From sequence record PZ583742.1: DNA of 64,000 nt. One strand, written 5' to 3'. Below, piece after piece: positions 1-64,000 of this stretch. This stretch comes from a phage. Within the stretch, counting starts at the first letter, position 1. Each line of letters starts with the position of its first letter. The position numbers were made by a program, and so were the translations under genes. The notes under the pieces were generated by a model. That model searched no databases. It had not been told where the DNA came from and worked only from the letters and a program-made list of their open reading frames with translations.

Positions 1-372
1 AAGTTATATGACTCATTAACTCCAGAGCAACAAAAATATGCAAAAGACCTGGGAGCTGCGTTAACTCGTGAGATTGAACAAATAGACCCTGCAACGCACT
101 GGATGGCGGAAGCAGCAACATTGGAAGAAGCAATTAAGCGAAATGAATGGATTGTGGATACCAAGATTGGCGCTGATGGTTGCTCTGTTGAGGTGTCAGC
201 TGTAGTTAAAGGTACTCATGGTGAAAAATCATGGGGTTGGCATAATGAGGTAAACAAATATATTGTTCTCTCAACGTCAAAAACTTATGGTCAAAAGGTT
301 CCTGTATCCAAAGCTATTATTAAGCAAGCTCAATGGGAAGCCAATGAAATCTGCCTCGCAAAAATGAAATAA
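1..372 (+). CDS. hypothetical protein, probably 5'-truncated at window edge
   Basis: Frame is open from nt 1 to stop at 372; first in-frame ATG at 103 has no RBS, so gene likely begins upstream. Confidence 0.4.
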   Translation, partial: KLYDSLTPEQQKYAKDLGAALTREIEQIDPATHWMAEAATLEEAIKRNEWIVDTKIGADGCSVEVSAVVKGTHGEKSWGWHNEVNKYIVLSTSKTYGQKVPVSKAIIKQAQWEANEICLAKMK

Positions 373-375
373 AAT

Positions 376-405
376 GTTTACATACCTCTGGGAACATGAT
401 AGTAT
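376..405 (+). promoter_or_regulatory. early promoter-like element (GTTTAC -35, TAGTAT -10) overlapping an inverted repeat
   Basis: GTTTAC at 376-381, TAGTAT about 18 nt downstream; 8-bp inverted repeat gggaacat/atgttccc flanks the -10. Confidence 0.45.
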
Positions 406-447
406 GTTCCCTGGATAATAAAACTTTAACCATCTGAAGGAAATACC

Positions 448-1041
448 ATGAATACTTTAAAGAAAATTGTTGAATTCATCCGCTCCAAACTGGGTACTGC
501 AATGGCAAAAAACCTGTCTATTGAAGACCAATATACTCAAGCGGCTTCTACCCTAATTGACAAGATTACTGAGCTCCAGACTGCCCATGTTAAGTCTGTT
601 AATGAAGAAAAACGCATCCGCGAGTTAGCGAATGAAAAAGACCAGCTTGCTTCTTCTAAAGAACGTGAAATTCGTAAACTGATTGCTGATGGTGCTGATG
701 TTCAAGTTCATGCTAAACTAGGTCTCCTGTATCGTCGCACTGCTAAACAACTTCGTAAGAAGGCAGATGATTATGTTGAAATGCGTAATGAAATTAAATT
801 GAAAGTTAAAGAGCTGGATGACTCTCGTCAGGAACTAGCTGTTAAACTGGAATACATCCGCGAAACCCGTAAGGTGTCTGCACTGGGTATTGCAACCGCA
901 GATGATGTTGTTGAAATCGCTGCATTGACTAAGATTGATATTGAAGACACTCTGATGCGTGTTGAAACCTTCAAAGGTCCACAGGTTGGTGTGGATACCA
1001 CATCCGCTGACATTGAAGAATACATCAATTCACTTAAGTAA
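448..1041 (+). CDS. coiled-coil protein (long amphipathic helices, PspA/IM30-like in character)
   Basis: 197 aa ORF, charged heptad-rich sequence; preceded by early-promoter-like GTTTAC..TAGTAT and RBS GAAGGAAA. Confidence 0.5.
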
Positions 1042-1083
1042 GATAAAGGGGGCTTTGCCCCCTAATTGGGAGAGGAGAATATT

Positions 1084-1638
1084 ATGAGCTTATATAATGA
1101 CCTTATATCAAATGTAGAATGGTTTGGCGGTAGTGGTCTTGCTACTGAAACTAATACAGTTCTTTATAGAATCCGTGGTGACTTGGGTTATTCCAATGAT
1201 TTCTTAAGAAGAACAACAAGTCGCGGCGATACTACCAAATTGCCTTTTATTTTTGCTTTAGCTGAAGACCTTTCTTTCGCAGATGCCTTGGAAATTATTG
1301 ATGTAAATCTGGGTATTCAACGAGTGGAATTCGGTGGGCTGAGTTATTCCGTGTATGCGTTAAATGACCCAGATGATTATAGGCAACTTATTAATGCGAA
1401 CGATGATGACCATTTGGTGTGTTATTTGATGTTGGAAAATGGTGACCACTTTGGAATGGTTGACCGCCGACCAACTTATACTGATATTAAAAATTATGAT
1501 AAAGATGAGCTTCTTGATTTGGCGGCTGAGTATACATTAGAGAGTCGTAAACGGAAACGGAAGCTTAATCGTTTTATTGCTGAATGTCGTGAATACGCTA
1601 AAGGGGTTCAAAATGCGAACGTTATATCTGCCAAGTAA
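1084..1638 (+). CDS. hypothetical protein
   Basis: ORF with RBS GGAGAGGAG 6 nt before ATG 1084; C-terminal FIAEC motif shared with neighbouring genes. Confidence 0.5.
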   Translation: MSLYNDLISNVEWFGGSGLATETNTVLYRIRGDLGYSNDFLRRTTSRGDTTKLPFIFALAEDLSFADALEIIDVNLGIQRVEFGGLSYSVYALNDPDDYRQLINANDDDHLVCYLMLENGDHFGMVDRRPTYTDIKNYDKDELLDLAAEYTLESRKRKRKLNRFIAECREYAKGVQNANVISAK

Positions 1639-1972
1639 ACCAGAAAAATTTGTATACGCAGACAAGATTGATAAAGACCTTATGCCTGCATTTGCAGGCC
1701 TGGTACTGTGTATCGTTGGAATTATAATGATGGTGGTTTGTGGGGATATGAATATTGTTAGTGTTAACATTGCATGGACACTAACAATTTTATCTCCTTT
1801 TATTACAGTCCTGATTATGCTATTGATAAATGTGTGGCATCAAAATCATAAGAATAAAGGATATCGCGGGCGAGTTAAAAAGTGGGAACAAAAATGTGTT
1901 TCCCTGCAAGAAGAGCACAAAATTAAATGTGCTGAAGAATTTATTAAGGAGGTTCGTAATGGAACGGCCTAG
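1613..1972 (+). CDS. small membrane protein
   Basis: ATG 1613 after AAAGGGG; hydrophobic core LVLCIVGIIMMVV..ILSPFITVLIMLLI; C-terminal EEFIKEV tail. Confidence 0.45.
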   Translation: MRTLYLPSKPEKFVYADKIDKDLMPAFAGLVLCIVGIIMMVVCGDMNIVSVNIAWTLTILSPFITVLIMLLINVWHQNHKNKGYRGRVKKWEQKCVSLQEEHKIKCAEEFIKEVRNGTA

Positions 1973-2312
1973 TCTTGCATCACATGTTTATCAATTGGCT
2001 GAATATGATATTGGTGCCAATTTATTATTAGGGATTGTCACCGCCATGCTTGGTGGTTTGGTTGGTCTGGTAATGACCACGGTTATGGCTGCAATCGAGG
2101 GAGTCATGCCTATTGAGATGGGTTTCTTTATGATAATCGCTCCGGCCGTTGTGTCTTATTTTATCCCGGTTGTGTATGATATCTGTCACACAAATGCCGT
2201 GAATGCTCCCAGCCGTAAGAGATATGCTTTGGCAATGGCTGAGTATAATAAGTTCCTAGACAAAACAAAACGTAATGACCTTGAAACCTTTATTAAGGAA
2301 TGTAAATCATGA
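1959..2312 (+). CDS. small membrane protein
   Basis: ATG 1959 after TAAGGAGG; two hydrophobic segments; C-terminal ETFIKEC tail. Confidence 0.45.
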   Translation: MERPSLASHVYQLAEYDIGANLLLGIVTAMLGGLVGLVMTTVMAAIEGVMPIEMGFFMIIAPAVVSYFIPVVYDICHTNAVNAPSRKRYALAMAEYNKFLDKTKRNDLETFIKECKS

Positions 2313-2599
2313 ATAAAATTGAAATTGCTATCCCCAAGTATTATGATGAGAAATCTGCAGAAAAAGCCATCTATTCTCTTCTAAATAAGACCTCTGAAAT
2401 TGAAAAACACTGTGAAGAAATCGCAGATGAATATGGCATCGAATTCAGCACTGGTGATTACGGCAGCGGCCGTACATATCACCCAGTCGGTTATGAATGT
2501 TCCGAATGGTTCGCTCACCATATTGAAAACAACGGCGGGCAAGTTGAAAACGGCATTGTTACTGTTGGTGCCTGGGTTTCATCTTCTGAGGTGTGCTAA
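2309..2599 (+). CDS. small protein, tandem paralogue family member 1 (C-terminal WVSSSEVC)
   Basis: ORF overlapping upstream stop (ATGA); conserved C-terminal G-W-V-S-S-S-x-C tail. Confidence 0.5.
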   Translation: MNKIEIAIPKYYDEKSAEKAIYSLLNKTSEIEKHCEEIADEYGIEFSTGDYGSGRTYHPVGYECSEWFAHHIENNGGQVENGIVTVGAWVSSSEVC

Positions 2600-2600
2600 T

Positions 2601-2882
2601 ATGATGAATGATTACCGTAAAAATAAAGAACTGGCTAACGCAGTAAATGATATCCATAAAGCTATTCGTCGTGCTGAGGAAATTGCAAACAAATATGAGA
2701 CTCATTTTAATATATACCCTGCTCGCGGTATGGGCGGTGACTATTATTCTCCTGGCGCCCTGAAAGCCGACCTTGCTCATTGGGAAGAACATGGCCATCC
2801 TGAATGGGCTATTGTTAATACTCATGACTATACAACTGACCTGGAAAAAGGCGGTTGGGTGTCCTCCTCTTCTGAATGTTAA
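2601..2882 (+). CDS. small protein, tandem paralogue family member 2 (C-terminal WVSSSSEC)
   Basis: ATG 2601 immediately after stop of previous gene; same C-terminal motif. Confidence 0.5.
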   Translation: MMNDYRKNKELANAVNDIHKAIRRAEEIANKYETHFNIYPARGMGGDYYSPGALKADLAHWEEHGHPEWAIVNTHDYTTDLEKGGWVSSSSEC

Positions 2883-2890
2883 GGAATTAT

Positions 2891-3088
2891 ATGTCTCGTG
2901 AATTAGATTGTGCAATCCGTACTGCCGCAGCAGCTATTGAAAACGTTATCCAGATTTGCAAAGAAGAACGCGAAGAAGCTGATATCTATATCGATGGTGT
3001 TCGTGACCTAGACCGACATATTACGCTTTATAATGGTTGTATTACTATTAGTGGTACCTCTTGGGTGTCCTCCTCTTACGAATGCTAA
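2891..3088 (+). CDS. small protein, tandem paralogue family member 3 (C-terminal WVSSSYEC)
   Basis: ATG 2891 preceded by AAGGAA; same C-terminal motif. Confidence 0.45.
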   Translation: MSRELDCAIRTAAAAIENVIQICKEEREEADIYIDGVRDLDRHITLYNGCITISGTSWVSSSYEC

Positions 3089-3097
3089 GGTTATAAA

Positions 3098-3316
3098 ATG
3101 ACTGCTAAAACTGTTAAAGAAATTGAAAAACAAATCCGTGCACTAATCTGTGAAGGTCTGACTGCGGCGGATGAAACCGGCGAACACTTCCACGCTGGCG
3201 GCGAAGAATATATTCCAGCTTCTAGTCCGGAATATAACGATTATGAATGGGTTCGTGACGAATATTGTATTCCAGAAGGTGAAGGTTTCTGGTTTAACTC
3301 CTCTATGTCTTGCTAA
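3098..3316 (+). CDS. small protein, tandem paralogue family member 4 (C-terminal WFNSSMSC)
   Basis: ORF with AAGG RBS; related C-terminal motif. Confidence 0.45.
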   Translation: MTAKTVKEIEKQIRALICEGLTAADETGEHFHAGGEEYIPASSPEYNDYEWVRDEYCIPEGEGFWFNSSMSC

Positions 3317-3325
3317 GGTGATAAA

Positions 3326-3559
3326 ATGACTACTACTGTTGAACATGGTGAATTAGAAAAAGCTGCCCTTGAACTGGCTGCATTGTATAAGAAAGTAAAA
3401 GATATGGCTAACGCTCAAGATTTCGGTATTGAGCTTGACGAATATGATGGCGAGGTTCGTCTCGAAGACTGGTTGTACAGCTCTTGCTACGGTGAAGACG
3501 CTGGTCGCACCTTTGTTGCTCAACCTGACGGTAAAATCTGGTACCCGAGTAGCTGCTAA
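3326..3559 (+). CDS. small protein, tandem paralogue family member 5 (C-terminal WYPSSC)
   Basis: ORF with AAGG RBS; related C-terminal motif. Confidence 0.45.
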   Translation: MTTTVEHGELEKAALELAALYKKVKDMANAQDFGIELDEYDGEVRLEDWLYSSCYGEDAGRTFVAQPDGKIWYPSSC

Positions 3560-3603
3560 AATTATCACAAGGATGTGATAGGAAAACTTATGTGCAGAAA
3601 TTT

Positions 3604-3635
3604 AGTGTACAAGTCTAAAGAAACGGAGTATCATT
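3604..3635 (+). promoter_or_regulatory. early promoter-like element TGTACA-N17-TATCAT
   Basis: One of at least 10 copies of the recurring motif (a)GTGTACA-N16/17-(T/C)AT(A/C/G)AT upstream of gene starts. Confidence 0.45.
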
Positions 3636-3662
3636 ATCTCGTCAACTAATGAGGAAAATATT

Positions 3663-3830
3663 ATGTATAATGTTCTTATTGTTTTTGTCACTCACCCGCA
3701 AGGTGGAGTAAGACAGAATACTTCTCAAGTGGTTCAATTTTCTTCACTAGAGGCCGCCAATCTTGCTGCTTCACGAATTGAAGCGAAAAAATCGGCACTT
3801 GGAAAATATGAAGTAACTCGTCTTTACTAA
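3663..3830 (+). CDS. small hypothetical protein (55 aa)
   Basis: Short ORF flanked by repeated RBS module AATGAGGAAAATATTATG; below ORF-track size cutoff. Confidence 0.3.
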   Translation: MYNVLIVFVTHPQGGVRQNTSQVVQFSSLEAANLAASRIEAKKSALGKYEVTRLY

Positions 3831-3843
3831 TGAGGAAAATATT

Positions 3844-4803
3844 ATGATGTTAGTTATTGGTTCTCGTGCATTACATAACGCTGGTCTGATTGAAAGTCAG
3901 AAAATTGAAAACTCTGATTGGGACTTCATCGCTGACCAGGTCTCATGGAACCACTTTAAAGCACGTATGTTCGGTGCTCATGTTCCTGTGGATAACCCTG
4001 ATGTCCAAGCTTTTAAATGTATGTACAATGGCAAAGAAACCTATTTTGAAGCTTATATTGTCCGTGCCCTGACCAACGTACGAGAAATTACTGGCGAGCT
4101 TCAAGACGAAGATTTCACCTCAAGTTATCGTCTCCTGAAATATGCTGAAAATCATATTAAAAAAGATCGTCTTACAGGTTTTTACTGGGCGACTCCTGAT
4201 ATTTGTCTGGCAATTAAATTGTCTCATCGTTACCTGAAGAACAATCCATTCTTCTTGAAGACCATGAGTCATATTAATTACCTTCGCAATAAGGGTGTTG
4301 TTCTTAATGATGAACTACAAAAAATCATGCTGCAACGTCAGGCAGAAACACTGTCATACAGTCACCCTAAACTAGACGTGGGCAAGAAAACTTTCTTTAA
4401 TGATACAATCTATACCCTTGACCATGACTCCATCCACGAGGCTGTGGCGCTTGCTGATAAGCCTGCATATAAGTTCTATATGAAGGATGATTCAGAAGTC
4501 ATGACCTCGCGTGAAAAATTTGAAGCGCTCCCTGATGTTATTAAACTGGCAGGGGTTTATGAAGAAGCATGTGTGCTCGCTCTGGAGCGTTCGCAGGTTC
4601 CTAATGAGTTCAATATCTCTCCATCTGTGAGCTTCCATATTGCGCTGGAAAAAGTCTGCACCTCCATTACTTCTGGATGGTTCCGTGCCTTCGCATATGA
4701 AAATTACGGCAAAATTATAAGTATGTATAATGCTTTAGGTCATGACGATTATATTAAACGTTTTAAGGCTAACCAACATTTAATTCGTCCTTTCACAAAA
4801 TAA
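3844..4803 (+). CDS. hypothetical protein (319 aa), no T4 counterpart recognised
   Basis: Long ORF with RBS TGAGGAAAA before ATG. Confidence 0.55.
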   Translation: MMLVIGSRALHNAGLIESQKIENSDWDFIADQVSWNHFKARMFGAHVPVDNPDVQAFKCMYNGKETYFEAYIVRALTNVREITGELQDEDFTSSYRLLKYAENHIKKDRLTGFYWATPDICLAIKLSHRYLKNNPFFLKTMSHINYLRNKGVVLNDELQKIMLQRQAETLSYSHPKLDVGKKTFFNDTIYTLDHDSIHEAVALADKPAYKFYMKDDSEVMTSREKFEALPDVIKLAGVYEEACVLALERSQVPNEFNISPSVSFHIALEKVCTSITSGWFRAFAYENYGKIISMYNALGHDDYIKRFKANQHLIRPFTK

Positions 4804-4862
4804 GTGTGTACATCCAAATGAGGCTATGACATAATGGTCCCACAATCAATGAGGAAAATATC

Positions 4863-5549
4863 ATGAATAGTTCTAAAGTGTTTAATAGCCGAGCTCGTGC
4901 CGTAAGTGGTTTTGCTCACGATGTTCAAAACGATCAAATCAAAAATGAACCGATGTTCTTTAACTGTGATTTGAGTTTTGCTTGGGATAAAGGCGGCCCA
5001 ATCACTCGTAGTTTTATTGCCAATCTTCCGATTGATTGGACTAATGAAAATGTCGTATTCGATTCTCGTGTACATATGTTAATGCCTGGTTGGTATCCTG
5101 CTATCCCTGGGTATCACCATGATGATGTACCGCGCCCGGATATTCCGGTTGGTCAACACTTTATTACTGCAGGGCAACCTGATTATGATAATCCTCGTTA
5201 CCATTCTGAACATATTCTCGGTCTTGTTAACGCTGATGTGTGTCCTACTTATTTTGCAACCGGAACTGCCCAATTTAGTCAGATTCCTGAAGGCGAACTT
5301 ATCTATCGCCAGTGGCATAAAGAAGTTCTGGAAAAAATTGAGTCCAATGAATTAACCAAGTGGGATGCTCCTGACCGCACGTTGCTCCAGTTTGATTGGC
5401 AGACATGGCATACAGGTTCTCGTGCAGTAAGTAACGGTTGGCGCTGGTTTGGTCGTGTGTCTCGTAATACCGACCGTGTTAAAAAGATTACAAATGAAAT
5501 CCGCGTTAATGCTCAAGTATATCTGGAATTCCCTATGGAGGGCTGGTAA
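4863..5549 (+). CDS. hypothetical protein (228 aa)
   Basis: Long ORF with RBS TGAGGAAAA; no recognised motif. Confidence 0.55.
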   Translation: MNSSKVFNSRARAVSGFAHDVQNDQIKNEPMFFNCDLSFAWDKGGPITRSFIANLPIDWTNENVVFDSRVHMLMPGWYPAIPGYHHDDVPRPDIPVGQHFITAGQPDYDNPRYHSEHILGLVNADVCPTYFATGTAQFSQIPEGELIYRQWHKEVLEKIESNELTKWDAPDRTLLQFDWQTWHTGSRAVSNGWRWFGRVSRNTDRVKKITNEIRVNAQVYLEFPMEGW

Positions 5550-6136
5550 TGGCCCTTTATGAACCCGGGTGCATGGGTGTTGATGTAAACTTCATCCGCC
5601 GGGCAGAAAATGCGGGTATAATTGTATCAAGAGACGAATTTATGATTACCAAAAAATATTGGGCGAACCTTGATGATGGTGATGAAGGAATCAAGGTGGA
5701 AAATGTTGATTGGTCGCGATGCAATCGTCATGTGAAAGAGCTTTTAATTAAGGAATATAAAATGGGATACATCATTAATGGGCATCAACCAGAACCACTC
5801 AAAGAACAGACACCCGACCCATTAATTTCTTATAGCAAGAAATATGGATTTCGTACCTGGAGTGATGAATTTGATAAATTAATTTGTTCCAGGTTTTATG
5901 CCTGGGCTGGAATCTTATTTTTACCATTCCTGTGGTTTTTCCTGACAGGTAAAAATGAAGCACCTGTAGCTGTAATGGGCGCGTGCTTTTCTACTGCTCT
6001 TGCTGGACTTATTGCATCATTTTTATGGACTATGGTTATTGAAGTGCCTTTTCGTATTTCTAAAGTTAAAAAGGTGTACGACGATATCACTAAGAAAAAT
6101 ACATTGAACTCTTTTATTGAGGAATGCCGTAAATGA
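5549..6136 (+). CDS. membrane protein
   Basis: ATG overlaps upstream stop (TAATG); C-terminal hydrophobic segments; C-terminal SFIEEC tail. Confidence 0.5.
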   Translation: MALYEPGCMGVDVNFIRRAENAGIIVSRDEFMITKKYWANLDDGDEGIKVENVDWSRCNRHVKELLIKEYKMGYIINGHQPEPLKEQTPDPLISYSKKYGFRTWSDEFDKLICSRFYAWAGILFLPFLWFFLTGKNEAPVAVMGACFSTALAGLIASFLWTMVIEVPFRISKVKKVYDDITKKNTLNSFIEECRK

Positions 6137-6369
6137 GTATTGCGATTTATATTAAATCTGAGTCATGTGATTCTTATCTGTATTCCTATGATACAGGCAC
6201 ATCAGAAGAGAAAATCAAAGAAGATTTAGAAAGTGATTTGGATATGTTCCGACCGATTTCTGAATACAGAATTCAAACTTCTGATAGTGAAAGCCCTTCA
6301 TTGGAAAATAGACTTGAATTTTTAATGAGTGATATTTTTAACCAATCATGGAAACGTGACGATGAGTAA
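6133..6369 (+). CDS. small acidic protein
   Basis: ORF overlapping upstream stop; RBS GAGGAA. Confidence 0.4.
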   Translation: MSIAIYIKSESCDSYLYSYDTGTSEEKIKEDLESDLDMFRPISEYRIQTSDSESPSLENRLEFLMSDIFNQSWKRDDE

Positions 6370-6820
6370 GAAAAACAAGGTGAAAGAATTATCGGCTGGC
6401 ATTATTTTCATGACTGAAGATAAAGAGTTATTCATGGGTCGTGTGACCGGTTCTCGTAAACCAGGTATGCCAGCACACAAATGGGACATCCCTAAGGGTC
6501 ATGTGGAAGCTGGTGAATCCCCAATTGAAGCGGCTATTCGTGAAACCGAAGAAGAAACTGGGTTTACCCAATACGACCCGGCATTCTTAAAAGACCTCGG
6601 TGAGTTCCGTTATTCAGATAACAAAAACCTTCACCTGTTTTTGTATACGGTTCCTGTCGAGCATGAGCAATTCAGACACAGTAAATGCTCTGCCTATCAT
6701 ACCTTCCCGGATGGCAGTTCGGTCCCAGAGTTTGATGCATTTGCTCTGATTAAACCGAGCCAATGGCAGTACGTGATGGGCAAATCGATGTACAAGGTAA
6801 TGACTCAAATTTTCGGATAA
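6362..6820 (+). CDS. nudE: Nudix hydrolase
   Basis: Nudix box G-x5-E-x7-RETEEETG (GHVEAGESPIEAAIRETEEETG); position immediately upstream of lysozyme gene as in T4. Confidence 0.8.
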   Translation: MSKKNKVKELSAGIIFMTEDKELFMGRVTGSRKPGMPAHKWDIPKGHVEAGESPIEAAIRETEEETGFTQYDPAFLKDLGEFRYSDNKNLHLFLYTVPVEHEQFRHSKCSAYHTFPDGSSVPEFDAFALIKPSQWQYVMGKSMYKVMTQIFG

Positions 6821-6846
6821 TAAATACTCCTATATAAGGGGGTATT

Positions 6847-7341
6847 ATGAATATATTCGAAATGTTACGTATAGATGAAGGTTGTAAGTTGGATTTGTAT
6901 AAAGATACTGAAGGCTATTGGACCATTGGTATCGGGCAACTGATAACTAAGAACCCATCGAAAGATGTTGCTCGCGCCGAGCTCGACAAGCTTATGGGTC
7001 GCGTCTGTAATGGTCGCATAACCCAGCACGAAGCTGAAACATTGTTTAATCGTTCGGTCGAAAAAGCTAAAGCCGGAATCTTGAGGCATCCTGTCTTAAA
7101 ACCTGTTTATGATGTACTGGATGAAGTTCGTCGTTGTGCGCTCATTAATATGGTATTCCAGATGGGTGTTGCCGGGGTAGCTGGTTTTCCTAAGGGTATG
7201 CGACTGCTGAAGGCTAAATCATGGGAAGCTGCTGCTAAGGAACTGGCTGACTCAAGATGGTATAAAGTCCAGACTCCGAATAGGGCAAAACGAGTTATCG
7301 AAACTTTCCGTACTGGAACTTTTGACGCATACAAAAGGTAA
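6847..7341 (+). CDS. e: T4-type lysozyme (endolysin)
   Basis: [51 protein letters not shown] matches T4 lysozyme along its length. Confidence 0.95.
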
Positions 7342-7344
7342 AAT

Positions 7345-7614
7345 ATGAAAACGTATCAAGAATTTTTGGCTGAATCTGTATTAAATGAATCAGATGAAAG
7401 CCGCATGGCATTTTTAGCTAAGAAAGAAGGCTTTGAGTTTACTTCTATTAAAAAAGTTAATGGAACTTCATTTAAAGTTGGTGATTGGACCTTTGGTAAC
7501 AAAGGAAGTGGCCAGTGGCAAATTGTAGATAAATCTGGTAAAGAAGTGGATTATTTGTTTAATCAGAAATTGGGTGATATCGCTAAACTTATGGGTCAAT
7601 ACTCTAAGAAATGA
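7345..7614 (+). CDS. internal protein (IP) with capsid-targeting sequence
   Basis: N-terminus MKTYQEFLAE matches T4 internal-protein capsid-targeting sequence with L-x-E protease site; sits between e and denV where T4 has ipIII/ipII. Confidence 0.65.
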   Translation: MKTYQEFLAESVLNESDESRMAFLAKKEGFEFTSIKKVNGTSFKVGDWTFGNKGSGQWQIVDKSGKEVDYLFNQKLGDIAKLMGQYSKK

Positions 7615-7645
7615 TGTACATCTCCAAATGATAGGGTTATAATGA
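7613..7645 (+). promoter_or_regulatory. early promoter-like element TGTACA-N17-TATAAT with hairpin around -10, upstream of denV
   Basis: TGTACA 7615-7620, TATAAT 7638-7643; inverted repeat tagggt/acccta brackets the -10. Confidence 0.5.
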
Positions 7646-7669
7646 CCCTATCAACTATGGAGAACAAAC

Positions 7670-8086
7670 ATGACACGTATTAACTTAACCCTGGTATCTG
7701 AACTTGCTGACCAACACCTTATGGCTGAATATCGTGAGCTTCCTCGCGTGTTTGGTGCGGTTCGCAAACATGTACAAAATGGTAAAAAGGTTTCTGACTT
7801 TAAAATCCCATCATCTTTTCTTTTAGGGACTGGTCATGTCACCTTCTTTTATGATAAACTTTTGTTCCTTAAAAACCGCCATCAAGAACTTATTGCGGAA
7901 TGTTTAAAGCGAGGGTTTAACATAAAAGATATTTCTACCCAAGATTTAAATGATATTCCTGATGAATGGAAGAATGATTATCAACCATCAATCTGGTCAA
8001 TTGAAATCAGTCAAGCCAGACTGAATGAGAAAATTTCTCAAAAGCCTACCTGGTACAAATACTATGGGAAAGCAGTGTACGCTTAA
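7670..8086 (+). CDS. denV: endonuclease V (pyrimidine dimer DNA glycosylase)
   Basis: [45 protein letters not shown] matches T4 DenV. Confidence 0.95.
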
Positions 8087-8135
8087 CTAAAAAAGGTTGT
8101 ATACTGATTTTATCAACCAAACAATAGAATATAAA

Positions 8136-8435
8136 ATGTTAACTTATAAAGAATTTATCACAGAAGCTAAAGCTCCTAAAGCATTTCAAATCGGAGTCCA
8201 AGGTAATTTAGACCAACAATATGTTGATGCTATTGTAGCAAGCCTCGGTAAACAGGGCGTGCAAGTGGATTCGGTTGATTTTACTAAAGGCAATACTTTT
8301 AATATTGTTACATCTAAAGGTTCTTTAGCTAAAGTTAAAAAGGCCTTTGGCGTAGCACAAGCATATGAAATTGACCATTCTGAATTAGAAAATAAAGGTC
8401 GCCAGAACACAATTAAAGGTTCTGGTTCTTTCTAA
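8136..8435 (+). CDS. internal-protein-like protein with capsid-targeting-like N-terminus
   Basis: From ATG 8136 the N-terminus is MLTYKEFITEA (CTS-like, I-T-E cleavage motif); the ORF-track start at 8097 is TTG. Confidence 0.5.
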   Translation: MLTYKEFITEAKAPKAFQIGVQGNLDQQYVDAIVASLGKQGVQVDSVDFTKGNTFNIVTSKGSLAKVKKAFGVAQAYEIDHSELENKGRQNTIKGSGSF

Positions 8436-8599
8436 TAAAGGCAAGCCGACCCTCTCCTCATGAACGTCGCGTCCTCTGAGTGATGGACCTTTCCCTACCT
8501 GTAATAAGGTCGAGCCCAAGTGCGGTAAAGGGTTTACATACGGATACATGGACGAATTATGTGCCAAGGAATGGCCCCACCACTTAAAAAGAGACAATT

Positions 8600-9145
8600 A
8601 TGAAAACGTTTTTAACCGGTAGTTACCTATCCCTGATGAATGCTTTTGCAAACCATTCTGATGCTAGAGTAGAACACATTTGTAATAGTGGGTTTTATGT
8701 ACCCGATTCACAAACCTTGTTTAAAGAATGCTGCACCTTAAAACTTGATGGTGGGCGCCAATCTGGTAAAACTAAAGCAGTATCCATTTTTGCTACGGAA
8801 TGGTTAGCTGATGGCGGCTCTATTGTTATTTTGTCTAATAACACGGCATATGCTAATGTTTCGGCTACTGCAATCCGAAAGGAATATTTTAATAACCACA
8901 CAGAAAGTATTAAGCACCGTTTGTACACTGATTCTGTTCGTAGTTTTATTGGTAACACTGCATGCAAATTCCGTGGATTATCACTTTCACGGGTTCTGTA
9001 TATAATTGATGAGCCTGTTAAAACACCTGATATGGATAAGATTTATGATGCCCACATAAAGGTTGTGCATTATTGCTGTCGTGCATCATGTGAAGAAACC
9101 AATCAAACCACACGTCCTCTGTTCTTTGTGATAGGAATGCAATGA
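8600..9145 (+). CDS. hypothetical protein with P-loop-like motif
   Basis: Walker A-like GGRQSGKT and Walker B-like VLYIIDE. Confidence 0.4.
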   Translation: MKTFLTGSYLSLMNAFANHSDARVEHICNSGFYVPDSQTLFKECCTLKLDGGRQSGKTKAVSIFATEWLADGGSIVILSNNTAYANVSATAIRKEYFNNHTESIKHRLYTDSVRSFIGNTACKFRGLSLSRVLYIIDEPVKTPDMDKIYDAHIKVVHYCCRASCEETNQTTRPLFFVIGMQ

Positions 9146-9438
9146 TGACTGATGAAGAACTTTTTGAGTTCTGTTATTTCTCACGTAAGGTCCGAAGAGA
9201 GGACCTTACTACAAATTTCGAATATGCTTATTTCTATCCATTAGAATATGTATTCATGACAGGGCCCTTTAAGGGCTCTCGTTTTAGATGTCATGCACCA
9301 AGCATCCGATTAATGAAACAGGTTCCTTACTTTACTCTGGAATTTATTTCTGGACCGTGTAAGGGTATTATCACTCGCAGTCTCTTAACTTATGACCAAG
9401 AGATTCATATGATTTCTGACTGGAAGAAATATGTCTAA
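9142..9438 (+). CDS. hypothetical protein
   Basis: ORF overlapping upstream stop in the denV-regB interval (T4 vs.3-vs.8 position). Confidence 0.4.
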   Translation: MMTDEELFEFCYFSRKVRREDLTTNFEYAYFYPLEYVFMTGPFKGSRFRCHAPSIRLMKQVPYFTLEFISGPCKGIITRSLLTYDQEIHMISDWKKYV

Positions 9439-9645
9439 ATTGACAATTGAGGGCTCTGATGAAGCTCTGAAGATGTTTGTTGACTGGTTCCACGAACAGG
9501 GCGAACAAGGCTTTATAGAATGTTGGGATGGTGGGCAATGGAACGGTAAAGAAATTGTTTATCCGAGCACATATATCTCTGTTCGTGGTGGATATGATGG
9601 CCTTCGTTTGGTAGAATATGATACTGCATCTGATGAGGAAGTAAA

Positions 9646-9649
<4 letters not shown>
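9431..9649 (+). CDS. hypothetical protein
   Basis: ORF with overlapping start/stop. Confidence 0.4.
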
Positions 9650-10229
<580 letters not shown>

Positions 10230-10285
10230 TGTACAAGCAGGTTGAAATGAGTTATGATTATCCCATCAAACAAAAGGAGATAATC

Positions 10286-10744
10286 ATGACTACTATCGAT
10301 TCAAGTGTTTACATTCGCCGCAATAAACTTCGTCGCATTTTTGAAACGGAGTTCCTCAAAATTAATAATGCTATCAACAAGGCTTGTAAAGAAGCAGGCC
10401 TTGAGGCATTCTTCATTAAGTACAGTCCGCACCTGTTGGACCGTGCAATCCAACGTGAAATTGATGAACAATATGTTTTTGACTTGTTTGGAAAAATCAC
10501 ACCACATGTAAAAGAAATCGTTGAATTCCTGGAGATGAAACCGCTCCCGGAAGTTGAAGCACAAATTGACCCGAATGTGAACTATCGTCCACTTCGTCTG
10601 GAAATCACAGACAAGAACCTATGGTTAGGAATGACAGTTAACCCAGCTCTTCCTGGGAAGTCTCCGACCATGTGTTGTCGTATGGCGTTTGTTAACTCTA
10701 ATCGTCTGGAAGGAAAAATTAGCACAAAAGTGATTTATATCTAA
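10286..10744 (+). CDS. regB: RegB endoribonuclease
   Basis: YIRRNKLRR.FE.EF..HLLDRAIQREIDE.YVF..RP.RLEITD.NLWLG matches T4 RegB; RBS AAAAGGAGA. Confidence 0.85.
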   Translation: MTTIDSSVYIRRNKLRRIFETEFLKINNAINKACKEAGLEAFFIKYSPHLLDRAIQREIDEQYVFDLFGKITPHVKEIVEFLEMKPLPEVEAQIDPNVNYRPLRLEITDKNLWLGMTVNPALPGKSPTMCCRMAFVNSNRLEGKISTKVIYI

Positions 10745-10754
10745 TGGGGAATTC

Positions 10755-11297
10755 ATGAAAAAAGTAATCGCCACCTTACTATTGACAGTTAGTATGTCTG
10801 CCCATAGCGTAGAGCCTACTTTCAGTAATGAACAAATGGGGAACCTCCAATATGCTTATGCGTTTGGAGAACAGTTCCAGAAAAATGGTAAGTACAAAGA
10901 AAATCCGCACCAACATAATGGTTTGGGATATATCATGGCTGGTTTAGCCTGGCAGGAAAGTTCTGCTGGGATTAATACTGGATTAAATAAAGATAAGCAT
11001 CATGCATATGGTATATTCCAAAATTATCTTCCAACCGTGCGCGAACGCGTGAAACAGGTTGGGTGGACAATGACAGATAAAGAAATAATCAAGATGATAA
11101 GCAAGAGAGAGAACAGCGCACGCTGGGCTTATATTGAGCTTTCATACTGGTTGAATATTCATAAGGGGGATATAAGGAAAACACTATCATCATATAACGC
11201 AGGGTGGAATGTGAAAGCTGGTAATACGTATGCTTCACAGGTCCTAGAAAAAGCTAACTACTTAAAATCACGAGGCCTATTAAAAACGGTGGATTAA
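10755..11297 (+). CDS. secreted lytic transglycosylase-like protein (vs.1-like)
   Basis: Signal peptide MKKVIATLLLTVSMSAHS; SLT-like motifs AWQESS and YGIFQ, YNAG; position next to regB as T4 vs.1. Confidence 0.7.
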   Translation: MKKVIATLLLTVSMSAHSVEPTFSNEQMGNLQYAYAFGEQFQKNGKYKENPHQHNGLGYIMAGLAWQESSAGINTGLNKDKHHAYGIFQNYLPTVRERVKQVGWTMTDKEIIKMISKRENSARWAYIELSYWLNIHKGDIRKTLSSYNAGWNVKAGNTYASQVLEKANYLKSRGLLKTVD

Positions 11298-11299
11298 AA

Positions 11300-11659
11300 A
11301 TGGTAAGAGTTATCACTTTAGCCATAGGGTTAGTATTCAGCATGGGAGGAATAGCTTCAGTACAGAGCGATGACAACAACAGCATCATAGAATATGCAAC
11401 GAGGACGGCTAAAGATTATTGCGCAGCAAGCAATGTGGATTGTGTAATCCAGTTCAGTGCCAAGCTCACCGCAGCCTATAAAGATGGCCAAAATGATGTT
11501 GAACATACGCTTTTGAAAAAGAATGTATTATCCAACAAATATGAAAAGAAATTATTTGAAATGGATTGCATTCTATCAAGTGCAAAATATAAGGCGGCCT
11601 GCACCAGTATGGTTGACAGGTTAGTGGATTCATATAATAGAGGATTGAACTCTAAATGA
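11300..11659 (+). CDS. secreted hypothetical protein
   Basis: N-terminal signal-like hydrophobic segment; ORF abuts upstream stop. Confidence 0.4.
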   Translation: MVRVITLAIGLVFSMGGIASVQSDDNNSIIEYATRTAKDYCAASNVDCVIQFSAKLTAAYKDGQNDVEHTLLKKNVLSNKYEKKLFEMDCILSSAKYKAACTSMVDRLVDSYNRGLNSK

Positions 11660-12129
11660 TTACCCAGTATATTAAGGGCGATATCGTCGCCCTCTTTCTT
11701 AGTGGTAAAAACATTGCACATGGTTGCAATTGCTTCCATACAATGGGTTCAGGCGTAGCTGGTCAGTTGGCGAAGGCTTATCCAAGGATTTTAGAAATAG
11801 ACAAAACCTCAACCGACTATGGTTACAGAGGAAAACTCGGTGATATGTCTATTGTTTTTAAACATAAACCTACTGGGTTTGGTATGTGCTATAATTTGTA
11901 CACCCAATATGAACCGGGCCCTAATCTTGATTATGGCGCTTTAGTAAATTGTATGATAGAATTAAATCTACAGGCAGAAATCCTTTTGTTTAAACCGGTA
12001 ATTTATATTCCTCGTATTGGTTGTGGTATTGCTGGCGGCGATTGGGATAAGGTTTCTAAATTAATCGACATGTTTACTCCTGATATTGATTTAATAGTGG
12101 TGGATTATGAGCCAAGCCCGAATTCTTAA
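11656..12129 (+). CDS. macro-domain protein (ADP-ribose binding/processing)
   Basis: Macro-domain-like N-terminal pattern IKGDIV..HGCNCFHTMGSGVAGQL and G-rich loop CGIAGGDW. Confidence 0.6.
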   Translation: MITQYIKGDIVALFLSGKNIAHGCNCFHTMGSGVAGQLAKAYPRILEIDKTSTDYGYRGKLGDMSIVFKHKPTGFGMCYNLYTQYEPGPNLDYGALVNCMIELNLQAEILLFKPVIYIPRIGCGIAGGDWDKVSKLIDMFTPDIDLIVVDYEPSPNS

Positions 12130-12313
12130 AACGGCCAAATGTGAAAAATGTGAATGGCCAGTAATCGCAGCTTTATGCAATGATGAAATGAATTGCGAAT
12201 ATGATTACTGGTGGTACTGTTCTAATAAAGGATGTTCTAATCATAAGGGTGAAGGTTTTCATTCTGGTTATTGCGAACATCCTAAATTTGTGCGATATGG
12301 TGAACCGAAATGA
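12107..12313 (+). CDS. Cys-rich small protein
   Basis: Multiple CxxC-like pairs (CEKCEW, CSNKGC, CEH). Confidence 0.4.
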   Translation: MSQARILKTAKCEKCEWPVIAALCNDEMNCEYDYWWYCSNKGCSNHKGEGFHSGYCEHPKFVRYGEPK

Positions 12314-12495
12314 GTTTAAGCATTAGTCAGAAAAGTAGATTATTTGAGCTTATCCATGAGCTTTTGGATGAGCATACGGAAGCAAACGCCTTTTATGATG
12401 AATATGGTCCGATAGATGCCGAACATCAGGAAGAATTTGCTAATCGATTTGATGCGAAAGAAAACGAATTAATAGCTTATGTGAATACGCTTTAA
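12310..12495 (+). CDS. hypothetical protein
   Basis: ORF overlapping upstream stop. Confidence 0.4.
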   Translation: MSLSISQKSRLFELIHELLDEHTEANAFYDEYGPIDAEHQEEFANRFDAKENELIAYVNTL

Positions 12496-12504
12496 GAAGG
12501 TGAT

Positions 12505-13077
12505 ATGGCGAGTTTAATTTATCATTACGCAGCAATGAATGCAGGCAAAACAGCTTCATTGCTGACTGCAGCTTATTCCTATAAAGAGCGTGGAATGAGT
12601 GTGCTTTTGCTAAAACCTGTTATTGATAATCGGGACTCGGAATCTGAAATCAAATCACGTATTGGTATTAGCCAGGAAGCAAACCTGGTAACGGCCGACA
12701 TGAACCTGTTTGAATTCTATAAATGGGCCGAGTCTCAAAAGGATATCCATTGTGTCCTGGTCGATGAAGCTCAATTTTTGTTACCAGAGCAAATTGACCA
12801 GTTAGCTCAAGTGGTTGATAATTACAATATCCCCGTTATGTGTTACGGGTTAAGAACAGATTTTCGGGGTCAATTATTTCCCGGTTCAGCCAGACTTCTG
12901 GCTATTTCGGATAAACTGGTTGAATTAAAGGGCGTCTGTCATTGCGGCCGGAAAGCAACCATGACCGCGCGAGTAATCGACGGTGCTGCTGTAAAGGACG
13001 GCGAGCAAGTGTTAGTCGGTGGGAATGAATCGTACGTATCTTTATGCAGGAAACATTGGCTCGAATTAACAAGCTGA
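12505..13077 (+). CDS. tk: thymidine kinase
   Basis: P-loop NAGKTASLL, VDEAQF, C-terminal zinc motif CHCGRKA..C; typical TK1-family layout. Confidence 0.9.
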   Translation: MASLIYHYAAMNAGKTASLLTAAYSYKERGMSVLLLKPVIDNRDSESEIKSRIGISQEANLVTADMNLFEFYKWAESQKDIHCVLVDEAQFLLPEQIDQLAQVVDNYNIPVMCYGLRTDFRGQLFPGSARLLAISDKLVELKGVCHCGRKATMTARVIDGAAVKDGEQVLVGGNESYVSLCRKHWLELTS

Positions 13078-13084
13078 GGTTCGC

Positions 13085-13360
13085 ATGATATACAAGGTTT
13101 GGACGTATATCTCTATTTTTGTTATTGCTGGGATTGCATTTATCCCCACACAAACAGATAGCGAGAGATATGAAAGGGAAATTGAAATAGTAGCAAGTAC
13201 GTACCATTCTGTTAATAAAGAATGCCCGAATAAAAATGGAATAAATTTACAAAAATCACATTATATGCTGACTGTTACTAGTCCAGTGCAAAGAATATGG
13301 GTTGATAGACATTTTTCTGATTTATTTGCAATGTATTGTTTCAAATTTAAAAGATTATAA
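13085..13360 (+). CDS. small membrane protein
   Basis: N-terminal TM segment ISIFVIAGIAFIP. Confidence 0.4.
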   Translation: MIYKVWTYISIFVIAGIAFIPTQTDSERYEREIEIVASTYHSVNKECPNKNGINLQKSHYMLTVTSPVQRIWVDRHFSDLFAMYCFKFKRL

Positions 13361-13363
13361 ATA
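13356..13363 (+). promoter_or_regulatory. T4-type late promoter TATAAATA upstream of rI
   Basis: Exact TATAAATA 72 nt upstream of rI ATG. Confidence 0.55.
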
Positions 13364-13434
13364 CAGTTACTAACTAGTATTCCGCTATGTTAAGGCTGCA
13401 AAGCGTAATCATGACCAACAATAAGGAGTCCTTT

Positions 13435-13728
13435 ATGGACCTTATTCGAGGACTTTCTCTAAGTCTATTACTAATGGGCTGTTTAGGCCCAAATATGTCC
13501 TCTGCTACAGATGGTAAATTTACCCAGTATGCAGATAGTGCGATGCAAATCTATTCGCAATTCAAAGAACCCAGCGTCGAGCAGTCCGAACAATTTTGGG
13601 CTTTTATTAAAACTGAATGGAACAATAAGAGTCAATGTGTAAATGAAATCACATGTCAAATTGATGGCCGTGCTGCTGCAGTCGAATACGCTAAATTAAT
13701 GAAGGTAAAATTGGAAGATGAAATTTGA
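13435..13728 (+). CDS. rI: lysis-inhibition regulator RI (antiholin)
   Basis: 97 aa; C-terminal half SVEQSEQFWAFIKTEW..C..AVEYAKLMKVKLEDE resembles T4 RI; exact late promoter TATAAATA at 13356-13363; RBS AAGGAG. Confidence 0.7.
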   Translation: MDLIRGLSLSLLLMGCLGPNMSSATDGKFTQYADSAMQIYSQFKEPSVEQSEQFWAFIKTEWNNKSQCVNEITCQIDGRAAAVEYAKLMKVKLEDEI

Positions 13729-14101
13729 TGATTTCGTAACGGGTCGTGGGTCTGAGGTGGATTCATATATTGGGTGGTTGTTAGTCTCTTTGGCTTATTT
13801 TAAATCCGCCCATCTTGAAACCAAAAGTTACGCCCGCCATAAAGCTTATGATTTCTACTTCACAGAAATCCAAGGTCCACTCGACCAGTTCAGTGAGCAA
13901 TGGTTAGGTTACAGCGGGAAACAATACAAAGCTGCATTACCGTCCGCCTCGGACTTGCCGAAAGATACAATTTTGTTTTTAGATGAAATGATTAAAAGCT
14001 CGGAAAGAGTCTATAAAGTTGTACCTAAGGCTATTCAATCGACTCTGGACGATATCGTTGGAGTTTTCTTTCAGACTAAGTATCTGTTAACACTAGAGTA
14101 A
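13718..14101 (+). CDS. hypothetical protein
   Basis: ORF overlapping rI stop; followed by terminator hairpin. Confidence 0.45.
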   Translation: MKFDDFVTGRGSEVDSYIGWLLVSLAYFKSAHLETKSYARHKAYDFYFTEIQGPLDQFSEQWLGYSGKQYKAALPSASDLPKDTILFLDEMIKSSERVYKVVPKAIQSTLDDIVGVFFQTKYLLTLE

Positions 14102-14107
14102 TTCAAA

Positions 14108-14134
14108 AGGTCTGCCTTCGGGTGGACCTTTTTT
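14108..14134 (+). terminator. rho-independent terminator (UUCG tetraloop hairpin plus T-run)
   Basis: aggtctgcc-ttcg-ggtggacct followed by TTTTTT. Confidence 0.6.
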
Positions 14135-14135
14135 C

Positions 14136-14205
14136 ATTTAGGGGGTTTACATCCTTATAAAAAGGGTGTACTATTATCCCATCAACTACTGAGGAGAATA
14201 CAATG
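14136..14205 (+). repeat. promoter plus RBS-hairpin cassette, copy 1 (PeSL-like)
   Basis: catttagggggtttacatccttataaaaagggtgtactattatcccatcaactactgaggagaatacaatg; about 85% identical to 47341-47412. Confidence 0.6.
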
Positions 14206-14406
14206 AGAATTAAAAATATCAAGATTGATGCAGTTAATACTGGTGATGAGGTTGTTATCTATCTTAATGATTATGCAATCTTTATGGACAGTGCCACTGA
14301 TGAAGAAGTGGTTGAACTCTTGCAGAAAGCTCCATTTGAACTGTGCGAAGAAGATGCTACTCATCTTTCATCAGCAATTTTCTCATTATCATATGTGGTG
14401 GAATAA
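14203..14406 (+). CDS. hypothetical protein
   Basis: First gene after terminator/promoter/RBS cassette; RBS GAGGAGAA. Confidence 0.45.
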   Translation: MRIKNIKIDAVNTGDEVVIYLNDYAIFMDSATDEEVVELLQKAPFELCEEDATHLSSAIFSLSYVVE

Positions 14407-14600
14407 TGATTACTTTAGAACAAGCAAAGAGAATCTCTGCATTAGTTGCAGCAATTCGTGAAGCAGATGATGAAATGGCAGCTTATGCTTGGGCAGCCCC
14501 ATCTGTATCTGGCGGTAAAGAATTAGAAGCAAAAGTTGGCAATGCTCTGGAAGCATTGGATATGTTCCTTGACGAAATTATTGATTACAGGACTGCATAA
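14406..14600 (+). CDS. hypothetical protein
   Basis: ATG overlaps upstream stop (TAATG). Confidence 0.4.
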   Translation: MITLEQAKRISALVAAIREADDEMAAYAWAAPSVSGGKELEAKVGNALEALDMFLDEIIDYRTA

Positions 14601-14782
14601 TGTTAACTACTGAACAGATTGAGAAAATTATCAAACTCGCTTGGCACATTGAAAATGCATCCAATGACCTGGCTGTTGAATATTGTGAAGGTTATTCATA
14701 TTCTGGAATAGAACAGTGTAAGCGTGATTTGAATAGTTCTAAAGAAGAATTAATTGCTTATCTGAATGGGTTGAAAGAATAA
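14600..14782 (+). CDS. hypothetical protein
   Basis: ATG overlaps upstream stop. Confidence 0.4.
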   Translation: MLTTEQIEKIIKLAWHIENASNDLAVEYCEGYSYSGIEQCKRDLNSSKEELIAYLNGLKE

Positions 14783-15039
14783 TGGCTGTTGGATTTGCAA
14801 AAGATGGTGCTGAACAGTTAGAGATGGAAGCGGTTGTACAGGCCGCTATCACCCATGCGAGAGCACAGGTTGCAGTTGAAAGGGAGTCTGCTGAATTCTG
14901 TTTTGACTGCGACGAAAAAATTCCTGAAGCGCGGAGACAAGCGATTAAAGGTGTGATATATTGTGTTGGTTGTCAATCAATGCATGATGAAATTTTTAAA
15001 CGTGAACCAAGAAATTGTTGGCACAGGAGCATGAGATGA
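14782..15039 (+). CDS. DksA/TraR-type C4 zinc-finger protein
   Basis: CFDCDEKIPEARRQAIKGVIYCVGCQ: CxxC-x17-CxxC with IPxxR, characteristic of TraR/DksA family. Confidence 0.5.
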   Translation: MAVGFAKDGAEQLEMEAVVQAAITHARAQVAVERESAEFCFDCDEKIPEARRQAIKGVIYCVGCQSMHDEIFKREPRNCWHRSMR

Positions 15040-15130
15040 TTTATTACTTAGAACCCTGGGCTTGGTCGACAATGATTATAGGTCCTATTTTAATCGGTTT
15101 ATTCTTTTCGTGGTTAGTGAGGAAAATGTA

Positions 15131-15346
15131 ATGTTATATGACCCAAGCGGCAATTCTGAAAATGGTGTGATTGTTCTGGAGCCTGAGCATCCAGTTGGTG
15201 ACGTATACCGCCCAGTTGAAGTATGCGAATGTAATTTTGTTAAAGGTAATACCGGTGGGATTTCCATTGAGCAAGATGATGATGTTATTTACCTGGATGC
15301 AAGCCAAGTAGAAGCACTTTATAGTATTTTAAAACATAACCGTTGA
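15131..15346 (+). CDS. hypothetical protein
   Basis: ATG 15131 after GAGGAAAA. Confidence 0.4.
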   Translation: MLYDPSGNSENGVIVLEPEHPVGDVYRPVEVCECNFVKGNTGGISIEQDDDVIYLDASQVEALYSILKHNR

Positions 15347-15356
15347 GGAACAGAAA

Positions 15357-15917
15357 ATGATTATTGAAACAACTGAATTGTTTGGCGAACTGACCGCTGA
15401 AGTAGTTAATAATGCAATTGAGCTTTGTCAAGAAGACGATAAAATCGTACTGACTATCCAAGATATTAAACCACTTTATGATTTAAAGGTTTTGGATAAA
15501 GACGAATATCTTAGTGGTAGTTTTAGTGGTGTATTTGATATTAACGATGATGTATGTGCTCGCATTTATAAGCACGATGGTGGGTTTAATATTGAAACAG
15601 ATGAAAAATGTCTGAGCATTAGCGATTCTGATAAATTCTTTGATTGTATTTTCAAACTGTTCCAGGAAGAATGTAAGCCAGAAGTTGAATGGAAAGTCCC
15701 AGGTCAAGATGCAGTGATTCGCTCTAGTGAAACCTTTGACGGTGACGAAGAGGAATTGAATTATAATACTGAACTGACTGTTGTTCAGCATGATGGTCGT
15801 GACCAACTATGTATTACCCAAGTACACGATGGTTTTAATGAAGTGGTATTTACTAAGGACGAGCTAAAAGTTTTAGTCTCTTATCTGAACTCTGTTATCC
15901 CAACTATGAACTCTTAA
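15357..15917 (+). CDS. acidic hypothetical protein
   Basis: 186 aa ORF with RBS GAGGAA. Confidence 0.45.
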   Translation: MIIETTELFGELTAEVVNNAIELCQEDDKIVLTIQDIKPLYDLKVLDKDEYLSGSFSGVFDINDDVCARIYKHDGGFNIETDEKCLSISDSDKFFDCIFKLFQEECKPEVEWKVPGQDAVIRSSETFDGDEEELNYNTELTVVQHDGRDQLCITQVHDGFNEVVFTKDELKVLVSYLNSVIPTMNS

Positions 15918-15927
15918 GGAAAATATT

Positions 15928-16380
15928 ATGATTATCAATGCAAACTCTTGGCACGTTAAATTACACGACCGTTTTTATGACCGTCATTCTCGACCACACT
16001 CTTTGTGTGCTTACTTCTGGAAAATGGTTTGGGCTTGTTTTGCTTGTGCTGTTGTTGCAGGTAGTATGCTTTTTGGATTAACTGTTGCAGGAGCTGGTGT
16101 ATTAGAGCATTTCTTTGTATTAAGTACTCCTGTTCTGTTGAGTCTAGGGTTTGTTTTAGGGTTGATTGCAATAGCTCTTATTATTGCGCTATCCATTGGT
16201 TTGGCATTAGGTGCGATGAATTTGCACGCATGGTATGATTTACGTAAAGAAGAAAAGGAATGGCAACGTATTCTAGCCAAACGTGAAGGAAAGGAAACTA
16301 AAGAAAACATCGTTATTCAATACATTAAAGCTCGTAAATCTAAGATGTGTCCTGTAATCCACTTCGAGGGCAAAAAATGA
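15928..16380 (+). CDS. membrane protein (2-3 TM helices, charged C-terminal tail)
   Basis: Hydrophobic segments ACFACAVVAGSMLFGLTVAGAGVL and LSLGFVLGLIAIALIIALSIGLALGA; stop overlaps start of downstream nucleotidyltransferase (ATGA). Confidence 0.5.
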   Translation: MIINANSWHVKLHDRFYDRHSRPHSLCAYFWKMVWACFACAVVAGSMLFGLTVAGAGVLEHFFVLSTPVLLSLGFVLGLIAIALIIALSIGLALGAMNLHAWYDLRKEEKEWQRILAKREGKETKENIVIQYIKARKSKMCPVIHFEGKK

Positions 16381-17387
16381 GAACAGTTATGAAAGGCTAC
16401 TTCGGTAGCCATCTTTATGGAACAAGCACTCCGGAATCTGATGTTGATTTTAAAGAAATCTTTGTTCCTCATCCGCGAGATATCCTGCTCGGAACCGCGA
16501 TGAACCATACAAACCTGAACACGAATAACACGGCTACCAAAAATACAAAAGACGATATTGACCATGAACTTTATAGCCTGAAATATTTCTTTAAACTGGC
16601 AGCCGAAGGCGAAACCGTTGCTCTGGACATGATTCACACCCCGGCTAACCTGGTTGTCAAATCCGATTTACCAGATGTATGGAAGTTTATTCAAGACAAC
16701 CGTTCGCGGTTCTATACAACTAACATGAAAGCCTATTTGGGGTACGTCCGTAAGCAAGCTTCCAAATATGGTGTTAAAGGTTCTCGATTGGCTGCACTGC
16801 GTGGTGTACTGGCAATTGTTAACCAGATTCCTGAACAGTGGGTCGATTATCAAGAAGGAATCCCTGATAGACTTCGTCGTACTAAGGTAGAAGATATCAA
16901 ACACAGACTCCCTGAAAACGAGTTCTGTGAATGGGTATTCCATAACCATGAGAAAACAGGTCCACAAACGTTCTATACTGTTCTCGGACGTAAGTACCAA
17001 ACTACTCTGTCATTAATCGAGCTCAAGCAATCTCTGAATAAACTCGACGCCGAATATGGTGAACGTGCTCGTAAAGCAGAAGCTAACGAAGGTATTGATT
17101 GGAAAGCACTGAGCCATGCTTATCGTGCAGGGTATCAATTGATGGAAATCTACCAAACAGGTGACTTGGTATTCCCATTGCGTGAAGCCTCTATCATTAA
17201 GCTGATTAAAGCTGGTGAATTACCATTTAAAGAAGTTCAAGAACTTCTTGAAGATACTGTCGATTTAGTTGAAGTTCTGGCCATCCAGGCTGCTAAGAAT
17301 GGTATGCCTGATAAGGTAGACATGAAGTTCTGGGACAAGTTTGTTGAAGAGGTATACCTTGACAACCACAATTCCTATTATCGTTAA
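16377..17387 (+). CDS. putative nucleotidyltransferase (Pol-beta superfamily fold)
   Basis: N-terminal GS-x10-DVD signature (GYFGSHLYGTSTPESDVDF) plus downstream DDIDHE; 336 aa. Confidence 0.5.
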   Translation: MRTVMKGYFGSHLYGTSTPESDVDFKEIFVPHPRDILLGTAMNHTNLNTNNTATKNTKDDIDHELYSLKYFFKLAAEGETVALDMIHTPANLVVKSDLPDVWKFIQDNRSRFYTTNMKAYLGYVRKQASKYGVKGSRLAALRGVLAIVNQIPEQWVDYQEGIPDRLRRTKVEDIKHRLPENEFCEWVFHNHEKTGPQTFYTVLGRKYQTTLSLIELKQSLNKLDAEYGERARKAEANEGIDWKALSHAYRAGYQLMEIYQTGDLVFPLREASIIKLIKAGELPFKEVQELLEDTVDLVEVLAIQAAKNGMPDKVDMKFWDKFVEEVYLDNHNSYYR

Positions 17388-17394
17388 TGAAGAA

Positions 17395-17583
17395 ATGAAG
17401 GTCTTCTTATCATACGGAAGACCTAATAAAGGTCGGCGCTGGTATCTCGAAGCAGTCTGTCGGGAAACTGGCAGACGAATCAACAATAAGTACATATGTA
17501 AACCAACTCCCAAACAAACTCGCAGGTTTGTTAACTGGGCTATCAATACTATAAGATTCCATAATTTTTGGAGTGCAATCTAA
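17395..17583 (+). CDS. small basic protein
   Basis: 62 aa ORF rich in R/K; followed by terminator. Confidence 0.35.
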   Translation: MKVFLSYGRPNKGRRWYLEAVCRETGRRINNKYICKPTPKQTRRFVNWAINTIRFHNFWSAI

Positions 17584-17603
17584 GGGCCGGATGGCCCTTT
17601 TTT
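17584..17603 (+). terminator. rho-independent terminator between convergent + genes and minus-strand collagen-like gene
   Basis: gggcc-ggat-ggccc followed by TTTTTT. Confidence 0.6.
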
Positions 17604-17605
17604 GT

Positions 17606-18352
17606 TTATGAAGTCACTGTTTGTTCGGCTACTAACAATGCGGAGGTTATTGTAAAGTTGCCGCCATTTGGCATAACAGTTATAGCTGTACCATTGGTTG
17701 CCATTGCCTCATCTTTATCAATGCTAAAGAACGTTGTAAAAGACAAAATATCTGTAGCATTTTCCGGACGATTCTGTATATAAGTGTTTCCGTTGGTTCC
17801 AACGAAATTTAATGTTATACTTCGAGCTTGCGAGGCTCCTGCAAAATTACCAATAAGGTTGAGTTTAAACATTAGGCTTCTGTCTTGGTTATATGGCCAC
17901 AACTTATCATCAGTGGTTCTAAAAAACGGAGATAGAGTCCCTGCAGTCGGTGGAATCCCCTTTAAAACACTAATTATGTTTGAAGTCGTACCATTAGTTA
18001 ATAGAACGTTTATACCACTCCAAAACACCTCGGATTTTTCCCTCTTTCCTGCTGTATCAGTTAAAAAATCATCAACAGTTCCTGTATTTCCCAAGTCAAG
18101 CCATATCTGATAAGAAGATTTTCCATCCCCACCCGGTTCTCCTTTTGGTCCGGGTACACCCGGTTCTCCTTTGGGACCAGGCGGACCCGGTATCTGAGTT
18201 TCCGAGCTGGACATAGTTTGGAAAAAACGCTCTTTGCTATCTGTAGGGGTATTCGGCAACACCATAGTAGAACCAAACAAATACCAATTATCAGCCAAGG
18301 CAGCCTGGACTTTTTCATTGAGTTCATCAACAGTTCTTCCGGATAAAATCAT
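17606..18352 (-). CDS. collagen-like repeat protein with tail-fibre-type motif and beta-rich C-terminal domain
   Basis: Minus-strand 248 aa ORF with RBS AAAGGAG 8 nt before ATG; seven G-X-Y triplets (GPPGPKGEPGVPGPKGEPGGDG) followed by KSSYQIWLDLGNTGTVDDFL, then N/T/S/G-rich C-terminal domain. Confidence 0.7.
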   Translation of the reverse strand: MILSGRTVDELNEKVQAALADNWYLFGSTMVLPNTPTDSKERFFQTMSSSETQIPGPPGPKGEPGVPGPKGEPGGDGKSSYQIWLDLGNTGTVDDFLTDTAGKREKSEVFWSGINVLLTNGTTSNIISVLKGIPPTAGTLSPFFRTTDDKLWPYNQDRSLMFKLNLIGNFAGASQARSITLNFVGTNGNTYIQNRPENATDILSFTTFFSIDKDEAMATNGTAITVMPNGGNFTITSALLVAEQTVTS

Positions 18353-18397
18353 AAACTTTCTCCTTTATGGTTTTATTAAGTATTTTTATTTAGTATA

Positions 18398-18429
18398 TGT
18401 GTACAACCAGATGGTCATGATGCATAATG
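18398..18429 (+). promoter_or_regulatory. early promoter-like element TGTACA-N17-CATAAT
   Basis: TGTACA 18400-18405, CATAAT 18423-18428; lies in the divergent region between minus-strand collagen-like gene and + strand genes. Confidence 0.45.
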
Positions 18430-18469
18430 ATTCCATACTGAGTTACCAAATAAACAAACGGAGAATAAA

Positions 18470-18676
18470 ATGTTAGAATTAATCAAAGCTGCTGGTGAAA
18501 AAGGTCTGATGGTTAACACTCGTGACCCTGAACAACGTCAAGCATTTGGTGAGTTAAAAGCCAAAGGTCTGGTTAAAGCATCCCTTGGTATTGGTAATGC
18601 TTTGCGTGTGACTTTGACCCCTGCAGGTAAAGCAATGTTCTTCCCTAAACCATTACCAAAACGTCGTCGCAAGTGA
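18470..18676 (+). CDS. small basic protein
   Basis: ORF downstream of TGTACA-N17-CATAAT promoter; RBS GGAGAA. Confidence 0.45.
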   Translation: MLELIKAAGEKGLMVNTRDPEQRQAFGELKAKGLVKASLGIGNALRVTLTPAGKAMFFPKPLPKRRRK

Positions 18677-18682
18677 GGAATT

Positions 18683-18985
18683 ATGAAAAAGTATGAACTT
18701 GACATGATTGAGGCATGTCTGAAATCTGCTGACCATTTTAAGTTGAAAATGCACAAGTTAAGAGGAATGGTCAAAACCCCAGAAGAGAAGAAGCGATATG
18801 CTCTGAAGGAGAAATGTAAAGCTCTTATCATGATGGATAAGTTGCAAATAGTCGCCGCAGAAGCTCACAGGGCACGTAAAGCTGAGGCCCTTGGTGTTTA
18901 TATGGCAGAGCAGCTCCATCGCGCCCAGCAAGCCGTTAAGAGCGTCTGGTTCAGTGGTGAAAATACTGAAAGAACTTTTAATTAA
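18683..18985 (+). CDS. hypothetical protein
   Basis: ORF with RBS GAGGAA. Confidence 0.45.
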   Translation: MKKYELDMIEACLKSADHFKLKMHKLRGMVKTPEEKKRYALKEKCKALIMMDKLQIVAAEAHRARKAEALGVYMAEQLHRAQQAVKSVWFSGENTERTFN

Positions 18986-18986
18986 A

Positions 18987-19018
18987 TGTGTACATGGTAT
19001 GGGGATAGACGTATAATG
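18987..19018 (+). promoter_or_regulatory. early promoter-like element TGTACA-N17-TATAAT
   Basis: TGTACA 18989-18994, TATAAT 19012-19017. Confidence 0.5.
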
Positions 19019-19053
19019 TTCCCATACTGAGTTACCAAATACTGGAGAATAAA

Positions 19054-19578
19054 ATGGAAGCCAAATCAATCTTTAATCTGATTAATTACAATAATGGTAA
19101 TTTTAAATCAGAAGCACAAAGCAAGTTCTTTAATGATGTTGCTTGTGCTGGTGAGATTACAGTATCAGGTGGTCAAACTTATAAAAACACCTGGAACTGG
19201 ATTGTGACTGTTGATTCAGTTGGTATTGTTGATGTGTATAAAAACACCAATAAAAACCGCTCCTTGTTCTGGTCAAGAGAGACTAATGCTGAGTATCAGG
19301 CGACAAGAGCAAAGAAAAATATGCCTACTGAATCTGATGTACAAAACATCAAATCAGATATCCAATATTATGATGGTCTGATTGCTGAACAACAAGTGGT
19401 GCTTGATAAGTTCAATGAAATCAAAGCATGTAAAGAGATTCCTGAATTCATGCGGGAATCAGTTAATGAACAATACAATCTCACTTCAGAGCGTATTGAA
19501 ACCTATACCAAACAAAGAGCAGAGCGCCAGGTACTCCTTCAGAAGTTTGAAGAGCGTTTAAAGACGGTTCTCGCATAA
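19054..19578 (+). CDS. hypothetical protein with C-terminal helical region
   Basis: ORF downstream of TGTACA-N17-TATAAT promoter; RBS TGGAGAA. Confidence 0.5.
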   Translation: MEAKSIFNLINYNNGNFKSEAQSKFFNDVACAGEITVSGGQTYKNTWNWIVTVDSVGIVDVYKNTNKNRSLFWSRETNAEYQATRAKKNMPTESDVQNIKSDIQYYDGLIAEQQVVLDKFNEIKACKEIPEFMRESVNEQYNLTSERIETYTKQRAERQVLLQKFEERLKTVLA

Positions 19579-19641
19579 ACGCTTTATACCAAGGATGGTA
19601 TAATGGTTCTGACCTTTGATTAATCTATTGAGGAAATTATT

Positions 19642-20490
19642 ATGTCACAAGCAATTAATGAAATTCGTTCTGAAGTTAAAAAAGTTGTTAAATTTAACAG
19701 TATTCCAAGCACTAAAGATGTGGTTTTAAATGTTTTATATATGATGTGGAATAAGTTCAATGTTTGTACTAATTCCGCTGAATTCACTAAAATCTTTGAA
19801 AAGACCACTGGTCTTCTTACATTAGAAGACCGAGTCATGAAATCTCTTCATCGTTCAGGTATGTTGTCTCGTGCTAATGCCAAAATTCTACTTAAAAATT
19901 ATAATAAAGGCTATGACCTTTATGGTCGTGCGATTAGCACCATGACGTTTGATGAAGTGGTTAAAGACCTTTGGAAAAACCAGCGCCGTTTATTGGCATT
20001 AGGCGCTCGTTTAGCAAGCGGTCAAGATAAACAAATGACCTTTAAAACCAATAATTCTTTAGATTATAAACTATTTAATGTTATTAAAGGTCAAAAAGAA
20101 GGTGAATACAGTATTTCTTCTTTTAGTGGATGTCAATATGATAATTGGAAATTCCATCTTCGTTTGGCATTGTCTGTACTGGAATGTCACGGCATTCTTA
20201 CCTTTTATGATGTTAAAACTGGAGGCGTCCAGCGTATTAAACTATGTCAAATTAAAGACCAAGTTGAAGTCGAGAGCCCCATTGAACAAGCTCCTAAAAT
20301 GGAACCTGTTCCAGTGCGAAGCAATGAAAAATATTCAGAGCAAATTGAGCTTTTCACTAAACAGATTGAAGAGCTTAACATCACCATCCAGCAGCAAGAT
20401 GATGAAATTTTCCGTCTGTCAGGACTGAATAGCGCAGCGAAAGCCGAACGTCAGAAACTGATGAACGTTATTGAATTGCTTAAGGATTAA
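19642..20490 (+). CDS. hypothetical protein (282 aa) with C-terminal coiled coil
   Basis: ORF with RBS GAGGAAA; C-terminal 50 aa heptad-like. Confidence 0.5.
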   Translation: MSQAINEIRSEVKKVVKFNSIPSTKDVVLNVLYMMWNKFNVCTNSAEFTKIFEKTTGLLTLEDRVMKSLHRSGMLSRANAKILLKNYNKGYDLYGRAISTMTFDEVVKDLWKNQRRLLALGARLASGQDKQMTFKTNNSLDYKLFNVIKGQKEGEYSISSFSGCQYDNWKFHLRLALSVLECHGILTFYDVKTGGVQRIKLCQIKDQVEVESPIEQAPKMEPVPVRSNEKYSEQIELFTKQIEELNITIQQQDDEIFRLSGLNSAAKAERQKLMNVIELLKD

Positions 20491-20574
20491 TTATGGAATG
20501 GCTTGCTGTTCTTGGTTATGCAATCGTTGCCACAGGTATTCTGTGGCTGATATTCTCAAATATTGTAGGTTAAT

Positions 20575-20790
20575 ATGGAAATTGTAGGTTTTATTCTCCT
20601 TTACTTTGTGCTAGGATTCATGACGACCATTATCATTCATAAATCGGGTGATTGGAATCCAATCGAAATTGAATCAAGCTATGATGCAGTATTCATTACA
20701 CTAGTATGGCCTCTGCTTTGGTTTGTTTTGGCAATTATGATGGTGTGTTGGCCTATTGCTAAATTCTATGAAAAATTATTTGGACTATGA
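20575..20790 (+). CDS. small membrane protein
   Basis: Two hydrophobic segments. Confidence 0.4.
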   Translation: MEIVGFILLYFVLGFMTTIIIHKSGDWNPIEIESSYDAVFITLVWPLLWFVLAIMMVCWPIAKFYEKLFGL

Positions 20791-20791
20791 T

Positions 20792-21691
20792 ATGAAAATT
20801 AAAACACGTAAAGAATACGCTAGTAGTTATGAACCACATGACGGTCGTGTGACTCGTCTTATCGCAATGAATTCTTTGGTTAACTTTGGCAAAATCAAAT
20901 CAGGTTCTGCTACCCAGGGGTATGGTCAACGTATTGTAAGAATTAACTCTCTGAATGATTACTGCCGTCGCCCAGCGTTTTTGTTTGGTGCCACGGTTCG
21001 TAAGAGTATCAAGGAAATTCTGGCCGGCGGATTTCGTATTCGCAAAGCTCCGGTTAACATCAAGAACTATAATTTTAACTCTGACAACTTGATTATCAAT
21101 ATTAAGAATGATGGTGTACAGATTAAGTTCAAACCAACTACCAAGGGCGATGTTGCTCTTTGTCATAACTTTAAAGAGGTTATGGGTATTGCGCTGTTTT
21201 ATATGCGCCATGCTGTTGAATCGTACACGTTTGATGAAGATACAAATTATATCCACCAAACGGAAAAATTCCTCAAAACTATAGCCATTGATATTAAATT
21301 GACTAAAGAATATCTTTTATCTTATGCTCCTTATCAAGAGAAAAATGAACCAGAAGATAAAAAGGAACCAGAAATGGAACGTATCCCTACCGCATCATAT
21401 GGCCCAGCATTTGCAGGTCAGTTTAAATCTTACGACCAGACTAAAATTTCACCACTGGAAGTTAAAAATATGTATCAATGGAAAATCCAGCCAAACAGCT
21501 CTCTTGAAATCTTTAACCCACCAATGAAGCCTATTGAGAGCTATCATGCTGATGCTATCCGGGAATCAGTTAACCGCTTAAATGGTCTGATTGAAGATGA
21601 GAAAAAGGGTATCCAGGATGTTCTGAATCGCATCAAGAATATGGAAAAACAACGCAATAAATTGCAAGCGGCAATCAAAGCATTAAAATAA
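20792..21691 (+). CDS. hypothetical protein (300 aa) with C-terminal coiled coil
   Basis: ATG 20792 overlapping upstream stop; ORF-track frame. Confidence 0.5.
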   Translation: MKIKTRKEYASSYEPHDGRVTRLIAMNSLVNFGKIKSGSATQGYGQRIVRINSLNDYCRRPAFLFGATVRKSIKEILAGGFRIRKAPVNIKNYNFNSDNLIINIKNDGVQIKFKPTTKGDVALCHNFKEVMGIALFYMRHAVESYTFDEDTNYIHQTEKFLKTIAIDIKLTKEYLLSYAPYQEKNEPEDKKEPEMERIPTASYGPAFAGQFKSYDQTKISPLEVKNMYQWKIQPNSSLEIFNPPMKPIESYHADAIRESVNRLNGLIEDEKKGIQDVLNRIKNMEKQRNKLQAAIKALK

Positions 21692-21749
21692 TGTTTACTT
21701 CCAGGGATGGAGGGAGTATAATGAATTCCTACTTTATGAGGAGAACACT

Positions 21750-22742
21750 ATGACACGTAACGAATATATCCGGGCCTTTAACACCACTATCGATGCAAAA
21801 GTAAAACCATTAACAGGTGAATCGGCTATCCTTTCGATTATCAATTCCTGGTTAAATCAGATTGATTCGACTATTGTTGCATCTGGTCGCTTTGAAAAAG
21901 ACATCGCGACTATTGCGAGTCGTGCAGGTAAAGATGATATCAAGAAAACTTTTAAAGGTTCCCGAGTCCTGGCATACCTGGTTAATAAAGACCTTCTTAA
22001 TAAGTTTGGCGTTGAATCCAGACATGGTAAAGGTACAATTGGATATCATTGGTTTGGTGATGTTGAAAAATACTACCTTGATAAACAAGGCTATACTGTT
22101 TCTGAATTCGCAAATTGCTGGGCTCGTGAATTCAGAGATAACAAAATGTCTATCATCAAATCAGCGACAAAATTGATGGGTAGCGATTATCGCACTATCT
22201 CCCATTTGGCTGAGCACATGATAAATGTTAAAGAGTCTGGTGAAAACCAGGTAATTATTACAGTTAAGTATGAATTCTTTACGCCGGTAGCTACTCCAGA
22301 AAATGTCAAAAAGTATCTTGATGTCGCGAGCACGCTTACTTCACAGATGCAGTGTGCCCTTAATTATATGCGTACTGTTGAAAAAATTAAAGTAGACCCT
22401 ATCACCAGTACTCATGGTTGGAAAGGTTGGAAAATTGTGGTGACATTGCGTGAAGTTAAATGCGCAAAACAACCAACTGATGCAGAAATTTATAAAAAGA
22501 AAAGTGAGGAAATTATGAATGCTCCGCATGAAGTTACCACCCTTGAAGACCTGATTGATAATCTGAATAATGAGCCAGTGAAACAAAAAGCGCCTGAAAT
22601 TGTTGCCCTGGAAACAGCGTATAATGAAGCTCTTGCTATTAATAAAAAGGCAACTGAAGACTATACCAAAGCCAAGCGACTTTGGGAAGAATCAACTAAT
22701 CGTCTGGATAAACTGGAACAGGCTCTGGAGCTGCTGAAATGA
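21750..22742 (+). CDS. hypothetical protein (330 aa) with C-terminal coiled coil
   Basis: ORF with RBS GAGGAGAA. Confidence 0.5.
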   Translation: MTRNEYIRAFNTTIDAKVKPLTGESAILSIINSWLNQIDSTIVASGRFEKDIATIASRAGKDDIKKTFKGSRVLAYLVNKDLLNKFGVESRHGKGTIGYHWFGDVEKYYLDKQGYTVSEFANCWAREFRDNKMSIIKSATKLMGSDYRTISHLAEHMINVKESGENQVIITVKYEFFTPVATPENVKKYLDVASTLTSQMQCALNYMRTVEKIKVDPITSTHGWKGWKIVVTLREVKCAKQPTDAEIYKKKSEEIMNAPHEVTTLEDLIDNLNNEPVKQKAPEIVALETAYNEALAINKKATEDYTKAKRLWEESTNRLDKLEQALELLK

Positions 22743-23077
22743 AACAACGTTTAGCTGAAGATATTGCAGAAACTGCATTTCCAGAATGGACCCCCGACGC
22801 GGGGCTTAATAAAGGTCTTTTAAAATTTATTGAAAACGCCGAAGGCGAAGACCTTGTGCAATTGGGGAAGATTCATGGGTTTGATGATTATAGTCATGTT
22901 CCTGATTGGGATACGGTAATGGCTATAGTTCGTCGCCGTGAACGTGCTTCTAAACGTGTTCCTAACTGTCCAGAATGTGGAACTGAACAGGTCCAGTTGG
23001 TCCATTGGCAGACTAGTAATCTTCGTTATAAATGCAGACATTGTAAACATAAATTTGAGCGAGAAGAAAATGATTAA
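22739..23077 (+). CDS. zinc-ribbon protein
   Basis: C-terminal CPECG..x17..CRHCKH four-Cys motif. Confidence 0.45.
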   Translation: MKQRLAEDIAETAFPEWTPDAGLNKGLLKFIENAEGEDLVQLGKIHGFDDYSHVPDWDTVMAIVRRRERASKRVPNCPECGTEQVQLVHWQTSNLRYKCRHCKHKFEREEND

Positions 23078-23249
23078 TTTAGATGAATTAAAAAGGCTTA
23101 AAGAAAAGTGTGCTCTTGGTATCGATGACTTTGCAAAACAAATTTGTGAAGTCCAGCCCATGCCAGATAATTTAGTGTCAGACATCCTGGAAGCACTTGA
23201 TGGTAAATCACTTGTAATCAGTCCGCGAGACGAAAATGGCAAAGCGTAA
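23070..23249 (+). CDS. hypothetical protein
   Basis: ATG 23070 overlapping upstream stop. Confidence 0.35.
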
Positions 23250-23481
23250 AGAATATGTTGAGACCGCCGAAAGAGTGGTCCGTGAATTAACTCTGGCCTA
23301 TTATAAAGAACACGGTAAATTTCCGGATAGTTATTCGGTATTGAAATCCGCTTTAACTCGTTCGTATAATAATATCCTTACTGAAGTGCATGATATCAGA
23401 AATGCACACCTTAAAGAAACCGGGACAGAGCTAGACCGCTCTGAAGTATTCAAACAAGTATTAGGAATTCAAGATGTTTAA
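23236..23481 (+). CDS. hypothetical protein
   Basis: ORF overlapping neighbours. Confidence 0.4.
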
Positions 23482-23737
23482 AGTATATGGTTACGATTCA
23501 AACATTCATCGTTGCGTTTTCTGTGACAATGCAAAACGTTTACTTGACGTTAAAAAACAACCTTACGAGTTCATCAATGTTATGCCGGAAAAAGGTGTAT
23601 TTGATGATGAGAAGATTGCTCAACTCCTGGCTGCGCTTGGTCGCGAATCTCAAATTGGTTTGACCATGCCACAGGTATTTGCCCCAGACGGAAGTCATAT
23701 TGGTGGCTTCGACCAACTGCGAGAATATTTTAAATGA
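23474..23737 (+). CDS. nrdC: glutaredoxin/thioredoxin (NrdC)
   Basis: [47 protein letters not shown] is near-identical to T4 NrdC; CxxC active site. Confidence 0.92.
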
Positions 23738-23901
23738 TTGAATTATCGTTGGGTGTTTTGTATCTTATCATCGGTATTGGTTATGCTAAGACCCTAGCTA
23801 AATTAGATGATTTCGGTGCAGGTGACTTTTGTTGGTGGCTGACGTCTATGATTTGTTGGCCTTTATTTCTGGTTGGTGCTTCATTCTGGAACTTTAAATG
23901 A
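23734..23901 (+). CDS. small membrane protein (55 aa)
   Basis: ATG overlaps nrdC stop (ATGA); hydrophobic; below ORF-track size cutoff. Confidence 0.35.
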   Translation: MIELSLGVLYLIIGIGYAKTLAKLDDFGAGDFCWWLTSMICWPLFLVGASFWNFK

Positions 23902-23923
23902 TTGACGAATTTATGGTGGAATT

Positions 23924-24232
23924 ATGAGTGAATTAGACGGACAAACAATTTATCTGGGTGACGGTAAAGAAGACGACCTGGAATATAAACTATACGAATA
24001 CATGGTCGCCCTGGCGAAAGCAGAAGGTATTGACTTTGCTGTGGCTAACCCGTATGGTGAGAACACTGTTGTAATTGGTGGCACTGCTTATGAAGTCCAA
24101 TGGCAATACGTTGGGCTTGAATCTGAAGTATATGAAGAAGATAAGCATGGCGATTGGCATCCGGTTGGTCCTTGGTACTGGGATGACGGCGAGCCCGATT
24201 TTGAAGTAAGTTGTTATTGGTGTGACCGTTAA
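23924..24232 (+). CDS. hypothetical protein
   Basis: ORF-track ORF. Confidence 0.45.
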   Translation: MSELDGQTIYLGDGKEDDLEYKLYEYMVALAKAEGIDFAVANPYGENTVVIGGTAYEVQWQYVGLESEVYEEDKHGDWHPVGPWYWDDGEPDFEVSCYWCDR

Positions 24233-24348
24233 GCCATGGTATACCGCTCGATGGGAAACTGTCGAGCCAGAGGAACCTGTTTACAACGATTCCGAAATAG
24301 ATTATAATGAACCTTCAAACAATGATTTAATTGATATGGAGTTTGGAT

Positions 24349-24522
24349 ATGAGTACCAAAATTGAAGTTGGCCGTCATAAAGGCCGTCTGATTGAGCATT
24401 CGCTTTACGAATTGTCGGATTCTCGTAAGTTACCCGATGAAGAATCTGCTTTAATTTTTGCTGCAGCTGACTACATTCATTGGCTTGAAGCTCAACTCCG
24501 CTTTTCTGATGAGGCCTTTTAA
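24349..24522 (+). CDS. hypothetical protein
   Basis: ATG 24349 in ORF-track frame. Confidence 0.35.
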   Translation: MSTKIEVGRHKGRLIEHSLYELSDSRKLPDEESALIFAAADYIHWLEAQLRFSDEAF

Positions 24523-24794
24523 TGTTTTTAGAAATTGTTAATATTCATGCTGCTGCTCAATCAGGTTTTATGAAAGAGCTTCAAGACGCAGGATTTAAAA
24601 ATGGCGATGTTATCCAGGCGTTAAGACAACGTTTTGACCCTGATGTTGAATGTAATGTTTGGGACGTTGTTGAAACAGATGAATACCTTTTTGATACCAT
24701 AGAAATTGAAGGGTCATGGGCCTGTATCACTGAGTATATGATAATTGATAATGGTAACGTTGACTGCCATTATCCTTGTTTTAGGATTGTTTAA
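24522..24794 (+). CDS. hypothetical protein
   Basis: ORF overlapping upstream stop. Confidence 0.4.
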   Translation: MFLEIVNIHAAAQSGFMKELQDAGFKNGDVIQALRQRFDPDVECNVWDVVETDEYLFDTIEIEGSWACITEYMIIDNGNVDCHYPCFRIV

Positions 24795-24970
24795 TGAAAA
24801 CTGCATTAGTCTATACCGAAAAGTTAAACGGTGGCAAGGTCTGGAAACTCCTTATCAAAGGAAGTCCTACTGACCAGTTTATGGCCACCTGTGTGGGATT
24901 GTATACTCGTCCTACCAAAAAGATGATTCGTCAATTTAAACGGTTACACCGTTCGTTCTATGGGGTCTGA
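24794..24970 (+). CDS. small hypothetical protein (58 aa)
   Basis: ATG overlaps upstream stop; below ORF-track size cutoff. Confidence 0.3.
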   Translation: MKTALVYTEKLNGGKVWKLLIKGSPTDQFMATCVGLYTRPTKKMIRQFKRLHRSFYGV

Positions 24971-25062
24971 TATGGATGCTCTTATTACGGTATTTTGGGC
25001 CGGAGTTGCTTTATTCGGATTGTTGTTAGTGCTAAGTTGCACTGCTAAACTATTAGGATATT

Positions 25063-25096
25063 AATAAATACCCTTATCTAATAATGGTAAGGGTTT
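25063..25096 (+). promoter_or_regulatory. RBS-sequestering hairpin with late-promoter-like AATAAATA upstream of gene 49
   Basis: Inverted repeat accctta (25070-25076) / taagggt (25088-25094) pairs the AAGGG RBS of gene 49; AATAAATA (7/8 of TATAAATA) at 25063-25070. Confidence 0.45.
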
Positions 25097-25099
25097 ATT

Positions 25100-25573
25100 A
25101 TGTTGTTGACTGGCAAATTATACAAAGAAGAAAAACAAAAACTTTATGATGCACAAGCTGGTAAGTGTCCAATTTGCCACCGTGATTTGGACTCTGATGT
25201 TCAGGCTAACCATCTTGACCATGACCACGAATTGAACGGACCAAAAGCCGGTAAGGTTCGCGGGTTACTATGCAATCTGTGCAATGGAACAGAAGGACAA
25301 ATGAAGCATAAGTTCAGCCGTTCGGGTCTAAAAAGTCGCGATGTTGACTACCTGGAATGGTTAGAGAGTTTGCTTGTCTATCTGAAATCTGATTATACCG
25401 AAAACAATATCCACCCTAATTTTGTAACAGACAAAGCCAAAGAGTTTGGTCGTCTGGGGAAAGAAGAAATGATTCGGGAAATGCTTTTGAATGGTATGAC
25501 TTATAATGAATCTGACACCAAAACACAATTAATGGCTTCATTTAAGAAGCAGCTTAGAAAGAGTTTAAAATGA
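25100..25573 (+). CDS. 49: endonuclease VII (Holliday junction resolvase)
   Basis: MLLTGKLYKEEKQK..GKCPICHRDL..HLDHDHELNGPKAGKVRGLLCNLCN..KKQLRKSLK is near-identical to T4 gp49. Confidence 0.95.
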   Translation: MLLTGKLYKEEKQKLYDAQAGKCPICHRDLDSDVQANHLDHDHELNGPKAGKVRGLLCNLCNGTEGQMKHKFSRSGLKSRDVDYLEWLESLLVYLKSDYTENNIHPNFVTDKAKEFGRLGKEEMIREMLLNGMTYNESDTKTQLMASFKKQLRKSLK

Positions 25574-27387
25574 CAATTGAAAACGAAATTGAAGGATTGA
25601 TTCATAAAACTAATAAAGACCTTTTAAACGAGAATGCTAATAAAGATTCTCGTGTTTTTCCAACTCAACGGGACCTTATGGCTGGTATTGTATCTAAACA
25701 CATTGCCAAAAATATGGTCGCGTCTTTTATTATGAAAGCACATGAAAGCGGAATTATTCATTTCCATGATATTGATTATTCCCCTGCTCTTCCATTTACT
25801 AATTGTTGTTTAGTAGATTTAAAAGGAATGCTTGAGAACGGGTTTAAGCTCGGTAACGCACAGATTGAAACTCCTAAATCAATCAGTGTTGCTACTGCAA
25901 TTATGGCACAAATTACTGCGCAGGTTGCTTCCCATCAATATGGCGGAACGACTTTTGCGAATGTGGATAAAGTACTTTCTCCTTATGTTAAACGTACCTA
26001 TGCGAAACATATTGAAGATGCAGAAAAATGGCAAATCACTGATGCATTGAATTATGCCCAATCTAAAACAGAAAAAGACGTATATGATGCATTCCAAGCT
26101 TATGAATATGAAGTAAATACTCTCTTTAGTTCAAACGGACAAACGCCTTTTGTGACAATTACATTTGGCACGGGAACTGACTGGACCGAACGAATGATTC
26201 AGAAAGCAATTCTGAAAAATCGTATTAAAGGTCTTGGTCGTGATGGGATAACTCCTATTTTCCCTAAACTTGTTATGTTTGTTGAAGAAGGTGTTAATCT
26301 TTATAAAGACGACCCGAACTATGATATTAAGCAGCTTGCTTTAGAGTGTGCAAGCAAAAGAATGTATCCTGACATCATTTCGGCTAAGAACAATAAAGCT
26401 ATCACCGGTTCATCTATTCCTGTTTCTCCAATGGGTTGCCGTAGTTTCTTGAGCGTATGGAAAGATTCGACTGGTAATGAAATTCTTGATGGACGTAATA
26501 ATCTTGGTGTTGTAACACTGAATCTTCCTCGCATTGCATTAGATTCTTATATTGGAACACAATTCAATGAACAGAAATTTGATGAATTATTCAATGAGCG
26601 AATGGATTTATGTTTTGAAGCTTTGATGTGTAGAATTAGTTCCTTAAAAGGAGTTAAAGCGACTGTTGCTCCTATTCTTTACCAAGAAGGTGCATTTGGG
26701 GTTCGTCTTAAACCTGATGACGATATAATTGAGTTATTTAAAAATGGCAGAAGTTCAGTGTCTTTAGGATACATCGGTATTCACGAATTGAATATTCTTG
26801 TCGGTCGTGATATTGGACAGGAAATTTTGACTAAAATGAATGCTCGTCTTAAGCAGTGGACCGAAAGAACCGGATTTGCTTTTAGCTTGTATTCTACTCC
26901 TGCTGAAAACCTGTGTTATCGCTTCTGTAAACTCGATGCCGAAAAATATGGAAGTGTAAAAGATGTTACCGATAAAGGCTGGTACACTAACAGTTTCCAC
27001 GTTTCAGTAGAAGAAAATATTACCCCGTTTGAAAAGATTTCTCGTGAAGCCCCATATCATTTCATTGCGACAGGTGGTCACATTTCTTATGTTGAACTTC
27101 CTGATATGAAAAATAACCTAAAAGGTCTTGAGGCTGCATGGGATTATGCTGCACAACATTTAGATTATTTTGGTGTTAATATGCCAGTAGATAAATGTTT
27201 TACGTGTGGAAGTACTCATGAAATGACTCCTACTGAAAACGGATTTGTTTGTTCCATTTGTGGAGAAACTGACCCTAAAAAGATGAACACAATAAGAAGA
27301 ACATGTGGCTATTTGGGAAATCCGAACGAACGCGGGTTTAATCTTGGCAAAAATAAAGAAATCATGCATAGGGTTAAACATCAATGA
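25570..27387 (+). CDS. nrdD: anaerobic ribonucleoside-triphosphate reductase (class III)
   Basis: 605 aa; C-terminal zinc site CFTCGS..CSICG and glycyl-radical motif RRTCGYLG; uninterrupted (no intron). Confidence 0.92.
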   Translation: MTIENEIEGLIHKTNKDLLNENANKDSRVFPTQRDLMAGIVSKHIAKNMVASFIMKAHESGIIHFHDIDYSPALPFTNCCLVDLKGMLENGFKLGNAQIETPKSISVATAIMAQITAQVASHQYGGTTFANVDKVLSPYVKRTYAKHIEDAEKWQITDALNYAQSKTEKDVYDAFQAYEYEVNTLFSSNGQTPFVTITFGTGTDWTERMIQKAILKNRIKGLGRDGITPIFPKLVMFVEEGVNLYKDDPNYDIKQLALECASKRMYPDIISAKNNKAITGSSIPVSPMGCRSFLSVWKDSTGNEILDGRNNLGVVTLNLPRIALDSYIGTQFNEQKFDELFNERMDLCFEALMCRISSLKGVKATVAPILYQEGAFGVRLKPDDDIIELFKNGRSSVSLGYIGIHELNILVGRDIGQEILTKMNARLKQWTERTGFAFSLYSTPAENLCYRFCKLDAEKYGSVKDVTDKGWYTNSFHVSVEENITPFEKISREAPYHFIATGGHISYVELPDMKNNLKGLEAAWDYAAQHLDYFGVNMPVDKCFTCGSTHEMTPTENGFVCSICGETDPKKMNTIRRTCGYLGNPNERGFNLGKNKEIMHRVKHQ

Positions 27388-27854
27388 ATTATGATAGAAT
27401 TTATCCTTGCGATTTTGTGAATGGCCCTGGTTGTAGGGTCGTTCTTTTCGTTACAGGTTGTTTGCATAAATGCGAAGGGTGTTATAATAAATCAACATGG
27501 AATGCTAGAAATGGCGTTCCATTCACTGGTGAAACACTAGAACAATTAATTGAATGTTTGAATAATGATTATATAGAAGGATTAACTATAACTGGAGGAG
27601 ACCCTCTCTATCCTGATAACCGAGATGTTATTCACTCTGTGGTTCAAACTATTAAAAATCTTTATCCCAATAAAAGCATTTGGATGTGGACAGGATATAA
27701 GTTTGAAGATATTAAACAACTAGAAATGCTTAAATATGTTGATGTTATTATTGATGGGAAGTATGAGAAAAATCTTCCGACCAAAAAACTGTGGCGAGGG
27801 TCAGATAATCAGCGACTTTGGTCAAATACCGATGGGGTGTGGAAACATGATTAA
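27384..27854 (+). CDS. nrdG: anaerobic RNR activating enzyme (radical SAM)
   Basis: N-terminal CDFVNGPGCRVVLFVTGCLHKCEGCYN radical-SAM cysteine cluster; start overlaps nrdD stop. Confidence 0.9.
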   Translation: MNYDRIYPCDFVNGPGCRVVLFVTGCLHKCEGCYNKSTWNARNGVPFTGETLEQLIECLNNDYIEGLTITGGDPLYPDNRDVIHSVVQTIKNLYPNKSIWMWTGYKFEDIKQLEMLKYVDVIIDGKYEKNLPTKKLWRGSDNQRLWSNTDGVWKHD

Positions 27855-27968
27855 ATTGAATTACATTATGGGTACTATAAATGATATGATTTTTCATTTT
27901 GGTCCAGAATTTTATTCGCAGTATAGTTTAGTGCTTATCAATGCTTGGTTAATCAATTAAGGGTAAAT

Positions 27969-28184
27969 ATGGATAAATTTAGAAATGCTGCAGCAGATAT
28001 TCTGGCAAACATAACGCTTGTGTTGTTCATCGTTTGTCTGCTTATTCTGGCTATCCCGTTTGGTTTGCTGTTTGTTATCATCGGTTGGTTAAGCACCAAT
28101 CCTGGCCTCGAAAGCTCTGAATTCAACAAACGAATCCAGGCTATCCATAGTACCATTGCAAAAATGATGAAGGTGAAAGAATGA
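27969..28184 (+). CDS. small membrane protein
   Basis: ATG 27969; TM segment LVLFIVCLLILAIPFGLLFVIIGWL. Confidence 0.4.
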   Translation: MDKFRNAAADILANITLVLFIVCLLILAIPFGLLFVIIGWLSTNPGLESSEFNKRIQAIHSTIAKMMKVKE

Positions 28185-28480
28185 AACGTTTTGAAGAATA
28201 TGTAACTACTAATTGGACCGCATGGGACAAGTTCGGTGATGAATGGTACTTCCATGACTGCGACCTGAACCCGGAATTCTTTGTCGGTAAGGAAGAAGAC
28301 CTTAAAGACATCTATGCTCTATCAGAGATTCATGGAATCAAACCGACGGTTTATTTCTCTTTCGATGACACGGGTTTCCTGGTACAGGTTTATGTCCCGT
28401 ACGCAACTGCCAGCGATGAAGAAGTTATTAAAACCTGGAACTACCAAGGAGTGATTTCCTGTGGGCCAAAACTCGACTAA
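28181..28480 (+). CDS. hypothetical protein
   Basis: ORF overlapping upstream stop. Confidence 0.4.
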   Translation: MKRFEEYVTTNWTAWDKFGDEWYFHDCDLNPEFFVGKEEDLKDIYALSEIHGIKPTVYFSFDDTGFLVQVYVPYATASDEEVIKTWNYQGVISCGPKLD

Positions 28481-28778
28481 GATTGAAATCTATGGTATCC
28501 CCGAAGAAGTCGGTCGATGCCCCGGTTGTATGCACGTCAGGAGCCTTCTGGGCTCCTTAAACCTTCCTTATACATTCTATTCAGTCCTTAACAAACAAGG
28601 CTCTGAAATCGCTTATGACAGGCCTTTAATCGTGTCTCTTGCTAAGCGTGCTGGATATCCTACCCTTAACATTCGTTACCCGGTGATTTTTGTCAATGAT
28701 GAAAAAATGACCAATATTCCTGCCTTTAAAACAAAACTGATATCCCTGGGGTATGACCAGGACTTAATTGAAGATTAA
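28461..28778 (+). CDS. glutaredoxin-like redoxin (NrdH-like)
   Basis: GTG start after AAGGAG; KIEIYGIPEEVGRCPGCMHV thioredoxin-fold N-terminus with CPGC motif. Confidence 0.5.
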   Translation: MGQNSTKIEIYGIPEEVGRCPGCMHVRSLLGSLNLPYTFYSVLNKQGSEIAYDRPLIVSLAKRAGYPTLNIRYPVIFVNDEKMTNIPAFKTKLISLGYDQDLIED

Positions 28779-28846
28779 AAAAGGGGTGTACAAGCTCCTT
28801 TGAATGATGTATCATTATCCCATCAACCACTGATGAGGAAAACATA

Positions 28847-29029
28847 ATGACTATTAACGGTAAAGAAATTAAAGTTAACCAGTATTATTCGGTAAATGGC
28901 CATGTGGTCCAAGTAACTCAATTATCAAGTCTGGATGTATGGTATCGCATTTTGGGTTGGCCTGATGCACCCTTGATGGTATGTGACCGTGGTGTATTTT
29001 GTGCAGTGGCAAAGGAAGGTAAAAAATGA
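28847..29029 (+). CDS. hypothetical protein
   Basis: Downstream of promoter/RBS-hairpin module; RBS GAGGAAAA. Confidence 0.4.
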   Translation: MTINGKEIKVNQYYSVNGHVVQVTQLSSLDVWYRILGWPDAPLMVCDRGVFCAVAKEGKK

Positions 29030-29280
29030 GCCTGAAATTACATTCAATGAAAAATGTCGCCACCCTTAATCTTGATGATGAACGTTTGATTTTTATCACC
29101 GTCACTGATAAGAATATTGAAATTGCAAATGGTCCTAAGACTTATTGTTGCCCAGTGAAGAATTGGAAACATGTAACCTTTTTGACCCTGGGTGACCGTC
29201 TGAAAGACCTTAAGTTGGATTTGGATGTCAAAGATATCCAGTACATTAAAAATCTTATTGGATACAAACTGCTGAGGTAA
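29026..29280 (+). CDS. hypothetical protein
   Basis: ORF overlapping upstream stop. Confidence 0.4.
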   Translation: MSLKLHSMKNVATLNLDDERLIFITVTDKNIEIANGPKTYCCPVKNWKHVTFLTLGDRLKDLKLDLDVKDIQYIKNLIGYKLLR

Positions 29281-29282
29281 CT

Positions 29283-29576
29283 ATGGGTAAAACTATTCGT
29301 CGCAAAGAATTGTCTGTAAAAGATTTTTATTATTCAGGGCGTCGTCAGGCACCTGATGGGGTAAGTCAGGAACAAGTTGAAGAAAATATCTTCCGTTCAG
29401 ACAAATGGAAGCGTATGCGTGGTGTTGATTCAGAAGTCAAGAATGAGATGAATCGTCAACTGCGTAAAGAAGTTCGTCAGTTGAAAAAAGATGTATACGT
29501 TGAGGATGATTTTGATTATAATACTTCTCATCGTGTTGCAAAACGTAAATCAAACGAGTGTTATCGTTACAGCTGA
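29283..29576 (+). CDS. basic hypothetical protein
   Basis: ORF-track ORF. Confidence 0.4.
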   Translation: MGKTIRRKELSVKDFYYSGRRQAPDGVSQEQVEENIFRSDKWKRMRGVDSEVKNEMNRQLRKEVRQLKKDVYVEDDFDYNTSHRVAKRKSNECYRYS

Positions 29577-29583
29577 GGAAAAT

Positions 29584-29781
29584 ATGAATCCTGAATCTAA
29601 ATTATCACAGCGAATTGCTGAATCTCGCCGTCAGTTCTTTGAAAATATGATAGCTCAAGGTATTGATGACGAAGTTTTTCTAAACTGGTTTTGGAATCAC
29701 AAATATTCAAGTTGCTCGGGTGCTTTGTTAATTTCCGCCGCAATGATGTATGAAGGTTGGAAAGGCGCTAAAGCGCAGTAA
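29584..29781 (+). CDS. hypothetical protein
   Basis: ATG 29584 after GAGGAAAA. Confidence 0.4.
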   Translation: MNPESKLSQRIAESRRQFFENMIAQGIDDEVFLNWFWNHKYSSCSGALLISAAMMYEGWKGAKAQ

Positions 29782-29853
29782 AAACCAACGGGGTCATGGT
29801 ATAATGACCCCAGGATAATAAAATTTTAATTTAATGAGACTGAGGAATATATC

Positions 29854-30180
29854 ATGACTGCATCTATCACTAACATCATCGCTAATTTCGCATTTGCTAA
29901 AGTCAACACTCTGATGAAATCTGGTTTCGTTACCCCTGAGATTCTGGACCAGTGGGAAGGCGATGTACAGAAGTTGATTATTGCAGAAGGTCAGACAATG
30001 GGTAAAGCGCGTATTCGTGAAAGCCTTGTCCAGTATATCCTGAATGAATTCGATGTAGTAGCGTTTGGTCTGCCGCTTCCACGTGAAAACAAAGAAGTTT
30101 CTGACAAAGCCATCAAGCGTATGAAGTCCCAACGCAAGAAAGGTTTTGTTGACCTGAAAATTGTTAAGGGTGCGAAATGA
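29854..30180 (+). CDS. hypothetical protein
   Basis: ORF downstream of hairpin-embedded TATAAT promoter; RBS GAGGAA. Confidence 0.45.
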   Translation: MTASITNIIANFAFAKVNTLMKSGFVTPEILDQWEGDVQKLIIAEGQTMGKARIRESLVQYILNEFDVVAFGLPLPRENKEVSDKAIKRMKSQRKKGFVDLKIVKGAK

Positions 30181-30425
30181 TTAATTTACCAGAAGGTGTA
30201 GCAGCCATAATTGTCTTTAAAGGTTTATTCGGTTTCCAACGTACAACTATAATGGTTAAAAGCGAAACTATTATAAAAGCTGCAACAAGCCTTGATGTAA
30301 TCAATCGTGATTTCAGAATATTTCCTATAAGCTCTGAGACCACTTATATGGAAATGCCTGAGCCGAAAACAGCATGGAATGAAGGCATGACATTAAATGA
30401 ATTTGAGGATTATCTTAATGATTAA
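30177..30425 (+). CDS. hypothetical protein
   Basis: ORF overlapping upstream stop. Confidence 0.4.
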   Translation: MINLPEGVAAIIVFKGLFGFQRTTIMVKSETIIKAATSLDVINRDFRIFPISSETTYMEMPEPKTAWNEGMTLNEFEDYLND

Positions 30426-30684
30426 AATAAAACTCTCTAATTACGATAAAAACTTGGAAATGATTACTATGAAAGAAGAACTCCTGAATGATGTTCGCTT
30501 TACTGGTTATGCGGTTCAATTTAATGATGTTGGGGTCCTCCAGATTGAAGGTGACCACTTTATTATTGAATATGAATTCCACCAGTATTGGTTGTATGCT
30601 AAAGATGAAGTTGGTGGGATTGATTATGTTGACCAGTTTGATAAGCTTGACGATGTTTTAGAAGCTGCCCAATTGGTGCACTGA
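30418..30684 (+). CDS. hypothetical protein
   Basis: ATG 30418 overlapping upstream stop. Confidence 0.4.
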   Translation: MIKIKLSNYDKNLEMITMKEELLNDVRFTGYAVQFNDVGVLQIEGDHFIIEYEFHQYWLYAKDEVGGIDYVDQFDKLDDVLEAAQLVH

Positions 30685-30950
30685 TGCACATCAATCATAC
30701 AATGATATCCATCCAGGACCTGGGAACGTTTTGGGTGGATGAATTCATGAAAATAACATTCTTCCCACACGCTGAAGGGTATGGCTCTTGGGAGTCCCAT
30801 ATCAGTATGTTGAATGAAGGACAATACCGCAACGAGCATGACCGTCTGATGGAATTCATTAGTGATGCCGAGGTTATCCCTTATATTGACATCCATGAAT
30901 TTAAGGCAATTATGGAGAAGGTCTTCCAGGCTTACTGTTTACTTCGCTAA
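30684..30950 (+). CDS. hypothetical protein
   Basis: ORF overlapping upstream stop. Confidence 0.4.
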   Translation: MHINHTMISIQDLGTFWVDEFMKITFFPHAEGYGSWESHISMLNEGQYRNEHDRLMEFISDAEVIPYIDIHEFKAIMEKVFQAYCLLR

Positions 30951-30976
30951 TGCTTTGTATTAAGGATGATATAATA
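30948..30976 (+). promoter_or_regulatory. middle-promoter-like element (MotA-box-like TGCTTTG plus TATAAT) upstream of gene 55
   Basis: aaTGCTTTg 30949-30957 followed 12-13 nt later by TATAAT 30970-30975. Confidence 0.4.
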
Positions 30977-30998
30977 TTCATATACTAAGTGAGGCGAT

Positions 30999-31556
30999 AT
31001 GAACGAAATTAAATTAACCAAGAATAACTATGTAAATAATAAAGAGCTTTTGAAAGCTATTTCGGAGTGGAAACAGAAGCTGAATGCGAACACCGACCCG
31101 AACAAAATTATTCGCCAGAACGATGTTATTGGTCTGGCGATTATGCTTATAGCCGAAGGTCTTAGCAAACGTTTCAACTTCTCCGGATATACCCAATCCT
31201 GGAAGCAAGAAATGATAGCGGATGGAATTGAGGCCGCAATAAAAGGTCTTCACAACTTCGACGAAACAAAATACGATAATCCACATGCTTACATAACAAT
31301 GGCTTGCTTCAATGCTTTCGTTCAGCGTATCAAAAAAGAACGTAAAGAAATGGCAAAGAAATATAGCTACTTCGTCCATAACGTATATGATTCACGTGAC
31401 GACGATATGGTGGCTCTGGCTGATGAAACATTTATCCAGGACATCTATGACAAAATGACACAGTACGAATCCTCTTTAGTTAAAGCGCCAGGGTCTGATA
31501 AGAGCGCCAAAGATAAAGAAGGTGATTTGGATTTTTTATATGGAACATCAATTTGA
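30999..31556 (+). CDS. 55: late-transcription sigma factor gp55
   Basis: [101 protein letters not shown] is near-identical to T4 gp55. Confidence 0.95.
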
Positions 31557-31773
31557 TATTACCGATTTTTTAGATAAAATCGAGGAAGACTTTACTGCGC
31601 TCCCATATTTCATTAAACTTTATCTGCGAGACATAAAAGGTCTTCCAATTGATATCGACCCTTTAAACGTCCGGAATCTGGAATTTACTTCACCGGATAA
31701 TAACGTTGATTACCGTTATCATGTGGATAATGCTAATCTATATTTTACAATTGAGTTAACTCCCAAGGATTAA
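31540..31773 (+). CDS. hypothetical protein
   Basis: ATG 31540 overlapping end of gene 55. Confidence 0.35.
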
Positions 31774-31774
31774 T

Positions 31775-32086
31775 ATGCAAGCTCCAGATATTTCTCAACT
31801 GACCGATAAGCAGATTGAAGAAGCACAGGAACGTCTCGAAGAAGCGAACGCACTCGAAGCAACCAGTCAAGCAGCGAAGATTCTGAAAAAGAATGCTCGT
31901 GAAATTGCACGACTGAATAAGCATGCTCAAGGCGCAGTGCTGGAAAACAATTTTGAAGCATACAAATATGCTTTAGTTAAACTGCGTGGGATTTACCGCC
32001 AACCCGTTACGGAAGACCTGATTAAGTTGATGTGGGATTCTACTCGCAAACAAATTTGGGAAATCGTAAATGGCATTAGTAAATAA
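31775..32086 (+). CDS. hypothetical protein
   Basis: ORF-track ORF, helical/charged. Confidence 0.4.
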   Translation: MQAPDISQLTDKQIEEAQERLEEANALEATSQAAKILKKNAREIARLNKHAQGAVLENNFEAYKYALVKLRGIYRQPVTEDLIKLMWDSTRKQIWEIVNGISK

Positions 32087-32270
32087 ACCCTTTAAACGGC
32101 TTCTTATTGGAGCCGCTTTCAGACTTCGCTCATATGGTAATATCTGTATCAAACAGACCGAAACCGAATACAAAATGATGGGCCAATATTCTGATGGTAT
32201 TTTTAAGATTGAGCCTGTAGCCAAGGTTTGGGTCGATTCTCATCAACTTAAGAAATGGTGGCAACGATGA
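32070..32270 (+). CDS. hypothetical protein
   Basis: ORF-track ORF. Confidence 0.35.
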   Translation: MALVNKPFKRLLIGAAFRLRSYGNICIKQTETEYKMMGQYSDGIFKIEPVAKVWVDSHQLKKWWQR

Positions 32271-32328
32271 TAACATGGACAGGTGGCTAATGAACGACGA
32301 ACATCCAGATTTTTAAGAGGCTATATGA

Positions 32329-32502
32329 ATGACGAATTCGACGGATTTTGATAAGATTAAATCTGACAAAAATGAGATGATACTTCAATTTGAAGCCGCT
32401 CGCATTAAAGCAGAAAATGAAGGTACTATTACCTATAAGCCTATCAAGTTCAGGTCTTCTCATGAACCTCTGTATGGTGTATTAATTGAAAAGGAAGCCT
32501 AG
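32329..32502 (+). CDS. small hypothetical protein (57 aa)
   Basis: ORF ending inside terminator hairpin; below ORF-track size cutoff. Confidence 0.3.
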   Translation: MTNSTDFDKIKSDKNEMILQFEAARIKAENEGTITYKPIKFRSSHEPLYGVLIEKEA

Positions 32503-32515
32503 TGCTTCCTTTTTT
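32492..32515 (+). terminator. rho-independent terminator
   Basis: aggaagc-ctagt-gcttcct followed by TTTTT. Confidence 0.6.
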
Positions 32516-32539
32516 GCTTTATATTCGGGATGATAAAAT
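32513..32539 (+). promoter_or_regulatory. middle-promoter-like element (MotA box TTTGCTTTA plus TAAAAT) upstream of gene 47
   Basis: TTTGCTTTA 32513-32521, -10 TAAAAT 32534-32539; directly after terminator hairpin. Confidence 0.45.
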
Positions 32540-32559
32540 GAACCAACTGAGGAGAGTAT

Positions 32560-32703
32560 ATGGAATTATTTTTAGGATATGTCGTGCTATTCATGGCATT
32601 CTACACATTCACAAGAGCTTGTTGGATAGGATTCTTTTCTACTCCTGACGGGTTCATTTCAGTAATTTTATTTTGCATTGCGATAACGGTGCTTGGCTTA
32701 TGA
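32560..32703 (+). CDS. small membrane peptide (47 aa)
   Basis: RBS GGAGAG; hydrophobic; overlaps gene 47 start. Confidence 0.3.
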   Translation: MELFLGYVVLFMAFYTFTRACWIGFFSTPDGFISVILFCIAITVLGL

Positions 32704-33719
32704 AAATTTTAAATTTAGGTGATTGGCACTTAGGTGTCAAAGCTGACGACCCATGGGCTCAAAACATTCAACGCGATGGTATTTTACAGGCGATTGCATA
32801 TTCCAAAGCGAATGGGATTAAAGTCTGGATTCAATATGGGGATATTTTTGACGTCCGTAAGGCCGTAACGCATAAGACGATGGAATTCAGCCGTGAGATT
32901 ATGGAACTCCTTCGTGAAGCAGGAATTACTATGCACACGATAGTCGGGAACCATGACATGAATCTGAAGAATAAGATTCATCCTAATGCTATCACTGAAC
33001 TCCTGAATAAGTATGACCATGTTAAAATCTACGATAAGCCAACGACTGTTGATTTTGACGGTTGTCAGATTGATATGATTCCATGGATGTGTGACGAGAA
33101 CGCAACTGACATTCACCAACATATCAAAACTTCTGGGGCTGAATATTGCATCGGTCACTGGGAATTAACCGGGTTTTATTTCTATAAAGGATTGAAATCC
33201 CACGGACTTGAGCCTGATTTCCTTAAGAAGTACAAGCAAGTTTGGTCTGGTCACTTCCACACAATTTCAGAAGCTGCAAACGTTAAGTACATCGGGACAC
33301 CATGGACATTAACAGCAGGTGACGAGAACGACCCACGCGGGTTCTGGGAATTTGATACCGAAACCGAAGAGATGAAATTTATTCCGAATGAAACCACCTG
33401 GCATCGGAAGATTTTCTATCCAAACGAAACTATTAACTACGACGACTTCAAAGACTTATCAGTCCGTGTTATTGTAGAAAAAGTCGATAAAGACCTGACC
33501 AAGTTCGAATCTGAATTAGAAAAGCGTGTGCATGAATTGCGTGTTGTCAATAAGGTTGATAACAGTGTTGACACATCAGACTCTGATGAAGAGTTAGACA
33601 TAAAACGCTTAACAGATATGATGGCAGAATATATCGATGCATTACCTGACGCTAATGAGAAAGAATCAAAAGCTCTCAAAGCATTGGCCAATAAATTATA
33701 TCTTGAGGTGCAACCGTGA
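32700..33719 (+). CDS. 47: recombination endonuclease subunit gp47 (Mre11-like)
   Basis: MKILNLGDWHLGVKADDPW..IQYGDIFD..IVGNHD..GHFH phosphoesterase motifs; adjacent to gene 46 as in T4. Confidence 0.9.
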   Translation: MKILNLGDWHLGVKADDPWAQNIQRDGILQAIAYSKANGIKVWIQYGDIFDVRKAVTHKTMEFSREIMELLREAGITMHTIVGNHDMNLKNKIHPNAITELLNKYDHVKIYDKPTTVDFDGCQIDMIPWMCDENATDIHQHIKTSGAEYCIGHWELTGFYFYKGLKSHGLEPDFLKKYKQVWSGHFHTISEAANVKYIGTPWTLTAGDENDPRGFWEFDTETEEMKFIPNETTWHRKIFYPNETINYDDFKDLSVRVIVEKVDKDLTKFESELEKRVHELRVVNKVDNSVDTSDSDEELDIKRLTDMMAEYIDALPDANEKESKALKALANKLYLEVQP

Positions 33720-33979
33720 GACTTTATGATTTTAATGAAGCGGGTCTTGAACATATCCGCGAATGTGCTGTGGTTGACGACGATAATCAACCGAATACTA
33801 TTAAGTATTGGTTTGAAGCTATCACTGACCGGGAAACTGGTCAACTTATCAAAGTCTATGTAGTCACCGATTGGGCCGTGGAATTTAGCTTTAATGTAAT
33901 GGAAGATGATACTCCAGAGACATTAATTCATATGGCTGAATCATGCATCAAGGATGCTTATTATGATGAAGACTTTTGA
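33716..33979 (+). CDS. hypothetical protein
   Basis: ORF overlapping gene 47 stop. Confidence 0.4.
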   Translation: MRLYDFNEAGLEHIRECAVVDDDNQPNTIKYWFEAITDRETGQLIKVYVVTDWAVEFSFNVMEDDTPETLIHMAESCIKDAYYDEDF

Positions 33980-34172
33980 ATTTAATCTTGATGATGAATT
34001 TGTAGCAAATATTGATTATACCGAAGAAGATTCTAGATATGTCGGAATAATTTATATCACATCAAAAACGGCGCAGGGAGTGGTTTGCATGGCTGAATTT
34101 GATGAATGCTTTTTAGATTATGATGATATGATAGAATGGTCTAAAAGATACATTAAAAGGAATCTTTTGTGA
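33963..34172 (+). CDS. hypothetical protein
   Basis: ATG 33963 in ORF-track frame. Confidence 0.4.
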   Translation: MMKTFEFNLDDEFVANIDYTEEDSRYVGIIYITSKTAQGVVCMAEFDECFLDYDDMIEWSKRYIKRNLL

Positions 34173-35851
34173 AGACTTTTAAGCTTAAGAAAGTTATCTA
34201 TAAAAATATTATGTCGGTTGGTGCTCAACCGATTACTGTTGAACTGGATAAAGTCCAAAAAACTCTGGTCACCGGCAAGAATGGTGCGGGTAAATCTACG
34301 TTCCTTGAAGCGGTTACCTTTGCTATGTTCGGTAAGCCTTTCCGTGATGTAAAGAAAGGCCAGTTGATTAACTCGAGCAACAAAAAAGATATGCTCGTTG
34401 AATTGTGGATGGAATATGATGGAAAAGAATACTATATCAAACGCGGGCAAAAACCCAATGTTTTTGAAATCTCTTGTGGCGGTAAACGTCTTGATGAATC
34501 TGCCAGCAGTAAAGACTTCCAAGCGGAATTTGAACAGCTCATCGGAATGTCCTATGCAAGCTTCAAACAGATTGTCGTACTCGGCACAGCTGGATATACC
34601 CCTTTTATGGGCCTATCCACTCCTGCAAGAAGAAAACTTGTCGAAGACCTTTTAGAGGTTTCTGTACTGGCCGATATGGATAAGCTGAACAAATCTCTTA
34701 TCCGCGAAGTCAATAGTCAAATCCAGGTGATGGATGTGCAGCATGACGGGATTGTTCAACAGATTAAAATCTATCAGGACAACGAAGACCGTCAAAGAAA
34801 ATTATCAGGTGATAATCTGTTGCGGCTGCAAACGATGTATGATGAACTTGCCACAGAAGCACGTGGAATCAAGACAACTATCGAAGAAGCAACAACAAGA
34901 CTGACCGAGATAATCTTGGGAGAAGACCCTGAGCATGAACTCACGAAGCTAAAGCAGGAATCATTTCTGATTAAGTCGAAGATAGACGATTACCGAAAGG
35001 TTGTTGGTCTGTACGAGAAAGGTGGTTGTTGTCAGACTTGTGCCAGTCAGTTGCATCCAGGAGACCCTATTGTCGCCAGGATTGAGTCAAAGATTGAAGA
35101 ATGTAATGCATCAGCTGATAAGCATAAAGCTCGCCAGAATGCTGTTCAAGAGCAATTTGATACGTATTCTGCTGCAAGACAAAACCAGCGTACAATAGCC
35201 CAAGACATTCAAACTAAGAAACAAACCTTAATCCAGACTGTTGAAAAGGCTAAAAAGGTTAAAGCATTAATCGAGCAAGCTAAGTCAGAATTCATTGACC
35301 ATGCAGCAGACATTAAAATGCTTCAAGACCAGCTTGATAAAATAGTCAAACAGAAATCTGACCTTGTGATGGAAAAATATCAACGTGGCATCCTAACGGA
35401 TATGTTGAAAGATTCCGGTATCAAAGGCGCGATTATTAAGAAATATATTCCTATCTTTAATAAGCAGATAAACGCTTACCTTAAAGTTATGGAAGCTGAT
35501 TATAGCTTTACGTTAGATGAAGAGTTCAACGAAACTATTAAATCTCGTGGACGTGAAGACTTCAGCTATGCATCATTTAGCCAGGGTGAAAAAGCTCGTA
35601 TCGATATTGCATTGCTGTTTACATGGCGTGATATTGCTGCGAAAGTATCTGGTGTTAATATTAACACCTTGATTCTGGATGAAGTTTTTGACTCGGCCAC
35701 TGATGTAGAGGGTGTTAAAGCAATTGCTACCATCCTGAACAAATTGGAAGACACCAACATCTTTATTATCAGTCACCGAGACCATGACCCGGAAGCATAC
35801 GGGCAACATCTCCAGATGAAAAAAGTTGGTCGATTCACTGTTATGGAATAA
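34169..35851 (+). CDS. 46: recombination endonuclease subunit gp46 (Rad50/SbcC-like ATPase)
   Basis: GTG start; KNIMSVG..GKNGAGKSTFLEA..FGKPFRDVKKGQLINS; zinc-hook CCQTCAS; SFSQGEKARIDIALLFTWRD and LILDEVFD; near-identical to T4 gp46. Confidence 0.95.
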   Translation: MKTFKLKKVIYKNIMSVGAQPITVELDKVQKTLVTGKNGAGKSTFLEAVTFAMFGKPFRDVKKGQLINSSNKKDMLVELWMEYDGKEYYIKRGQKPNVFEISCGGKRLDESASSKDFQAEFEQLIGMSYASFKQIVVLGTAGYTPFMGLSTPARRKLVEDLLEVSVLADMDKLNKSLIREVNSQIQVMDVQHDGIVQQIKIYQDNEDRQRKLSGDNLLRLQTMYDELATEARGIKTTIEEATTRLTEIILGEDPEHELTKLKQESFLIKSKIDDYRKVVGLYEKGGCCQTCASQLHPGDPIVARIESKIEECNASADKHKARQNAVQEQFDTYSAARQNQRTIAQDIQTKKQTLIQTVEKAKKVKALIEQAKSEFIDHAADIKMLQDQLDKIVKQKSDLVMEKYQRGILTDMLKDSGIKGAIIKKYIPIFNKQINAYLKVMEADYSFTLDEEFNETIKSRGREDFSYASFSQGEKARIDIALLFTWRDIAAKVSGVNINTLILDEVFDSATDVEGVKAIATILNKLEDTNIFIISHRDHDPEAYGQHLQMKKVGRFTVME

Positions 35852-35885
35852 TGCTTTAAACAAGGATGTTATAATAGAGGCTATT

Positions 35886-36077
35886 ATGGCTGACTTCTTA
35901 ACCGGGCAGCATTTACTGGCTGTCCCTGAAATTAAACGGTATGTGTTAGTTAATACCTTTTCGAAAGATGAACACCTTGTTACTGAACGTGACTTACAAA
36001 ACGCTTTCGGTGAAGAATATGTTAAAATAATCGCGAACAGACACAATGCCTGGTTTGCATATGAATACTTTGATTAA
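35886..36077 (+). CDS. small protein (45.2-like by position)
   Basis: 63 aa ORF between 46 and rpbA as T4 45.2. Confidence 0.45.
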   Translation: MADFLTGQHLLAVPEIKRYVLVNTFSKDEHLVTERDLQNAFGEEYVKIIANRHNAWFAYEYFD

Positions 36078-36101
36078 TTGATAATGAATAGAGAGAATAT
36101 T

Positions 36102-36509
36102 ATGAACAACGTAACTGCTAAAGATATCCAAGTTAAAACCATCCGCACCGACGCTAACCCACACAACCAAAACCGCATCCGCAAATCCTGGGTCCTGGCA
36201 TGTGATGAAGCATCTGCTGCCCGTCTGCAGTCTCTGCCGCAAGAAATTAAATTCATGCTGTACGGTGTGATTGATACTGATGTATCTGATAAGTGGATTG
36301 AACTGATGCGTAATCACTACAACGATTCACTGGCTGCTGGTGCTAAACTGGTTATCGACCGTGACGGTTCCGAACGTCTCGAAGATGATTACTGTGTTGA
36401 CTTCGACGACCACCTGGTCCAAGCTGGTTCTATTATTGCTGCGCAACTTCCAGAGTATATTGAATCTCTTCCGGAAGCTATCCGCAAACAAATGGCAGTT
36501 GTTGCGTGA
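36102..36509 (+). CDS. rpbA: RNA polymerase-binding protein RpbA
   Basis: 135 aa ORF between 46/45.2 and 45 as in T4; RBS AGAGAGAA. Confidence 0.6.
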   Translation: MNNVTAKDIQVKTIRTDANPHNQNRIRKSWVLACDEASAARLQSLPQEIKFMLYGVIDTDVSDKWIELMRNHYNDSLAAGAKLVIDRDGSERLEDDYCVDFDDHLVQAGSIIAAQLPEYIESLPEAIRKQMAVVA

Positions 36510-37393
36510 ATTTGATTTATAAAATAACCTTTATAACAAGGGAACAAAATAATGAATTCCCTTGTTATTATATTGGTTCAAAGGTTGATACGACATTTAA
36601 TGGCCAAAATATTCTCGATAAAAATAATAAAATTTATACAGGTTCTCCGAATTCAAAATATACTACGCTGTATAATGAATTAATTGATAGCGGTGACTAT
36701 ATTGTTACTATCATTGGGGAAACAAAACAGGACCCAAGGAAAATAGAAAATATTTTTCAAATGTCAGTTAAAGCTGTAACCAATGAGAAATACTTTAATA
36801 AAACGTATGCACACGACAAAAGCCGCTATGATGCTCCTGGATATGCTCCATACCGAAACTTGAAAACGGGTAAAGTTGTTAAATTACATCCATCTGAACT
36901 TACATCTGATTATGTTGGTGTTCGTAAAGATTGTTCAATTTCAGATAAGCACATTCAAGCAATTAAAGACTTCCAAAAAGAATATTGGACTGACGAAGCT
37001 CGACAAGCAAGGTCTGTTGAAGTCAAAAATCGTTATAAAGATGTTGAGTATGCTTTAAAATTCAAAGCTATAATGAATACATCTGAAGTATATGAAAAAT
37101 ATTTAAAATCAATTACTGAATATTGGAATAATTCAGATAATAGAATAAAGGCTTCAAAACGAGCAACCGAACGAAATGCCAACCCTGAATTTAAAGAAAA
37201 ATTTAGGAAATCTAAAGCAAGAGGAACCTGGTTACAGTATGAAGATGAACTTAAAGCATTGTGGAATGCTTTAGGCCAACCAGGGTATATTAAGTTTAGA
37301 AAACACGCCATTGAACATGGGTTTAATGATGAAAACTATCAGGGTGCAATCCGGTCCTGGTCAAATTATTATGTTAATAGGAAAATGAAATGA
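36506..37393 (+). CDS. GIY-YIG-like homing endonuclease (Seg-like), start uncertain
   Basis: From GTG 36506 the N-terminus is NLIYKITFITREQNNEFPCYYIGSK (GIY..YIG-like); basic C-terminal half; inserted between rpbA and 45, which are adjacent in T4; first in-frame ATG is far downstream. Confidence 0.5.
   Translation: MNLIYKITFITREQNNEFPCYYIGSKVDTTFNGQNILDKNNKIYTGSPNSKYTTLYNELIDSGDYIVTIIGETKQDPRKIENIFQMSVKAVTNEKYFNKTYAHDKSRYDAPGYAPYRNLKTGKVVKLHPSELTSDYVGVRKDCSISDKHIQAIKDFQKEYWTDEARQARSVEVKNRYKDVEYALKFKAIMNTSEVYEKYLKSITEYWNNSDNRIKASKRATERNANPEFKEKFRKSKARGTWLQYEDELKALWNALGQPGYIKFRKHAIEHGFNDENYQGAIRSWSNYYVNRKMK
36535..36566 (+). promoter_or_regulatory. perfect 10-bp inverted repeat (hairpin) inside the 5' end of the Seg-like ORF
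   Basis: aacaagggaa (36535-36544) / ttcccttgtt (36557-36566), 12-nt loop. Confidence 0.5.
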
Positions 37394-38085
37394 AATTTAG
37401 TCGTGACACCATCGCAGTTTTGAAAAACTTCACCTCCATCTACTCTGGCATTATGCTTAAACCAGGCAATACCATCCTAACTCGTTCTGTAACTGGAGCG
37501 TCATATGGTGAATCTGAAATCAATGATACAATCGACTTTGAAGCGGCAATTTATGACCTGAACGGCTTCTTAAGTATCCTGGGCCTGGTAACTGACCAAG
37601 CTGAAGTATCTCTGTCTGAAGATGCATCGAATATCATTATCAAAGACCAACGTTCAACGATTCACTGGCCTGCAGCTGACCCGAGCACTATCGTGTTCCC
37701 TGCTAAGAAGATTCCTTTCCCGGTAGCTAAGGTTATCTTCGACCTGAAAGGCAGTGACCTGCAGCAGCTTCTGCGTGTGGCTGGTGGTTTGTCTCTGGAC
37801 ACTTTTGCAATCACCAACAAAGACGGTAAGATTGTTATCCATGGTTATAACCAGCTCGAAGATAAAGAATTAGCGCGTCCATTGTATTCCCTGGTGTGTG
37901 GCGATTACGAAGGCGATGCAGCGTTTAAATTTATCATTAACAAACTGAATATGAAAATGATTCCGGCTGATTACCGTGTTATGCTTTGGGCGAAAGATGA
38001 TAAATTTGCTACGAAGTTTGAAGGCACACAAGCAAGCTATGTGATTGCAATGGAACAAGGCTCTAGCCACGAATTCCAAGATTAA
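37390..38085 (+). CDS. 45: sliding clamp gp45
   Basis: MKFSRDTIAVLKNFTSIYSGIMLK..IHWPAADPSTIVFPAKKIPFPVA..DLQQLLRV..MLWAK matches T4 gp45. Confidence 0.93.
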   Translation: MKFSRDTIAVLKNFTSIYSGIMLKPGNTILTRSVTGASYGESEINDTIDFEAAIYDLNGFLSILGLVTDQAEVSLSEDASNIIIKDQRSTIHWPAADPSTIVFPAKKIPFPVAKVIFDLKGSDLQQLLRVAGGLSLDTFAITNKDGKIVIHGYNQLEDKELARPLYSLVCGDYEGDAAFKFIINKLNMKMIPADYRVMLWAKDDKFATKFEGTQASYVIAMEQGSSHEFQD

Positions 38086-38090
38086 TAAAT

Positions 38091-38104
38091 GGGGCTTCGG
38101 CCCC
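38091..38104 (+). other. UUCG-tetraloop hairpin between genes 45 and 44 (no T-run; possible RNA processing/stability element)
   Basis: ggggc-ttcg-gcccc without following U-tract. Confidence 0.4.
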
Positions 38105-38143
38105 ATGGAGTACAAAGTAGAAACTAATATGAGGAAAATAATA

Positions 38144-39121
38144 ATGGCAACAGTAATTAACGGTTTGACAGTCAATGAATCCGACTTCATGTGGGAACAA
38201 AAATATCGCCCAGGTACATTATCAGAGTGTATTCTCCCGGCCCATGATAAAGAAACATTAGAGGCGATTGTTAAAAAAGGTTTGATTCCTAACTTGATTC
38301 TGGTCAGTAGTTCCCCTGGTACTGGTAAGACAACAGTTGCAAAAGCTATGTGTGCAGATACGAATTCTGATATGCTGTTTGTTAACGGCTCCGATTGCCG
38401 AATTGACTTTGTGCGTAATGAATTGACTCGCTTTGCATCATCCAAATCAATCGAAGGTCGCCGCAAGGTAATCGTTATCGATGAGTTCGACCGTGCAGGT
38501 CTGGCTGAATCACAACGGCACCTCCGTAGCTTTATGGAAGCTTATTCGAGTAACTGTTCAATCATTATGACCGCGAACAATATCGATGGTATCATCACTC
38601 CGTTGCAGTCTCGTTGTCGCGTCATTAAATTCGGTGAAGCAACTCCGGCTGACCAGACTACCATGATGAAAGAGATGATTCATCGTGCAGTCGCGGTATG
38701 TAAAAACGAAGGCGTTGAAATCGAAGACCTGAAAGTTGTTGCTGCTCTGGTTAAGCATAACTTCCCGGACCTGCGTAAGACAATTAACGAGCTTGACCGT
38801 TACTCTGCAAAGGGTGTTATCGATTCTGGTATTCTGAGTATCGTGACAAACAATCGCACACCAATTGATGATGTGATTGATGCCCTTAAGGACCGTAACT
38901 TTAAAGTTCTCCGTGGCTTGGCTCCTAAGCATGCAAATGATTATTCAAGCTTCATTGCAAAGCTGGCTGATGAAATGTATGGCAAACTGACTGGTGCAAG
39001 TATCATCCGCATGTATGAGATTGTAGGTGAGAATAATCAGTATCATGGCATTGCGGCCAATACCGAAGTACACTTGACTTATCTGTTTGCTCAACTGGCT
39101 GGGGAAATGAAATGGCTGTAA
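38144..39121 (+). CDS. 44: clamp loader large subunit gp44 (AAA+ ATPase)
   Basis: EQKYRPGTLSECILPA..SPGTGKTTVAKA..VIVIDEFDR..SRCRVIKFG..YEIVGENNQYHGIAANTE matches T4 gp44. Confidence 0.93.
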   Translation: MATVINGLTVNESDFMWEQKYRPGTLSECILPAHDKETLEAIVKKGLIPNLILVSSSPGTGKTTVAKAMCADTNSDMLFVNGSDCRIDFVRNELTRFASSKSIEGRRKVIVIDEFDRAGLAESQRHLRSFMEAYSSNCSIIMTANNIDGIITPLQSRCRVIKFGEATPADQTTMMKEMIHRAVAVCKNEGVEIEDLKVVAALVKHNFPDLRKTINELDRYSAKGVIDSGILSIVTNNRTPIDDVIDALKDRNFKVLRGLAPKHANDYSSFIAKLADEMYGKLTGASIIRMYEIVGENNQYHGIAANTEVHLTYLFAQLAGEMKWL

Positions 39122-39690
39122 GTCTCTTTGATGATGACGTTCAATTAAACGAACATGAGGTTGCGTGGAAATCACGCGACTTTAACAAAATTCAGGAATT
39201 GTCCGATTCATACAAAGAGAAAGCAGAAAATGAATTGTTCGCGATTCTTAACGACATAACCGTTAGCAAAAAACCACGGAACCTTATTCAATCAGAAAAC
39301 TACAATAAATTCTGGCTGGATAACGCATTGAGTCAACATGTTGATTGCATCATGCAGGTGAACGTGATGAACTTAATCGGTTCCGGGTTAACAGACCAGC
39401 AGCATTATAATTATTTGTTGCATGCAGTTCCACAAGGCAAGCGTTATGGCAAATGGGCCAAGGCTGAACCGGATGTAGTCAACGTCCAGCTTGTGTTAAA
39501 GCTTTTGATGAAATATTATACAATTAATGCAGATGATGCTTTGATGTATATGGAAACATTGAAAGTCAAAGGTAGTCTTAAAGATGTTTTGAAAAAGACA
39601 AAAGGTCTGGTAACGGATGAATTCTTAAAGACCGTTACCAGTAATGTGAAAGAACAAAAAGAAATTAAAAAACAAATATTGGAATGGTAA
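39112..39690 (+). CDS. 62: clamp loader small subunit gp62
   Basis: 192 aa ORF overlapping gene 44 stop, position between 44 and regA as in T4. Confidence 0.75.
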   Translation: MAVSLFDDDVQLNEHEVAWKSRDFNKIQELSDSYKEKAENELFAILNDITVSKKPRNLIQSENYNKFWLDNALSQHVDCIMQVNVMNLIGSGLTDQQHYNYLLHAVPQGKRYGKWAKAEPDVVNVQLVLKLLMKYYTINADDALMYMETLKVKGSLKDVLKKTKGLVTDEFLKTVTSNVKEQKEIKKQILEW

Positions 39691-39691
39691 A

Positions 39692-40060
39692 ATGATTGAA
39701 ATTACATTAAAGCAACCTGAAGACTTCCTGAAAGTTAAAGAAACTCTGACCCGTATGGGCATCGCAAATAATAAAGACCGTGTACTGTACCAGAGCTGCC
39801 ACATCCTCCAAAAGCAAGGTCGTTACTATATTGTTCACTTCAAAGAAATGCTGCGCATGGATGGTCGTCAGGTGGATATTGACGGCGAAGACTATCAGCG
39901 CCGTGATTCCATTGCTCAACTGCTCGAAGACTGGGGCTTAATTGCTATCAAAGAAGAAGAGCATAATGAATTGTTCGCAGTAACAAACAACTTCCGTGTT
40001 ATCTCATTCAAACAAAAAGACGACTGGAAGCTCGTAGCCAAATATACAATTGGTAATTGA
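39692..40060 (+). CDS. regA: translational repressor RegA
   Basis: MIEITLKQPEDFLKVKETLTRMGIANNKDR.LYQSCHILQK.G.YYIVHFKEML matches T4 RegA. Confidence 0.92.
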   Translation: MIEITLKQPEDFLKVKETLTRMGIANNKDRVLYQSCHILQKQGRYYIVHFKEMLRMDGRQVDIDGEDYQRRDSIAQLLEDWGLIAIKEEEHNELFAVTNNFRVISFKQKDDWKLVAKYTIGN

Positions 40061-40277
40061 TATGAAGCATGAAATTGAAACATGTGAACGCCTTAAAGAA
40101 GTATACGGACTTTCCCCAACTCAAACTATTTTTGACCTTTCCGAAGAACTTCAAATAGAATTTCAAAAGGAACTCAATAAATTATTGCATCCTGGTCAGA
40201 GAGTCTTCCAGGCTATGGTTAGAACTAAAGATGAAAATGGTAATCCGACTATCGAACGTCGTACAATAGAAATTTAA
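40050..40277 (+). CDS. small hypothetical protein
   Basis: 75 aa ORF between regA and 43; followed by UUCG-loop terminator. Confidence 0.4.
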   Translation: MVIDMKHEIETCERLKEVYGLSPTQTIFDLSEELQIEFQKELNKLLHPGQRVFQAMVRTKDENGNPTIERRTIEI

Positions 40278-40282
40278 AGCAA

Positions 40283-40301
40283 AGGGACTTCGGTCCCTTT
40301 T
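40283..40301 (+). terminator. rho-independent terminator upstream of gene 43
   Basis: agggac-ttcg-gtccct followed by TTTT. Confidence 0.6.
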
Positions 40302-40362
40302 GTAGTATAATAGCGTCAAGTCATAAAACAAAAGTCAATCACTCGACTATAAAGGAAACCAA

Positions 40363-43077
40363 ATGCAAGAATTTTATTTAACTATCGAACAAATCGGTGA
40401 CAATCTGCTTGAACGATACATTGACAAGAACGGTCATGAACGTGTTCGTGAAATCCCTTATGCTCCATGCTTGTTTATGCACGCCCGGGAAGGCCAGGCT
40501 GCAAAGTATACAGACATCTATAATAAAGGTTGTGTGAAAAAAGAATTCGATTCCATGCGTGATGCATCCCAGTGGATGAAGCGAATGAATGACATGGGCC
40601 TCGAAGTTATGGGTATGGATGACTTTAAACTCGCATACTTGTCCGACCGTTACCCACACGAAATCAAATATGATTCAAGTAAAATCCGTGTTGCTAACTT
40701 CGATATCGAGGTGACATCTCCTGATGGGTTCCCTGAACCGTCTGAAGCACGTCACCCTATTGATGCCCTGACGCACTATGATTCGGTAGACGATAAATTC
40801 TATGTCTTTGACCTTTTGGGCTCACCATACGCCACTGTGGAGCAATGGTCTATTGATATTGCTGCTAAGCTGCAGGAAGACGGTGGTGATGAAGTCCCTG
40901 AAGAAATCCTGGAAAAAATTGTTTATATGGCTTTCGATTCAGAAGAAGAAATGCTCCAGCAGTATTTGGTATTCTGGAACGAGAAAACTCCGGTTATGTT
41001 AACCGGTTGGAACATCGAGAAGTTTGATATTCCATATATCTACAACCGTCTTAAAAATGTATTTGGTGAAGCTACGGCAAAACGTCTGAGCCCACATCGT
41101 CGTACAAAAGTTAAGGTCATTAACAACGGCTTTGGTGAAGAACAAGAAATCATTCAGATTCTGGGTATCTCTGTTCTGGATTATCTGGACCTGTATAAAA
41201 AGTTCAGCTTCACAAACCAACCGTCTTATTCGTTGGATTATGTTGCGGAATCTGAACTGGGTGTTGGTAAACTCCCGTATGATGGTCCGATTTCTAAACT
41301 GCGTGAATCAAATCACCAGCGGTATATTTCTTATAACATCATCGACGTTTATCGTGTTGTGCAGATTGACCGTAAGCGGCAGTTTATTAACCTGAGTCAG
41401 TCAATGGGTTATTACGCAAAAATGCAGATTCAGTCTGTATTCAGCCCAATCAAAACTTGGGATGCGATTATCTTTAACAGCCTGAAGACTCAAAACAAAG
41501 TCATTCCGGAAACCAAATCGCATGTTCGTCAATCGTTCCCTGGTGCATTTGTTAAGGAACCTATTCCGAACGCGTACAAATATGTGATGAGCTGTGACTT
41601 AACATCTCTGTATCCAAGCATCATCCGACAGATTAATATCAGTCCAGAAACGATTGCCGGTTCATTTGCCCCAGCGCCGATGTATGAATACATCGCAGGA
41701 ACTGCTGACCGTCCATCTGATACATTTAGTTGTGCTCCAAATGGTATGATGTATTTTAAAGATGTTGCGGGTATTATTCCGACAGAAGTCACCAAGGTGT
41801 TTAATCAGCGTAAAGAGCACAAAGGCTATATGCTTGCGGCTCAACGTAATGGTGAACTGATTAAGGAAGCTCTGCGTAATCCAGGAACTGGCACAACCGA
41901 ACCAGAAGTTGATTATCGTCATGACTTTGATGACAATATGAAAACGGCCCTGCATGGTCTGAATCAAACAGTCCTGAATGGTATGTTGTACAAAGCGCAG
42001 ATGGAAGAAGTTGCAGGCATGACCGCACAGATTAACCGTAAACTGCTTATCAACAGTTGTTATGGCGCTCTGGGCAATATCTGGTTCCGTTACTTTGACC
42101 TGCGAAATGCAACCGCGATTACATCTTTCGGACAACTTGCATTGCAGTGGATTGAGCGTAAAGTTAACGAATACTTCGATAGTGTCTGTGGGACAAGCGG
42201 CGAAACTTATGTGTTCTATGGCGATACTGACTCCATTTATATCCAGTGCGATAACCTGATTAAAAAGGTTGGTGGCGAATCTAAATTCCGTGATACAAAC
42301 CACCTGGTTGACTTCATGGACAAGTTTGCGAAAGACCGTCTGGAACCGGCAATCGATAAAGCTTTCCGTGAGCTGGCTGAATACATGAACAACAAACAGC
42401 ACCTTATGTTTATGGACCGTGAAGCGATTGCATGTCCTCCGCTGGGTTCTAAGGGTGTGGGTGGATTCTGGACGGCGAAGAAGCGTTATGCACTGAACGT
42501 GTACGATATGGAAGGCACACGATATGCTGTTCCGAAATTGAAAATCATGGGTCTGGAAACTCAAAAGTCGAGTACTCCAAAGGCATGTCAGAAAGCTCTG
42601 AAAGAATGTATCCGCCGTATGCTGCAAGAAGGTGAAGAATCTCTGCAGACATACTTCAAGGAATTCAATAAGGAATTTAATGAGCTTAACTACATGACCA
42701 TCGCAGGTGTATCATCGGTTAACAACATCCAGAAATATAATGAAGGCGGTTTCCCTGGATTTAAGTGCCCGGCTCATATCAAAGGTGTGCTTGCATATAT
42801 GCGTGCAACTAAAGGTCTGAAGACTGTTCCACAAATCATGGAAGGGGAAAAGGTGTATGTACTTCCTCTTAAAGTCGGTAACCCGTTTGGTGAAACCGTG
42901 ATTGCATGGCCATCTGGGATTGAACTCCCGATTGAAATCCGTGACCAGGTTCTGCAGTGGATGGACTACAACATACTGTTCCAGAAGACTTTTGTTAAGC
43001 CATTAACAGGTTTCTCTGAAGCTGCAAAGGTTGATTACGAAAAGAAAGCAACTCTTTTTGATATGTTTGACTTTTAA
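40363..43077 (+). CDS. 43: DNA polymerase gp43 (family B)
   Basis: 904 aa; N-terminal EFY..IE..G.N..ERYID.NG.ER.RE; exo motifs VANFDIEVT, YNIIDV; polymerase motifs SLYPSII, KLLINSCYGALG, YGDTDS. Confidence 0.97.
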   Translation: MQEFYLTIEQIGDNLLERYIDKNGHERVREIPYAPCLFMHAREGQAAKYTDIYNKGCVKKEFDSMRDASQWMKRMNDMGLEVMGMDDFKLAYLSDRYPHEIKYDSSKIRVANFDIEVTSPDGFPEPSEARHPIDALTHYDSVDDKFYVFDLLGSPYATVEQWSIDIAAKLQEDGGDEVPEEILEKIVYMAFDSEEEMLQQYLVFWNEKTPVMLTGWNIEKFDIPYIYNRLKNVFGEATAKRLSPHRRTKVKVINNGFGEEQEIIQILGISVLDYLDLYKKFSFTNQPSYSLDYVAESELGVGKLPYDGPISKLRESNHQRYISYNIIDVYRVVQIDRKRQFINLSQSMGYYAKMQIQSVFSPIKTWDAIIFNSLKTQNKVIPETKSHVRQSFPGAFVKEPIPNAYKYVMSCDLTSLYPSIIRQINISPETIAGSFAPAPMYEYIAGTADRPSDTFSCAPNGMMYFKDVAGIIPTEVTKVFNQRKEHKGYMLAAQRNGELIKEALRNPGTGTTEPEVDYRHDFDDNMKTALHGLNQTVLNGMLYKAQMEEVAGMTAQINRKLLINSCYGALGNIWFRYFDLRNATAITSFGQLALQWIERKVNEYFDSVCGTSGETYVFYGDTDSIYIQCDNLIKKVGGESKFRDTNHLVDFMDKFAKDRLEPAIDKAFRELAEYMNNKQHLMFMDREAIACPPLGSKGVGGFWTAKKRYALNVYDMEGTRYAVPKLKIMGLETQKSSTPKACQKALKECIRRMLQEGEESLQTYFKEFNKEFNELNYMTIAGVSSVNNIQKYNEGGFPGFKCPAHIKGVLAYMRATKGLKTVPQIMEGEKVYVLPLKVGNPFGETVIAWPSGIELPIEIRDQVLQWMDYNILFQKTFVKPLTGFSEAAKVDYEKKATLFDMFDF

Positions 43078-43146
43078 GTGTTTACAACGGCAATGGATTG
43101 CCGTATGATTACCTCATCAACTGATGAATAACTTAAGGATATTAAA

Positions 43147-43389
43147 ATGGAAACATTAATTGCGGGTACTGTTGTTCTTGGTGCGGGTTCTTTCTTCCTG
43201 GCTGCACTGGCATATTTTCTGCCGTGGATTATCGCGCTGCTGCGTGGTACCAAAAGTAATTGTGGAATCTTCTTTGTTAACCTCCTGTTAGGTTGGACAA
43301 TGGTCGGATGGTTTATTGCATTTATCTGGGCACTCGTTGCTGAACGTAAATCAAACGCACAAGTAATTATCATCAAGGAAGCAAAATGA
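43147..43389 (+). CDS. imm: Imm-like small membrane protein
   Basis: 80 aa, two TM helices; immediately downstream of gene 43 as T4 imm. Confidence 0.5.
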   Translation: METLIAGTVVLGAGSFFLAALAYFLPWIIALLRGTKSNCGIFFVNLLLGWTMVGWFIAFIWALVAERKSNAQVIIIKEAK

Positions 43390-43529
43390 AGATAATTACA
43401 ATTATTGTACTGATTGCATTTTTTAGTATGTCAATCTATTGGGCAATAATGACTCCGCATATGATTCCAACTTTAATTTTGGGTTGGGTATTTTTGGGGC
43501 TCCAAGCCCGCTATGAATGTTTTAATTGA
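43386..43529 (+). CDS. small membrane peptide (47 aa)
   Basis: ATG overlaps upstream stop; hydrophobic. Confidence 0.3.
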   Translation: MKIITIIVLIAFFSMSIYWAIMTPHMIPTLILGWVFLGLQARYECFN

Positions 43530-43539
43530 GGAAAATACA

Positions 43540-44043
43540 ATGAAAAAGTTAGCTATCGCAGCTGTTATGCTGCTATCTGGTTGTGCTTACCAGGGTGATG
43601 TTGTTAATGCCAACGAGATTGGTAAAGCGCGAATTGCTGCAGACCGTCAGGTGCATAATGGTTCCTTTGATTTCAAAGGCGGTACTGGACTTATCTACAA
43701 ACGCGACAACAATCAATGTGGAAACAACTGCGCGAAATATGCTCAACAAGAAATTGAGTACAAACGCGAGCAAGCTGCGAAGCATGACGAAATCATTGCC
43801 AAGCTGGAAGCAGAAACTAAGCGACAAAATGACCTGGATACTGTTAACCAGATTTCACAGGTCTGCATGTCATATATCAATATGCAGATAAACATCATGC
43901 GCGCAGAAGCTTATCAGGCAGCGGAGACGGGTTCTCCAAAAGCTAATGAGTACCGCGATATGTATCAGCGTTCTGCTCAAAACCGTCTGAGCTATATTAA
44001 TAAATGTGTGGCTAAAGAGAAAGCACGCCAAGGTATTAACTGA
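43540..44043 (+). CDS. lipoprotein with coiled-coil region
   Basis: ATG 43540 after GAGGAAAA; signal peptide plus lipobox MKKLAIAAVMLLSGC; occupies the T4 42/beta-gt slot. Confidence 0.6.
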   Translation: MKKLAIAAVMLLSGCAYQGDVVNANEIGKARIAADRQVHNGSFDFKGGTGLIYKRDNNQCGNNCAKYAQQEIEYKREQAAKHDEIIAKLEAETKRQNDLDTVNQISQVCMSYINMQINIMRAEAYQAAETGSPKANEYRDMYQRSAQNRLSYINKCVAKEKARQGIN

Positions 44044-44150
44044 TGTTATTATTACTTCTGATTGTTGTAACAGTAATTGGTTTGTTGCTATTAGAAAAGC
44101 GTAATAAGCATTTGAATGAAGAAAACTGGAAACGTGGTAACGTTTACTAA
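44043..44150 (+). CDS. small membrane peptide (35 aa)
   Basis: ATG overlaps lipoprotein stop (TGATG); hydrophobic N-terminus. Confidence 0.25.
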   Translation: MLLLLLIVVTVIGLLLLEKRNKHLNEENWKRGNVY

Positions 44151-44177
44151 ATTGCTCTGAACTGCGAGAAGAATATT

Positions 44178-44306
44178 ATGATTGGTATGTTATTGATTAG
44201 CCTATGGCTGTTGTCTGCATTTGGTATTGGGTTTATGTACTGGTGGGACAAACGTCAGACCCGGAAGATTGTTGAACGTGCAATTAATCGTGGATTCAAT
44301 CGTTAA
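44178..44306 (+). CDS. small membrane peptide (42 aa)
   Basis: ATG 44178; TM segment LLISLWLLSAFGIGFMYWW. Confidence 0.3.
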   Translation: MIGMLLISLWLLSAFGIGFMYWWDKRQTRKIVERAINRGFNR

Positions 44307-44385
44307 TTGCTCTAAAAATACAGTGATATAATTATCCTATCTTAAACCTGTGAGAAAAATATAATGGTGCCTATGGAAAAAATGA

Positions 44386-45564
44386 ATGTCTATTGCAGAT
44401 TTGAAATCCCGTTTGATTAAAGCTTCTACATCCAAAATGACCGCGACTCTTACCAAGTCCAAGTTTTTTAATGATAAAGATGTAGTTCGTACAAAAATCC
44501 CGATGCTGAACATTGCAATCAGCGGTGCACTAGATGGTGGTATGCAGTCAGGTTTGACTATTTTTGCTGGTCCGTCAAAACACTTTAAATCCAATATGGG
44601 TTTAACGATGGTCTCTGCATATATGAACAAATACCCCGATGCAATCTGTTTGTTCTATGATTCAGAATTTGGTATCACAGAAGCCTATCTTCGTGCAATG
44701 AAAGTTGACCCGGAACGTGTTATCCACACACCAATCCAGTCGGTTGAACAATTGAAAGTTGATATGGTTAACCAGCTTGAAGCAATTGAGCGTGGTGAAA
44801 AAGTCATTATCTTTATTGACTCAATCGGTAACATGGCATCGAAAAAAGAAACAGAAGATGCGATGAACGAAAAAGTCGTTGGCGATATGACTCGTGCTAA
44901 ATCCCTGAAATCTCTGTTCCGTATTGTTACCCCGTATTTTAGTATCAAGGATATTCCTTGTGTCGCGGTTAACCATACAATCGAGACGATTGAGATGTAT
45001 AGCAAAACCGTTATGACCGGTGGCACAGGTGTTATGTATTCCGCGGACACCGTATTCATTATCGGCAAACGTCAGATTAAAGAAACTGGTAAAGAACTTG
45101 AAGGCTTCCAATTTGTTCTGAACGCCGAAAAATCTCGTATGGTCAAAGAGAAAAGTAAATTCTTCATTGATGTAAAATTCGATGGCGGTATTGACCCGTA
45201 TTCTGGCCTGCTTGATATGGCAATGGAAATCGGATTTGTGGTGAAACCAAAAGTTGGTTGGTATAACCGTGAATATCTTGATGTTGAGACCGGTGAAATG
45301 GTCCGCGAAGAAAAATCATGGCGCGCAAAAGATACTAACTGCACCGAATTCTGGGGCCCATTGTTCAAACACGAACCTTTCCGTGACGCAATCAAACGCC
45401 ATTACCAACTGGGTGCAATCGATAGCAATGCTGTTGTTGATGCCGAAGTTGATGCGCTTATTGCCTCCAAGGTTGAAAAATACACTGCTCCTGAAGGTAA
45501 GACAAAACCGTCTGCTGCAGATATTGAAAACGATTTAGATATGATGGAAGACCTTGATGAATGA
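44386..45564 (+). CDS. uvsX: recombinase UvsX (RecA-like)
   Basis: DLKSRLIKASTSK.TA.LT.SKFFN.KDVVRTKIPM.NIA.SG..GGMQSGL..AGPSK.FKSN.GLTMVS.YM..YPDA.CLFYDSEFGIT is near-identical to T4 UvsX. Confidence 0.96.
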   Translation: MSIADLKSRLIKASTSKMTATLTKSKFFNDKDVVRTKIPMLNIAISGALDGGMQSGLTIFAGPSKHFKSNMGLTMVSAYMNKYPDAICLFYDSEFGITEAYLRAMKVDPERVIHTPIQSVEQLKVDMVNQLEAIERGEKVIIFIDSIGNMASKKETEDAMNEKVVGDMTRAKSLKSLFRIVTPYFSIKDIPCVAVNHTIETIEMYSKTVMTGGTGVMYSADTVFIIGKRQIKETGKELEGFQFVLNAEKSRMVKEKSKFFIDVKFDGGIDPYSGLLDMAMEIGFVVKPKVGWYNREYLDVETGEMVREEKSWRAKDTNCTEFWGPLFKHEPFRDAIKRHYQLGAIDSNAVVDAEVDALIASKVEKYTAPEGKTKPSAADIENDLDMMEDLDE

Positions 45565-45898
45565 TATCGATTTATCTGATTTAGATAATTTCGAGAAAGA
45601 TGCGGAGGGAGCTAAGGCTCCTTCTGTACCTTACTACGAAAAAAGTTTGGAGATTATCCGGCAATCCATGGGAACTGTACGACAGGAAATTCTGTTATCA
45701 CTCCCTGATGGGTCCAGTCACATTGTGTACGTAACCGGAATTAAAATTGAACCATCTGGAAAAGTTTCAGTTGATTTCGGCACCCCTTCTGAAGACCGCA
45801 AAGCGGAGCTTGCAGTGCATGTAGAAAAGTGTGTTACAATGCAAATACAAGATGAAATTGATAAGATTAAAATGAAAAAGAGGTGGTGGAAGTGGTAG
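45554..45898 (+). CDS. 40: gp40-like protein
   Basis: 114 aa ORF between uvsX and 41 as T4 gene 40; overlaps both neighbours. Confidence 0.55.
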   Translation: MMNDIDLSDLDNFEKDAEGAKAPSVPYYEKSLEIIRQSMGTVRQEILLSLPDGSSHIVYVTGIKIEPSGKVSVDFGTPSEDRKAELAVHVEKCVTMQIQDEIDKIKMKKRWWKW

Positions 45899-47322
45899 AA
45901 ACTATTTTATCCCAGCTACTCTTTAACAAGGAATATTTTGTTAAAGTCTGGCCATATCTGAATAATACATATTTTGAAAAGGGTCCTGCAAAGACCCTTT
46001 TTAATACGATTAACGAACACGTAAAAGAATATCAAGCGGTACCAACTAAGACTGCACTTGATATCGCGCTCGACAGTTCTGACCTTTCTGAAGTCGAATA
46101 TGAAGGCACAAAGAAACTCTTAGGAGTCCTGGCCGATACTCCAGAAGACCAGGAATGGTTGGTTAAAGAAACCGAGAAGTATGTACAGAAGTCTGCGATG
46201 TTCAATGCCACATCCAGGATTATCGAAATCCAGAGTAATGCCGAACTTCCGAAAGATAAACGTGATAAACGAATCCCGGATATTGGTGCTATCACCGACA
46301 TCATGCGCGATGCATTGTCTATCTGTTTTGACTCTGCTCTGGGCCATGACTGGTTAAACGATTACGAAGCTCGATTCCAGACTTATCTGAACAAATCGAA
46401 GAAGGTTCCGTTCCGTATTAACATCCTGAATAAAATCACAAAGGGTGGGGTTGAGTACGGTACAGAGAACGTTTTACTGGCTGGGACAAACGTCGGCAAA
46501 TCCCTTGGACTTTGTTCGTTAGCGGCTGACTATCTTCAGACTGGTCATAACGTGCTTTATATAAGCATGGAAATGGCTGAAGAAGTATGTGCCAAACGTA
46601 TTGATGCCAACTTGCTGGATGTATCTCTGGATGATATTGATGAAGGTCATGTGTCATGGGCAGAATACAAAAGTAAGATGGAAAAATGGCGCGCAGCCGG
46701 GACTCTTGGGACTCTGAAGATAAAACAATATCCAACTGGTGGTGCTCATGCGGATACCTTCCGTGCATTATTGAATGAATACAAACTGAAACAAGGGTTT
46801 GTGCCGGATGTGATTATTGTTGACTACCTGGCAATCTGTGCAAGCTCAAGATTGAAAACGTTTACCGAAAACAGTTACGGCCTGATTAAAATGGTTGCAG
46901 AAGAACTTCGTGGCCTGGCGGTCGAGAAAAATGTGGTCCTGTGGACTGCAGCACAGACAACCAGGGGCGCGAACGTTGCAGCTGAGATTGATATGGCTGA
47001 CATTGCAGAATCCTTTGGTATTGCTCACACGGCCGATTTTATGTTGGGTGTTGTTGAGACTGAAGAATTCGCTCAAATGGGTCTGCAGTTAATCAAACAG
47101 CTTAAGTCTCGTTATGGTGATAAGAACTACTATAATAAATTCAAGATGGGTGTTAAGAAAGGTAATCAGCGCTGGTATGAGGTTGATGATGATTCGGCTC
47201 CTAAACAAGGCCCTACGGTTAAAGAAGCCACTGGTGAGATGAATCGCCAGGCTGAAATGAATAGACAAACCAGGGTCAACAGGAGCGACCTGGACGACCT
47301 TGCTGCTCAAATGAAATTCTAA
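45892..47322 (+). CDS. 41: replicative DNA helicase gp41 (DnaB-like)
   Basis: From GTG 45892 the N-terminus is MVETILSQLLFNKEYFVKVWPYL (T4 MVEIILSHLIFDQAYFSKVWPYM); Walker A GTNVGKSLG; HNVLYISMEMAEEVCAKRIDAN; ORF-track start is 45883. Confidence 0.95.
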   Translation: MVETILSQLLFNKEYFVKVWPYLNNTYFEKGPAKTLFNTINEHVKEYQAVPTKTALDIALDSSDLSEVEYEGTKKLLGVLADTPEDQEWLVKETEKYVQKSAMFNATSRIIEIQSNAELPKDKRDKRIPDIGAITDIMRDALSICFDSALGHDWLNDYEARFQTYLNKSKKVPFRINILNKITKGGVEYGTENVLLAGTNVGKSLGLCSLAADYLQTGHNVLYISMEMAEEVCAKRIDANLLDVSLDDIDEGHVSWAEYKSKMEKWRAAGTLGTLKIKQYPTGGAHADTFRALLNEYKLKQGFVPDVIIVDYLAICASSRLKTFTENSYGLIKMVAEELRGLAVEKNVVLWTAAQTTRGANVAAEIDMADIAESFGIAHTADFMLGVVETEEFAQMGLQLIKQLKSRYGDKNYYNKFKMGVKKGNQRWYEVDDDSAPKQGPTVKEATGEMNRQAEMNRQTRVNRSDLDDLAAQMKF

Positions 47323-47340
47323 AGACCTTCGGGTCTTTTT
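47323..47340 (+). terminator. rho-independent terminator after gene 41
   Basis: agacc-ttcg-ggtct followed by TTTTT. Confidence 0.6.
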
Positions 47341-47412
47341 CATTTAGAGGTTTACAACACCATAAAAGGGGTGTACCATTATCCCATCAACTACTGATGA
47401 GGATAATAAAAT
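47341..47412 (+). repeat. promoter plus RBS-hairpin cassette, copy 2 (PeSL-like)
   Basis: catttagaggtttacaacaccataaaaggggtgtaccattatcccatcaactactgatgaggataataaaatg. Confidence 0.6.
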
Positions 47413-47659
47413 GTTATTAGTTAATGTGCATTACCAGTTCAAATCTGAAGAAGCTCTCCAAAAGTATGCTGATATTTGTGAGCATAATAAAAGAACAGCT
47501 GCCATTGTTGGTCTGAAGCCTTTTAAAATTTTGGATTGCACCTTGAACAGAGCAAGGCGCTGGTGTAGTGTTGCCTGTCATGCTTCAGTTGAAGGGAATG
47601 ATTATTTTTTCATTACTTTCAATGCACAAGATTTTCATTTAATTAATGAATTAAAATAG
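47411..47659 (+). CDS. hypothetical protein
   Basis: First gene after terminator/promoter/RBS cassette. Confidence 0.45.
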   Translation: MLLVNVHYQFKSEEALQKYADICEHNKRTAAIVGLKPFKILDCTLNRARRWCSVACHASVEGNDYFFITFNAQDFHLINELK

Positions 47660-47689
47660 TGTACAAGCCCCTTGACTTAGGACATAATG
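47658..47689 (+). promoter_or_regulatory. early promoter-like element TGTACA-N17-CATAAT
   Basis: TGTACA 47660-47665, CATAAT 47683-47688. Confidence 0.45.
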
Positions 47690-47738
47690 ATTCCACACTG
47701 AGTTACACAATAAACCAACTGTTAAAAAGGAAAACCAT

Positions 47739-48041
47739 ATGTTTAATCAAACCGACATGAATCGTTACTATTTTGGACAATTCGCTCGCCGTGATGAAAA
47801 CTGTGCCGCTCTTATCGCATCAGGCATTCAAACTGGTAAATTAATAAAGCTCAAAAGCGATGTTCAACCTTCATCTGTTCGCAGCTCTCTTCGTGAGTAT
47901 CTGCTTGCAGGCGGTGAAGTGTACGTCATCGCCGAACCTTTTGTTAACGTGTGTGATGATTACACAATTAGTGTGACTGTTATGCACCCAACTACCGGGA
48001 AAATTCGTTGTCTGACTATGCGCAACTATGAGTTGGTGTAA
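47739..48041 (+). CDS. hypothetical protein
   Basis: Downstream of TGTACA-N17-CATAAT promoter; followed by terminator. Confidence 0.45.
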   Translation: MFNQTDMNRYYFGQFARRDENCAALIASGIQTGKLIKLKSDVQPSSVRSSLREYLLAGGEVYVIAEPFVNVCDDYTISVTVMHPTTGKIRCLTMRNYELV

Positions 48042-48050
48042 GTGAATAAA

Positions 48051-48070
48051 GGGGCTTACAGCCCCTTTTT
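48051..48070 (+). terminator. rho-independent terminator
   Basis: ggggc-ttaca-gcccc followed by TTTTT. Confidence 0.6.
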
Positions 48071-48109
48071 CTTATGTTATAATGACTCTATCAACTACTG
48101 GAGAATAAA

Positions 48110-48427
48110 ATGAAAACCATTGATTGCAAGGCAGAATACAAAGTTTATTATCATGGGTCAAGCTCTAATGCTGGAATCCAAAATATGCTTTGCCCTCCTG
48201 ATGCAACTGGTGTTCTGTCAGAAGTTGGACGTAAGAAAAACCTGAATCGTGTGTTCTTTACTGAAGATATCGGTTTGGCTAAGATTTATGCTGGACGTGC
48301 AGCTCGTTCAGTGGGAGGAGAACCTCGTCTTTATCGTGTAATTGCTCCGGTAGATGTGGTTTGTTTAAATGATACTAAAGGCGCCACGGTTTATCATGCT
48401 GAATGGGCCTTCTGCGAGGAAATCTAA
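48110..48427 (+). CDS. hypothetical protein
   Basis: RBS GGAGAA. Confidence 0.45.
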   Translation: MKTIDCKAEYKVYYHGSSSNAGIQNMLCPPDATGVLSEVGRKKNLNRVFFTEDIGLAKIYAGRAARSVGGEPRLYRVIAPVDVVCLNDTKGATVYHAEWAFCEEI

Positions 48428-48637
48428 ATGGAAGAGTTTGCTAAAGTAGTTTTTATCGGTTGGTTTGAAAATGATAGCATGTTTACCAAAGAAATCCGCA
48501 TGGATATATCAGACAAAGAGCATATCATGTGGGCGACCATGAGTTTTGCTGAAGTAAATAAAGCATTGGTAAAAGCCTTTGTCAACGATGTGAAAGTGTT
48601 TGAATGTGATTGGCGCAACAAGCCTGAGGAAATCTAA
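48428..48637 (+). CDS. hypothetical protein
   Basis: ORF abutting upstream stop; its last 19 nt (ggaaatctaaatg junction) repeat the end of the previous gene. Confidence 0.4.
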   Translation: MEEFAKVVFIGWFENDSMFTKEIRMDISDKEHIMWATMSFAEVNKALVKAFVNDVKVFECDWRNKPEEI

Positions 48638-48877
48638 ATGAATATTACCTTAATGAAACCAACTCCCGGTTCTTTTTGGAACAAATCTTTTGGTAAGCAT
48701 AATATGTTTATCCAACGCACTGTAAGCAACTGGGAACTAGTTCTTTCAGTCGGCCACAACGATTATGAACAAGAATACGTAGAGTTCTTCGATTTTCCTG
48801 TGAAGCCTACTAAGCGTCAGATTCGTCAGACAAAACGTAAATTCCGTAAAATTTATTTGGAAGACGCATTAAAATAG
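48638..48877 (+). CDS. hypothetical protein
   Basis: ORF abutting upstream stop. Confidence 0.4.
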   Translation: MNITLMKPTPGSFWNKSFGKHNMFIQRTVSNWELVLSVGHNDYEQEYVEFFDFPVKPTKRQIRQTKRKFRKIYLEDALK

Positions 48878-48934
48878 TGTACAACAAAGGGATAATGCAG
48901 TATATTATCCCTATCAACTACTGAGGAGATTGAA

Positions 48935-49228
48935 ATGAAAAAGTTATTAATCGCAGCAATTCTTACCGTAGCATCATGTGGTACAGCTCCAGTTACTGCT
49001 GGACTTGATAAAGACCTTTGTGAGTGGTCTATGACTGCGGACCAGACTGATGTTGAACATCAGATTTATGCCGATATCATGAATATTACTAAACGTGACC
49101 GCCCAGATATGGTTAAAGAAGTATCTGACCAATTGACTTCTGGTGACGTTATGCAGTATAACTATGTTCTGTATTGCGATGCTTCATTTGACAACAGCAA
49201 GATTGTTCAATGGGTTACAGGTGAATAA
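48935..49228 (+). CDS. lipoprotein
   Basis: Signal peptide plus lipobox MKKLLIAAILTVASCG; RBS GAGGAGA. Confidence 0.5.
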   Translation: MKKLLIAAILTVASCGTAPVTAGLDKDLCEWSMTADQTDVEHQIYADIMNITKRDRPDMVKEVSDQLTSGDVMQYNYVLYCDASFDNSKIVQWVTGE

Positions 49229-49229
49229 A

Positions 49230-49667
49230 ATGATTAACAGAAATTTAGTTATCAAAAAACTTCGTTGTAAAAATCCAAATGCACAAGCATACAGGGCGTT
49301 TTGGAGCGACGACCATCAATACCTGGGTTATTTTCTTGTTGATAGTGATGATAGAATTACGTTTGCTCATAAACTTCTTAACAAAGAATTAAACCATTGG
49401 AAAGAACTTATTGCGGTCAAGTCCAAATTATTTTCTTGCAATACAATGCACCAATTGGTTTATTTTTTCGCTGATGGTATTCCTGACAAGGTTGAGTTTG
49501 ACGGGTTTGAATTTAAAGACATCAACCCTGATAATGAATTGAATGACAGTATTGTTAATATGGGTATCCCTGGCAAGTACATCAAAAACAGTCTTTTGAA
49601 AATTCTGGAAACCCCTGTTTATTCAGTTGACGACCAGATTTTTAATGCTTTCATGAAGCGAGATTAA
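49230..49667 (+). CDS. hypothetical protein
   Basis: ATG 49230; C-terminal 13 residues identical to next gene (SVDDQIFNAFMKR). Confidence 0.45.
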   Translation: MINRNLVIKKLRCKNPNAQAYRAFWSDDHQYLGYFLVDSDDRITFAHKLLNKELNHWKELIAVKSKLFSCNTMHQLVYFFADGIPDKVEFDGFEFKDINPDNELNDSIVNMGIPGKYIKNSLLKILETPVYSVDDQIFNAFMKRD

Positions 49668-49671
49668 TATG
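49629..49671 (+). repeat. 43-bp direct repeat, copy A (gene 3' end plus next start)
   Basis: gacgaccagatttttaatgcTttcatgaagcgagAttaatatg; 41/43 identical to copy B. Confidence 0.8.
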
Positions 49672-50019
49672 AATGATTACAATTTTCTGAATTTTGAACT
49701 GGCGAGCAATAATGATGGTAATGCTCATTATGAATTCCGCGACCCTCGGTTTAATCAGGCGATTGGTTATATTATCGTTAAAGATGATATTATCATAAAG
49801 GCTCGCTCATTCCTGGTAATGAAAGGACCTTATGAAGATACTCGCGGTTATCCGTTTGATAAAAAGAATGTGCGTGATTGCGCCGCCTGGATAACGGGAA
49901 ATCCCAAAATTGGAGTCATGTTATCTGATGAAGCGAACGACATTTTGAATGGGGTAGGCAAAGCTCAAGAACAGTCTGTCGACGACCAGATTTTTAATGC
50001 CTTCATGAAGCGAGGTTAA
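49669..50019 (+). CDS. hypothetical protein flanked by 43-bp direct repeats
   Basis: ORF whose start and stop each sit inside a copy of a 43-bp direct repeat. Confidence 0.45.
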   Translation: MNDYNFLNFELASNNDGNAHYEFRDPRFNQAIGYIIVKDDIIIKARSFLVMKGPYEDTRGYPFDKKNVRDCAAWITGNPKIGVMLSDEANDILNGVGKAQEQSVDDQIFNAFMKRG

Positions 50020-50023
50020 TATG
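49981..50023 (+). repeat. 43-bp direct repeat, copy B
   Basis: gacgaccagatttttaatgcCttcatgaagcgagGttaatatg; 352 bp downstream of copy A. Confidence 0.8.
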
Positions 50024-50242
50024 TTTGTTTTGACCCAATTCTCTAAAGCAATATATAGTTACTCTTGTCAATGGGAAGTCTTTATTGACACTCCGTCTCC
50101 CAAGTACGGAGTTTTTGGACGAGTAACTACTCAAGCTTACGTTGCTCGACCAACTAAACGCCAGATTCGTAAACTTAAAAAGGCACATCGTCAACTGATT
50201 AAAAGAAGGGAACAATATGAGTGCAATGTGTACGGGCTCTAA
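50021..50242 (+). CDS. hypothetical protein
   Basis: ORF-track ORF. Confidence 0.4.
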   Translation: MFVLTQFSKAIYSYSCQWEVFIDTPSPKYGVFGRVTTQAYVARPTKRQIRKLKKAHRQLIKRREQYECNVYGL

Positions 50243-50408
50243 GATTTCTGTCTTCCAGATTTTTGAAGAATATGAAATCGTATCGCAAGACCAAGAAGCA
50301 ATCCATGTTATCGCTGATGATGGTGTTACCTGGATTATTCCGTTGTATCATGAAGACACTTATGAAGTGACTGATGCAAATGGTGATAAAGCTATCTTCG
50401 TTGTATAA
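50217..50408 (+). CDS. hypothetical protein
   Basis: ORF overlapping upstream end. Confidence 0.4.
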   Translation: MSAMCTGSKISVFQIFEEYEIVSQDQEAIHVIADDGVTWIIPLYHEDTYEVTDANGDKAIFVV

Positions 50409-50411
50409 ATA
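50404..50411 (+). promoter_or_regulatory. T4-type late promoter TATAAATA upstream of CTS-bearing small gene
   Basis: Exact TATAAATA 17 nt upstream of ATG 50428. Confidence 0.55.
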
Positions 50412-50427
50412 GCGGAAAGGGGGTGTT

Positions 50428-50595
50428 ATGAAAACATTCAAAGATTTTATCAACGAAAATATGGTTGCCGGTGATGCGGGTGGAAACCCAACTAATATCG
50501 CAACAGGTACCACTTCCGGGGCAGTTGTCAATAAAGGCCCTGAACAAATCCCATCAAAAAAGCGTAAGAACAAAGACGATAAACCTACAGTATAA
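50428..50595 (+). CDS. small internal-protein-like protein with capsid-targeting sequence (55 aa)
   Basis: N-terminus MKTFKDFINE (CTS-like, I-N-E protease site); exact late promoter TATAAATA at 50404-50411; RBS AAAGGGGG; below ORF-track size cutoff. Confidence 0.55.
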   Translation: MKTFKDFINENMVAGDAGGNPTNIATGTTSGAVVNKGPEQIPSKKRKNKDDKPTV

Positions 50596-50627
50596 TGGTC
50601 CTTCGGGGCCATTGAAATGAGGAAACT

Positions 50628-51656
50628 ATGTCATATATTGATAAAGAATTTGCAGTCAGAGCTTTATCGTATCAACCACGTTATAGAGAAGTCACCGGGA
50701 GCACATTTAAAGCAAACTGTCGTTGCAAGGTTTGTGGGGACTCCCAGAAAGATTCACACAAGGCTCGATTCTGGGCGTATACTAATCCGACTGATGGCGC
50801 GGTTTACGTGAAATGTTTTAACTGTGACTACTCCACGCATATAAGCAAATACATAAAAGAGTTTGAGCCGGATTTACACCGGGAATATATGGTTGAGAAG
50901 TATAAGGAGAATGCATTTGGGCGACAACGCACTGAAGTTGCAGAAGCTCCGAAAGAACCAGAAAAAACTCCGGTTATTGAGCAGCTTGCTTTTTGTGAAA
51001 GACTCGATACTTTACCAGAAGCACATCCGATAATTAAGTATGTAAAAAGTCGGTGTATTCCGAGCAATGTTTGGAACCGGTTATGGTTTACAAACAAATG
51101 GCCTGCATTAGTTAACTCCGTTAATCCTGGGACGTATAAGAATGAAACGAATGAACCACGCTTGGTTATTCCTATCTTCAACGGCAAAAAAGAAATCGAA
51201 TCTTTCCAAGGACGAGCTCTTCGCAAAGATGCACCACAAAAATATATCACAATCAAAGCTCACCCAGAAGCTTCCAAAGTCTATGGCGTAGACAAGATTG
51301 ATGAGCGTAAACGCGTATGGGTAATGGAAGGTCCAATTGATAGTTTGTTTATCCCTAACAGCATTGCGATAACCGGTGGAACATTAGCATTGGAAGCTGT
51401 TCCTTACCCAGAAACCAGAGTATGGGTGATGGATTCAGAAGCAAGACATCCTGATACGATTAAACGTATGAAGAAATTAGTCGATGCAGGAGAAGCTGTT
51501 ATGTTCTGGGACAACGCACCGTGGCATACGAAAGATATAAATGAAATGATTAAATCGGAAGGAGCAACGCCTGAGCAAATTGAAGCCTATATGAATGATA
51601 ATATTGCACAAGGTTTAATGGCAAAACTTCGATTATCCAAATATGCAAAAATATGA
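50628..51656 (+). CDS. 61: DNA primase gp61
   Basis: N-terminal zinc ribbon CRCKVCGDS..x..CFNCDYS; TOPRIM-like VWVMEGPIDSLF; size and neighbourhood as T4 gp61. Confidence 0.9.
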   Translation: MSYIDKEFAVRALSYQPRYREVTGSTFKANCRCKVCGDSQKDSHKARFWAYTNPTDGAVYVKCFNCDYSTHISKYIKEFEPDLHREYMVEKYKENAFGRQRTEVAEAPKEPEKTPVIEQLAFCERLDTLPEAHPIIKYVKSRCIPSNVWNRLWFTNKWPALVNSVNPGTYKNETNEPRLVIPIFNGKKEIESFQGRALRKDAPQKYITIKAHPEASKVYGVDKIDERKRVWVMEGPIDSLFIPNSIAITGGTLALEAVPYPETRVWVMDSEARHPDTIKRMKKLVDAGEAVMFWDNAPWHTKDINEMIKSEGATPEQIEAYMNDNIAQGLMAKLRLSKYAKI

Positions 51657-52420
51657 ATTATCTAAAATTATATAATAAATTAATAGACAAAGGCCTCGCA
51701 AGGGGCCTAAACAAAAAGAATATCCCATTTTATACGGAGTCCCATCATATACTACCAAGGTGTTTGGGTGGACCTGACACCGAAGATAATTTGGTATTGT
51801 TATCAGCAAGAGAACATTTTATTGCACATTTGTTACTTTTTAAAATTTATCGACTTTCTAAATTAATGTTTGCTATACACCGGATGTGCGGTGACAAATT
51901 TGATAGCGCAAAATATGAATGGATGCGAAAAGAACATAGTAAAGCCGTTAGTGAACATATGTCAAACTTATGGAGTCAATCCGAGTTTAAAGACAAAATG
52001 TTAATTGCTTTACACAAGCGACATAACGACCACCCTGTGTCTGATAAAACCAAAAGTAAAATAGCTAACTCATTAAAATTGTATTATCAAAATAATCCAG
52101 TTACTGATGAACAACGGCAAAAGAATCGCGATGCACAAATGAGAAGATTTAAAGAAAATCCGCAAACCGAAGAAACGAAAAAGTTGCGGCGAGAAGCATG
52201 CCGAAAGGCAACTGGAACACCGGTTTGTAGATGCGATGAATTTGGTAATATACTTGAAAAGTATAATTCGGGAGCTGAGGCAAAGGAATTATTACAATTG
52301 GCGGGCAATACTCAAAATATATACACAGCTTGTAAAAGAAATAAAAAGACAGGCCGAATGTATAGGTCAAACGGCCATTTTTGGAAGTATCAAGACGAGG
52401 AAGGGATTCCGGTAAAGTAA
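51653..52420 (+). CDS. HNH homing endonuclease (Mob-like)
   Basis: HNH motif ESHHILPRCLGGPDTEDNLVLLSAREHFIAH; start overlaps gene 61 stop (ATGA); basic repeat-containing C-terminal half. Confidence 0.75.
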   Translation: MNYLKLYNKLIDKGLARGLNKKNIPFYTESHHILPRCLGGPDTEDNLVLLSAREHFIAHLLLFKIYRLSKLMFAIHRMCGDKFDSAKYEWMRKEHSKAVSEHMSNLWSQSEFKDKMLIALHKRHNDHPVSDKTKSKIANSLKLYYQNNPVTDEQRQKNRDAQMRRFKENPQTEETKKLRREACRKATGTPVCRCDEFGNILEKYNSGAEAKELLQLAGNTQNIYTACKRNKKTGRMYRSNGHFWKYQDEEGIPVK

Positions 52421-52596
52421 CCGATGATGGAATGGATATGTTCCATTGTGACCTGGGGTAAGTGTACCCCTTGTGTTGCAGCGATAGGCACAACCAGTAA
52501 GTTCCACAGGAAAACATCAAGAGCTAAAAAGCCCATGATGAGCTTCTTGTCTTTCTTACTGGTTAATTTCCAAATCTGATAGAATAATGTTCCCAT
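52390..52596 (-). CDS. small membrane protein, minus strand (paralogue of 52605..52802)
   Basis: Minus-strand ORF with RBS AGGTGG 7 nt before ATG; TM segment similar to neighbour (FLWNLLVVPIAATQGVHLP vs LLWNFIVAPVAMAHGVILP). Confidence 0.5.
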   Translation of the reverse strand: MGTLFYQIWKLTSKKDKKLIMGFLALDVFLWNLLVVPIAATQGVHLPQVTMEHIHSIIGYFTGIPSSS

Positions 52597-52604
52597 AGTT
52601 CCAC

Positions 52605-52802
52605 CTATATAAGGCCGATTAATGCCAGTGAAACATCTACAACTGATTCGAGCGCGACGACTGGTAATATAACACCATGTGCCATTGCAACTGGAGCAAC
52701 AATGAAGTTCCAGAGTAGAACTAAACAGAGTACCGAAAGGACCAGAATCGTTCGCTTACGACTGCCTTTGATGGCTTGAATTAGACTAGATAGTTTTAGC
52801 AT
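52605..52802 (-). CDS. small membrane protein, minus strand
   Basis: Minus-strand ORF with RBS AAGAAAGGGGG before ATG; late-promoter-like CATAAATA upstream on minus strand. Confidence 0.5.
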   Translation of the reverse strand: MLKLSSLIQAIKGSRKRTILVLSVLCLVLLWNFIVAPVAMAHGVILPVVALESVVDVSLALIGLI

Positions 52803-52886
52803 ACATCCCCCTTTCTTGTATTTATGCTTTAAACCAATACGATATAATTAACATACAAACAACATGAATTGATAAGGAAAAATATA

Positions 52887-53405
52887 ATGGCTCATTTTAA
52901 TGAATGTTCTCAACTGATTGCTGGTGTTGATAAAGCTCAGGGCGCTTATGATAATGCAATTTTTGAAGGCACTGACCCACTGCAAGTTATGCTTGATATG
53001 CAGAAATCATTGCAGGTTCGTCTGGCTAAAGAAAAACCAGAATATAACGAACATCCTGATAACCTGGCGACTGCTGGTGAAGTTGTTACCTGGCTCCGCA
53101 ACCAGAAAGATTATATTGATGATGAATTCCGTGAACTGATTACTGCATTAGGTGGCATGTCCAATGGCGAGAAAGCTGCCTCGGCCGTATGGAAACCATG
53201 GAAAGCACAACATGGCGAAATGCAGCAAACCCTGATTAATGATTTATCTCCTGAAGACCAGCTCGAAATTAAATTTGAGATGATTGATATCCTGCACTTT
53301 GTCCTGAACATGTTCCACGGTCTTGGACTGACTGCAGAAGAAATCTTTAAATTGTATTATCTGAAAAATGCCGAAAACTTTGCTCGTCAAGACCGAGGTT
53401 ATTAA
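52887..53405 (+). CDS. 56: dCTPase/dUTPase gp56
   Basis: MAHFNEC..L..GVDKAQ; DPLQVMLDMQ; IDDEFRELI; SPEDQLEIKFE..D..HFVLNMF.GLG..AEEIFKLYYLKN.ENFARQDRGY is near-identical to T4 gp56. Confidence 0.93.
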   Translation: MAHFNECSQLIAGVDKAQGAYDNAIFEGTDPLQVMLDMQKSLQVRLAKEKPEYNEHPDNLATAGEVVTWLRNQKDYIDDEFRELITALGGMSNGEKAASAVWKPWKAQHGEMQQTLINDLSPEDQLEIKFEMIDILHFVLNMFHGLGLTAEEIFKLYYLKNAENFARQDRGY

Positions 53406-53686
53406 TGGCTCGATTAAATAAACGTCAGCTTAAGAAAGCTCGCAAGAAATATATTAACGATATAATTGAAAATGTTAATACCGAAATCTTCGTAGAACTC
53501 TTATCTAATCAACTAAAACATTTATCTAAACATGAAATTGATACGAATACTGAAAATGCTAAAAATGTAATTGAAACTCATAATGCTTTTGCTAATGCAA
53601 CAGCAGAATGGATGGCGAATCCTACTGCTGAAAATCTAGCTAAAATGACTGAAGCCAATAAAGCAGTTCAAGCCATCAAATTGTAA
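53405..53686 (+). CDS. hypothetical protein
   Basis: ORF abutting gene 56 stop. Confidence 0.4.
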   Translation: MARLNKRQLKKARKKYINDIIENVNTEIFVELLSNQLKHLSKHEIDTNTENAKNVIETHNAFANATAEWMANPTAENLAKMTEANKAVQAIKL

Positions 53687-53688
53687 GT

Positions 53689-53696
53689 TATAAATA
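53689..53696 (+). promoter_or_regulatory. T4-type late promoter TATAAATA upstream of soc
   Basis: Exact TATAAATA 32 nt upstream of soc ATG; soc is a late gene in T4. Confidence 0.6.
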
Positions 53697-53727
53697 CGCC
53701 TGTAATTAAACAACAAAGGAGTTAATT

Positions 53728-53961
53728 ATGGGTGGTTTCGTTAATATCAAAACCTTCACGCATCCAGCTGGTGAAGGTAAAGAAGTTAAAGGTGTTGAAG
53801 TATCTGTTCCGTTTGAAATCTATTCGAACGAGCACCGTATTGCTAATGCACACTATCAGACTTTTCCTTCCGAAAAGGCCGCTTATGTCACCGTAGCGTC
53901 TAGTGCAGCTGATTGGCGAACTAAGAACGCGGCGATGTTTACGCCTACCCCAGTAGTTTAA
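53728..53961 (+). CDS. soc: small outer capsid protein Soc
   Basis: VNIKTF; SGAHYQTFPSEKAAY-type core (ours ANAHYQTFPSEKAAYVTV) matches T4 Soc; exact late promoter TATAAATA at 53689-53696; RBS AAGGAG. Confidence 0.85.
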   Translation: MGGFVNIKTFTHPAGEGKEVKGVEVSVPFEIYSNEHRIANAHYQTFPSEKAAYVTVASSAADWRTKNAAMFTPTPVV

Positions 53962-53966
53962 TTATA

Positions 53967-53989
53967 GGGAACCTTCGGGTTCCCTTTTT
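53967..53989 (+). terminator. rho-independent terminator after soc
   Basis: gggaacc-ttcg-ggttccc followed by TTTTT. Confidence 0.65.
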
Positions 53990-54013
53990 GCTTTTAATAG
54001 AAGCGGTATAATT
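53987..54013 (+). promoter_or_regulatory. middle-promoter-like element (MotA-box-like TTGCTTTTA plus TATAAT)
   Basis: TTGCTTTTA 53988-53996, TATAAT 54007-54012; directly after terminator hairpin. Confidence 0.45.
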
Positions 54014-54037
54014 ATTTCAATTACAGAGGAGAATACT

Positions 54038-54235
54038 ATGTTAAACCGTTGGATTAAACCGAACAAAGTTTTAGATGAAGTTATTGCTCATGATGTCCAT
54101 TTTAAGTATGGATTGGGTGTGTTTGATGAGGTTATCGTACATTCATTCATGATGCATGACGATGACTCTTTAGAATTCAATATTGAAATCCGTTGTGATG
54201 ATGGTAAAGTTGAATTTAAACGAGGTTTCCTATGA
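54038..54235 (+). CDS. hypothetical protein
   Basis: Downstream of terminator plus MotA-box-like promoter; RBS AGAGGAGAA. Confidence 0.45.
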   Translation: MLNRWIKPNKVLDEVIAHDVHFKYGLGVFDEVIVHSFMMHDDDSLEFNIEIRCDDGKVEFKRGFL

Positions 54236-54570
54236 TTAGTTGGCTCAAGAATTTATTCAAGACTAAACCGGGTGAAGGTGTGGTTCCTGTTAGCCTACCA
54301 GATGTTAAACTAAGAGAATATGTTTACATGGGTGATGGTATGATGGAAGAAGTTCGTCGACGACCAGAAAAAGCCGGTAATGTCGGACCAGGCGCATTAC
54401 CATTGAATTCGAAACAGTTAAAAGAGCATCTGGATTCAAGACGTTCTACAAGCCATGTCGATATGACTCCGATTGTAGTCGCTGCTGCCGTCAGTTCGTG
54501 GACTGGTGATTCGTCTTATTCCTCCTATGATTCAGGAAGCTGCGATTCGTCTTCCAGCTCGTGTGATTAA
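54232..54570 (+). CDS. hypothetical protein with Ser-rich C-terminus
   Basis: ORF overlapping upstream stop. Confidence 0.4.
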   Translation: MISWLKNLFKTKPGEGVVPVSLPDVKLREYVYMGDGMMEEVRRRPEKAGNVGPGALPLNSKQLKEHLDSRRSTSHVDMTPIVVAAAVSSWTGDSSYSSYDSGSCDSSSSSCD

Positions 54571-54765
54571 ATGAGAATTACAAGTTGGCTTAAAGATTGG
54601 TTGGTTACCCCAGGGATTGATGATTCCTGGGTGGCCAGAGCCGAGGAAGAAATGCAGCGCGAAGCTGAAGAATGGGCTGCTACAGGGCTTAAAGCCATGC
54701 AGGAAAAGAAGACCGAACGAGCTGCGCTTAAACTGCTGCGTGATATCTACGGGGATAAATCATGA
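54571..54765 (+). CDS. hypothetical protein
   Basis: ORF abutting upstream stop. Confidence 0.4.
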
Positions 54766-54911
54766 CACAAGAAGAAGCCGAACGCCAGGCAAAAGAAGCA
54801 CTGGATTTGCTTTTGAAAATTGGCAGTAAAATGATGGAAGAAAATGAAAAGTACATCAAGGAAAATAAAGTTCCTGATGGTCCATTAGTTGGTAAGAGGA
54901 AATCATTATGA
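54762..54911 (+). CDS. small hypothetical protein (49 aa)
   Basis: ATG overlaps upstream stop; below ORF-track size cutoff. Confidence 0.3.
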
Positions 54912-55390
54912 AAGTATACGAATTAGAATTCTATGTCCGTGATTCGGCTGGGCAAACACGACCTTACTATGCAACAGCCTGTCTTATCTTTGCATATAAT
55001 GGCATGGATTCGGTTACTGAGTTGGAAACAAAATTAATGAACCTGACGATGCCAGAAAACGTTATGCTGAAGGTATTTCATAGAAAAAACGTTAATGTGG
55101 CTGAAGGGTGTCCATTTACTGTTTCCGAAGCTCTGCATATCAAAGGCTATCGCCACCCGGACCTTTATGGCGAAGATACCATTTTCTATAAAGATAGAGA
55201 TAAAATGGCCACTGAACGTCTTCAAGGTCGCACATATCTGATTTCCACTACCGACGACCTTGCTGAAGTTGAACGTCAGATTTGGAAGCACTTTGATATC
55301 GGCTTGCGCTTTACTTTAACAGAAGAAGCTATTCAAGATACTAAAATGCGTGCTCGTATGTATGGTTACGGTCCTATCGGTGGCTACTAA
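54908..55390 (+). CDS. hypothetical protein
   Basis: 160 aa ORF with RBS AGAGGAAA. Confidence 0.45.
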
Positions 55391-55569
55391 TGGATTTATT
55401 TGAACTTTTTGAAGAGCCTAAAGCTCCTACGGAAGCCCGTGTGGACCTAGTTGACGAACTTGATGCGATTATACAGAAGCATGGTTTTAGTCTCCCAATA
55501 GAAGTTCTGCGCGACCTGGCCTCATATTACGACGACCCACCTCCATGGGCACCATGGGTGAAACGATGA
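55390..55569 (+). CDS. small acidic protein (59 aa)
   Basis: ATG overlaps upstream stop; below ORF-track size cutoff. Confidence 0.3.
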   Translation: MDLFELFEEPKAPTEARVDLVDELDAIIQKHGFSLPIEVLRDLASYYDDPPPWAPWVKR

Positions 55570-55799
55570 ACTGGTTAACAAATATTCCCACATCGGCGCT
55601 GGATATCGACCGTAAACAGGCTCATAAGGAAATTGAGCAACAAAAAATTAATCGCTTACAAAGGCTTAAGACTGAATCCGAGACAATTAAAGTCAAACGC
55701 CCGACAGAATCGAAAAGTTCTTACTCATCATATCAATCTCCGATTGGCATGGCCGTAGACATTGCAGTCTTTGGCGTCCCACTTGGAGTATTTAAGTAG
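55566..55799 (+). CDS. hypothetical protein
   Basis: ATG 55566 overlaps upstream stop (ATGA). Confidence 0.4.
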   Translation: MNWLTNIPTSALDIDRKQAHKEIEQQKINRLQRLKTESETIKVKRPTESKSSYSSYQSPIGMAVDIAVFGVPLGVFK

Positions 55800-55855
55800 T
55801 TTACTTACTCCCCTCCTAATGACATAATGGCCTTTCTTACAACAGAGAGGCCATT

Positions 55856-56416
55856 ATGAACATCATCAAATCTGATACCGAACCCAACCAGTTAAAATTT
55901 AGTGAAATGGAGATAGCTTCATTATTTGAGTGTCGCACATCAAAGGTTGATAAGACCTTGCATTCAAACGTTAACTCAATCATCAAGTCAAGGTTATCTG
56001 TACCTGATACAGTCTTGTATCGTGGGGTTACCCAGCAAGAGATTGATTTGTTAGATGAAGCAAAAGAATCAATGCAACCTTTTGAATTTGGAAGGATAAC
56101 CTCCTTTACAGAAGACTATGGTATTGCCAGGGATTTTGCTGCAATGGAATATGTGTCAAGGACTATCATCAGATTGAATCATACAAAAGCTTTTTGTTAC
56201 CATGATGCGATGCGCAAAATCGCGCTTGACGTTCCACTGGAATTCTTCAATACTGCTTCTGGTTCCGAACAGGCAGCAACGTTAAGACGTGAAGAATACA
56301 TGGACATGATTGATTCTGAGCTTGAATGGTTTGTTCCAGTTGACCAGAAATTCGTGGTGGTTGATGCTGGATTTGTTGGTGATTATTATGTTCTTGACTG
56401 TGTACAAGAGCAATAA
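55856..56416 (+). CDS. ADP-ribosyltransferase-like protein (ModB-like by position)
   Basis: R-S-E pattern: LYRGV, SFTEDYGIARDFA, ELEWFVP; paralogue of next gene; sits between 56/soc and dda where T4 has modA/modB. Confidence 0.5.
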   Translation: MNIIKSDTEPNQLKFSEMEIASLFECRTSKVDKTLHSNVNSIIKSRLSVPDTVLYRGVTQQEIDLLDEAKESMQPFEFGRITSFTEDYGIARDFAAMEYVSRTIIRLNHTKAFCYHDAMRKIALDVPLEFFNTASGSEQAATLRREEYMDMIDSELEWFVPVDQKFVVVDAGFVGDYYVLDCVQEQ

Positions 56417-56460
56417 GACACGTTAAGATGTTCCTATCAACTACTGATGAGGATAATAAA

Positions 56461-57075
56461 ATGCTGTACACAAGTCACCAATTAGCAGAGTACATCAATG
56501 CAGTTAAATGTGAATATTTTCGTGAAAATACCCAGATTGAAATTGATGAAATTTACTCTGAGTTGGAACAGAGTACACTCTGGCAGTGTATGGAAAATAA
56601 GCCAGACACTATCCAGGAAACTTTGAACAAAATTATTCGTAAGAATTTGACTTCTGCTGTGCCTGGTAAGTTATATCGCGGGATTTCTAAGAAAACTTTG
56701 GCATATCTTGAAACCGTAGGATGTGTTGGTGCTACGATTGAGTTTGACCGTGTAATGAGTTTCTCCAAAGATTTCAGTGTTGCGCGTAACTTTGCTTCCT
56801 TTAGCTTCTATGGAACCAAAAATATTTTCTGTATTAATGATGCACCATTCGCATTTGATTATCAGGAAGCGATTTTTAAAATGATTTGTGCGGCACCTCC
56901 TGAAGAGTTCAACGGACTATATCCTGAAATAACTCGTTCTTCAAACTTGCAATTAGTAAATGATGAAGATGAGATGATGTTCCCTGCGGGAACTACGCTA
57001 CGCGTGGACTCTATTGAGAGCATTTATAGATGGGAAGACTATAAATTATGGAATCTTTCTGTTCTTTCTTACTGA
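56461..57075 (+). CDS. ADP-ribosyltransferase-like protein (ModA-like by position)
   Basis: LYRGIS, SFSKDFSVARNFA, EDEMMFPAG; paralogue of 55856..56416. Confidence 0.5.
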   Translation: MLYTSHQLAEYINAVKCEYFRENTQIEIDEIYSELEQSTLWQCMENKPDTIQETLNKIIRKNLTSAVPGKLYRGISKKTLAYLETVGCVGATIEFDRVMSFSKDFSVARNFASFSFYGTKNIFCINDAPFAFDYQEAIFKMICAAPPEEFNGLYPEITRSSNLQLVNDEDEMMFPAGTTLRVDSIESIYRWEDYKLWNLSVLSY

Positions 57076-57155
57076 AGTATTCTGGGTTAACAAAAGGCCA
57101 AAAACCTTAGAACCATTATACACAGTAAAAATAAAAGCGTTAAAGGTGAAAAAGT

Positions 57156-57186
57156 AGTGTACATAAAAGATGAATAGTGTATAATG
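57156..57186 (+). promoter_or_regulatory. early promoter-like element TGTACA-N16-TATAAT
   Basis: TGTACA 57158-57163, TATAAT 57180-57185. Confidence 0.5.
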
Positions 57187-57231
57187 ATTTCATACTGAGT
57201 TTTCAATCGTCCGTAAGATGAGAAAAATATC

Positions 57232-57978
57232 ATGACTTTATCAAAAACCAAAACGCTGAAAGTTAAACGTCGTCTGGAACACACTCAAGCTTCCGCTAAA
57301 CGTCGCGGTAAAGACTTTAACCTGGATTTTAATTATCTGGTTAACATTCTTGACCAAAAAGTTTGTGCTTATTCTGGTGAAGCATTTAACAACTCTATTG
57401 AAGGTGAGAAGTTATCATTAGAGCGTTTTAACAATGATATTGGTTATATCAAGGGTAATGTTATTCCTGTTAAAAAGAAATACAATACCATGCGTTCTGA
57501 TTGGTCCCTGGATGAGCTTAAACAACGTCGCGATGATGTTGCTGTAAAAATTGCTCGCCCGTCCGTCAAGAAGATTGAAAAGTTAAATCTGACAGCAGAG
57601 AAATGGGAACAGATTAAAAAGTCGTATACCCATATTAAGAACATCCAACACAAACGTGATAATCGCGTTAAGCATTATGCTCAAATGAGTAAATCAGAGC
57701 AGTCCAAAGAAAACCAATTAAAAATGATTGCTCTGAAGGCTCGCATTGATGGTTCCCGTGTTGCAGAAGGTCATGAGCTTACTAAATTGAATGTCCTGCT
57801 CAAAGGTAATGACTGGAAGGTTACCAAGAAATTAACTAATGCTGAAACGCTTTTTGATTGCTATGATAAAATCATTCAAGGTCTTGAGCGTTTTGAGAAG
57901 ATTGGTTTTATTGGTAAATTAAAACTGAAACGTGGTCTACCTTTGAACGCGTCAATTTTTAAACTGATTAGAGGTTAA
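57232..57978 (+). CDS. Srd-like protein (assigned by synteny and size only)
   Basis: 248 aa ORF between mod-like genes and dda; downstream of TGTACA-N16-TATAAT promoter. Confidence 0.35.
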   Translation: MTLSKTKTLKVKRRLEHTQASAKRRGKDFNLDFNYLVNILDQKVCAYSGEAFNNSIEGEKLSLERFNNDIGYIKGNVIPVKKKYNTMRSDWSLDELKQRRDDVAVKIARPSVKKIEKLNLTAEKWEQIKKSYTHIKNIQHKRDNRVKHYAQMSKSEQSKENQLKMIALKARIDGSRVAEGHELTKLNVLLKGNDWKVTKKLTNAETLFDCYDKIIQGLERFEKIGFIGKLKLKRGLPLNASIFKLIRG

Positions 57979-57982
57979 TGTG

Positions 57983-58279
57983 ATGTACTACGCATATGTG
58001 CTGGTTCACAAAGATAAAGATGGTTTTGAACGCCCATTGGAATACAATGGAAAGGTTACCTTATACACCACAAAAGCGGGTGCAGAATATGAACTTGCCA
58101 ACTATTCATATACCACAAACCGATATTTAAGTATGGGGCGTATTGAAACCATTTACATTCCTAGGAAGTGGTGGTTTGATAAGCGTGAAACAAAAACAGT
58201 TTTTCCTACTGAAGAACACGCACGAGAATTGAAACAGGTTTTATATACTTTATATGTTAAGCGAGTAAAATTGGCATGA
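57983..58279 (+). CDS. hypothetical protein
   Basis: ATG 57983 (GTG 57980 also possible). Confidence 0.4.
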   Translation: MYYAYVLVHKDKDGFERPLEYNGKVTLYTTKAGAEYELANYSYTTNRYLSMGRIETIYIPRKWWFDKRETKTVFPTEEHARELKQVLYTLYVKRVKLA

Positions 58280-59604
58280 TTAAATTTGAAGACTTGAACA
58301 CAGGACAAAAAGAAGCTTTTGATTATATCACCGAAGCTATTCAACGACGTTCAGGGGAATGTATTACTCTGAATGGTCCAGCTGGTACAGGTAAAACTAC
58401 TCTGACAAAATTTGTCATTGACCATCTGGTGCGTAATGGAGTTATGGGAATTGTGCTTGCCGCACCAACTCACCAGGCAAAAAAAGTTCTATCTAAATTG
58501 TCTGGTCAAACGGCGAATACAATCCATAGTATTCTGAAGATTAACCCGACCACATATGAAGACCAAAACGTTTTTGAACAGCGCGAAATGCCTGACATGT
58601 CAAAATGTAATGTTCTGGTTTGTGATGAAGCAAGTATGTATGACGGGTCTCTGTTTAAGATTATTCTTAACTCTGTTCCTGAATGGTGTACTATTCTTGG
58701 GATTGGTGATATGCACCAGCTGCAGCCAGTTGACCCAGGAAGCACACAACAAAAGATAAGCCCATTCTTTACGCATCCTAAGTTCAAACAGATTCATCTG
58801 ACTGAGGTTATGCGAAGCAATGCTCCTATCATTGAAGTAGCGACAGAAATTCGTAACGGGGGTTGGTTCCGCGACTGTATGTATGATGGTCATGGTGTAC
58901 AGGGTTTCACCTCACAAACCGCTTTAAAGGATTTCATGATAAACTATTTTGGTATTGTAAAAGATGCTGATATGTTGATGGAAAACAGGATGTATGCGTA
59001 CACGAATAAATCAGTTGAAAAACTGAACAATATTATTCGTCGCAAGCTCTATGAAACGGATAAAGCATTTTTACCGTATGAAGTCCTAGTTATGCAAGAG
59101 CCACACATGAAAGAGCTGGAATTTGAAGGCAAGAAATTCAGCGAAACCATTTTTAATAATGGTCAGTTGGTTCGCATCAAGGATTGCAAATACACTTCCA
59201 CAATTCTCCGTTGTAAAGGTGAATCACACCAGTTAGTGATTAATTACTGGGACCTGGAAGTTGAGTCAATTGATGAAGATGAAGAATATCAGGTTGACCG
59301 CATCAAAGTTTTACCTGAAGACCAGCAACCAAAATTCCAGGCATATCTGGCTAAAGTTGCTGACACATACAAACAGATGAAAGCCGCTGGTAAACGTCCA
59401 GAGTGGAAAGACTTCTGGAAAGCCCGCCGGACCTTCTTGAAAGTTCGTGCTCTTCCGGTTAGTACAATCCACAAGGCCCAGGGCGTTTCAGTAGACAAGG
59501 CATTCATCTATACTCCATGCATCCATATGGCCGAAGCTTCATTAGCGAGCCAGTTGGCTTATGTAGGAATCACACGAGCGAGGTACGACGCATATTATGT
59601 ATAA
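58276..59604 (+). CDS. dda: DNA helicase Dda (SF1B)
   Basis: GQK.AF; INGPAGTGKTTLTKF; ILAAPTH.AKK.LSKLSG..A.TIHSILKINP; TEV.RSNAPII; STIHKAQG.SVD.AFIYTPCIH matches T4 Dda. Confidence 0.95.
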   Translation: MIKFEDLNTGQKEAFDYITEAIQRRSGECITLNGPAGTGKTTLTKFVIDHLVRNGVMGIVLAAPTHQAKKVLSKLSGQTANTIHSILKINPTTYEDQNVFEQREMPDMSKCNVLVCDEASMYDGSLFKIILNSVPEWCTILGIGDMHQLQPVDPGSTQQKISPFFTHPKFKQIHLTEVMRSNAPIIEVATEIRNGGWFRDCMYDGHGVQGFTSQTALKDFMINYFGIVKDADMLMENRMYAYTNKSVEKLNNIIRRKLYETDKAFLPYEVLVMQEPHMKELEFEGKKFSETIFNNGQLVRIKDCKYTSTILRCKGESHQLVINYWDLEVESIDEDEEYQVDRIKVLPEDQQPKFQAYLAKVADTYKQMKAAGKRPEWKDFWKARRTFLKVRALPVSTIHKAQGVSVDKAFIYTPCIHMAEASLASQLAYVGITRARYDAYYV

Positions 59605-59836
59605 AGTACATAAAGAAGATTTAGATACTCTTATCTATGGTATTCAGGACGCGGTTGAATTTTTCGAAGATAATCCGACTATCGTCCAACAGGGTAATTA
59701 CGTTTTACTGGAACTGAGTCTTATTCAGAAACGTATGGCCGCGATTGAATATTTTAACAATGAAGAGCCAGGAATTTTTATCTCCGACTATGTTGCTGGT
59801 GAAATTCAGAAATTAAAAGAGATGTGCGATGATTGA
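59597..59836 (+). CDS. hypothetical protein (dda.1 position)
   Basis: ORF overlapping dda stop. Confidence 0.4.
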   Translation: MYKVHKEDLDTLIYGIQDAVEFFEDNPTIVQQGNYVLLELSLIQKRMAAIEYFNNEEPGIFISDYVAGEIQKLKEMCDD

Positions 59837-60548
59837 TGCTATTATTGACTTTGAAACTCTGGGAAACGGCTCGAAGGGAGCCGTTATTGACTTGGCCCTG
59901 ATTACATTCGAATCTGACCCTGCTATTGTGGAATCATTCGAAACCCTGGTTAATCGCGGCAAACGTATTAAGTTCAGTCTCGAATACCAAAAAGGAAAAC
60001 GTCTGTTTGACACAACAACCATGGGTTGGTGGAAAAAACAATCAGCAGAAGCACGTGTTAACCTGGCCCCTTCTGCACATGATGTTGATACTCTGACCGG
60101 TATCCAACAGGCGATTGACTATCTGAATGGCAATGGAATTAACAAATACGAAAGCCTTATGTGGTGCCGTGGAATGTCTTTTGACTTCCCGTTGTTTGTT
60201 GACCTTATCCGTGACCTGCAGCGCAATGAGGGTATCCCTGAGCGTGAATTGAATACCTATGACCTGGAGCCGGTTGTATTCTGGAACCAGCGAGATATCA
60301 GGACGGCAATCGAAGCCTTGTCACTCGTCCGTAAGATGTGTGAAACCCCATTACCGAAAGGGACTTTAGATGGATTTGTGGCGCACGATTCAGTGCATGA
60401 CTGCGCGAAAGATATTCTTATGCTGAAGTATGCCCAGCGCTATGCTCTTGGTTTAGATGAAGTTCCTTCCGAAGAAGATGCAGACCCGTTATCTTTACCA
60501 AAAAAAAACGATAAAAGTAGTGTACAAGGCCAATGGAAAGAGACATAA
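59829..60548 (+). CDS. dexA: exonuclease A (DnaQ-like 3'-5' exonuclease)
   Basis: MIDAIIDFETLG exo I motif; position after dda as in T4. Confidence 0.85.
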   Translation: MIDAIIDFETLGNGSKGAVIDLALITFESDPAIVESFETLVNRGKRIKFSLEYQKGKRLFDTTTMGWWKKQSAEARVNLAPSAHDVDTLTGIQQAIDYLNGNGINKYESLMWCRGMSFDFPLFVDLIRDLQRNEGIPERELNTYDLEPVVFWNQRDIRTAIEALSLVRKMCETPLPKGTLDGFVAHDSVHDCAKDILMLKYAQRYALGLDEVPSEEDADPLSLPKKNDKSSVQGQWKET

Positions 60549-60580
60549 TTATCTCATCAACTACTGATGAGGATAACAAA

Positions 60581-60838
60581 ATGATTACTTCTTTTGAAAT
60601 TGGCCAACAATATGAAATGTCCGCTCTTCAAGCTGCTGAAGCAGGTCTGACCGAAGCGTTTGAATGTGCATTTACAAATATTCGTGGTAAAATCTTTACT
60701 GTCAATAAAATTGCGGTATATGATAAAGAAACAGACATGAACAAAGGCATCTACTTGAACGTGTCAAACGCAAAAGGTCGTCGTGAAATTATGGTTGTAC
60801 AACCTAATCAACTGGCGATGTTCAATAAGGTTGCATAA
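60581..60838 (+). CDS. hypothetical protein
   Basis: Preceded by promoter/RBS-hairpin module embedded in dexA 3' end. Confidence 0.45.
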   Translation: MITSFEIGQQYEMSALQAAEAGLTEAFECAFTNIRGKIFTVNKIAVYDKETDMNKGIYLNVSNAKGRREIMVVQPNQLAMFNKVA

Positions 60839-61590
60839 TGAAACCAGAATTTATTGACTTTGATGTTGTAAGTATGTATGTTCGCCCAATTAAACCATTA
60901 AAACTTGAGAAACAAAATATGACTATTGAAATTAACAAAACTTATCAACTGATTGAACCTATTATTCAAAACGCAGCTATGGTTTCTGGGTATAATACTC
61001 TGACTGATGCTTTAGGTGAAGGTGAATTTATTGTTGAAACTTTTGTAAAAAGTAACTGGTTTGATAAAGCATATATTCTACATGCACGTCGCCTTGATAC
61101 AAATAAAGTAGAAAAAATTATGGTTTATGAAGCTGAGATTGAACTCTTCAAAGAAGTTGAAGAAACTCCTATCAAAGTTGACAAAACCTATCAACTTGTT
61201 GGATATGGTGATTTTGATAATACTAATGCATTGAATGCCGGTTGGCGGGTGCTGAAAGGTATTTTTGGATTTGCTCCATTTACCGTTAAAACAGTTAAGT
61301 ACCACAATCACCAAAGCATCTTTGAATTTACTGCGGTCAATGAATCAGGTGACAATCTTGAAGCTATCCTTTATCCACGTGAATCTGTACTGCTGGAAGA
61401 AGTTAGCGAACTGGGTGACCCTATTGACTTGCTGTGTAAACCAGTTCAAATCAAACGCCCATTTAACAGTTCCATTTGTGGTTGGGTAACAGACCAGTGG
61501 ATTGAAGAGAGTGTTGAACTCCTGAACGTTGTCCATGCTGGTGAATTTACTGTTGTACCACGTTCCATGGTTGTTGAAATTTTTAATTAA
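60838..61590 (+). CDS. hypothetical protein with internal repeats; paralogue of 61670..62230
   Basis: Internal repeats INKTYQLIEP / VDKTYQLVGYGDF; C-terminus VTDQWIEESVELLNVVHAGEFTVVPRSMVVE similar to next gene. Confidence 0.5.
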   Translation: MKPEFIDFDVVSMYVRPIKPLKLEKQNMTIEINKTYQLIEPIIQNAAMVSGYNTLTDALGEGEFIVETFVKSNWFDKAYILHARRLDTNKVEKIMVYEAEIELFKEVEETPIKVDKTYQLVGYGDFDNTNALNAGWRVLKGIFGFAPFTVKTVKYHNHQSIFEFTAVNESGDNLEAILYPRESVLLEEVSELGDPIDLLCKPVQIKRPFNSSICGWVTDQWIEESVELLNVVHAGEFTVVPRSMVVEIFN

Positions 61591-61597
61591 ATTTAAA

Positions 61598-61628
61598 GTG
61601 TACAAACTCTTGGGGTCAGAGTATAATG
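61598..61628 (+). promoter_or_regulatory. early promoter-like element TGTACA-N17-TATAAT with hairpin around -10
   Basis: TGTACA 61599-61604, TATAAT 61622-61627; inverted repeat ggggtca/tgacccc brackets the -10. Confidence 0.5.
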
Positions 61629-61669
61629 ACCCCACTGGAGAATAAACTTATTAACCAAGAGAGAAAATT

Positions 61670-62230
61670 ATGAAAGTTGAAGCTGGCGAAATCGTTCGCG
61701 TATCCAAAAAATCTCGTTCAAGAGCCGCTGGACGTTTTGTTGAGGTTGTCAGTATTCGTGCTGATATTTTTGTTGACCATCCTGATAATGAAGTAAAGGT
61801 GCGTATCATTCCCAAAAATGGTCAGACTGAAACTCAATTCGCTTATGTTCGTGCTAAATTCCTGGAATCAACTGCTATTACTGCCGCCAACCTCCCTGTG
61901 GTTGAAGAAGTTGAATCCCATGATGGATATGTGTGCGAAAGCAATGATATCCGTGGCGTAATTGCTCAAGACGTTGAAACCATTGACCAGTCTCATGTTG
62001 GGGTTGATTTTAAATGGAAATTGGGCAAAGGTGTCTTTTTTGTTTCACCTAAACCGTTTGAATATGTTGACGAACCTTTTGGTACTTATGAAACCACTAG
62101 CATGTCTGGTTACATCACAGACCAGTGGGTTGAAGAAGGCGTTAAGCTCTATAACATCGTGTTCCTTGGAACCTTTAAGGTGGTTCCTGAAAGCTTTATC
62201 GTTGAGTATGCTGATATTCATCGTGCCTAA
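61670..62230 (+). CDS. hypothetical protein, paralogue of 60838..61590
   Basis: C-terminus ITDQWVEEGVKLYNIVFLGTFKVVPESFIVE; downstream of TGTACA-N17-TATAAT promoter. Confidence 0.5.
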   Translation: MKVEAGEIVRVSKKSRSRAAGRFVEVVSIRADIFVDHPDNEVKVRIIPKNGQTETQFAYVRAKFLESTAITAANLPVVEEVESHDGYVCESNDIRGVIAQDVETIDQSHVGVDFKWKLGKGVFFVSPKPFEYVDEPFGTYETTSMSGYITDQWVEEGVKLYNIVFLGTFKVVPESFIVEYADIHRA

Positions 62231-62278
62231 ATTATAAAAATGATAGGGTAAAATTACCCTATCAATGAGGAGAATATT

Positions 62279-62509
62279 ATGTTTAATGAAAATTGTGTGA
62301 CCACTTCCCTGACTGCTGAAGAGTTCTGGGACACTGCTGAAAGTGATAAAGTGATTGTGAAGAAAAACATCAATGAATTTCTTTGTACCACTGACATCAT
62401 TTATGTGTACGCAGATAAAGATGCAGAACTACCTAGCTATGCGCTGTTCCGCGAAGAATCAGAAGATGGCACAGATTTTTGGAAGGAGACTTATCATGTT
62501 GAAATTTGA
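62279..62509 (+). CDS. hypothetical protein
   Basis: RBS GAGGAGAA. Confidence 0.4.
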   Translation: MFNENCVTTSLTAEEFWDTAESDKVIVKKNINEFLCTTDIIYVYADKDAELPSYALFREESEDGTDFWKETYHVEI

Positions 62510-62870
62510 AACTGATAAATGGTATTATTTTAAAGATAATGTTGCTGAAAGCAGATTTCGTTTGTTATGCTCTGATAATGATAATATAGCTGATGCTATA
62601 ATCAATGGTGAAGGATTTAGACCAGTCGGAATTGAAGGTGGTGATGTATATCGGATAGAATTTTCGACCGGTGGAATAGAGAGAATATTCATAAAGGAAG
62701 ATGAGCGTCGTTTCTTTGAAGAAGAAAAAGATGACGATACTGAAGATGAATGCGAAGACGCTGATGAAGCATTTGAACCAAGCGAATTCCCTTTGACTAA
62801 AATCACCATTTCTAATAACTCTGAAGCCTGGACCGTTTACCAGATGTTGAAAGCACACTTTAAGGAATAA
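62496..62870 (+). CDS. acidic hypothetical protein
   Basis: ATG 62496 after GGAAGGAGA. Confidence 0.4.
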   Translation: MLKFETDKWYYFKDNVAESRFRLLCSDNDNIADAIINGEGFRPVGIEGGDVYRIEFSTGGIERIFIKEDERRFFEEEKDDDTEDECEDADEAFEPSEFPLTKITISNNSEAWTVYQMLKAHFKE

Positions 62871-62871
62871 C

Positions 62872-63045
62872 ATGCCACTTTATGATTACAAATGTCAATC
62901 CAATGACTGCGCGAAAGAATACGAAAAAATCAAGAAAATCTCTGAAAGAGATAATGATGTTTGTCCTGATTGCCATCGGCTGGCTGTTCGGTTAGTCTCG
63001 GCTCCTAAACATGTTAATGGCGGTTTTTACGACCTTTTGAAGTGA
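62872..63045 (+). CDS. FmdB-like zinc-ribbon protein (57 aa)
   Basis: MPLYDYKCQSNDC..x..CPDCH: N-terminal MP.Y.Y.C..C plus second CxxC, typical of FmdB-family zinc ribbons; below ORF-track size cutoff. Confidence 0.45.
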   Translation: MPLYDYKCQSNDCAKEYEKIKKISERDNDVCPDCHRLAVRLVSAPKHVNGGFYDLLK

Positions 63046-63051
63046 GGATAT

Positions 63052-63312
63052 ATGAAATACATTAATCGTTCTATTGCAGCACTGGTACTGGCGGTTTCAT
63101 TGGCTAGTTGTACTGATGCAGATAATGCCATTCGTGTATTAGATGCAAACGGCTATGAACAAATCCAAATCACCGGTTATAACTGGTTGGGTTGCTCTGA
63201 AGATGATTTCCAACACACAGGCTTTACGGCCGTAGGGCCAACTGGTAAGAAAGTTAAAGGAACTGTTTGTTCTGGATTGCTGTTTAAGAATTCAACCATT
63301 CGATTTGAATAA
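63052..63312 (+). CDS. lipoprotein
   Basis: Signal peptide plus lipobox MKYINRSIAALVLAVSLASC; followed by UUCG-loop terminator. Confidence 0.5.
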   Translation: MKYINRSIAALVLAVSLASCTDADNAIRVLDANGYEQIQITGYNWLGCSEDDFQHTGFTAVGPTGKKVKGTVCSGLLFKNSTIRFE

Positions 63313-63329
63313 GGCCTTCGGGCCTTTTT
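63313..63329 (+). terminator. rho-independent terminator
   Basis: ggcc-ttcg-ggcc followed by TTTTT. Confidence 0.6.
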
Positions 63330-63354
63330 GCTTTAAAATATGTGACTTATAATA
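63327..63354 (+). promoter_or_regulatory. middle-promoter-like element (MotA box TTTGCTTTA plus TATAAT)
   Basis: TTTGCTTTA 63327-63335, TATAAT 63348-63353; directly after terminator hairpin. Confidence 0.45.
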
Positions 63355-63359
63355 CCTCC

Positions 63360-64000
63360 ATGAACTTAAAACAATTTATTGAAGAAAATCTTTTAACTAA
63401 GAACCCGAATCGTCTTAACGGTAATTTGTTCAAAAATGATTTAGAATTTGCCAAGAAATTCTGGGAAAAATATCCAGAAGAAGCAAATGTCTTTAGAACA
63501 GAAGCACTGCATTGTCAAGGAGGTAAAAGAGACCAACATCCGTACAATGAGGTCTGCTACCGTATTTTACATGATATAAAAGGAAAAGTCTTATGTAAGT
63601 GTGGTAAACCTGTTAACTATCATACATTTGCTACTGGCTACCATGAATTTTGTTCCGTTAAATGTCAGGGTGGTGGTATATTTGAAGAAGAGCGTATTTG
63701 TCCTGTTTGCGATACTAAGTATATGGCTACGAATAGGACTCAAAAATATTGTTCAGATTCCTGTGGTAAAGAAGCAAGAGATACTCAATCACTGGACTTG
63801 CCATATAGTCATTCCATAAAGATGAAAAAGCGCGACGTTTTGAAGTTAATTGAGGATACTCCGTATTGTGAAATTTGTAAAATAAAACTAACAAACAATT
63901 CGACTTCTTTATCAAAAAGCACTTGGTTCAATGTAGACCATTGCCACTCGACTGGTAAAGTCCGAGGTATTTTATGTTCAAAATGCAACATAGGCCTAGG
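63360..64000 (+). CDS. zinc-ribbon / endonuclease VII-like His-Me finger protein, 3'-truncated at window edge
   Basis: Frame is open from ATG 63360 to the window end (not in ORF track because no stop); several CxxC pairs; C-terminal VDHCHSTGKVRGILCSKCN parallels the gp49 HLDHDHELNGPKAGKVRGLLCNLCN motif. Confidence 0.55.
   Translation, partial: MNLKQFIEENLLTKNPNRLNGNLFKNDLEFAKKFWEKYPEEANVFRTEALHCQGGKRDQHPYNEVCYRILHDIKGKVLCKCGKPVNYHTFATGYHEFCSVKCQGGGIFEEERICPVCDTKYMATNRTQKYCSDSCGKEARDTQSLDLPYSHSIKMKKRDVLKLIEDTPYCEICKIKLTNNSTSLSKSTWFNVDHCHSTGKVRGILCSKCNIGL

Follow-up and report, generated by a model that had tools for sequence, protein, structure and literature searches.

The window (the whole 64,000-nucleotide stretch of phage DNA analysed here, record PZ583742.1) carries on its plus strand a 55-aa ORF at positions 50428..50595, which translates as MKTFKDFINENMVAGDAGGNPTNIATGTTSGAVVNKGPEQIPSKKRKNKDDKPTV. 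The ORF had been proposed in a sequence-only reading of the window and is confirmed here as real; ORFs that overlap it on the opposite strand or in another frame have zero family matches. The interval proposed at that time, 50404-50595, gives the end of the gene correctly, whereas its start is the first base of an upstream promoter motif and the ATG is located at 50428. The product is composed of three consecutive parts, all encoded on the plus strand. Residues 1-10, MKTFKDFINE (50428..50457), form a propeptide that resembles a capsid-targeting sequence (CTS) and ends in a putative I-x-E cleavage motif. [quoted passage not shown] Residues 39-55, EQIPSKKRKNKDDKPTV (50542..50592), constitute a Lys/Arg-rich tail.

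The ORF is preceded by TATAAATA (50404..50411, plus strand), an exact copy of the T4-type late promoter -10 motif and a putative promoter here. The motif overlaps the stop codon of an upstream 63-aa ORF (PHROG 3249), and 16 nt, not the 17 nt given before, separate it from the ATG. A purine-rich ribosome-binding site, AAAGGGGG, can be read from the sequence at 50416..50423 (plus strand), 4 nt before the ATG; its earlier description as strong is generous, since the site is not a canonical GGAGG. On the 3' side, an RNA hairpin with a UUCG loop (50593..50614, plus strand) extends from the stop codon to a point before the ribosome-binding site of the primase gene 61 (50628..51656, plus strand), the conserved downstream neighbour. 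The helicase gene 41 is found at 45883-47322 of the window. An Rfam scan of the locus returned nothing credible.

The PHROG 1823 match and the annotation of relatives identify the ORF as the ortholog, in Gaprivervirus, of T4 gene 61.1. PHROG 1823, a family without assigned function, matches residues 1-52 (E 6.6e-32), and the C-terminal 45 positions of PHROG 2086, which comprises longer forms of the protein, match as well (E 2.8e-16). The window is 95-99% identical to the Gaprivervirus phages DK-13, VR20, RZ, SP18, and VR7, and the ortholog bears the label 61.1 in VR7, SP18, RB14, RB69, and Aeromonas 65. T4 gp61.1 (NP_049649; MKTFKEFIKEDMVAGDSGGNPENISIGTTSGAVVNKGPEQIPKKKKEESKEKEE) belongs to the same length class and is encoded, like the window protein, directly 5' of primase gene 61. 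The first 10 residues of the two proteins are 80% identical, and they have the core MVAGDxGGNPxNIxxGTTSGAVVNKGPEQIP in common, with residues 11-36 reading NMVAGDAGGNPTNIATGTTSGAVVNK in the window protein and DMVAGDSGGNPENISIGTTSGAVVNK in T4. In contrast, the tail is net basic in the window protein and acidic in T4, and the exact TATAAATA upstream and the UUCG hairpin after the stop codon, both features of the Gaprivervirus lineage, are absent from T4.

A search with the window protein (tblastn) finds matches in 1518 phage records. The order with gene 41 upstream and gene 61 downstream of 61.1 is observed in the window, VR7, T4, RB69, Acinetobacter, 44RR, and Aeromonas 65, and also in Dhakavirus, Jiaodavirus, Krischvirus, and Lw1. 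No further gene lies between them in 44RR and Aeromonas 65 (41 - 61.1 - 61), and a metagenomic contig shows the order pol - uvsX - 41 - 61.1. The location, which the sequence-only reading had considered unusual, is in fact the canonical position of gene 61.1 directly upstream of the primase gene.

Gene 61.1 is thus already known and annotated as a hypothetical protein. The literature found on gp61.1 or "61.1" consists of annotation tables only, without discussion of a similarity to gp23, a CTS-like start, or a function, and no function assignment was found in the sources searched. A T4 genome-evolution review, an SPN3US/T4 mass-spectrometry paper, a Morganella phage proteome, and HIDEN-seq do not mention the protein. 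In the 2025 CRISPRi-ART tables, gp61.1 is listed as a protein of unknown function, and knock-down of 61.1 in T4 gave a score of -0.84 ("Not Fit"), meaning no fitness cost and a non-essential gene.

Three copies of TATAAATA are present in the 64-kb window, all on the plus strand, compared with 5.3 expected by chance. One of them precedes soc, a known late gene. The third copy (13356-13363, plus strand) is located 23 nt 5' of a 113-aa ORF (13387-13728) with a hydrophobic, signal-peptide-like N-terminal region, which may be another late-promoter gene inside an early region.

Upstream of 61.1, the exact motif is found at -24 in the window and in VR7 and at -21 in Dhakavirus IME281, despite different flanks. 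Versions with one mismatch are seen in Jiaodavirus (AATAAATA), T4 (TATGAATA), and an Acinetobacter phage (CATAAATA), and no similar motif precedes 61.1 in RB69, 44RR, Aeromonas 65, Krischvirus, or Lw1. Among the lineages compared, an exact late promoter motif upstream of 61.1 is therefore confined, as far as the sequences tell, to Gaprivervirus and Dhakavirus. In the sub-lineage of the window the late promoter is probably real, yet it is not a defining feature of gene 61.1. If transcription starts about 6 nt 3' of the motif, as we infer, the leader would be about 11 nt long. In T4, the 61.1 transcript is classed as early, and gp61.1 was not detected in an infection time-course proteome. The T4 ipII and ipIII transcripts are likewise classed as early, so early transcription of 61.1 is no argument against packaging of its product; neither ip gene has a proximal TATAAATA.

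The hairpin behind 61.1 in the window is formed by 9 bp and has a predicted energy of -11.8 kcal/mol (z -2.15). It is not a typical intrinsic terminator, because no T run is present. Stable hairpins occur at this place, after the 61.1 stop codon and ahead of the primase ribosome-binding site, in eight lineages, with stems that differ in sequence (GGUCC/GGGCC, GGCCUUA/UAAGGCC, GGAACC/GGUUCC, GGGGUC/GACCCC, and GGCUCUA/UAGAGCC). Those of Aeromonas 65 and Acinetobacter are followed by a T run and are terminator-like. T4 lacks a hairpin, and only 2 nt separate its 61.1 stop codon from the ATG of gene 61. Possible functions of the hairpin are stabilisation of the mRNA or attenuation of primase expression.

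[quoted passage not shown] In almost every one of the phage records matched by tblastn, two places are hit: one is gene 61.1, the other the 5' end of the gene for the major capsid protein. In a phmmer search against the PDB, residues 3-41 of gp61.1 align with residues 58-96 of T4 gp23 (E 6.5e-5), and the family profile aligns with residues 58-94 (E 8.7e-6). The matched stretch of gp23 comprises the end of the propeptide (AFGSFLTE65), the LTE65|A66 cleavage site, and the N-fist. In the alignment, 61.1 reads tFkdFInE|nmvAGDaGgNpTNIAtGtTSGAVvnkGP and gp23 reads aFgsFLtE|aeiGGDhGyNaTNIAaGqTSGAVtqiGP, where the bar shows the position after Glu65 at which gp23 is cut during maturation. Five gp23 proteins, like all gp23 comparison sequences taken from phage records, share 62-67% identity with the window protein over an ungapped core of 24 residues, and the consensus residues of 61.1 and gp23 are the same in 15 of the 24 columns. 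Residues His3, Tyr5, Thr20, and Ile22 of the core, which are invariant in gp23, are replaced in 61.1 by Ser/Ala, Gly, Val, and Lys, respectively. In one long-form member of the 61.1 family, the match to gp23 extends into GPAAMGM.

On the strength of these alignments, gp61.1 is a free-standing mini-paralog of the cleavage-site and N-fist stretch of gp23. The two proteins are homologous over about 39 residues, and in both the GD...NIA.G.TSGAV...GP core stands at the same distance from the Glu that is cleaved in gp23. Unlike gp23, gp61.1 has no HK97-fold body and no match to Pfam PF07068, and it carries the Lys/Arg tail where gp23 has its N-arm. The AlphaFold2 model of gp61.1 is coil (pTM 0.16), and thus no fold of its own is predicted; with its 55 residues and no Pfam match, the protein shows no HK97-like capsid fold. 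It is not a capsid protein, and the automatic GenBank and UniProt names given to the ORF ("major capsid (domain-containing) protein") are misleading, although they indicate that the pipelines detected the similarity to gp23.

The window 61.1 is no closer to the gp23 of VR7 than to other gp23 proteins, which argues that 61.1 and gp23 represent two old paralog classes. We considered recent gene conversion or co-evolution and rejected both on the same grounds. A Gol/Lit decoy role was also rejected, since the Gol peptide is located downstream of gp23 residue 93 and hence beyond the homologous stretch.

In the T4 head, gp23 residues 66-91 form the so-called N-fist, which is disordered inside the unexpanded prohead and externalised on expansion. 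The N-fist contacts four subunits and helps to form the Soc site, and it is absent from gp24 (PMC7136217, PMC9546572, PMC9958956). The head-length mutations A66D, A94V, and G97S of gp23 flank the stretch homologous to gp61.1 and have been read as affecting a contact with the gp22 scaffolding core (PMC9546572).

The resemblance of the N-terminus to the T4-type CTS, which had been noticed before, is borne out. MKTFKDFINE shares 6 of its 10 residues with MKTYQEFIAE, the start of ipII and ipIII as read from the T4 genome. According to Mullaney and Black (summarised in PMC9026906), positions 4 and 7 of the CTS serve targeting, and positions 8 and 10 serve processing; the window protein has Phe4 and Phe7 at the former and Ile8 and Glu10 at the latter. 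We scanned the ATG starts in all six frames of the window that are followed by at least 40 codons for the pattern M-x-x-h-x-x-h-h-x-E (h, hydrophobic). Only 3 of 781 starts fit, namely 61.1 and the internal-head-protein genes at 7345 and 8136, so the match is not due to chance. By this pattern, the CTS-like N-terminus of the window protein is real and specific. A scan of IMG/VR for the N-terminal coding pattern matched VR20, VR25, and VR26 only. The predicted L/I-x-E cleavage motif is likewise present, as I-N-E, at a hydrophobic-x-Glu junction that is near-universal in the family.

Both internal-head-protein genes are on the plus strand. The first (7345-7614; 89 aa, PHROG 8765) starts with MKTYQEFLAE, and the second (8136-8435; 99 aa, PHROG 2667) starts with MLTYKEFITE, its start being placed at an upstream TTG (8097) in the ORF listing. 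Both belong to PHROG families described as "internal virion/head protein", flank denV, and adjoin the lysozyme gene e, as do ipIII and ipII in T4.

The T4 internal proteins IPI, IPII, and IPIII share with gp61.1 the motif M-K-T-aromatic-x-x-F-[I/L]-x-E, including the four mapped positions, and are also small and non-essential. The mature parts of the internal proteins are hypervariable, whereas the core of gp61.1 is highly conserved; 61.1 is located outside the ip loci, at a fixed position, in a phage that has its own ip genes; and in most relatives of 61.1 the motif is internal, following a domain of about 100 aa. In comparison with the internal proteins, packaging and cleavage of gp61.1 are candidate properties that the motif suggests. 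A similar layout is found in the T4 vertex protein gp24, a full capsid-fold protein unlike gp61.1, whose propeptide MAKINELLRE also follows M-x-x-h-x-x-h-h-x-E and ends at residue 10. gp24 is cleaved at this end of the propeptide, and its annotation reads "cleaved by gp21".

A profile search of 1.8 billion representative proteins returned 54 relatives of gp61.1, and together with annotated phage proteins 61 members were examined. The residue equivalent to gp23 Glu65 (P1) is Glu in all 61. The P3 residue is Leu or Ile in 38 of the 61 and one of Leu, Ile, Val, Met, or Phe in 56, compared with a background of 3.5% for the motif inside the propeptides. The segment before the junction, here called the propeptide, ranges from about 5 to about 140 aa, with 20 aa or fewer in 26 members and more in the remaining 35. 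Across the family, half of the 12 residues C-terminal to the core are Lys or Arg (50%). The core is kept in phages of E. coli and other Enterobacteria, Klebsiella, Acinetobacter, Aeromonas, and Vibrio, and judged from these sequences its degree of conservation is close to that of the capsid protein.

In the T-even short form, only about 10 residues, CTS-like in character, precede the junction. The long forms of Acinetobacter (158 aa), Lw1 (163 aa), and Aeromonas 65 (121 aa) have a conserved domain of about 100 aa at this place. The models show it as helical, with moderate to high confidence, and no Pfam match and no informative match to a solved fold were found for it. Scans of short and long forms against Pfam and NCBIfam gave no matches. 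Because the motif is internal in the long forms, the N-terminal CTS is not a family-wide feature; the invariant elements are the cleavage-type junction, the N-fist-like core, and the Lys/Arg tail. The predicted mature 45-mer has a pI of 9.7 in the window phage. That of T4 is acidic (pI 5.0), which weakens the case for a general DNA-binding role.

In RB69, a frameshift splits a long-form 61.1 into ORF032c and the annotated gp61.1 (905-1371 of the RB69 locus, L003). ORF032c corresponds to residues 1-51 of the long form of Citrobacter phage CkP1, and RB69 gp61.1 to residues 63-154; the split may reflect a decaying N-terminal domain, an error in the sequence, or programmed frameshifting. Among seven metagenomic relatives, some have a second K-x-F-x-E-F-V after the basic tail, and some also continue C-terminally for about 100 aa, in a stretch that these members have in common and that is either a fused second cistron or a true longer architecture. 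A BFVD fold search with the long-form model retrieved phage proteins of 387-913 aa at 26-36% identity, suggesting that the long-form N-terminal domain may also occur inside much larger phage proteins.

We propose, with a probability of roughly 45%, that gp61.1 is a substrate of the prohead protease gp21 and that contacts of the gp23-like or CTS-like kind bring it into the prohead. In this proposal, which is drawn from sequence comparison, the disordered protein would use its gp23-like segment to bind the gp22 scaffolding core, the prohead partner of the gp23 N-terminus, and in T-even phages the 10-residue CTS-like N-terminus would add to this binding. Having been co-assembled into proheads, gp61.1 would be cut by gp21 after Glu10 (I-N-E|N). 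The product would be a basic peptide of 45 residues and 4.6 kDa, which could stay with the DNA or be released. In the Gaprivervirus lineage, the extra late promoter and the 3' hairpin would make up a small late expression cassette that raises synthesis during head building.

Several observations are compatible with this proposal: the orthology and fixed position of the gene, the homology with residues 58-96 of gp23, a junction that stays invariant while the propeptide varies in length, the lack of an own fold, an N-terminal pattern that is common in the window only to two internal head proteins, and the exact TATAAATA in two genera. The known specificity of gp21, which cuts after I/L-x-E, agrees with the junction, and the non-essentiality of T4 61.1 fits an accessory head component. 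The head-length mutations of gp23, with the scaffold contact read from them, point the same way. Against the proposal, gp61.1 is not one of the nine T4 head proteins in which processing, at 13 sites in total, is known, it escaped detection in the T4 time-course proteome, and we found no virion proteomics reporting it in the literature. In addition, 61.1 is located in the early replication cluster, and T4 and most lineages have no proximal late promoter. T4 gp21 also cleaves the loop of a cytosolic CD-NTase at I/LxE, thereby triggering CBASS (PMC12991175). Disordered cytosolic proteins are thus cleaved too, and a conserved cleavage motif is no proof of encapsidation; the junction could instead have been conserved for a role in structure or binding that was taken over from gp23.

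The cleavage of a CD-NTase activation loop (PMC12991175) also speaks for a second explanation, which ranks first among the alternatives and which we regard as unlikely: gp61.1 may be a cytoplasmic substrate mimic or regulator of gp21 and need not enter the head. By occupying free or prematurely active gp21, it would time maturation or divert the protease from host sensors such as CBASS CD-NTases. The invariant hydrophobic-x-Glu junction, the disorder of the protein, and its early transcript in T4 all agree with such a role, and T4-like phages already encode one gp21 inhibitor, Inh. This explanation does not account for the 25-residue N-fist-like core and the Lys/Arg tail, which are conserved past the cleavage site. 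Furthermore, a substrate that is consumed is a weak inhibitor, no phenotype is known, and knock-down was neutral on a host without a relevant CBASS. The argument is inferential throughout.

Lower in rank, and doubtful, is a broader version of the same idea, in which the whole cleavage-site and N-fist stretch of gp23 is imitated. Here gp61.1 would be a decoy controlling the place and timing of gp21 activity, or else a small part of the T4 head, with a structural or maturation function, that has escaped notice so far. As a decoy retained by almost all T4-like phages other than cyanophages, it would in particular protect the infection from host immune sensors that gp21 cleavage triggers (CBASS CD-NTase "tripwires"), which would tie gp61.1 to recent findings on immune sensing of phage proteases. 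A corollary is that the CTS of the internal proteins would itself mimic the end of the gp23 propeptide, gp61.1 providing the connection between CTS and propeptide.

The properties of the N-fist suggest a role in the capsid lattice, which we consider less likely again. In this case gp61.1, cleaved or not, would act as a free N-fist that docks, inside or outside, on the gp23 surfaces that receive a neighbour's N-fist, or competes with the N-termini of gp23 for the scaffold; nucleation, head length, expansion, or Soc binding would be affected. The four-subunit contacts of the N-fist and its part in the Soc site, its disorder at the portal vertex, and its absence from gp24 leave room for such a modulator (PMC7136217, PMC9546572, PMC9958956), and the head-length mutations flank the homologous stretch. 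The records with gene 61.1 and those with a canonical N-fist in gp23 are about the same 1,500 phage records; the gp23 of cyanophages matches the stretch poorly, and no cyanophage is among the organism groups that top the 61.1 search. This shared distribution, however, is confounded by phylogeny. In the literature searched on T4 head structures (~3.3 Å), no unassigned N-fist-like density is reported, the gp24 N-terminus is described as making equivalent contacts at the vertices, and the four core residues invariant in gp23 differ in 61.1.

Given where the gene is located, a function in replication also has to be weighed; it comes after the lattice role and appears improbable. The protein would be an accessory of the primosome, or its gene an upstream cistron that sets primase expression, and the similarity to gp23 would be a relic without head function. 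The location between helicase gene 41 and primase gene 61 is conserved, with 61.1 as the sole gene between them in 44RR and Aeromonas 65. In T4 the distance to the primase gene is 2 nt, and elsewhere a hairpin precedes the primase ribosome-binding site. The Lys/Arg tail is also compatible with this role. Position is nevertheless weak evidence, because the head gene 40 is in the cluster too, next to gene 41. Purifying selection is directed at exactly the capsid-like core and the cleavage-type junction, which a relic would not have kept over the family's whole history, and a late promoter gained by two genera is at odds with a role in replication.

The worst-fitting explanation is the one favoured by the sequence-only reading, an effector of the IPI type that is packaged, cleaved, and injected against host restriction or defence: the CTS-like N-terminus, the small size, the basic mature part in the window phage, and the non-essentiality in the laboratory host speak for it, but we hold it to be very unlikely, since the core is conserved about as well as the capsid protein, from Vibrio to Acinetobacter hosts and at a fixed locus, which argues against a fast-evolving effector, and since the mature peptide is predicted by AlphaFold2 to have no fold, unlike IPI*, which is a folded inhibitor. 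To our knowledge, there is no PADLOC-type or anti-defence annotation of gp61.1. Internal proteins are poorly conserved and encoded in variable loci (PMC9026906).

T4 is the reference system for head assembly, and gp61.1 is encoded in roughly 1,500 sequenced T4-like genomes. What is new here, as read from the alignments, is that gp61.1 is a mini-paralog of the gp23 cleavage site and N-fist which, in T-even phages, carries an N-terminus of the CTS type. The paralogy turns an anonymous ORF into a sharp and directly testable hypothesis. If it is processed as we propose, gp61.1 would be the tenth substrate of the T4 protease, and the correspondence of gp23 F59/F62/L63/E65 with CTS Y4/F7/I8/E10 would suggest that the CTS works by imitating the end of the gp23 propeptide. 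This idea bears on the use of CTS tags for loading cargo into T4 heads.

A further ORF of 255 aa is located on the other side of the primase gene (51653-52420, plus strand), between gene 61 and a homolog of gene 56 (dCTP pyrophosphatase). HNH-type motifs (HHILPR...) are recognizable in it by eye, and VR7 has a small opposite-strand ORF alone at this place. The 255-aa ORF is likely a mobile homing endonuclease insertion.

What the first reader, a model, noticed from the sequence alone, without database searches (positions are those of the whole stretch)
51653..52420. Free-standing HNH homing endonuclease inserted downstream of primase
The ORF starts on the primase stop (ATGA) and carries a textbook HNH motif (ESHHILPRCLGGPDTEDNLVLLSAREHFIAH) followed by basic, repeat-like DNA-binding modules, the organisation of T4 Mob-type endonucleases. 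Its 3' end overlaps by about 30 bp the end of a convergent minus-strand gene, suggesting a recent insertion.
Basis: partly seen in the sequence, partly recalled or inferred. Interest (0 to 1): 0.45.

Follow-up and report, generated by a model that had tools for sequence, protein, structure and literature searches.

The report
Mob-type HNH homing endonuclease after primase
This is an ordinary selfish "homing endonuclease" gene of the phage T4 Mob type sitting right behind the DNA primase gene of a T4-like coliphage; it travels with about 230 bases of foreign primase sequence, which hints at where the enzyme cuts.

Summary
ORF 51653-52420 (+, 255 aa) starts in an ATGA overlap with the gene 61 primase stop. 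It carries the quoted HNH motif and overlaps a convergent small gene by 31 bp.

The window is a Gaprivervirus (T4-like). About 30 related database records lack the ORF, and there the primase stop abuts the convergent gene. Three sequenced phages and one metagenomic contig carry it at 98-99% identity.

The catalytic residues are invariant in 70 homologues. The N-terminal 130-165 aa match T4 MobB (48%) and MobD (41%).

Orthologues (47-66% aa) sit directly behind primase in four other T4-like lineages. In Gaprivervirus and Dhakavirus, gene presence is strictly linked to a foreign haplotype of the last ~230 nt of primase. That haplotype begins at the Toprim-like VMDNEP motif, where all five carrier lineages have Ser or Ala instead of Asn. 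I infer intronless homing with a target in the primase 3' part, as for MobE/nrdB. This step is not shown.

The 31-bp overlap is not an insertion scar. A small mutated patch removed two abutting stop codons; sister alleles (RZ, DK-13) keep them.

Verdict: a new member of a known kind, already auto-annotated as "homing endonuclease" in relatives. Modest interest.

The parts
51653..52420 (+). Free-standing Mob-type HNH homing endonuclease gene (255 aa)
   Evidence: ORF; PHROG 655 E 6e-45; T4 MobB 48% over aa 1-129, E 3e-41, and MobD 41% over aa 1-165; AF2 model pLDDT 89.6; absent from most related genomes.
51653..51656 (+). ATGA overlap of the primase stop and the endonuclease start. No Shine-Dalgarno sequence and no promoter directly upstream, so the gene looks like a promoterless, translationally coupled cassette.
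   Evidence: Sequence; no late promoter TATAAATA nearer than 50404; the same ATGA overlap in Bp7, MHG19 and L050; analogy with nrdA/mobE in PMC2988022.
51737..51829 (+). HNH catalytic core, residues E29-H59 (E29, H31, H32, P35, G39, G40, N46, E54, H55, H59)
   Evidence: These residues are invariant in a 70-sequence alignment. The core aligns to HNH domains of solved structures (group II intron maturase, Cas8-HNH, McrA). Strands 29-32 and 47-50 plus helix 52-66 form the beta-beta-alpha unit.
52031..52222 (+). Three basic helical repeats (aa 127-190), diverged NUMOD3-like modules
   Evidence: HPVSDKTKSKIANSLKLYYQNN / PVTDEQRQKNRDAQMRRFKENP / QTEETKKLRREACRKATGTPVC; helices 131-147, 152-168, 173-187. 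They align with the region where 6 of 10 family members have significant Pfam NUMOD3. Pfam is not significant here (E 0.68).
52214..52390 (+). C-terminal putative DNA-binding domain (aa 188-246, beta-beta-alpha-alpha-beta-beta, ends ...WKY), specific to the primase-associated lineage
   Evidence: Conserved in the five orthologous lineages (QNIYTACKR...Y.S.G..WKY); secondary structure; absent from MobB/MobD. No Pfam or fold match.
52391..52420 (+). Nine-residue read-through tail (QDEEGIPVK) plus stop, produced by loss of the ancestral stop; this creates the 31-bp overlap
   Evidence: Orthologues end WKY+1 residue. RZ and DK-13 end WKYAKV* at a TAG that abuts the convergent gene's stop. pLDDT is about 51 for the last residues.
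51423..51656 (+). Endonuclease-linked foreign haplotype of the primase 3' end (primase nt 796-1029), co-inherited with the endonuclease gene
   Evidence: All 40 fixed differences between 5 carrier and 5 empty Gaprivervirus primases lie at nt >=801. The tail is 81% identical to empty alleles, against 97% for the 5' part. No closer donor exists in the phage database. GC is 37.6% against 41.6%.
51423..51449 (+). Primase motif W-V-M-D-S-E-A-R-H. This is the variant of the predicted target; empty alleles read TGGGTAATGGACAAYGARCC = WVMDNEP. Its resistance to cutting is inferred, not shown.
   Evidence: The first fixed differences (nt 801, 807-810, 814) fall here. The foreign tract in Dhakavirus starts at the same place. 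All 5 carrier lineages have S or A instead of N, against 2 of 8 empty lineages.
50628..51656 (+). Gene 61 DNA primase (342 aa), the presumed target gene
   Evidence: PHROG 47 E 1.6e-93; annotated as gp61 in relatives.
52390..52596 (-). Convergent small hydrophobic protein gene (68 aa, PHROG 2024). Its 3' end overlaps the endonuclease gene; here it is extended by two codons (…GIPSSS*) because its own stop was lost in the same patch.
   Evidence: In empty alleles it ends …GIPS* abutting the primase stop.

Best explanation
The ORF is an intact, free-standing HNH homing endonuclease gene of the T4 Mob type. It belongs to a lineage that lives specifically at the 3' end of the primase gene (gene 61) of T4-like phages.

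Shown here:
- It is an optional insertion between gene 61 and a convergent small gene.
- It has a conserved HNH catalytic core homologous to T4 MobB and MobD.
- It carries a lineage-specific C-terminal domain.
- Orthologues occupy the same site in five T4-like lineages.
- In two genera its presence is strictly linked to a foreign version of the last ~230 nt of primase.

Inferred:
- It is a promoterless cassette, co-transcribed with gene 61 and translated at a low level by termination-reinitiation at the ATGA overlap.
- In a mixed infection the enzyme nicks or cleaves the endonuclease-free primase allele of the co-infecting phage.
- The break is repaired from the carrier genome. This copies the endonuclease gene together with the stretch between the cut and the insertion (intronless homing with co-conversion, as for MobE/nrdB, SegF/gene 56 and SegG/gene 32).

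The most likely target is the conserved DNA encoding the Toprim-like acidic motif VMDNEP (TGGGTAATGGACAAYGARCC, primase nt ~796-815, about 215-235 bp upstream of the insertion). Carrier genomes have changed this to DSEA, DSES or DAEP and would therefore be resistant. I give this target assignment about 45%. The main alternative is a target at the insertion junction itself.
For: Identity of the gene:
- ORF, ATGA overlap and motif.
- PHROG 655 E 6e-45; MobB 48%, E 3e-41, and MobD 41%, E 2e-33.
- E29, H31, H32, N46, H55 and H59 invariant in 70 homologues.
- HNH core aligns to solved HNH nucleases.
- High-confidence model with a beta-beta-alpha unit, three helical repeats and a C-terminal domain.

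Optional insertion:
- Empty alleles in UPEC01, VR20, VR7, P479, SP18 and others.
- Only 4 of 50,697 phage records carry it at more than 95% identity, while about 30 Gaprivervirus records have the empty-type primase tail.

Site specificity of the lineage:
- Orthologues lie directly after primase in L009 (66%), Bp7 (55%), MHG19 (53%) and L050 (47%).

Co-conversion signature:
- 40 fixed differences, all at primase nt >=801.
- DK-13 and the other carriers have different backbones upstream of nt 760 but the same block from nt 801.
- Bp7 against five empty Dhakavirus genomes shows the same boundary at about nt 777-800.
- No linked haplotype lies to the right of the gene.
- The block is 97.9-99.8% identical among carriers, against 87-98% for the flanks.
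- GC is lower in the block.

Motif association:
- 5 of 5 carrier lineages are non-Asn against 2 of 8 empty lineages. Fisher p = 0.02, not corrected for phylogeny.

Purifying selection:
- 14 synonymous against 5 non-synonymous variable codons among five alleles.

Precedents from the literature:
- Distant cleavage sites, promoterless cassettes and ATGA coupling (PMC2988022).
- MobE nicks T2 nrdB at nt 122-126 and is kept off its own genome by polymorphisms (PMC2790892).
Against: - No biochemical or genetic test of activity exists for this protein or any orthologue that I could find.
- Pfam HNH is just below its gathering score, and NUMOD3 is not significant for this protein.
- The shared left boundary among Gaprivervirus carriers could reflect one ancestral introgression followed by free recombination in the 97%-identical upstream DNA, rather than repeated cutting at that place.
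- The highly conserved block just upstream could also fix cross-genus crossovers there.
- Two empty lineages (L040, L042) also have Ser in the motif.
- The left half of the predicted target (GTATGGGTAATGGA) also occurs in the carrier genome at 51315. It cannot by itself be the whole recognition site.
Confidence: 0.75

Rival explanations
1. This is the same endonuclease, but its target is the insertion site itself: the junction between the primase stop and the convergent gene stop in empty alleles. That is how intron-encoded enzymes cut, within about 25 bp of the insertion. Under this reading the 230-nt foreign primase tail is only a relic of the original cross-lineage introgression.
For: - In RZ and DK-13 the gene ends with the exact last 19 nt of the empty-allele primase (GAAGTACGCAAAAGTTTAG). 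The crossover falls inside a 6-10-nt microhomology (TTTNGAAGTA). This is what a break end lying very near the primase stop would leave.
- The junction patch is unusually variable between alleles.
- Inserting the gene would by itself destroy such a site.
Against: - The linked haplotype is strongly one-sided: about 230 nt to the left and none to the right.
- The same left boundary occurs in two genera whose foreign tails are unrelated (65% identical).
- An Asn-to-Ser/Ala change at that boundary occurs in all five carrier lineages. A junction target does not explain this.
- The junction DNA is less conserved between genera than the VMDNEP region.
- Characterised free-standing T4 endonucleases cut at a distance from their genes (PMC2988022).
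Confidence: 0.2
2. The gene is a defunct or decaying relic. It is no longer an active nuclease and is carried along passively or through hitch-hiking. In T4, by comparison, I-TevIII is defunct and activity has not been determined for several mob genes.
For: - There is no functional evidence.
- The C-terminus is unstable: two allele types, a lost stop and a 9-residue disordered tail.
- Only a few carriers exist among about 30 Gaprivervirus records.
- The literature notes that activity has not been determined for several T4 mob genes (PMC2988022 Table 1).
Against: - The ORF is full length in five independent genomes.
- All catalytic residues are intact.
- Variable codons are 14 synonymous against 5 non-synonymous.
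- The C-terminal domain is conserved across five lineages at 44-70% identity.
- The block is less diverged than its flanks, which suggests recent spread.
Confidence: 0.12
3. The nuclease has been co-opted for a phage benefit other than its own spread. Examples would be exclusion of competing phage genomes or recombination-driven gene amplification, as recently reported for SegB.
For: - Homing endonucleases cause marker exclusion (PMC2988022).
- SegB promotes amplification of anti-defence loci (PMC13096335, abstract).
- The 61-56 interval is a hot spot with several different endonuclease genes in relatives.
Against: - Nothing in the locus points to a cargo or defence-related neighbour.
- The distribution is sporadic, as for a selfish element.
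- This reading is compatible with the main explanation rather than an alternative to it.
Confidence: 0.05

Closest known systems
T4 MobB and MobD (free-standing HNH 'mob' endonucleases of phage T4)
   Same: Same N-terminal signature (MNYxxIY…), the same HNH core and the same helical linker: 48% identity over aa 1-129 with MobB and 41% over aa 1-165 with MobD. Similar size (255 against 264 and 259 aa). Free-standing, and in the same orientation as the neighbouring early genes.
   Different: Different insertion sites: MobB lies between alpha-gt and alpha-gt.2, and MobD between nrdC.11 and mobD.1 (PMC2988022). There is no similarity in the C-terminal 90-125 residues, so the target should differ. 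Targets and activity of MobB and MobD are themselves unknown (PMC2988022 Table 1).
T4 MobE / nrdB system (Wilson & Edgell 2009, PMC2790892)
   Same: Best functional analogue. It is a promoterless HNH cassette whose start overlaps the stop of the upstream gene. Its target lies in a conserved gene more than 100 bp from the insertion. Polymorphisms in the carrier genome prevent self-nicking, and flanking markers are co-converted. It has a hairpin near the 5' end of the ORF; here there is a GNRA-loop hairpin at 51691-51708.
   Different: The target gene is nrdB, not primase. The hairpin here has no U-tract, so it is not an obvious terminator. The predicted target lies upstream of the endonuclease gene, in the preceding gene, rather than downstream.
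T4 SegF / gene 56 (GIY-YIG; intronless homing)
   Same: Same genomic neighbourhood: segF follows gene 56 in T4, VR7 and P479. Same logic of a cut in the upstream essential gene at a distance from the insertion, with co-conversion (PMC2988022).
   Different: A different catalytic family (GIY-YIG) and a different target gene. It is not present in this window.
I-HmuI (intron-encoded HNH nicking endonuclease of Bacillus phage SPO1, PDB 1U3E)
   Different: I-HmuI is intron-encoded and nicks 3 nt from the insertion site (my recollection of the literature, not checked here). There is no significant sequence match to the PDB chain.

Membership tests
HNH (beta-beta-alpha-metal) nuclease superfamily | Catalytic His (general base) in a beta-hairpin, a structural Asn, and a downstream His/Asn metal ligand on the following helix | tested here: met
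   H31/H32, N46, H55 and H59 are invariant in 70 homologues. The core aligns residue by residue to HNH domains of 6ME0, 8YDB and 6GHC. The model shows strands 29-32 and 47-50 followed by helix 52-66.
HNH (beta-beta-alpha-metal) nuclease superfamily | Significant match to the curated Pfam HNH model (PF01844) | tested here: inconclusive
   19.9 bits against a gathering score of 21.4, E 8e-4. All 10 family members scanned hit PF01844, best E 3e-6.
T4 Mob-type free-standing HNH homing endonucleases | Sequence homology to T4 Mob proteins over the catalytic domain | tested here: met
   MobB 48%, E 3e-41; MobD 41%, E 2e-33; PHROG 655 E 6e-45.
T4 Mob-type free-standing HNH homing endonucleases | Free-standing: between genes, not inside an intron or intein | tested here: met
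   The ORF starts at the stop of a full-length primase. No group I intron or other Rfam family is found in 50400-53600.
T4 Mob-type free-standing HNH homing endonucleases | Optional element: closely related genomes have an uninterrupted empty site | tested here: met
   Empty alleles in UPEC01, VR20, VR7, P479, SP18, VR25 and VR26. Four carrier records against about 30 empty ones.
T4 Mob-type free-standing HNH homing endonucleases | Co-conversion of flanking markers with the endonuclease gene | tested here: met
   The ~230-nt primase-tail haplotype is strictly linked to the gene in Gaprivervirus (40 fixed differences) and in Dhakavirus. This is a comparative signature, not a cross.
T4 Mob-type free-standing HNH homing endonucleases | Site-specific nicking or cleavage of the endonuclease-free allele, and super-Mendelian inheritance in mixed infection | not testable with these tools
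   Needs enzyme assays and phage crosses. No publication on a gene-61-associated endonuclease was found.
NUMOD3 / NUMOD1 nuclease-associated DNA-binding modules | Significant match to Pfam NUMOD3 (PF07460) or NUMOD1 (PF07453) | tested here: not met
   NUMOD3 E 0.68, 10.4 bits against a cut-off of 20.4, for aa 120-191. Nothing was found for the C-terminal 68 aa. Six of 10 homologues have significant NUMOD3 at the aligned position, so the repeats are best called diverged NUMOD3-like.
I-HmuI-like HNH homing endonucleases (structure 1U3E) | Structural superposition on I-HmuI | tested here: inconclusive

The most novel reading that the evidence does not exclude
A previously undescribed lineage of Mob-like HNH endonucleases is dedicated to the primase gene of T4-like phages. 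It recognises the DNA encoding the metal-binding D-N-E Toprim-like motif. Each time it moves it carries a resistant, foreign C-terminal primase module (about 78 codons) with it. It would thereby drive modular exchange of part of an essential replication enzyme between phage genera (Gaprivervirus, Dhakavirus and at least three further lineages).
Probability: 0.4. Interest if true: 0.45.

Novelty: new member of a known kind. Interest (0 to 1): 0.3.

Why it matters
By itself this is one more selfish endonuclease gene in a T4-like phage, already labelled 'homing endonuclease' by automatic annotation in near-identical genomes.

The comparative picture adds something testable:
- A Mob lineage with a fixed address behind gene 61 in five lineages.
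- A sharply bounded, endonuclease-linked replacement of the primase C-terminal ~78 codons.
- A concrete target prediction (TGGGTAATGGACAAYGARCC, the VMDNEP motif).

The targets of most T4 mob genes are still unknown (PMC2988022 Table 1). A lineage with natural carrier and empty pairs at 95-97% backbone identity would be a convenient system. It could be used to map an HNH homing site and to measure how such elements reshuffle an essential replication gene.

Tried and rejected
- Donor search. The endonuclease-linked primase tail (257 nt) was searched against 50,697 phage records. Nothing is closer than the empty Gaprivervirus alleles themselves (83%), so the donor lineage is unsampled.
- Tails of different carrier lineages do not cluster together (65-72% identity), so there is no evidence for one shared mobile tail.
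- PDB sequence and profile searches found only the generic HNH core.
- Pfam on isolated segments gave no NUMOD1 and a non-significant NUMOD3. NCBIfam gave nothing relevant.
- Hypothesis that damage to the convergent small gene (deletions in RZ, DK-13, P8) is a side-effect of the insertion: rejected. Empty-site phages show the same or other lesions: SP18 has the identical 97-bp deletion, VR20 a 2-bp deletion and VR7 a 1-bp insertion.
- Apparent exception L033 (HNH ORF present with a DNEP primase). It is a different 218-aa HNH endonuclease gene, inserted between the convergent gene and gene 56 rather than after primase.
- Expression signals. No promoter or terminator signal exceeds shuffled expectation. 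No late promoter lies upstream of the ORF. The 5' hairpin is not more stable than in shuffles overall, z -0.98.
- Intron-encoded reading: rejected.
- Scans of IMG/VR and the metagenome collection for more orthologues returned few: none of this lineage in IMG/VR and one new lineage, L050, in metagenomes. The motif association therefore rests on five carrier lineages only.
- Literature searches found no description of a gene-61-associated endonuclease.
Full report
**1. The observation**

The ORF finder lists 51653..52420 (+, ATG start, 255 aa). The upstream ORF 50628..51656 (342 aa) is the T4-type primase gp61 (PHROG 47, E 1.6e-93). The two share ATGA at 51653-51656. The translation contains the quoted string FYTESHHILPRCLGGPDTEDNLVLLSAREHFIAH.

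A convergent minus-strand ORF, 52390..52596 (68 aa, PHROG 2024, E 7e-28), overlaps the 3' end by 31 bp. A paralogue follows at 52605..52802, and then gene 56 (dCTPase) at 52869..53405.

**2. What genome this is, and whether the ORF is an insertion**

The region is 92-96% identical to phages of the genus Gaprivervirus (VR20, VR7, SP18, RZ, DK-13, UPEC01 and others).

The ORF itself is present at more than 95% identity in only four records, representing three phages: Yersinia phage P8 (99.0%), RZ (97.9%) and DK-13 (97.8%). One metagenomic contig, L014, also carries it. About 30 Gaprivervirus records carry the empty type of primase tail.

In the empty alleles (UPEC01, VR20, VR7, P479, SP18) the primase stop TAG directly abuts the stop of the convergent small gene. 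So the ORF is an optional insertion of about 740 bp. No group I intron or any other RNA family is detected in 50400-53600, and the primase is full length. The gene is therefore free-standing.

**3. The protein**

Sequence evidence:
- PHROG 655 'homing endonuclease', E 6e-45.
- Pfam HNH lies just below its cut-off: 19.9 against 21.4 bits.
- T4 MobB is 48% identical over aa 1-129 (E 3e-41) and T4 MobD 41% over aa 1-165 (E 2e-33). Neither matches the C-terminal part.
- In an alignment of 70 homologues, E29, H31, H32, P35, G39, G40, N46, E54, H55, H59 and L62 are invariant.
- The core aligns to HNH domains of solved nucleases.

Structure prediction. An AlphaFold model built on the alignment is confident (mean pLDDT 89.6). 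It shows the following elements:
- a beta-beta-alpha unit (strands 29-32 and 47-50, helix 52-66);
- a helical linker;
- three consecutive ~16-residue basic helices (131-147, 152-168, 173-187), each opening with S/T-D/E-x;
- a C-terminal beta-beta-alpha-alpha-beta-beta domain (191-246);
- a low-confidence tail (247-255).

The three helices occupy the position where 6 of 10 family members have significant Pfam NUMOD3. In this protein NUMOD3 is not significant (E 0.68). I call them diverged NUMOD3-like modules.

**4. A lineage with a fixed address**

The closest non-Gaprivervirus homologues all lie immediately downstream of the primase gene, and upstream of gene 56, in other T4-like phages:

| Orthologue | aa identity | Source |
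|---|---|---|
| P0002 | 66% | metagenomic phage contigs (L009) |
| P0003 | 55% | Dhakavirus Bp7 |
| P0004 | 53% | Yersinia phage MHG19 |
| 250-aa protein | 47% | contig L050 |

Three of these four also use an ATGA overlap. They share the C-terminal domain (QNIYTACKR…Y.S.G..WKY), which MobB and MobD lack. Within Dhakavirus the gene is again sporadic: QL01 and four other genomes are empty. A conserved DNA-binding domain combined with a conserved address is what a site-specific homing endonuclease predicts.

**5. The endonuclease-linked primase tail**

I compared five carrier and five empty Gaprivervirus primase genes, all 1029 nt and without indels.
- Every one of the 40 fixed differences lies at nt >=801.
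- Upstream polymorphisms are mosaic and unrelated to carrier status. For example, DK-13 shares the UPEC01/P479 variants at nt 747 and 759-760, while the window, P8, RZ and L014 share the VR20 variants. Yet all five have the same haplotype from nt 801 on.
- The tail is 81% identical to empty alleles, against 97% for the 5' part.
- Its GC content is lower: 37.6%, with the endonuclease gene at 35.8%, against 41.6% for the 5' part of primase.
- It has no closer relative among 50,697 phage records.

To the right of the gene there is no linked haplotype at all. Homology to empty alleles resumes at the junction.

Among the carriers, the block from primase nt 796 to the end of the endonuclease gene is 97.9-99.8% identical. 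The flanks are 87-98% identical. So the block has a more recent common ancestor than the backbones.

Dhakavirus repeats the pattern independently. Bp7 differs from empty relatives by 0-10 mismatches per 90 nt up to nt ~780 and by 31-35 per 90 nt afterwards. Its tail is unrelated to the Gaprivervirus one (65% identical).

**6. Where the enzyme probably cuts (inference)**

The first fixed differences form a cluster at nt 801-814. Empty alleles of Gaprivervirus and Dhakavirus read TGGGTAATGGACAAYGARCC (W-V-M-D-N-E-P). I take this, from general knowledge of Toprim primases, to be the second acidic metal-binding motif, with Asn in the tolerant middle position.

The five carrier lineages read:
- DSEA (Gaprivervirus)
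- DSES (Bp7)
- DSES (L009)
- DAEP (MHG19)
- DAEP (L050)

Of eight empty lineages, including T4, six have Asn at this position in the motif (DNEP or DNEA) and two have DSEQ. At lineage level Fisher p = 0.02, without phylogenetic correction.

Free-standing T4 endonucleases typically cut a conserved neighbouring gene hundreds of base pairs from their own gene, and everything in between is co-converted (PMC2988022). MobE nicks T2 nrdB at nt 122-126 and is thought to be kept off its own genome by local polymorphisms (PMC2790892).

The one-sided 230-nt tract, its coincident start in two genera and the Asn replacement all fit a target at this motif. I rate this at about 45%.

Caveats:
- The common boundary within Gaprivervirus can be explained by one ancestral introgression followed by recombination in the nearly identical upstream DNA.
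- The very conserved block just upstream may fix cross-genus crossovers there.
- The left half of the proposed site recurs in the carrier genome at 51315.

The main alternative is a target at the insertion junction. The RZ/DK-13 allele hints at this. There the endonuclease gene ends with the exact last 19 nt of the empty-allele primase, joined within a TTTNGAAGTA microhomology.

**7. The 31-bp overlap**

Orthologues end one residue after WKY. RZ and DK-13 end WKYAKV*, and their TAG abuts the convergent gene's TAA exactly as the primase stop does in empty alleles.

In the window, P8 and L014, a 15-nt patch (TAT---CAAGAYGAKGAAGGG instead of TACGCAAAAGTTTAGGAAGGG) removed both stops. The endonuclease ORF then runs on for six more codons after the former stop. 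The convergent ORF gains two codons (…GIPSSS*). The added tail is predicted to be disordered.

The overlap is thus a secondary mutation at the junction. It is not a mark of recent insertion.

**8. Expression (inference)**

There is no Shine-Dalgarno sequence before the ATG. The nearest late promoter consensus on this strand is at 50404, upstream of primase. Promoter-like matches do not exceed shuffled expectation. The gene therefore looks like a promoterless cassette read from the gene 61 transcript and translated by termination-reinitiation, as proposed for nrdA/mobE (PMC2988022).

A GNRA-loop hairpin lies 38 nt into the ORF (51691-51708). This recalls the internal terminator of mobE, but it lacks a U-tract.

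**9. Is it still functional?**

The ORF is intact in five genomes. The catalytic residues are intact. Variable codons among the five alleles are 14 synonymous against 5 non-synonymous. The C-terminal domain is conserved across lineages. This favours an active or recently active enzyme, but nothing has been tested.

**10. Verdict**

This is a free-standing, Mob-type HNH homing endonuclease gene inserted behind gene 61. Relatives' GenBank and RefSeq records already label it 'homing endonuclease'.

I found no description of this primase-associated lineage or of its target. It is a new member of a known kind, of modest interest. Its value lies in the clear natural carrier/empty pairs and in a concrete, testable target prediction.

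Noticed in passing
window 52390-52596 and 52605-52802 (minus strand): Two tandem paralogous genes for small hydrophobic proteins (68 and 65 aa, both PHROG 2024, function unknown) lie between the endonuclease gene and gene 56. The first copy is decaying in many relatives, whether or not they carry the endonuclease gene. An identical 97-bp deletion between internal repeats occurs in P8, L014 and SP18. RZ and DK-13 have a 26-bp deletion, VR20 a 2-bp deletion and VR7 a 1-bp insertion.
   Followed up: partly
L052 (T4 NC_000866.4) 2126-2436, between gene 61 and dam: The 310-nt gap in T4 encodes, on the strand opposite gene 61, a 66-aa protein (MVQKLMALVNAIKGNKKRIAFTISTMVGILLWNFILSPVAIAHGVNIPVVTLDTFVDLAFALVGLI). 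It clearly resembles the window's 52605-52802 product. No CDS is listed there in the RefSeq feature table returned.
   Followed up: no
L014 5148-7464 (metagenomic Gaprivervirus contig SRR25010926_282): Between the small convergent gene and gene 56, this relative carries an extra ~2.4-kb insert. It holds a 496-aa protein with a LEM-3-type GIY-YIG nuclease domain plus two ORFs of 153 and 122 aa. This is another mobile-looking element in the same interval.
   Followed up: no
L033 2787-3443 (Dhakavirus, IMG/VR 2706795356); L047 2545-3198: A second, different HNH endonuclease gene (218 aa, MNYEKIYNELISNGKLRG…) sits between the convergent small gene and gene 56 in a Dhakavirus whose primase keeps the DNEP motif. 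In L047 the primase ORF stops right after …WVMDNEPRHPL and runs into this other endonuclease gene. That contig also has internal duplications and frameshifts, so it may be a poor assembly.
   Followed up: partly
L006 4152-4823, L007 4150-4806, L004 4217-5050, L052 107-781: The segF gene (GIY-YIG) follows gene 56 in VR7, P479 and T4. DK-13 has a 277-aa ORF at the same place. The window instead has a 93-aa ORF (53405-53686), as does UPEC01. The 61-56-soc stretch is a hot spot for different endonuclease genes.
   Followed up: no
window 51691-51708: A 7-bp hairpin with a GCAA tetraloop (AGGCCUC-GCAA-GGGGCCU) lies 38 nt into the endonuclease ORF. On the minus strand the scan flags it as terminator-like; on the plus strand it has no U-tract. 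Its position recalls the internal terminator of T4 mobE (PMC2790892).
   Followed up: partly
window 51315-51328 and 51420-51433: A 14-nt direct repeat, GTATGGGTAATGGA / GTATGGGTGATGGA, encodes the two primase motifs VWVMEG and VWVMDS. The upstream copy is identical to the empty-allele version of the left half of the predicted target.
   Followed up: no
window 49143-49667 and 49669-50019: Two adjacent plus-strand ORFs (174 and 116 aa, in the gene 61.2-like region) end with the same peptide, SVDDQIFNAFMKR(D/G). This suggests a tandem duplication or a shared C-terminal module.
   Followed up: no

Follow-up and report, generated by a model that had tools for sequence, protein, structure and literature searches.

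The question raised by this locus is what two short and similar open reading frames (ORFs), running against every gene around them, could be doing in the early-gene region of a T4-like phage. The DNA analysed here (the window) is a 64-kb stretch from a Gaprivervirus, a T4-like coliphage, and its nearest records are the Gapriverviruses vB_EcoM_RZ, DK-13, P8, UPEC01, VR20/25/26, and P479. Between 50.6 and 54 kb it holds the T4-like segment leading from gene 61 (primase) through gene 56 (dCTPase) to soc, where every sizeable ORF is on the plus strand except the two under study, which we call copy 1 and copy 2. An earlier, sequence-only reading had described them as a tandem pair of paralogous small membrane proteins and proposed a holin/antiholin-like, exclusion or toxin-like function. 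Its observation of the two ORFs is confirmed and its interpretation is partly supported, while the proposal of a holin/antiholin, exclusion or toxin-like pair is not supported. Rather, we consider it likely that the locus is a late operon of two PHROG 2024 inner-membrane proteins, which would act by helix packing and of which the type B member is dispensable. The features are as follows.

50628-51656, plus strand: primase (gene 61), a neighbour.
51653..52420, plus strand: HNH homing endonuclease gene (phrog_655, E 6e-45), inserted between primase gene 61 and copy 2.
52390..52420, both strands: convergent overlap of 31 nt between the 3' ends of copy 2 and the HNH gene.
52390..52596, minus strand: copy 2, 68 aa, a 'type B' PHROG 2024 member.
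52601..52606, minus strand: putative Shine-Dalgarno of copy 2, AGGTGG, overlapping the TAG stop of copy 1.
52605..52802, minus strand: copy 1, 65 aa, a 'type A' PHROG 2024 member with a basic N-terminus, a predicted transmembrane (TM) helix at ~18-41, and a short C-terminal helix.
52807..52813, minus strand: putative Shine-Dalgarno of copy 1, AAGGGGG, 4 nt 5' of its ATG.
52819..52826, minus strand: late-promoter-like element CATAAATA, 16 nt before the copy 1 ATG.
52887..53405, plus strand: gp56 dCTPase, divergent from copy 1, with an 84-nt intergenic region between them.
53728-53961, plus strand: soc, a neighbour.

Both minus-strand ORFs are present as the sequence-only reading had them, lying between the HNH gene and the dCTPase gene and opposite to primase, HNH, gp56, and soc, which are all on the plus strand. 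The TM cores it quoted are correct, a single TM segment is predicted for each copy, good ribosome-binding sites precede both, and the late-promoter-like element is in place upstream on the minus strand (52826-52819(-)). The Shine-Dalgarno position of copy 1 reads AAGGAGG in most relatives, and the gap between the two cistrons is just 8 nt. For gp56, the start was taken as the ATG at 52887, as implied by the annotations of relatives. A scan for sigma-70 promoters and terminators around the two copies gave nothing above background.

The paralogy of the two ORFs is borne out. In a pairwise BLASTP comparison they share 43% identity over 42 residues (E 3e-10), and both match PHROG 2024, a family of unknown function, end to end (copy 1 with E 2.5e-26 over residues 1-65 of 65, and copy 2 with E 6.7e-28 over residues 1-64 of 65). 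Judged by these matches, copies 1 and 2 are homologous, beyond a shared hydrophobicity. Using tblastn, we found type A, the form of copy 1, in 693 phage records including T4, T2, and RB69 (RB69ORF029w), and type B, the form of copy 2, in 116 records; the two types are ~26-43% identical, and type B is the sole copy in the Dhakaviruses (JS98, IME08, Bp7), in Klebsiella phage Marfa, and in others. Copy 1 is 100% identical to a protein of phage P479, and residues 1-66 of copy 2 are 100% identical to the proteins of UPEC01, TH41, and TH44. An HMM search of 1.84 billion representative proteins returned only 13 hits or clusters, among them a spurious repeat protein (P0039) and a fragment (P0042), and a second profile search returned 86 proteins, all labelled 'hypothetical' or misnamed and all from T4-like phages of Enterobacteriaceae. 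Because the matches are so few and come from T4-like phages only, we judge PHROG 2024 to be a real but narrow family, limited to T-even-type phages.

Searches for more distant relatives or for a named function gave little. No match came up in Pfam, NCBIfam, or PADLOC when these were scanned with the two copies, the homologue in T4, and 31 members of the family, and the only trace of a holin profile was GTA_holin_3TM, at E 0.08 in 2 of the 31 family members. A profile search of the PDB gave chance TM matches only (E above 0.1), and a Foldseek comparison of the AlphaFold2 model with BFVD returned family members only (one of them labelled 'Holin') plus noise. Literature searches by ORF name (RB69ORF029w, RB32ORF030w, VR7ORF033w) returned no paper, and we met nothing on the T4 homologue in work on T4 antisense and late transcripts, small proteins, or Ribo-seq.

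We reject the reading of the two as chance ORFs. Pooled pairwise Nei-Gojobori estimates of dN/dS, computed from non-independent pairs of short, related sequences, were 0.33 for copy 1 (17 distinct Gaprivervirus alleles), 0.07 for intact copy 2, 0.08 for single-copy type B, 0.16 for Tequatrovirus type A, and 0.05 for Mosigvirus type A. Variable sites cluster at third codon positions, and the replacements in copy 1 are mostly swaps among V, I, and L, with the first 17 residues invariant within the genus. The group estimates all agree, and the signs of coding selection on both ORFs are clear. The sequence-only reading had itself raised the doubt that the ORFs might not be conserved as coding sequence in related phages, and this doubt is removed, since they are so conserved, with dN/dS of 0.05-0.33.

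The position of the gene is conserved as well. The family gene runs against the early genes in every lineage examined, flanked by gp61 on one side and by gp56 (in T4, dam) on the other. Where the HNH gene is absent, the stop of the family gene, or that of copy 2 in tandem genomes, overlaps the stop of the convergent gene 61 by 4 nt (TTAA), and position, orientation, and this 4-nt overlap are all kept in members of only ~30% identity (a Logan contig and Salmonella phage AKM_NP4). In T4 itself, the RefSeq record NC_000866 shows a 309-bp gap without annotation between dam and 61, and this gap holds an intact 66-aa family member at 17738..17938(+), with AAGGAGG and GATAAATA upstream. The promoter and 5'UTR are near-identical in T4, which carries type A, and in JS98, which carries type B (ATAAATAttaatttaa(c)aggaggata), while the proteins are only ~30-40% identical, and this combination fits allelic divergence at one locus. 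Types A and B, occupying the same locus in different genera, appear to be interchangeable, and the simplest reading is that they are alternative alleles of one function for which one copy suffices. The tandem may have arisen either through an ancestral duplication or through stacking by recombination.

Several observations point to late expression. The element CATAAATA matches the T4 late-promoter consensus TATAAATA at 7 of 8 positions, the deviation being a C at -13. Its ATAAATA 7-mer is kept at the same upstream position in all lineages, even as the flanks diverge or are replaced. Gapriverviruses have the form CATAAATA, T4 and T2 have GATAAATA, RB69, JS98, and some Tequatroviruses have the common variant AATAAATA, and Bp7, Marfa, and two IMG/VR contigs have the perfect TATAAATA; an S16-like member has only ATTAAATA upstream. 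In the 64-kb window ATAAATA is strongly depleted, with 6 occurrences observed against 23.4 +/- 5.4 in dinucleotide shuffles, and all 6 sit 16-30 nt upstream of an ORF start. Five are on the plus strand, preceding homologues of e, rI, gene 49 (endonuclease VII), soc, and a 61.1-like ORF, and the sole minus-strand occurrence is the site before copy 1. On the sequence evidence, the promoter-like motif before copy 1 is more than chance.

The early and middle transcripts of T4 are all of one polarity, and only late ones use either strand (PMC2988020). Position -13 is the most tolerant one in T4 late promoters, with A replacing T at 9 of 50 T4 sites (PMC2988020), and T at this position is poorly conserved in T4 relatives (PMC1524935). 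A C at -13 is an uncommon late-promoter variant, which counts against a late promoter. The late promoters listed by Nolan et al. 2006 do not include one upstream of RB69ORF029w, and this, like the lone ATTAAATA of the S16-like member, points the same way. Single-copy type B genes have a promoter motif and an AGGAGG of their own. Copy 2 in the tandem has neither a promoter motif of its own nor room for one, so it would have to be co-transcribed with copy 1. We infer that both copies are transcribed late, from a gp55-type promoter.

Both copies and distant members of the family share one layout, in which ~17-20 N-terminal residues carrying 4-6 K/R are followed by a strongly hydrophobic stretch at ~18-41 and then by ~25 C-terminal residues with at most one K/R and a negative or neutral net charge. 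Counted around the TM segment, there are 5 K/R on the N-terminal side and 0 on the C-terminal side, where the flank is net negative. Given this basic N-terminus and uncharged or negative C-terminus, the positive-inside rule predicts an N-in/C-out orientation, and thus a bitopic inner-membrane protein. This is consistent with RB69ORF029w, for which a TM segment at 21-41 and no signal peptide were predicted (Nolan et al. 2006). AlphaFold2, run with the family alignment, models copy 1 as a helix at 3-41, a loop at 42-50, and a second helix at 51-62 (pLDDT 70.9, moderate), and copy 2 in the same pattern with a break at 12-13 (pLDDT 68.6, moderate). The C-terminal segment of type A is hydrophobic enough that it may form a second TM, giving a hairpin topology; that of type B is clearly polar.

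Across the family W31, N32, P37, A39, G43, L46, P47, E52, and G63 are invariant or nearly so, forming the conserved core motif WN..P.A...G..LP....E. They map to the juxtamembrane loop and to the outer half of the TM helix, whose inner half shows no more than general hydrophobicity. For a specific helix-packing interface, one would expect just such a combination of Pro and Gly with a polar Asn that is conserved within the TM segment. From the location of the conserved residues, the proteins most likely act through specific helix-helix packing.

The history of copy 2 bears on whether the two ORFs form a functional pair. In an alignment of the segment 3' of copy 1 from 20 distinct Gapriverviruses, every genome has an intact copy 1, and 8 have an intact copy 2 (the window, P479, UPEC01, TH44, MN01, TH15, VR25, and VR26); by tblastn, copy 2 of TH41 also appears intact. 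In the other 12 it has been inactivated by at least three independent lesions, and the decay is progressive. VR20, RZ, DK-13, CJ20, and TH22, and similarly EAWsc9, carry a nonsense change at codon 2 (GGA to TGA), to which the sub-lineages have added a deletion of 2, 26 or 86 nt. P8, SP18, phage 212, P896, and TH54 have a 97-nt deletion that takes the Shine-Dalgarno, the start codon, and 29 codons and spans exactly the interval between two copies of the 8-bp direct repeat GTGGAACT, and VR7 has a 1-nt insertion. Where copy 2 is intact, it is nonetheless under strong constraint (dN/dS 0.07). With genomes compared by whether copy 2 is intact or not, the dN/dS of copy 1 was 0.30 versus 0.33, which is no difference in this test for a signature of redundancy. 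The simplest reading is that copy 2 is dispensable in Gapriverviruses and that the benefit of a second copy is conditional at most. Since most related genera have a single copy and 12 of 20 Gapriverviruses have lost copy 2, the two-component 'pair' of the sequence-only reading does not hold as an obligate unit.

The HNH gene adds a further layer to this history. In the window, RZ, DK-13, and P8 it separates gene 61 from a copy 2 that is intact in the window, disrupted by the nonsense change and 26-nt deletion in RZ and DK-13, and removed in part by the 97-nt deletion in P8. These differing states indicate that the HNH gene has spread across, or recombined among, different backgrounds. It is a newcomer, as the family occupies this locus in hundreds of genomes without it. 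Among the sampled genomes, the window alone has both the HNH gene and an intact copy 2. The HNH insertion has changed the final residues of copy 2 relative to the 66-aa form: a small indel at the junction lengthens it from 66 to 68 aa (…GIPSSS) and also lengthens the HNH protein, which is read antisense through the end of copy 2. In the window, the loss of copy 2 may already be under way.

The likely late operon would work as follows. A gp55-type late promoter, CATAAATA, would drive a small transcript with copy 1 first, and copy 2, starting 8 nt further on with a Shine-Dalgarno that overlaps the copy 1 stop, would be co-transcribed and probably translationally coupled. Both products would be ~65-residue inner-membrane proteins, each with its basic, amphipathic N-terminus on the cytoplasmic side, a single TM helix, and a short loop plus helix on the periplasmic side. 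The conserved outer-leaflet face of the TM helix would form homotypic contacts or pack against a different membrane protein present in the cell late in infection. What this packing would serve can be said only tentatively; our guess is that the proteins modulate the physiology of the envelope or of lysis at late times, without being essential and without being the holin itself. The sole ties of the family to lysis or the envelope are its membrane location and its presumed late timing.

The main rival to such an envelope or lysis role, and one that we regard as rather doubtful, is that the proteins bind or inhibit a membrane component of the host or of a superinfecting phage, giving late superinfection exclusion or protection from defence systems. 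A bitopic protein with its conserved face at the periplasmic side of the membrane would suit this, as would the confinement of the family to phages of Enterobacteriaceae and its non-essential nature and varying copy number, which are common in accessory host-interaction genes; however, neither PADLOC nor anti-defence families were matched, and imm and sp, the T4 genes known for exclusion, are expressed early rather than late. The holin/antiholin-like pair of the sequence-only reading, with one peptide making or triggering lesions in the membrane and its paralogue opposing it, is unlikely. The proteins are small, membrane-located, and probably late, their size resembles that of class II holins and pinholins, and two family records (GenBank/UniProt) are labelled 'holin', yet these are annotators' labels with no reproducible match behind them, and no holin profile in Pfam or NCBIfam was matched. 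The basic cluster is N-terminal, and the C-terminus lacks a basic or charged tail. The endolysin homologue e is at 6847-7341, ~46 kb away, which is weak evidence given that T4-type lysis genes are scattered. T4-type phages already possess the T/RI/RIII lysis system, and the RI homologue of the window is a separate gene at 13387-13728, copies 1 and 2 having no match to RI (PHROG 1246). Furthermore, the loss of copy 2 in 12 of 20 genomes with the constraint on copy 1 unchanged, along with the single copy in most genera, is a poor fit to an obligate effector and antagonist.

A membrane-associated helper of late morphogenesis, acting in steps of head or tail assembly at the inner membrane, would agree with the late promoter motif, the membrane location, and, in Gapriverviruses, the adjoining late capsid gene soc, but the gene stands outside any structural gene cluster and is too readily duplicated and lost, and to our knowledge no report counts it among the genes of T4 morphogenesis; the chances of this reading are slim. 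It is very improbable that selection acts on a late antisense RNA, extending into gene 61 (and in the window into the HNH gene) and shutting off early messages, with the protein a mere by-product. The ORF does converge on and overlap one or other of these genes, no convincing terminator follows copy 2 in the window, and T4 transcribes both strands at some sites at different times (PMC2988020). A purely antisense function is nonetheless contradicted by the strong purifying selection on the protein, whose residue motif is conserved at ~30% identity, and in one lineage a strong hairpin terminator lies directly 3' of the family ORF. An antisense effect in addition to the function of the protein could occur. 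As for type I toxin-like or addiction peptides tied to the neighbouring homing endonuclease, the proximity of small hydrophobic peptides to a mobile HNH gene may bring them to mind, but the presence of the family in hundreds of genomes without that gene contradicts this, and the basic region is N-terminal, making the idea scarcely credible.

With the late, helix-packing membrane-protein operon as our preferred reading, the main value of the finding is as an annotation and a lead, and it is modest as a discovery. T4 is heavily studied and counts as well mapped in its lysis and envelope control, yet the gene between dam and 61 is still unannotated; T4 itself thus carries a conserved, probably late membrane-protein gene absent from its reference annotation. 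It is possible, though speculative, that PHROG 2024 is a near-universal late inner-membrane factor of T-even phages, outside the T/RI/RIII/spanin and Imm/Sp systems. If so, the factor might, for example, use its WN..P.A...G..LP motif to bind a specific membrane protein of host or phage and in this way tune lysis timing or protect the envelope; the Gaprivervirus tandem of A and B, from which B has repeatedly been lost, would then be a natural trace of redundancy in function between two alleles. The locus illustrates the stacking, and then the decay, of paralogous alleles in phage genomes. Since the family is small, deletable, and naturally variable in copy number, its role is directly testable.

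Among known systems, the holin T and antiholin RI of T4 resemble copies 1 and 2 in being late-expressed (RI early and late) inner-membrane proteins of N-in/C-out or signal-anchor topology. The analogy is purely functional: copies 1 and 2 show no sequence or profile similarity to T and RI, and would place ~25 residues outside the membrane where T and RI have sizeable periplasmic domains. Class II holins and pinholins, such as S68 of phage 21, are of similar length (~65-70 aa), and the second hydrophobic C-terminal segment of type A is also alike, but copies 1 and 2 lack a profile match, a charged cytoplasmic C-terminal tail, a dual-start motif, and adjacency to an endolysin. Imm and Sp of T4 are, like the two copies, small T-even envelope proteins, and their genes lie in this early-gene region at a distance of a few kb; they differ in being early, on the other strand, and without sequence similarity to the two copies. 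An analogy, without homology, may also be drawn with AcrZ and MgrB, bacterial small bitopic regulators of membrane proteins, which at ~50-70 aa have a single TM and a conserved face suggesting binding to a larger membrane protein. The closest comparison is with PHROG 2024 itself, including RB69ORF029w, RB32ORF030w, and VR7ORF033w, with which copies 1 and 2 have locus, strand, size, and a predicted single TM in common. Copies 1 and 2 are thus further members, in tandem form, of a catalogued family of hypothetical proteins; the ORFs were already deposited as such, and the tandem form is annotated in P479, VR25, MN01, and UPEC01. Most members of the family are single-copy, and the window differs from them in carrying diverged A and B subtypes in tandem, apparently in one operon.

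The window contains far fewer copies of ATAAATA, the core of the T4-type late promoter, than expected: 6 are observed against 23.4 ± 5.4, and all six have an ORF start 16–30 nt downstream. The ORFs behind them are endolysin e, rI, gene 49, a 61.1-like ORF of 55 aa, soc, and copy 1, the type A member of the tandem pair of PHROG 2024 genes.

ATAAATA sites in the window
6820, plus strand
13357, plus strand
25064, plus strand
50405, plus strand
53690, plus strand
52819-52825, minus strand, the sole site on this strand

A perfect TATAAATA precedes the 61.1-like ORF (50428-50595) and suggests that this "early-region" gene is expressed late as well. The interval between gp56 and soc holds one further ORF:

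53405-53686, plus strand, 93-aa ORF

Residues 1-45 of this ORF match phrog_5782 ("virion structural protein"), its orthologue in VR25 is annotated "similar to T4 Soc", and the SP18 annotation has two soc genes at this interval. The 93-aa ORF may be a partial soc-related duplicate.

On the other side of the pair, a homing endonuclease gene has been inserted at the junction of gene 61 with copy 2, the type B member:

51653-52420, plus strand, HNH homing endonuclease, phrog_655

The start of the HNH gene shares ATGA with the primase stop; at the other end, 31 nt of the gene overlap copy 2. RZ, DK-13, and P8 carry the same insertion, with copy 2 in a different state in each. Since the same junction is also taken up by a homing endonuclease in Dhakavirus Bp7, it looks like a recurrent homing site. 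Copy 2 itself has lost its start in SP18, P8, TH54, phage 212, and P896 through a 97-nt deletion, placed by aligning L013 (SP18), L014 (P8), and L031-L033 to window 52500-52604. An 8-bp direct repeat, GTGGAACT, bounds the deletion exactly on both sides, once in the SD region of copy 2 and once in its W-N-L codons, which points to an origin by slippage or microhomology-mediated deletion.

Downstream of the family ORF in a distant member, a 74-kb Logan contig (L015), a strong hairpin with a T-run lies directly 3' at 4205-4240, within the end of the convergent gene (CTCTAGAGC-TTCG-GCTCTAGAG, then TTTTTT); a comparable terminator is absent after copy 2 in the window.

The names that databases give to members of the family are unreliable. 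UPEC01, P8, and SAKp28 have copy 2 as "DNA packaging ATPase"; for copy 1, EAWsc9 has "holin family protein" and OE5505 has "Holin". Profile searches supported neither the ATPase nor the holin name.

Family entries with unreliable names
L007 1499-1699
L014 (P8) 2291-2392
L002 (EAWsc9) 2607-2804

In the T4 reference genome, NC_000866, the 309-bp dam-61 gap is without any annotated feature, and an intact family member lies inside it:

NC_000866 17738-17938 (L004 2239-2439), plus strand, 66-aa family member

It is preceded by AAGGAGG and GATAAATA, its stop overlaps that of gene 61 by 4 nt, and its orthologue is annotated as hypothetical in T2, RB69, and many further records. The promoter and 5'UTR are nearly identical between T4 (type A, L004 ~2205-2238) and JS98 (type B, L010 ~1467-1500), with the common sequence ATAAATAttaatttaa(c)aggaggata, whereas the coding sequences share only ~30–40% identity at the protein level. 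Between T4 and JS98, the expression signals are better conserved than the protein.
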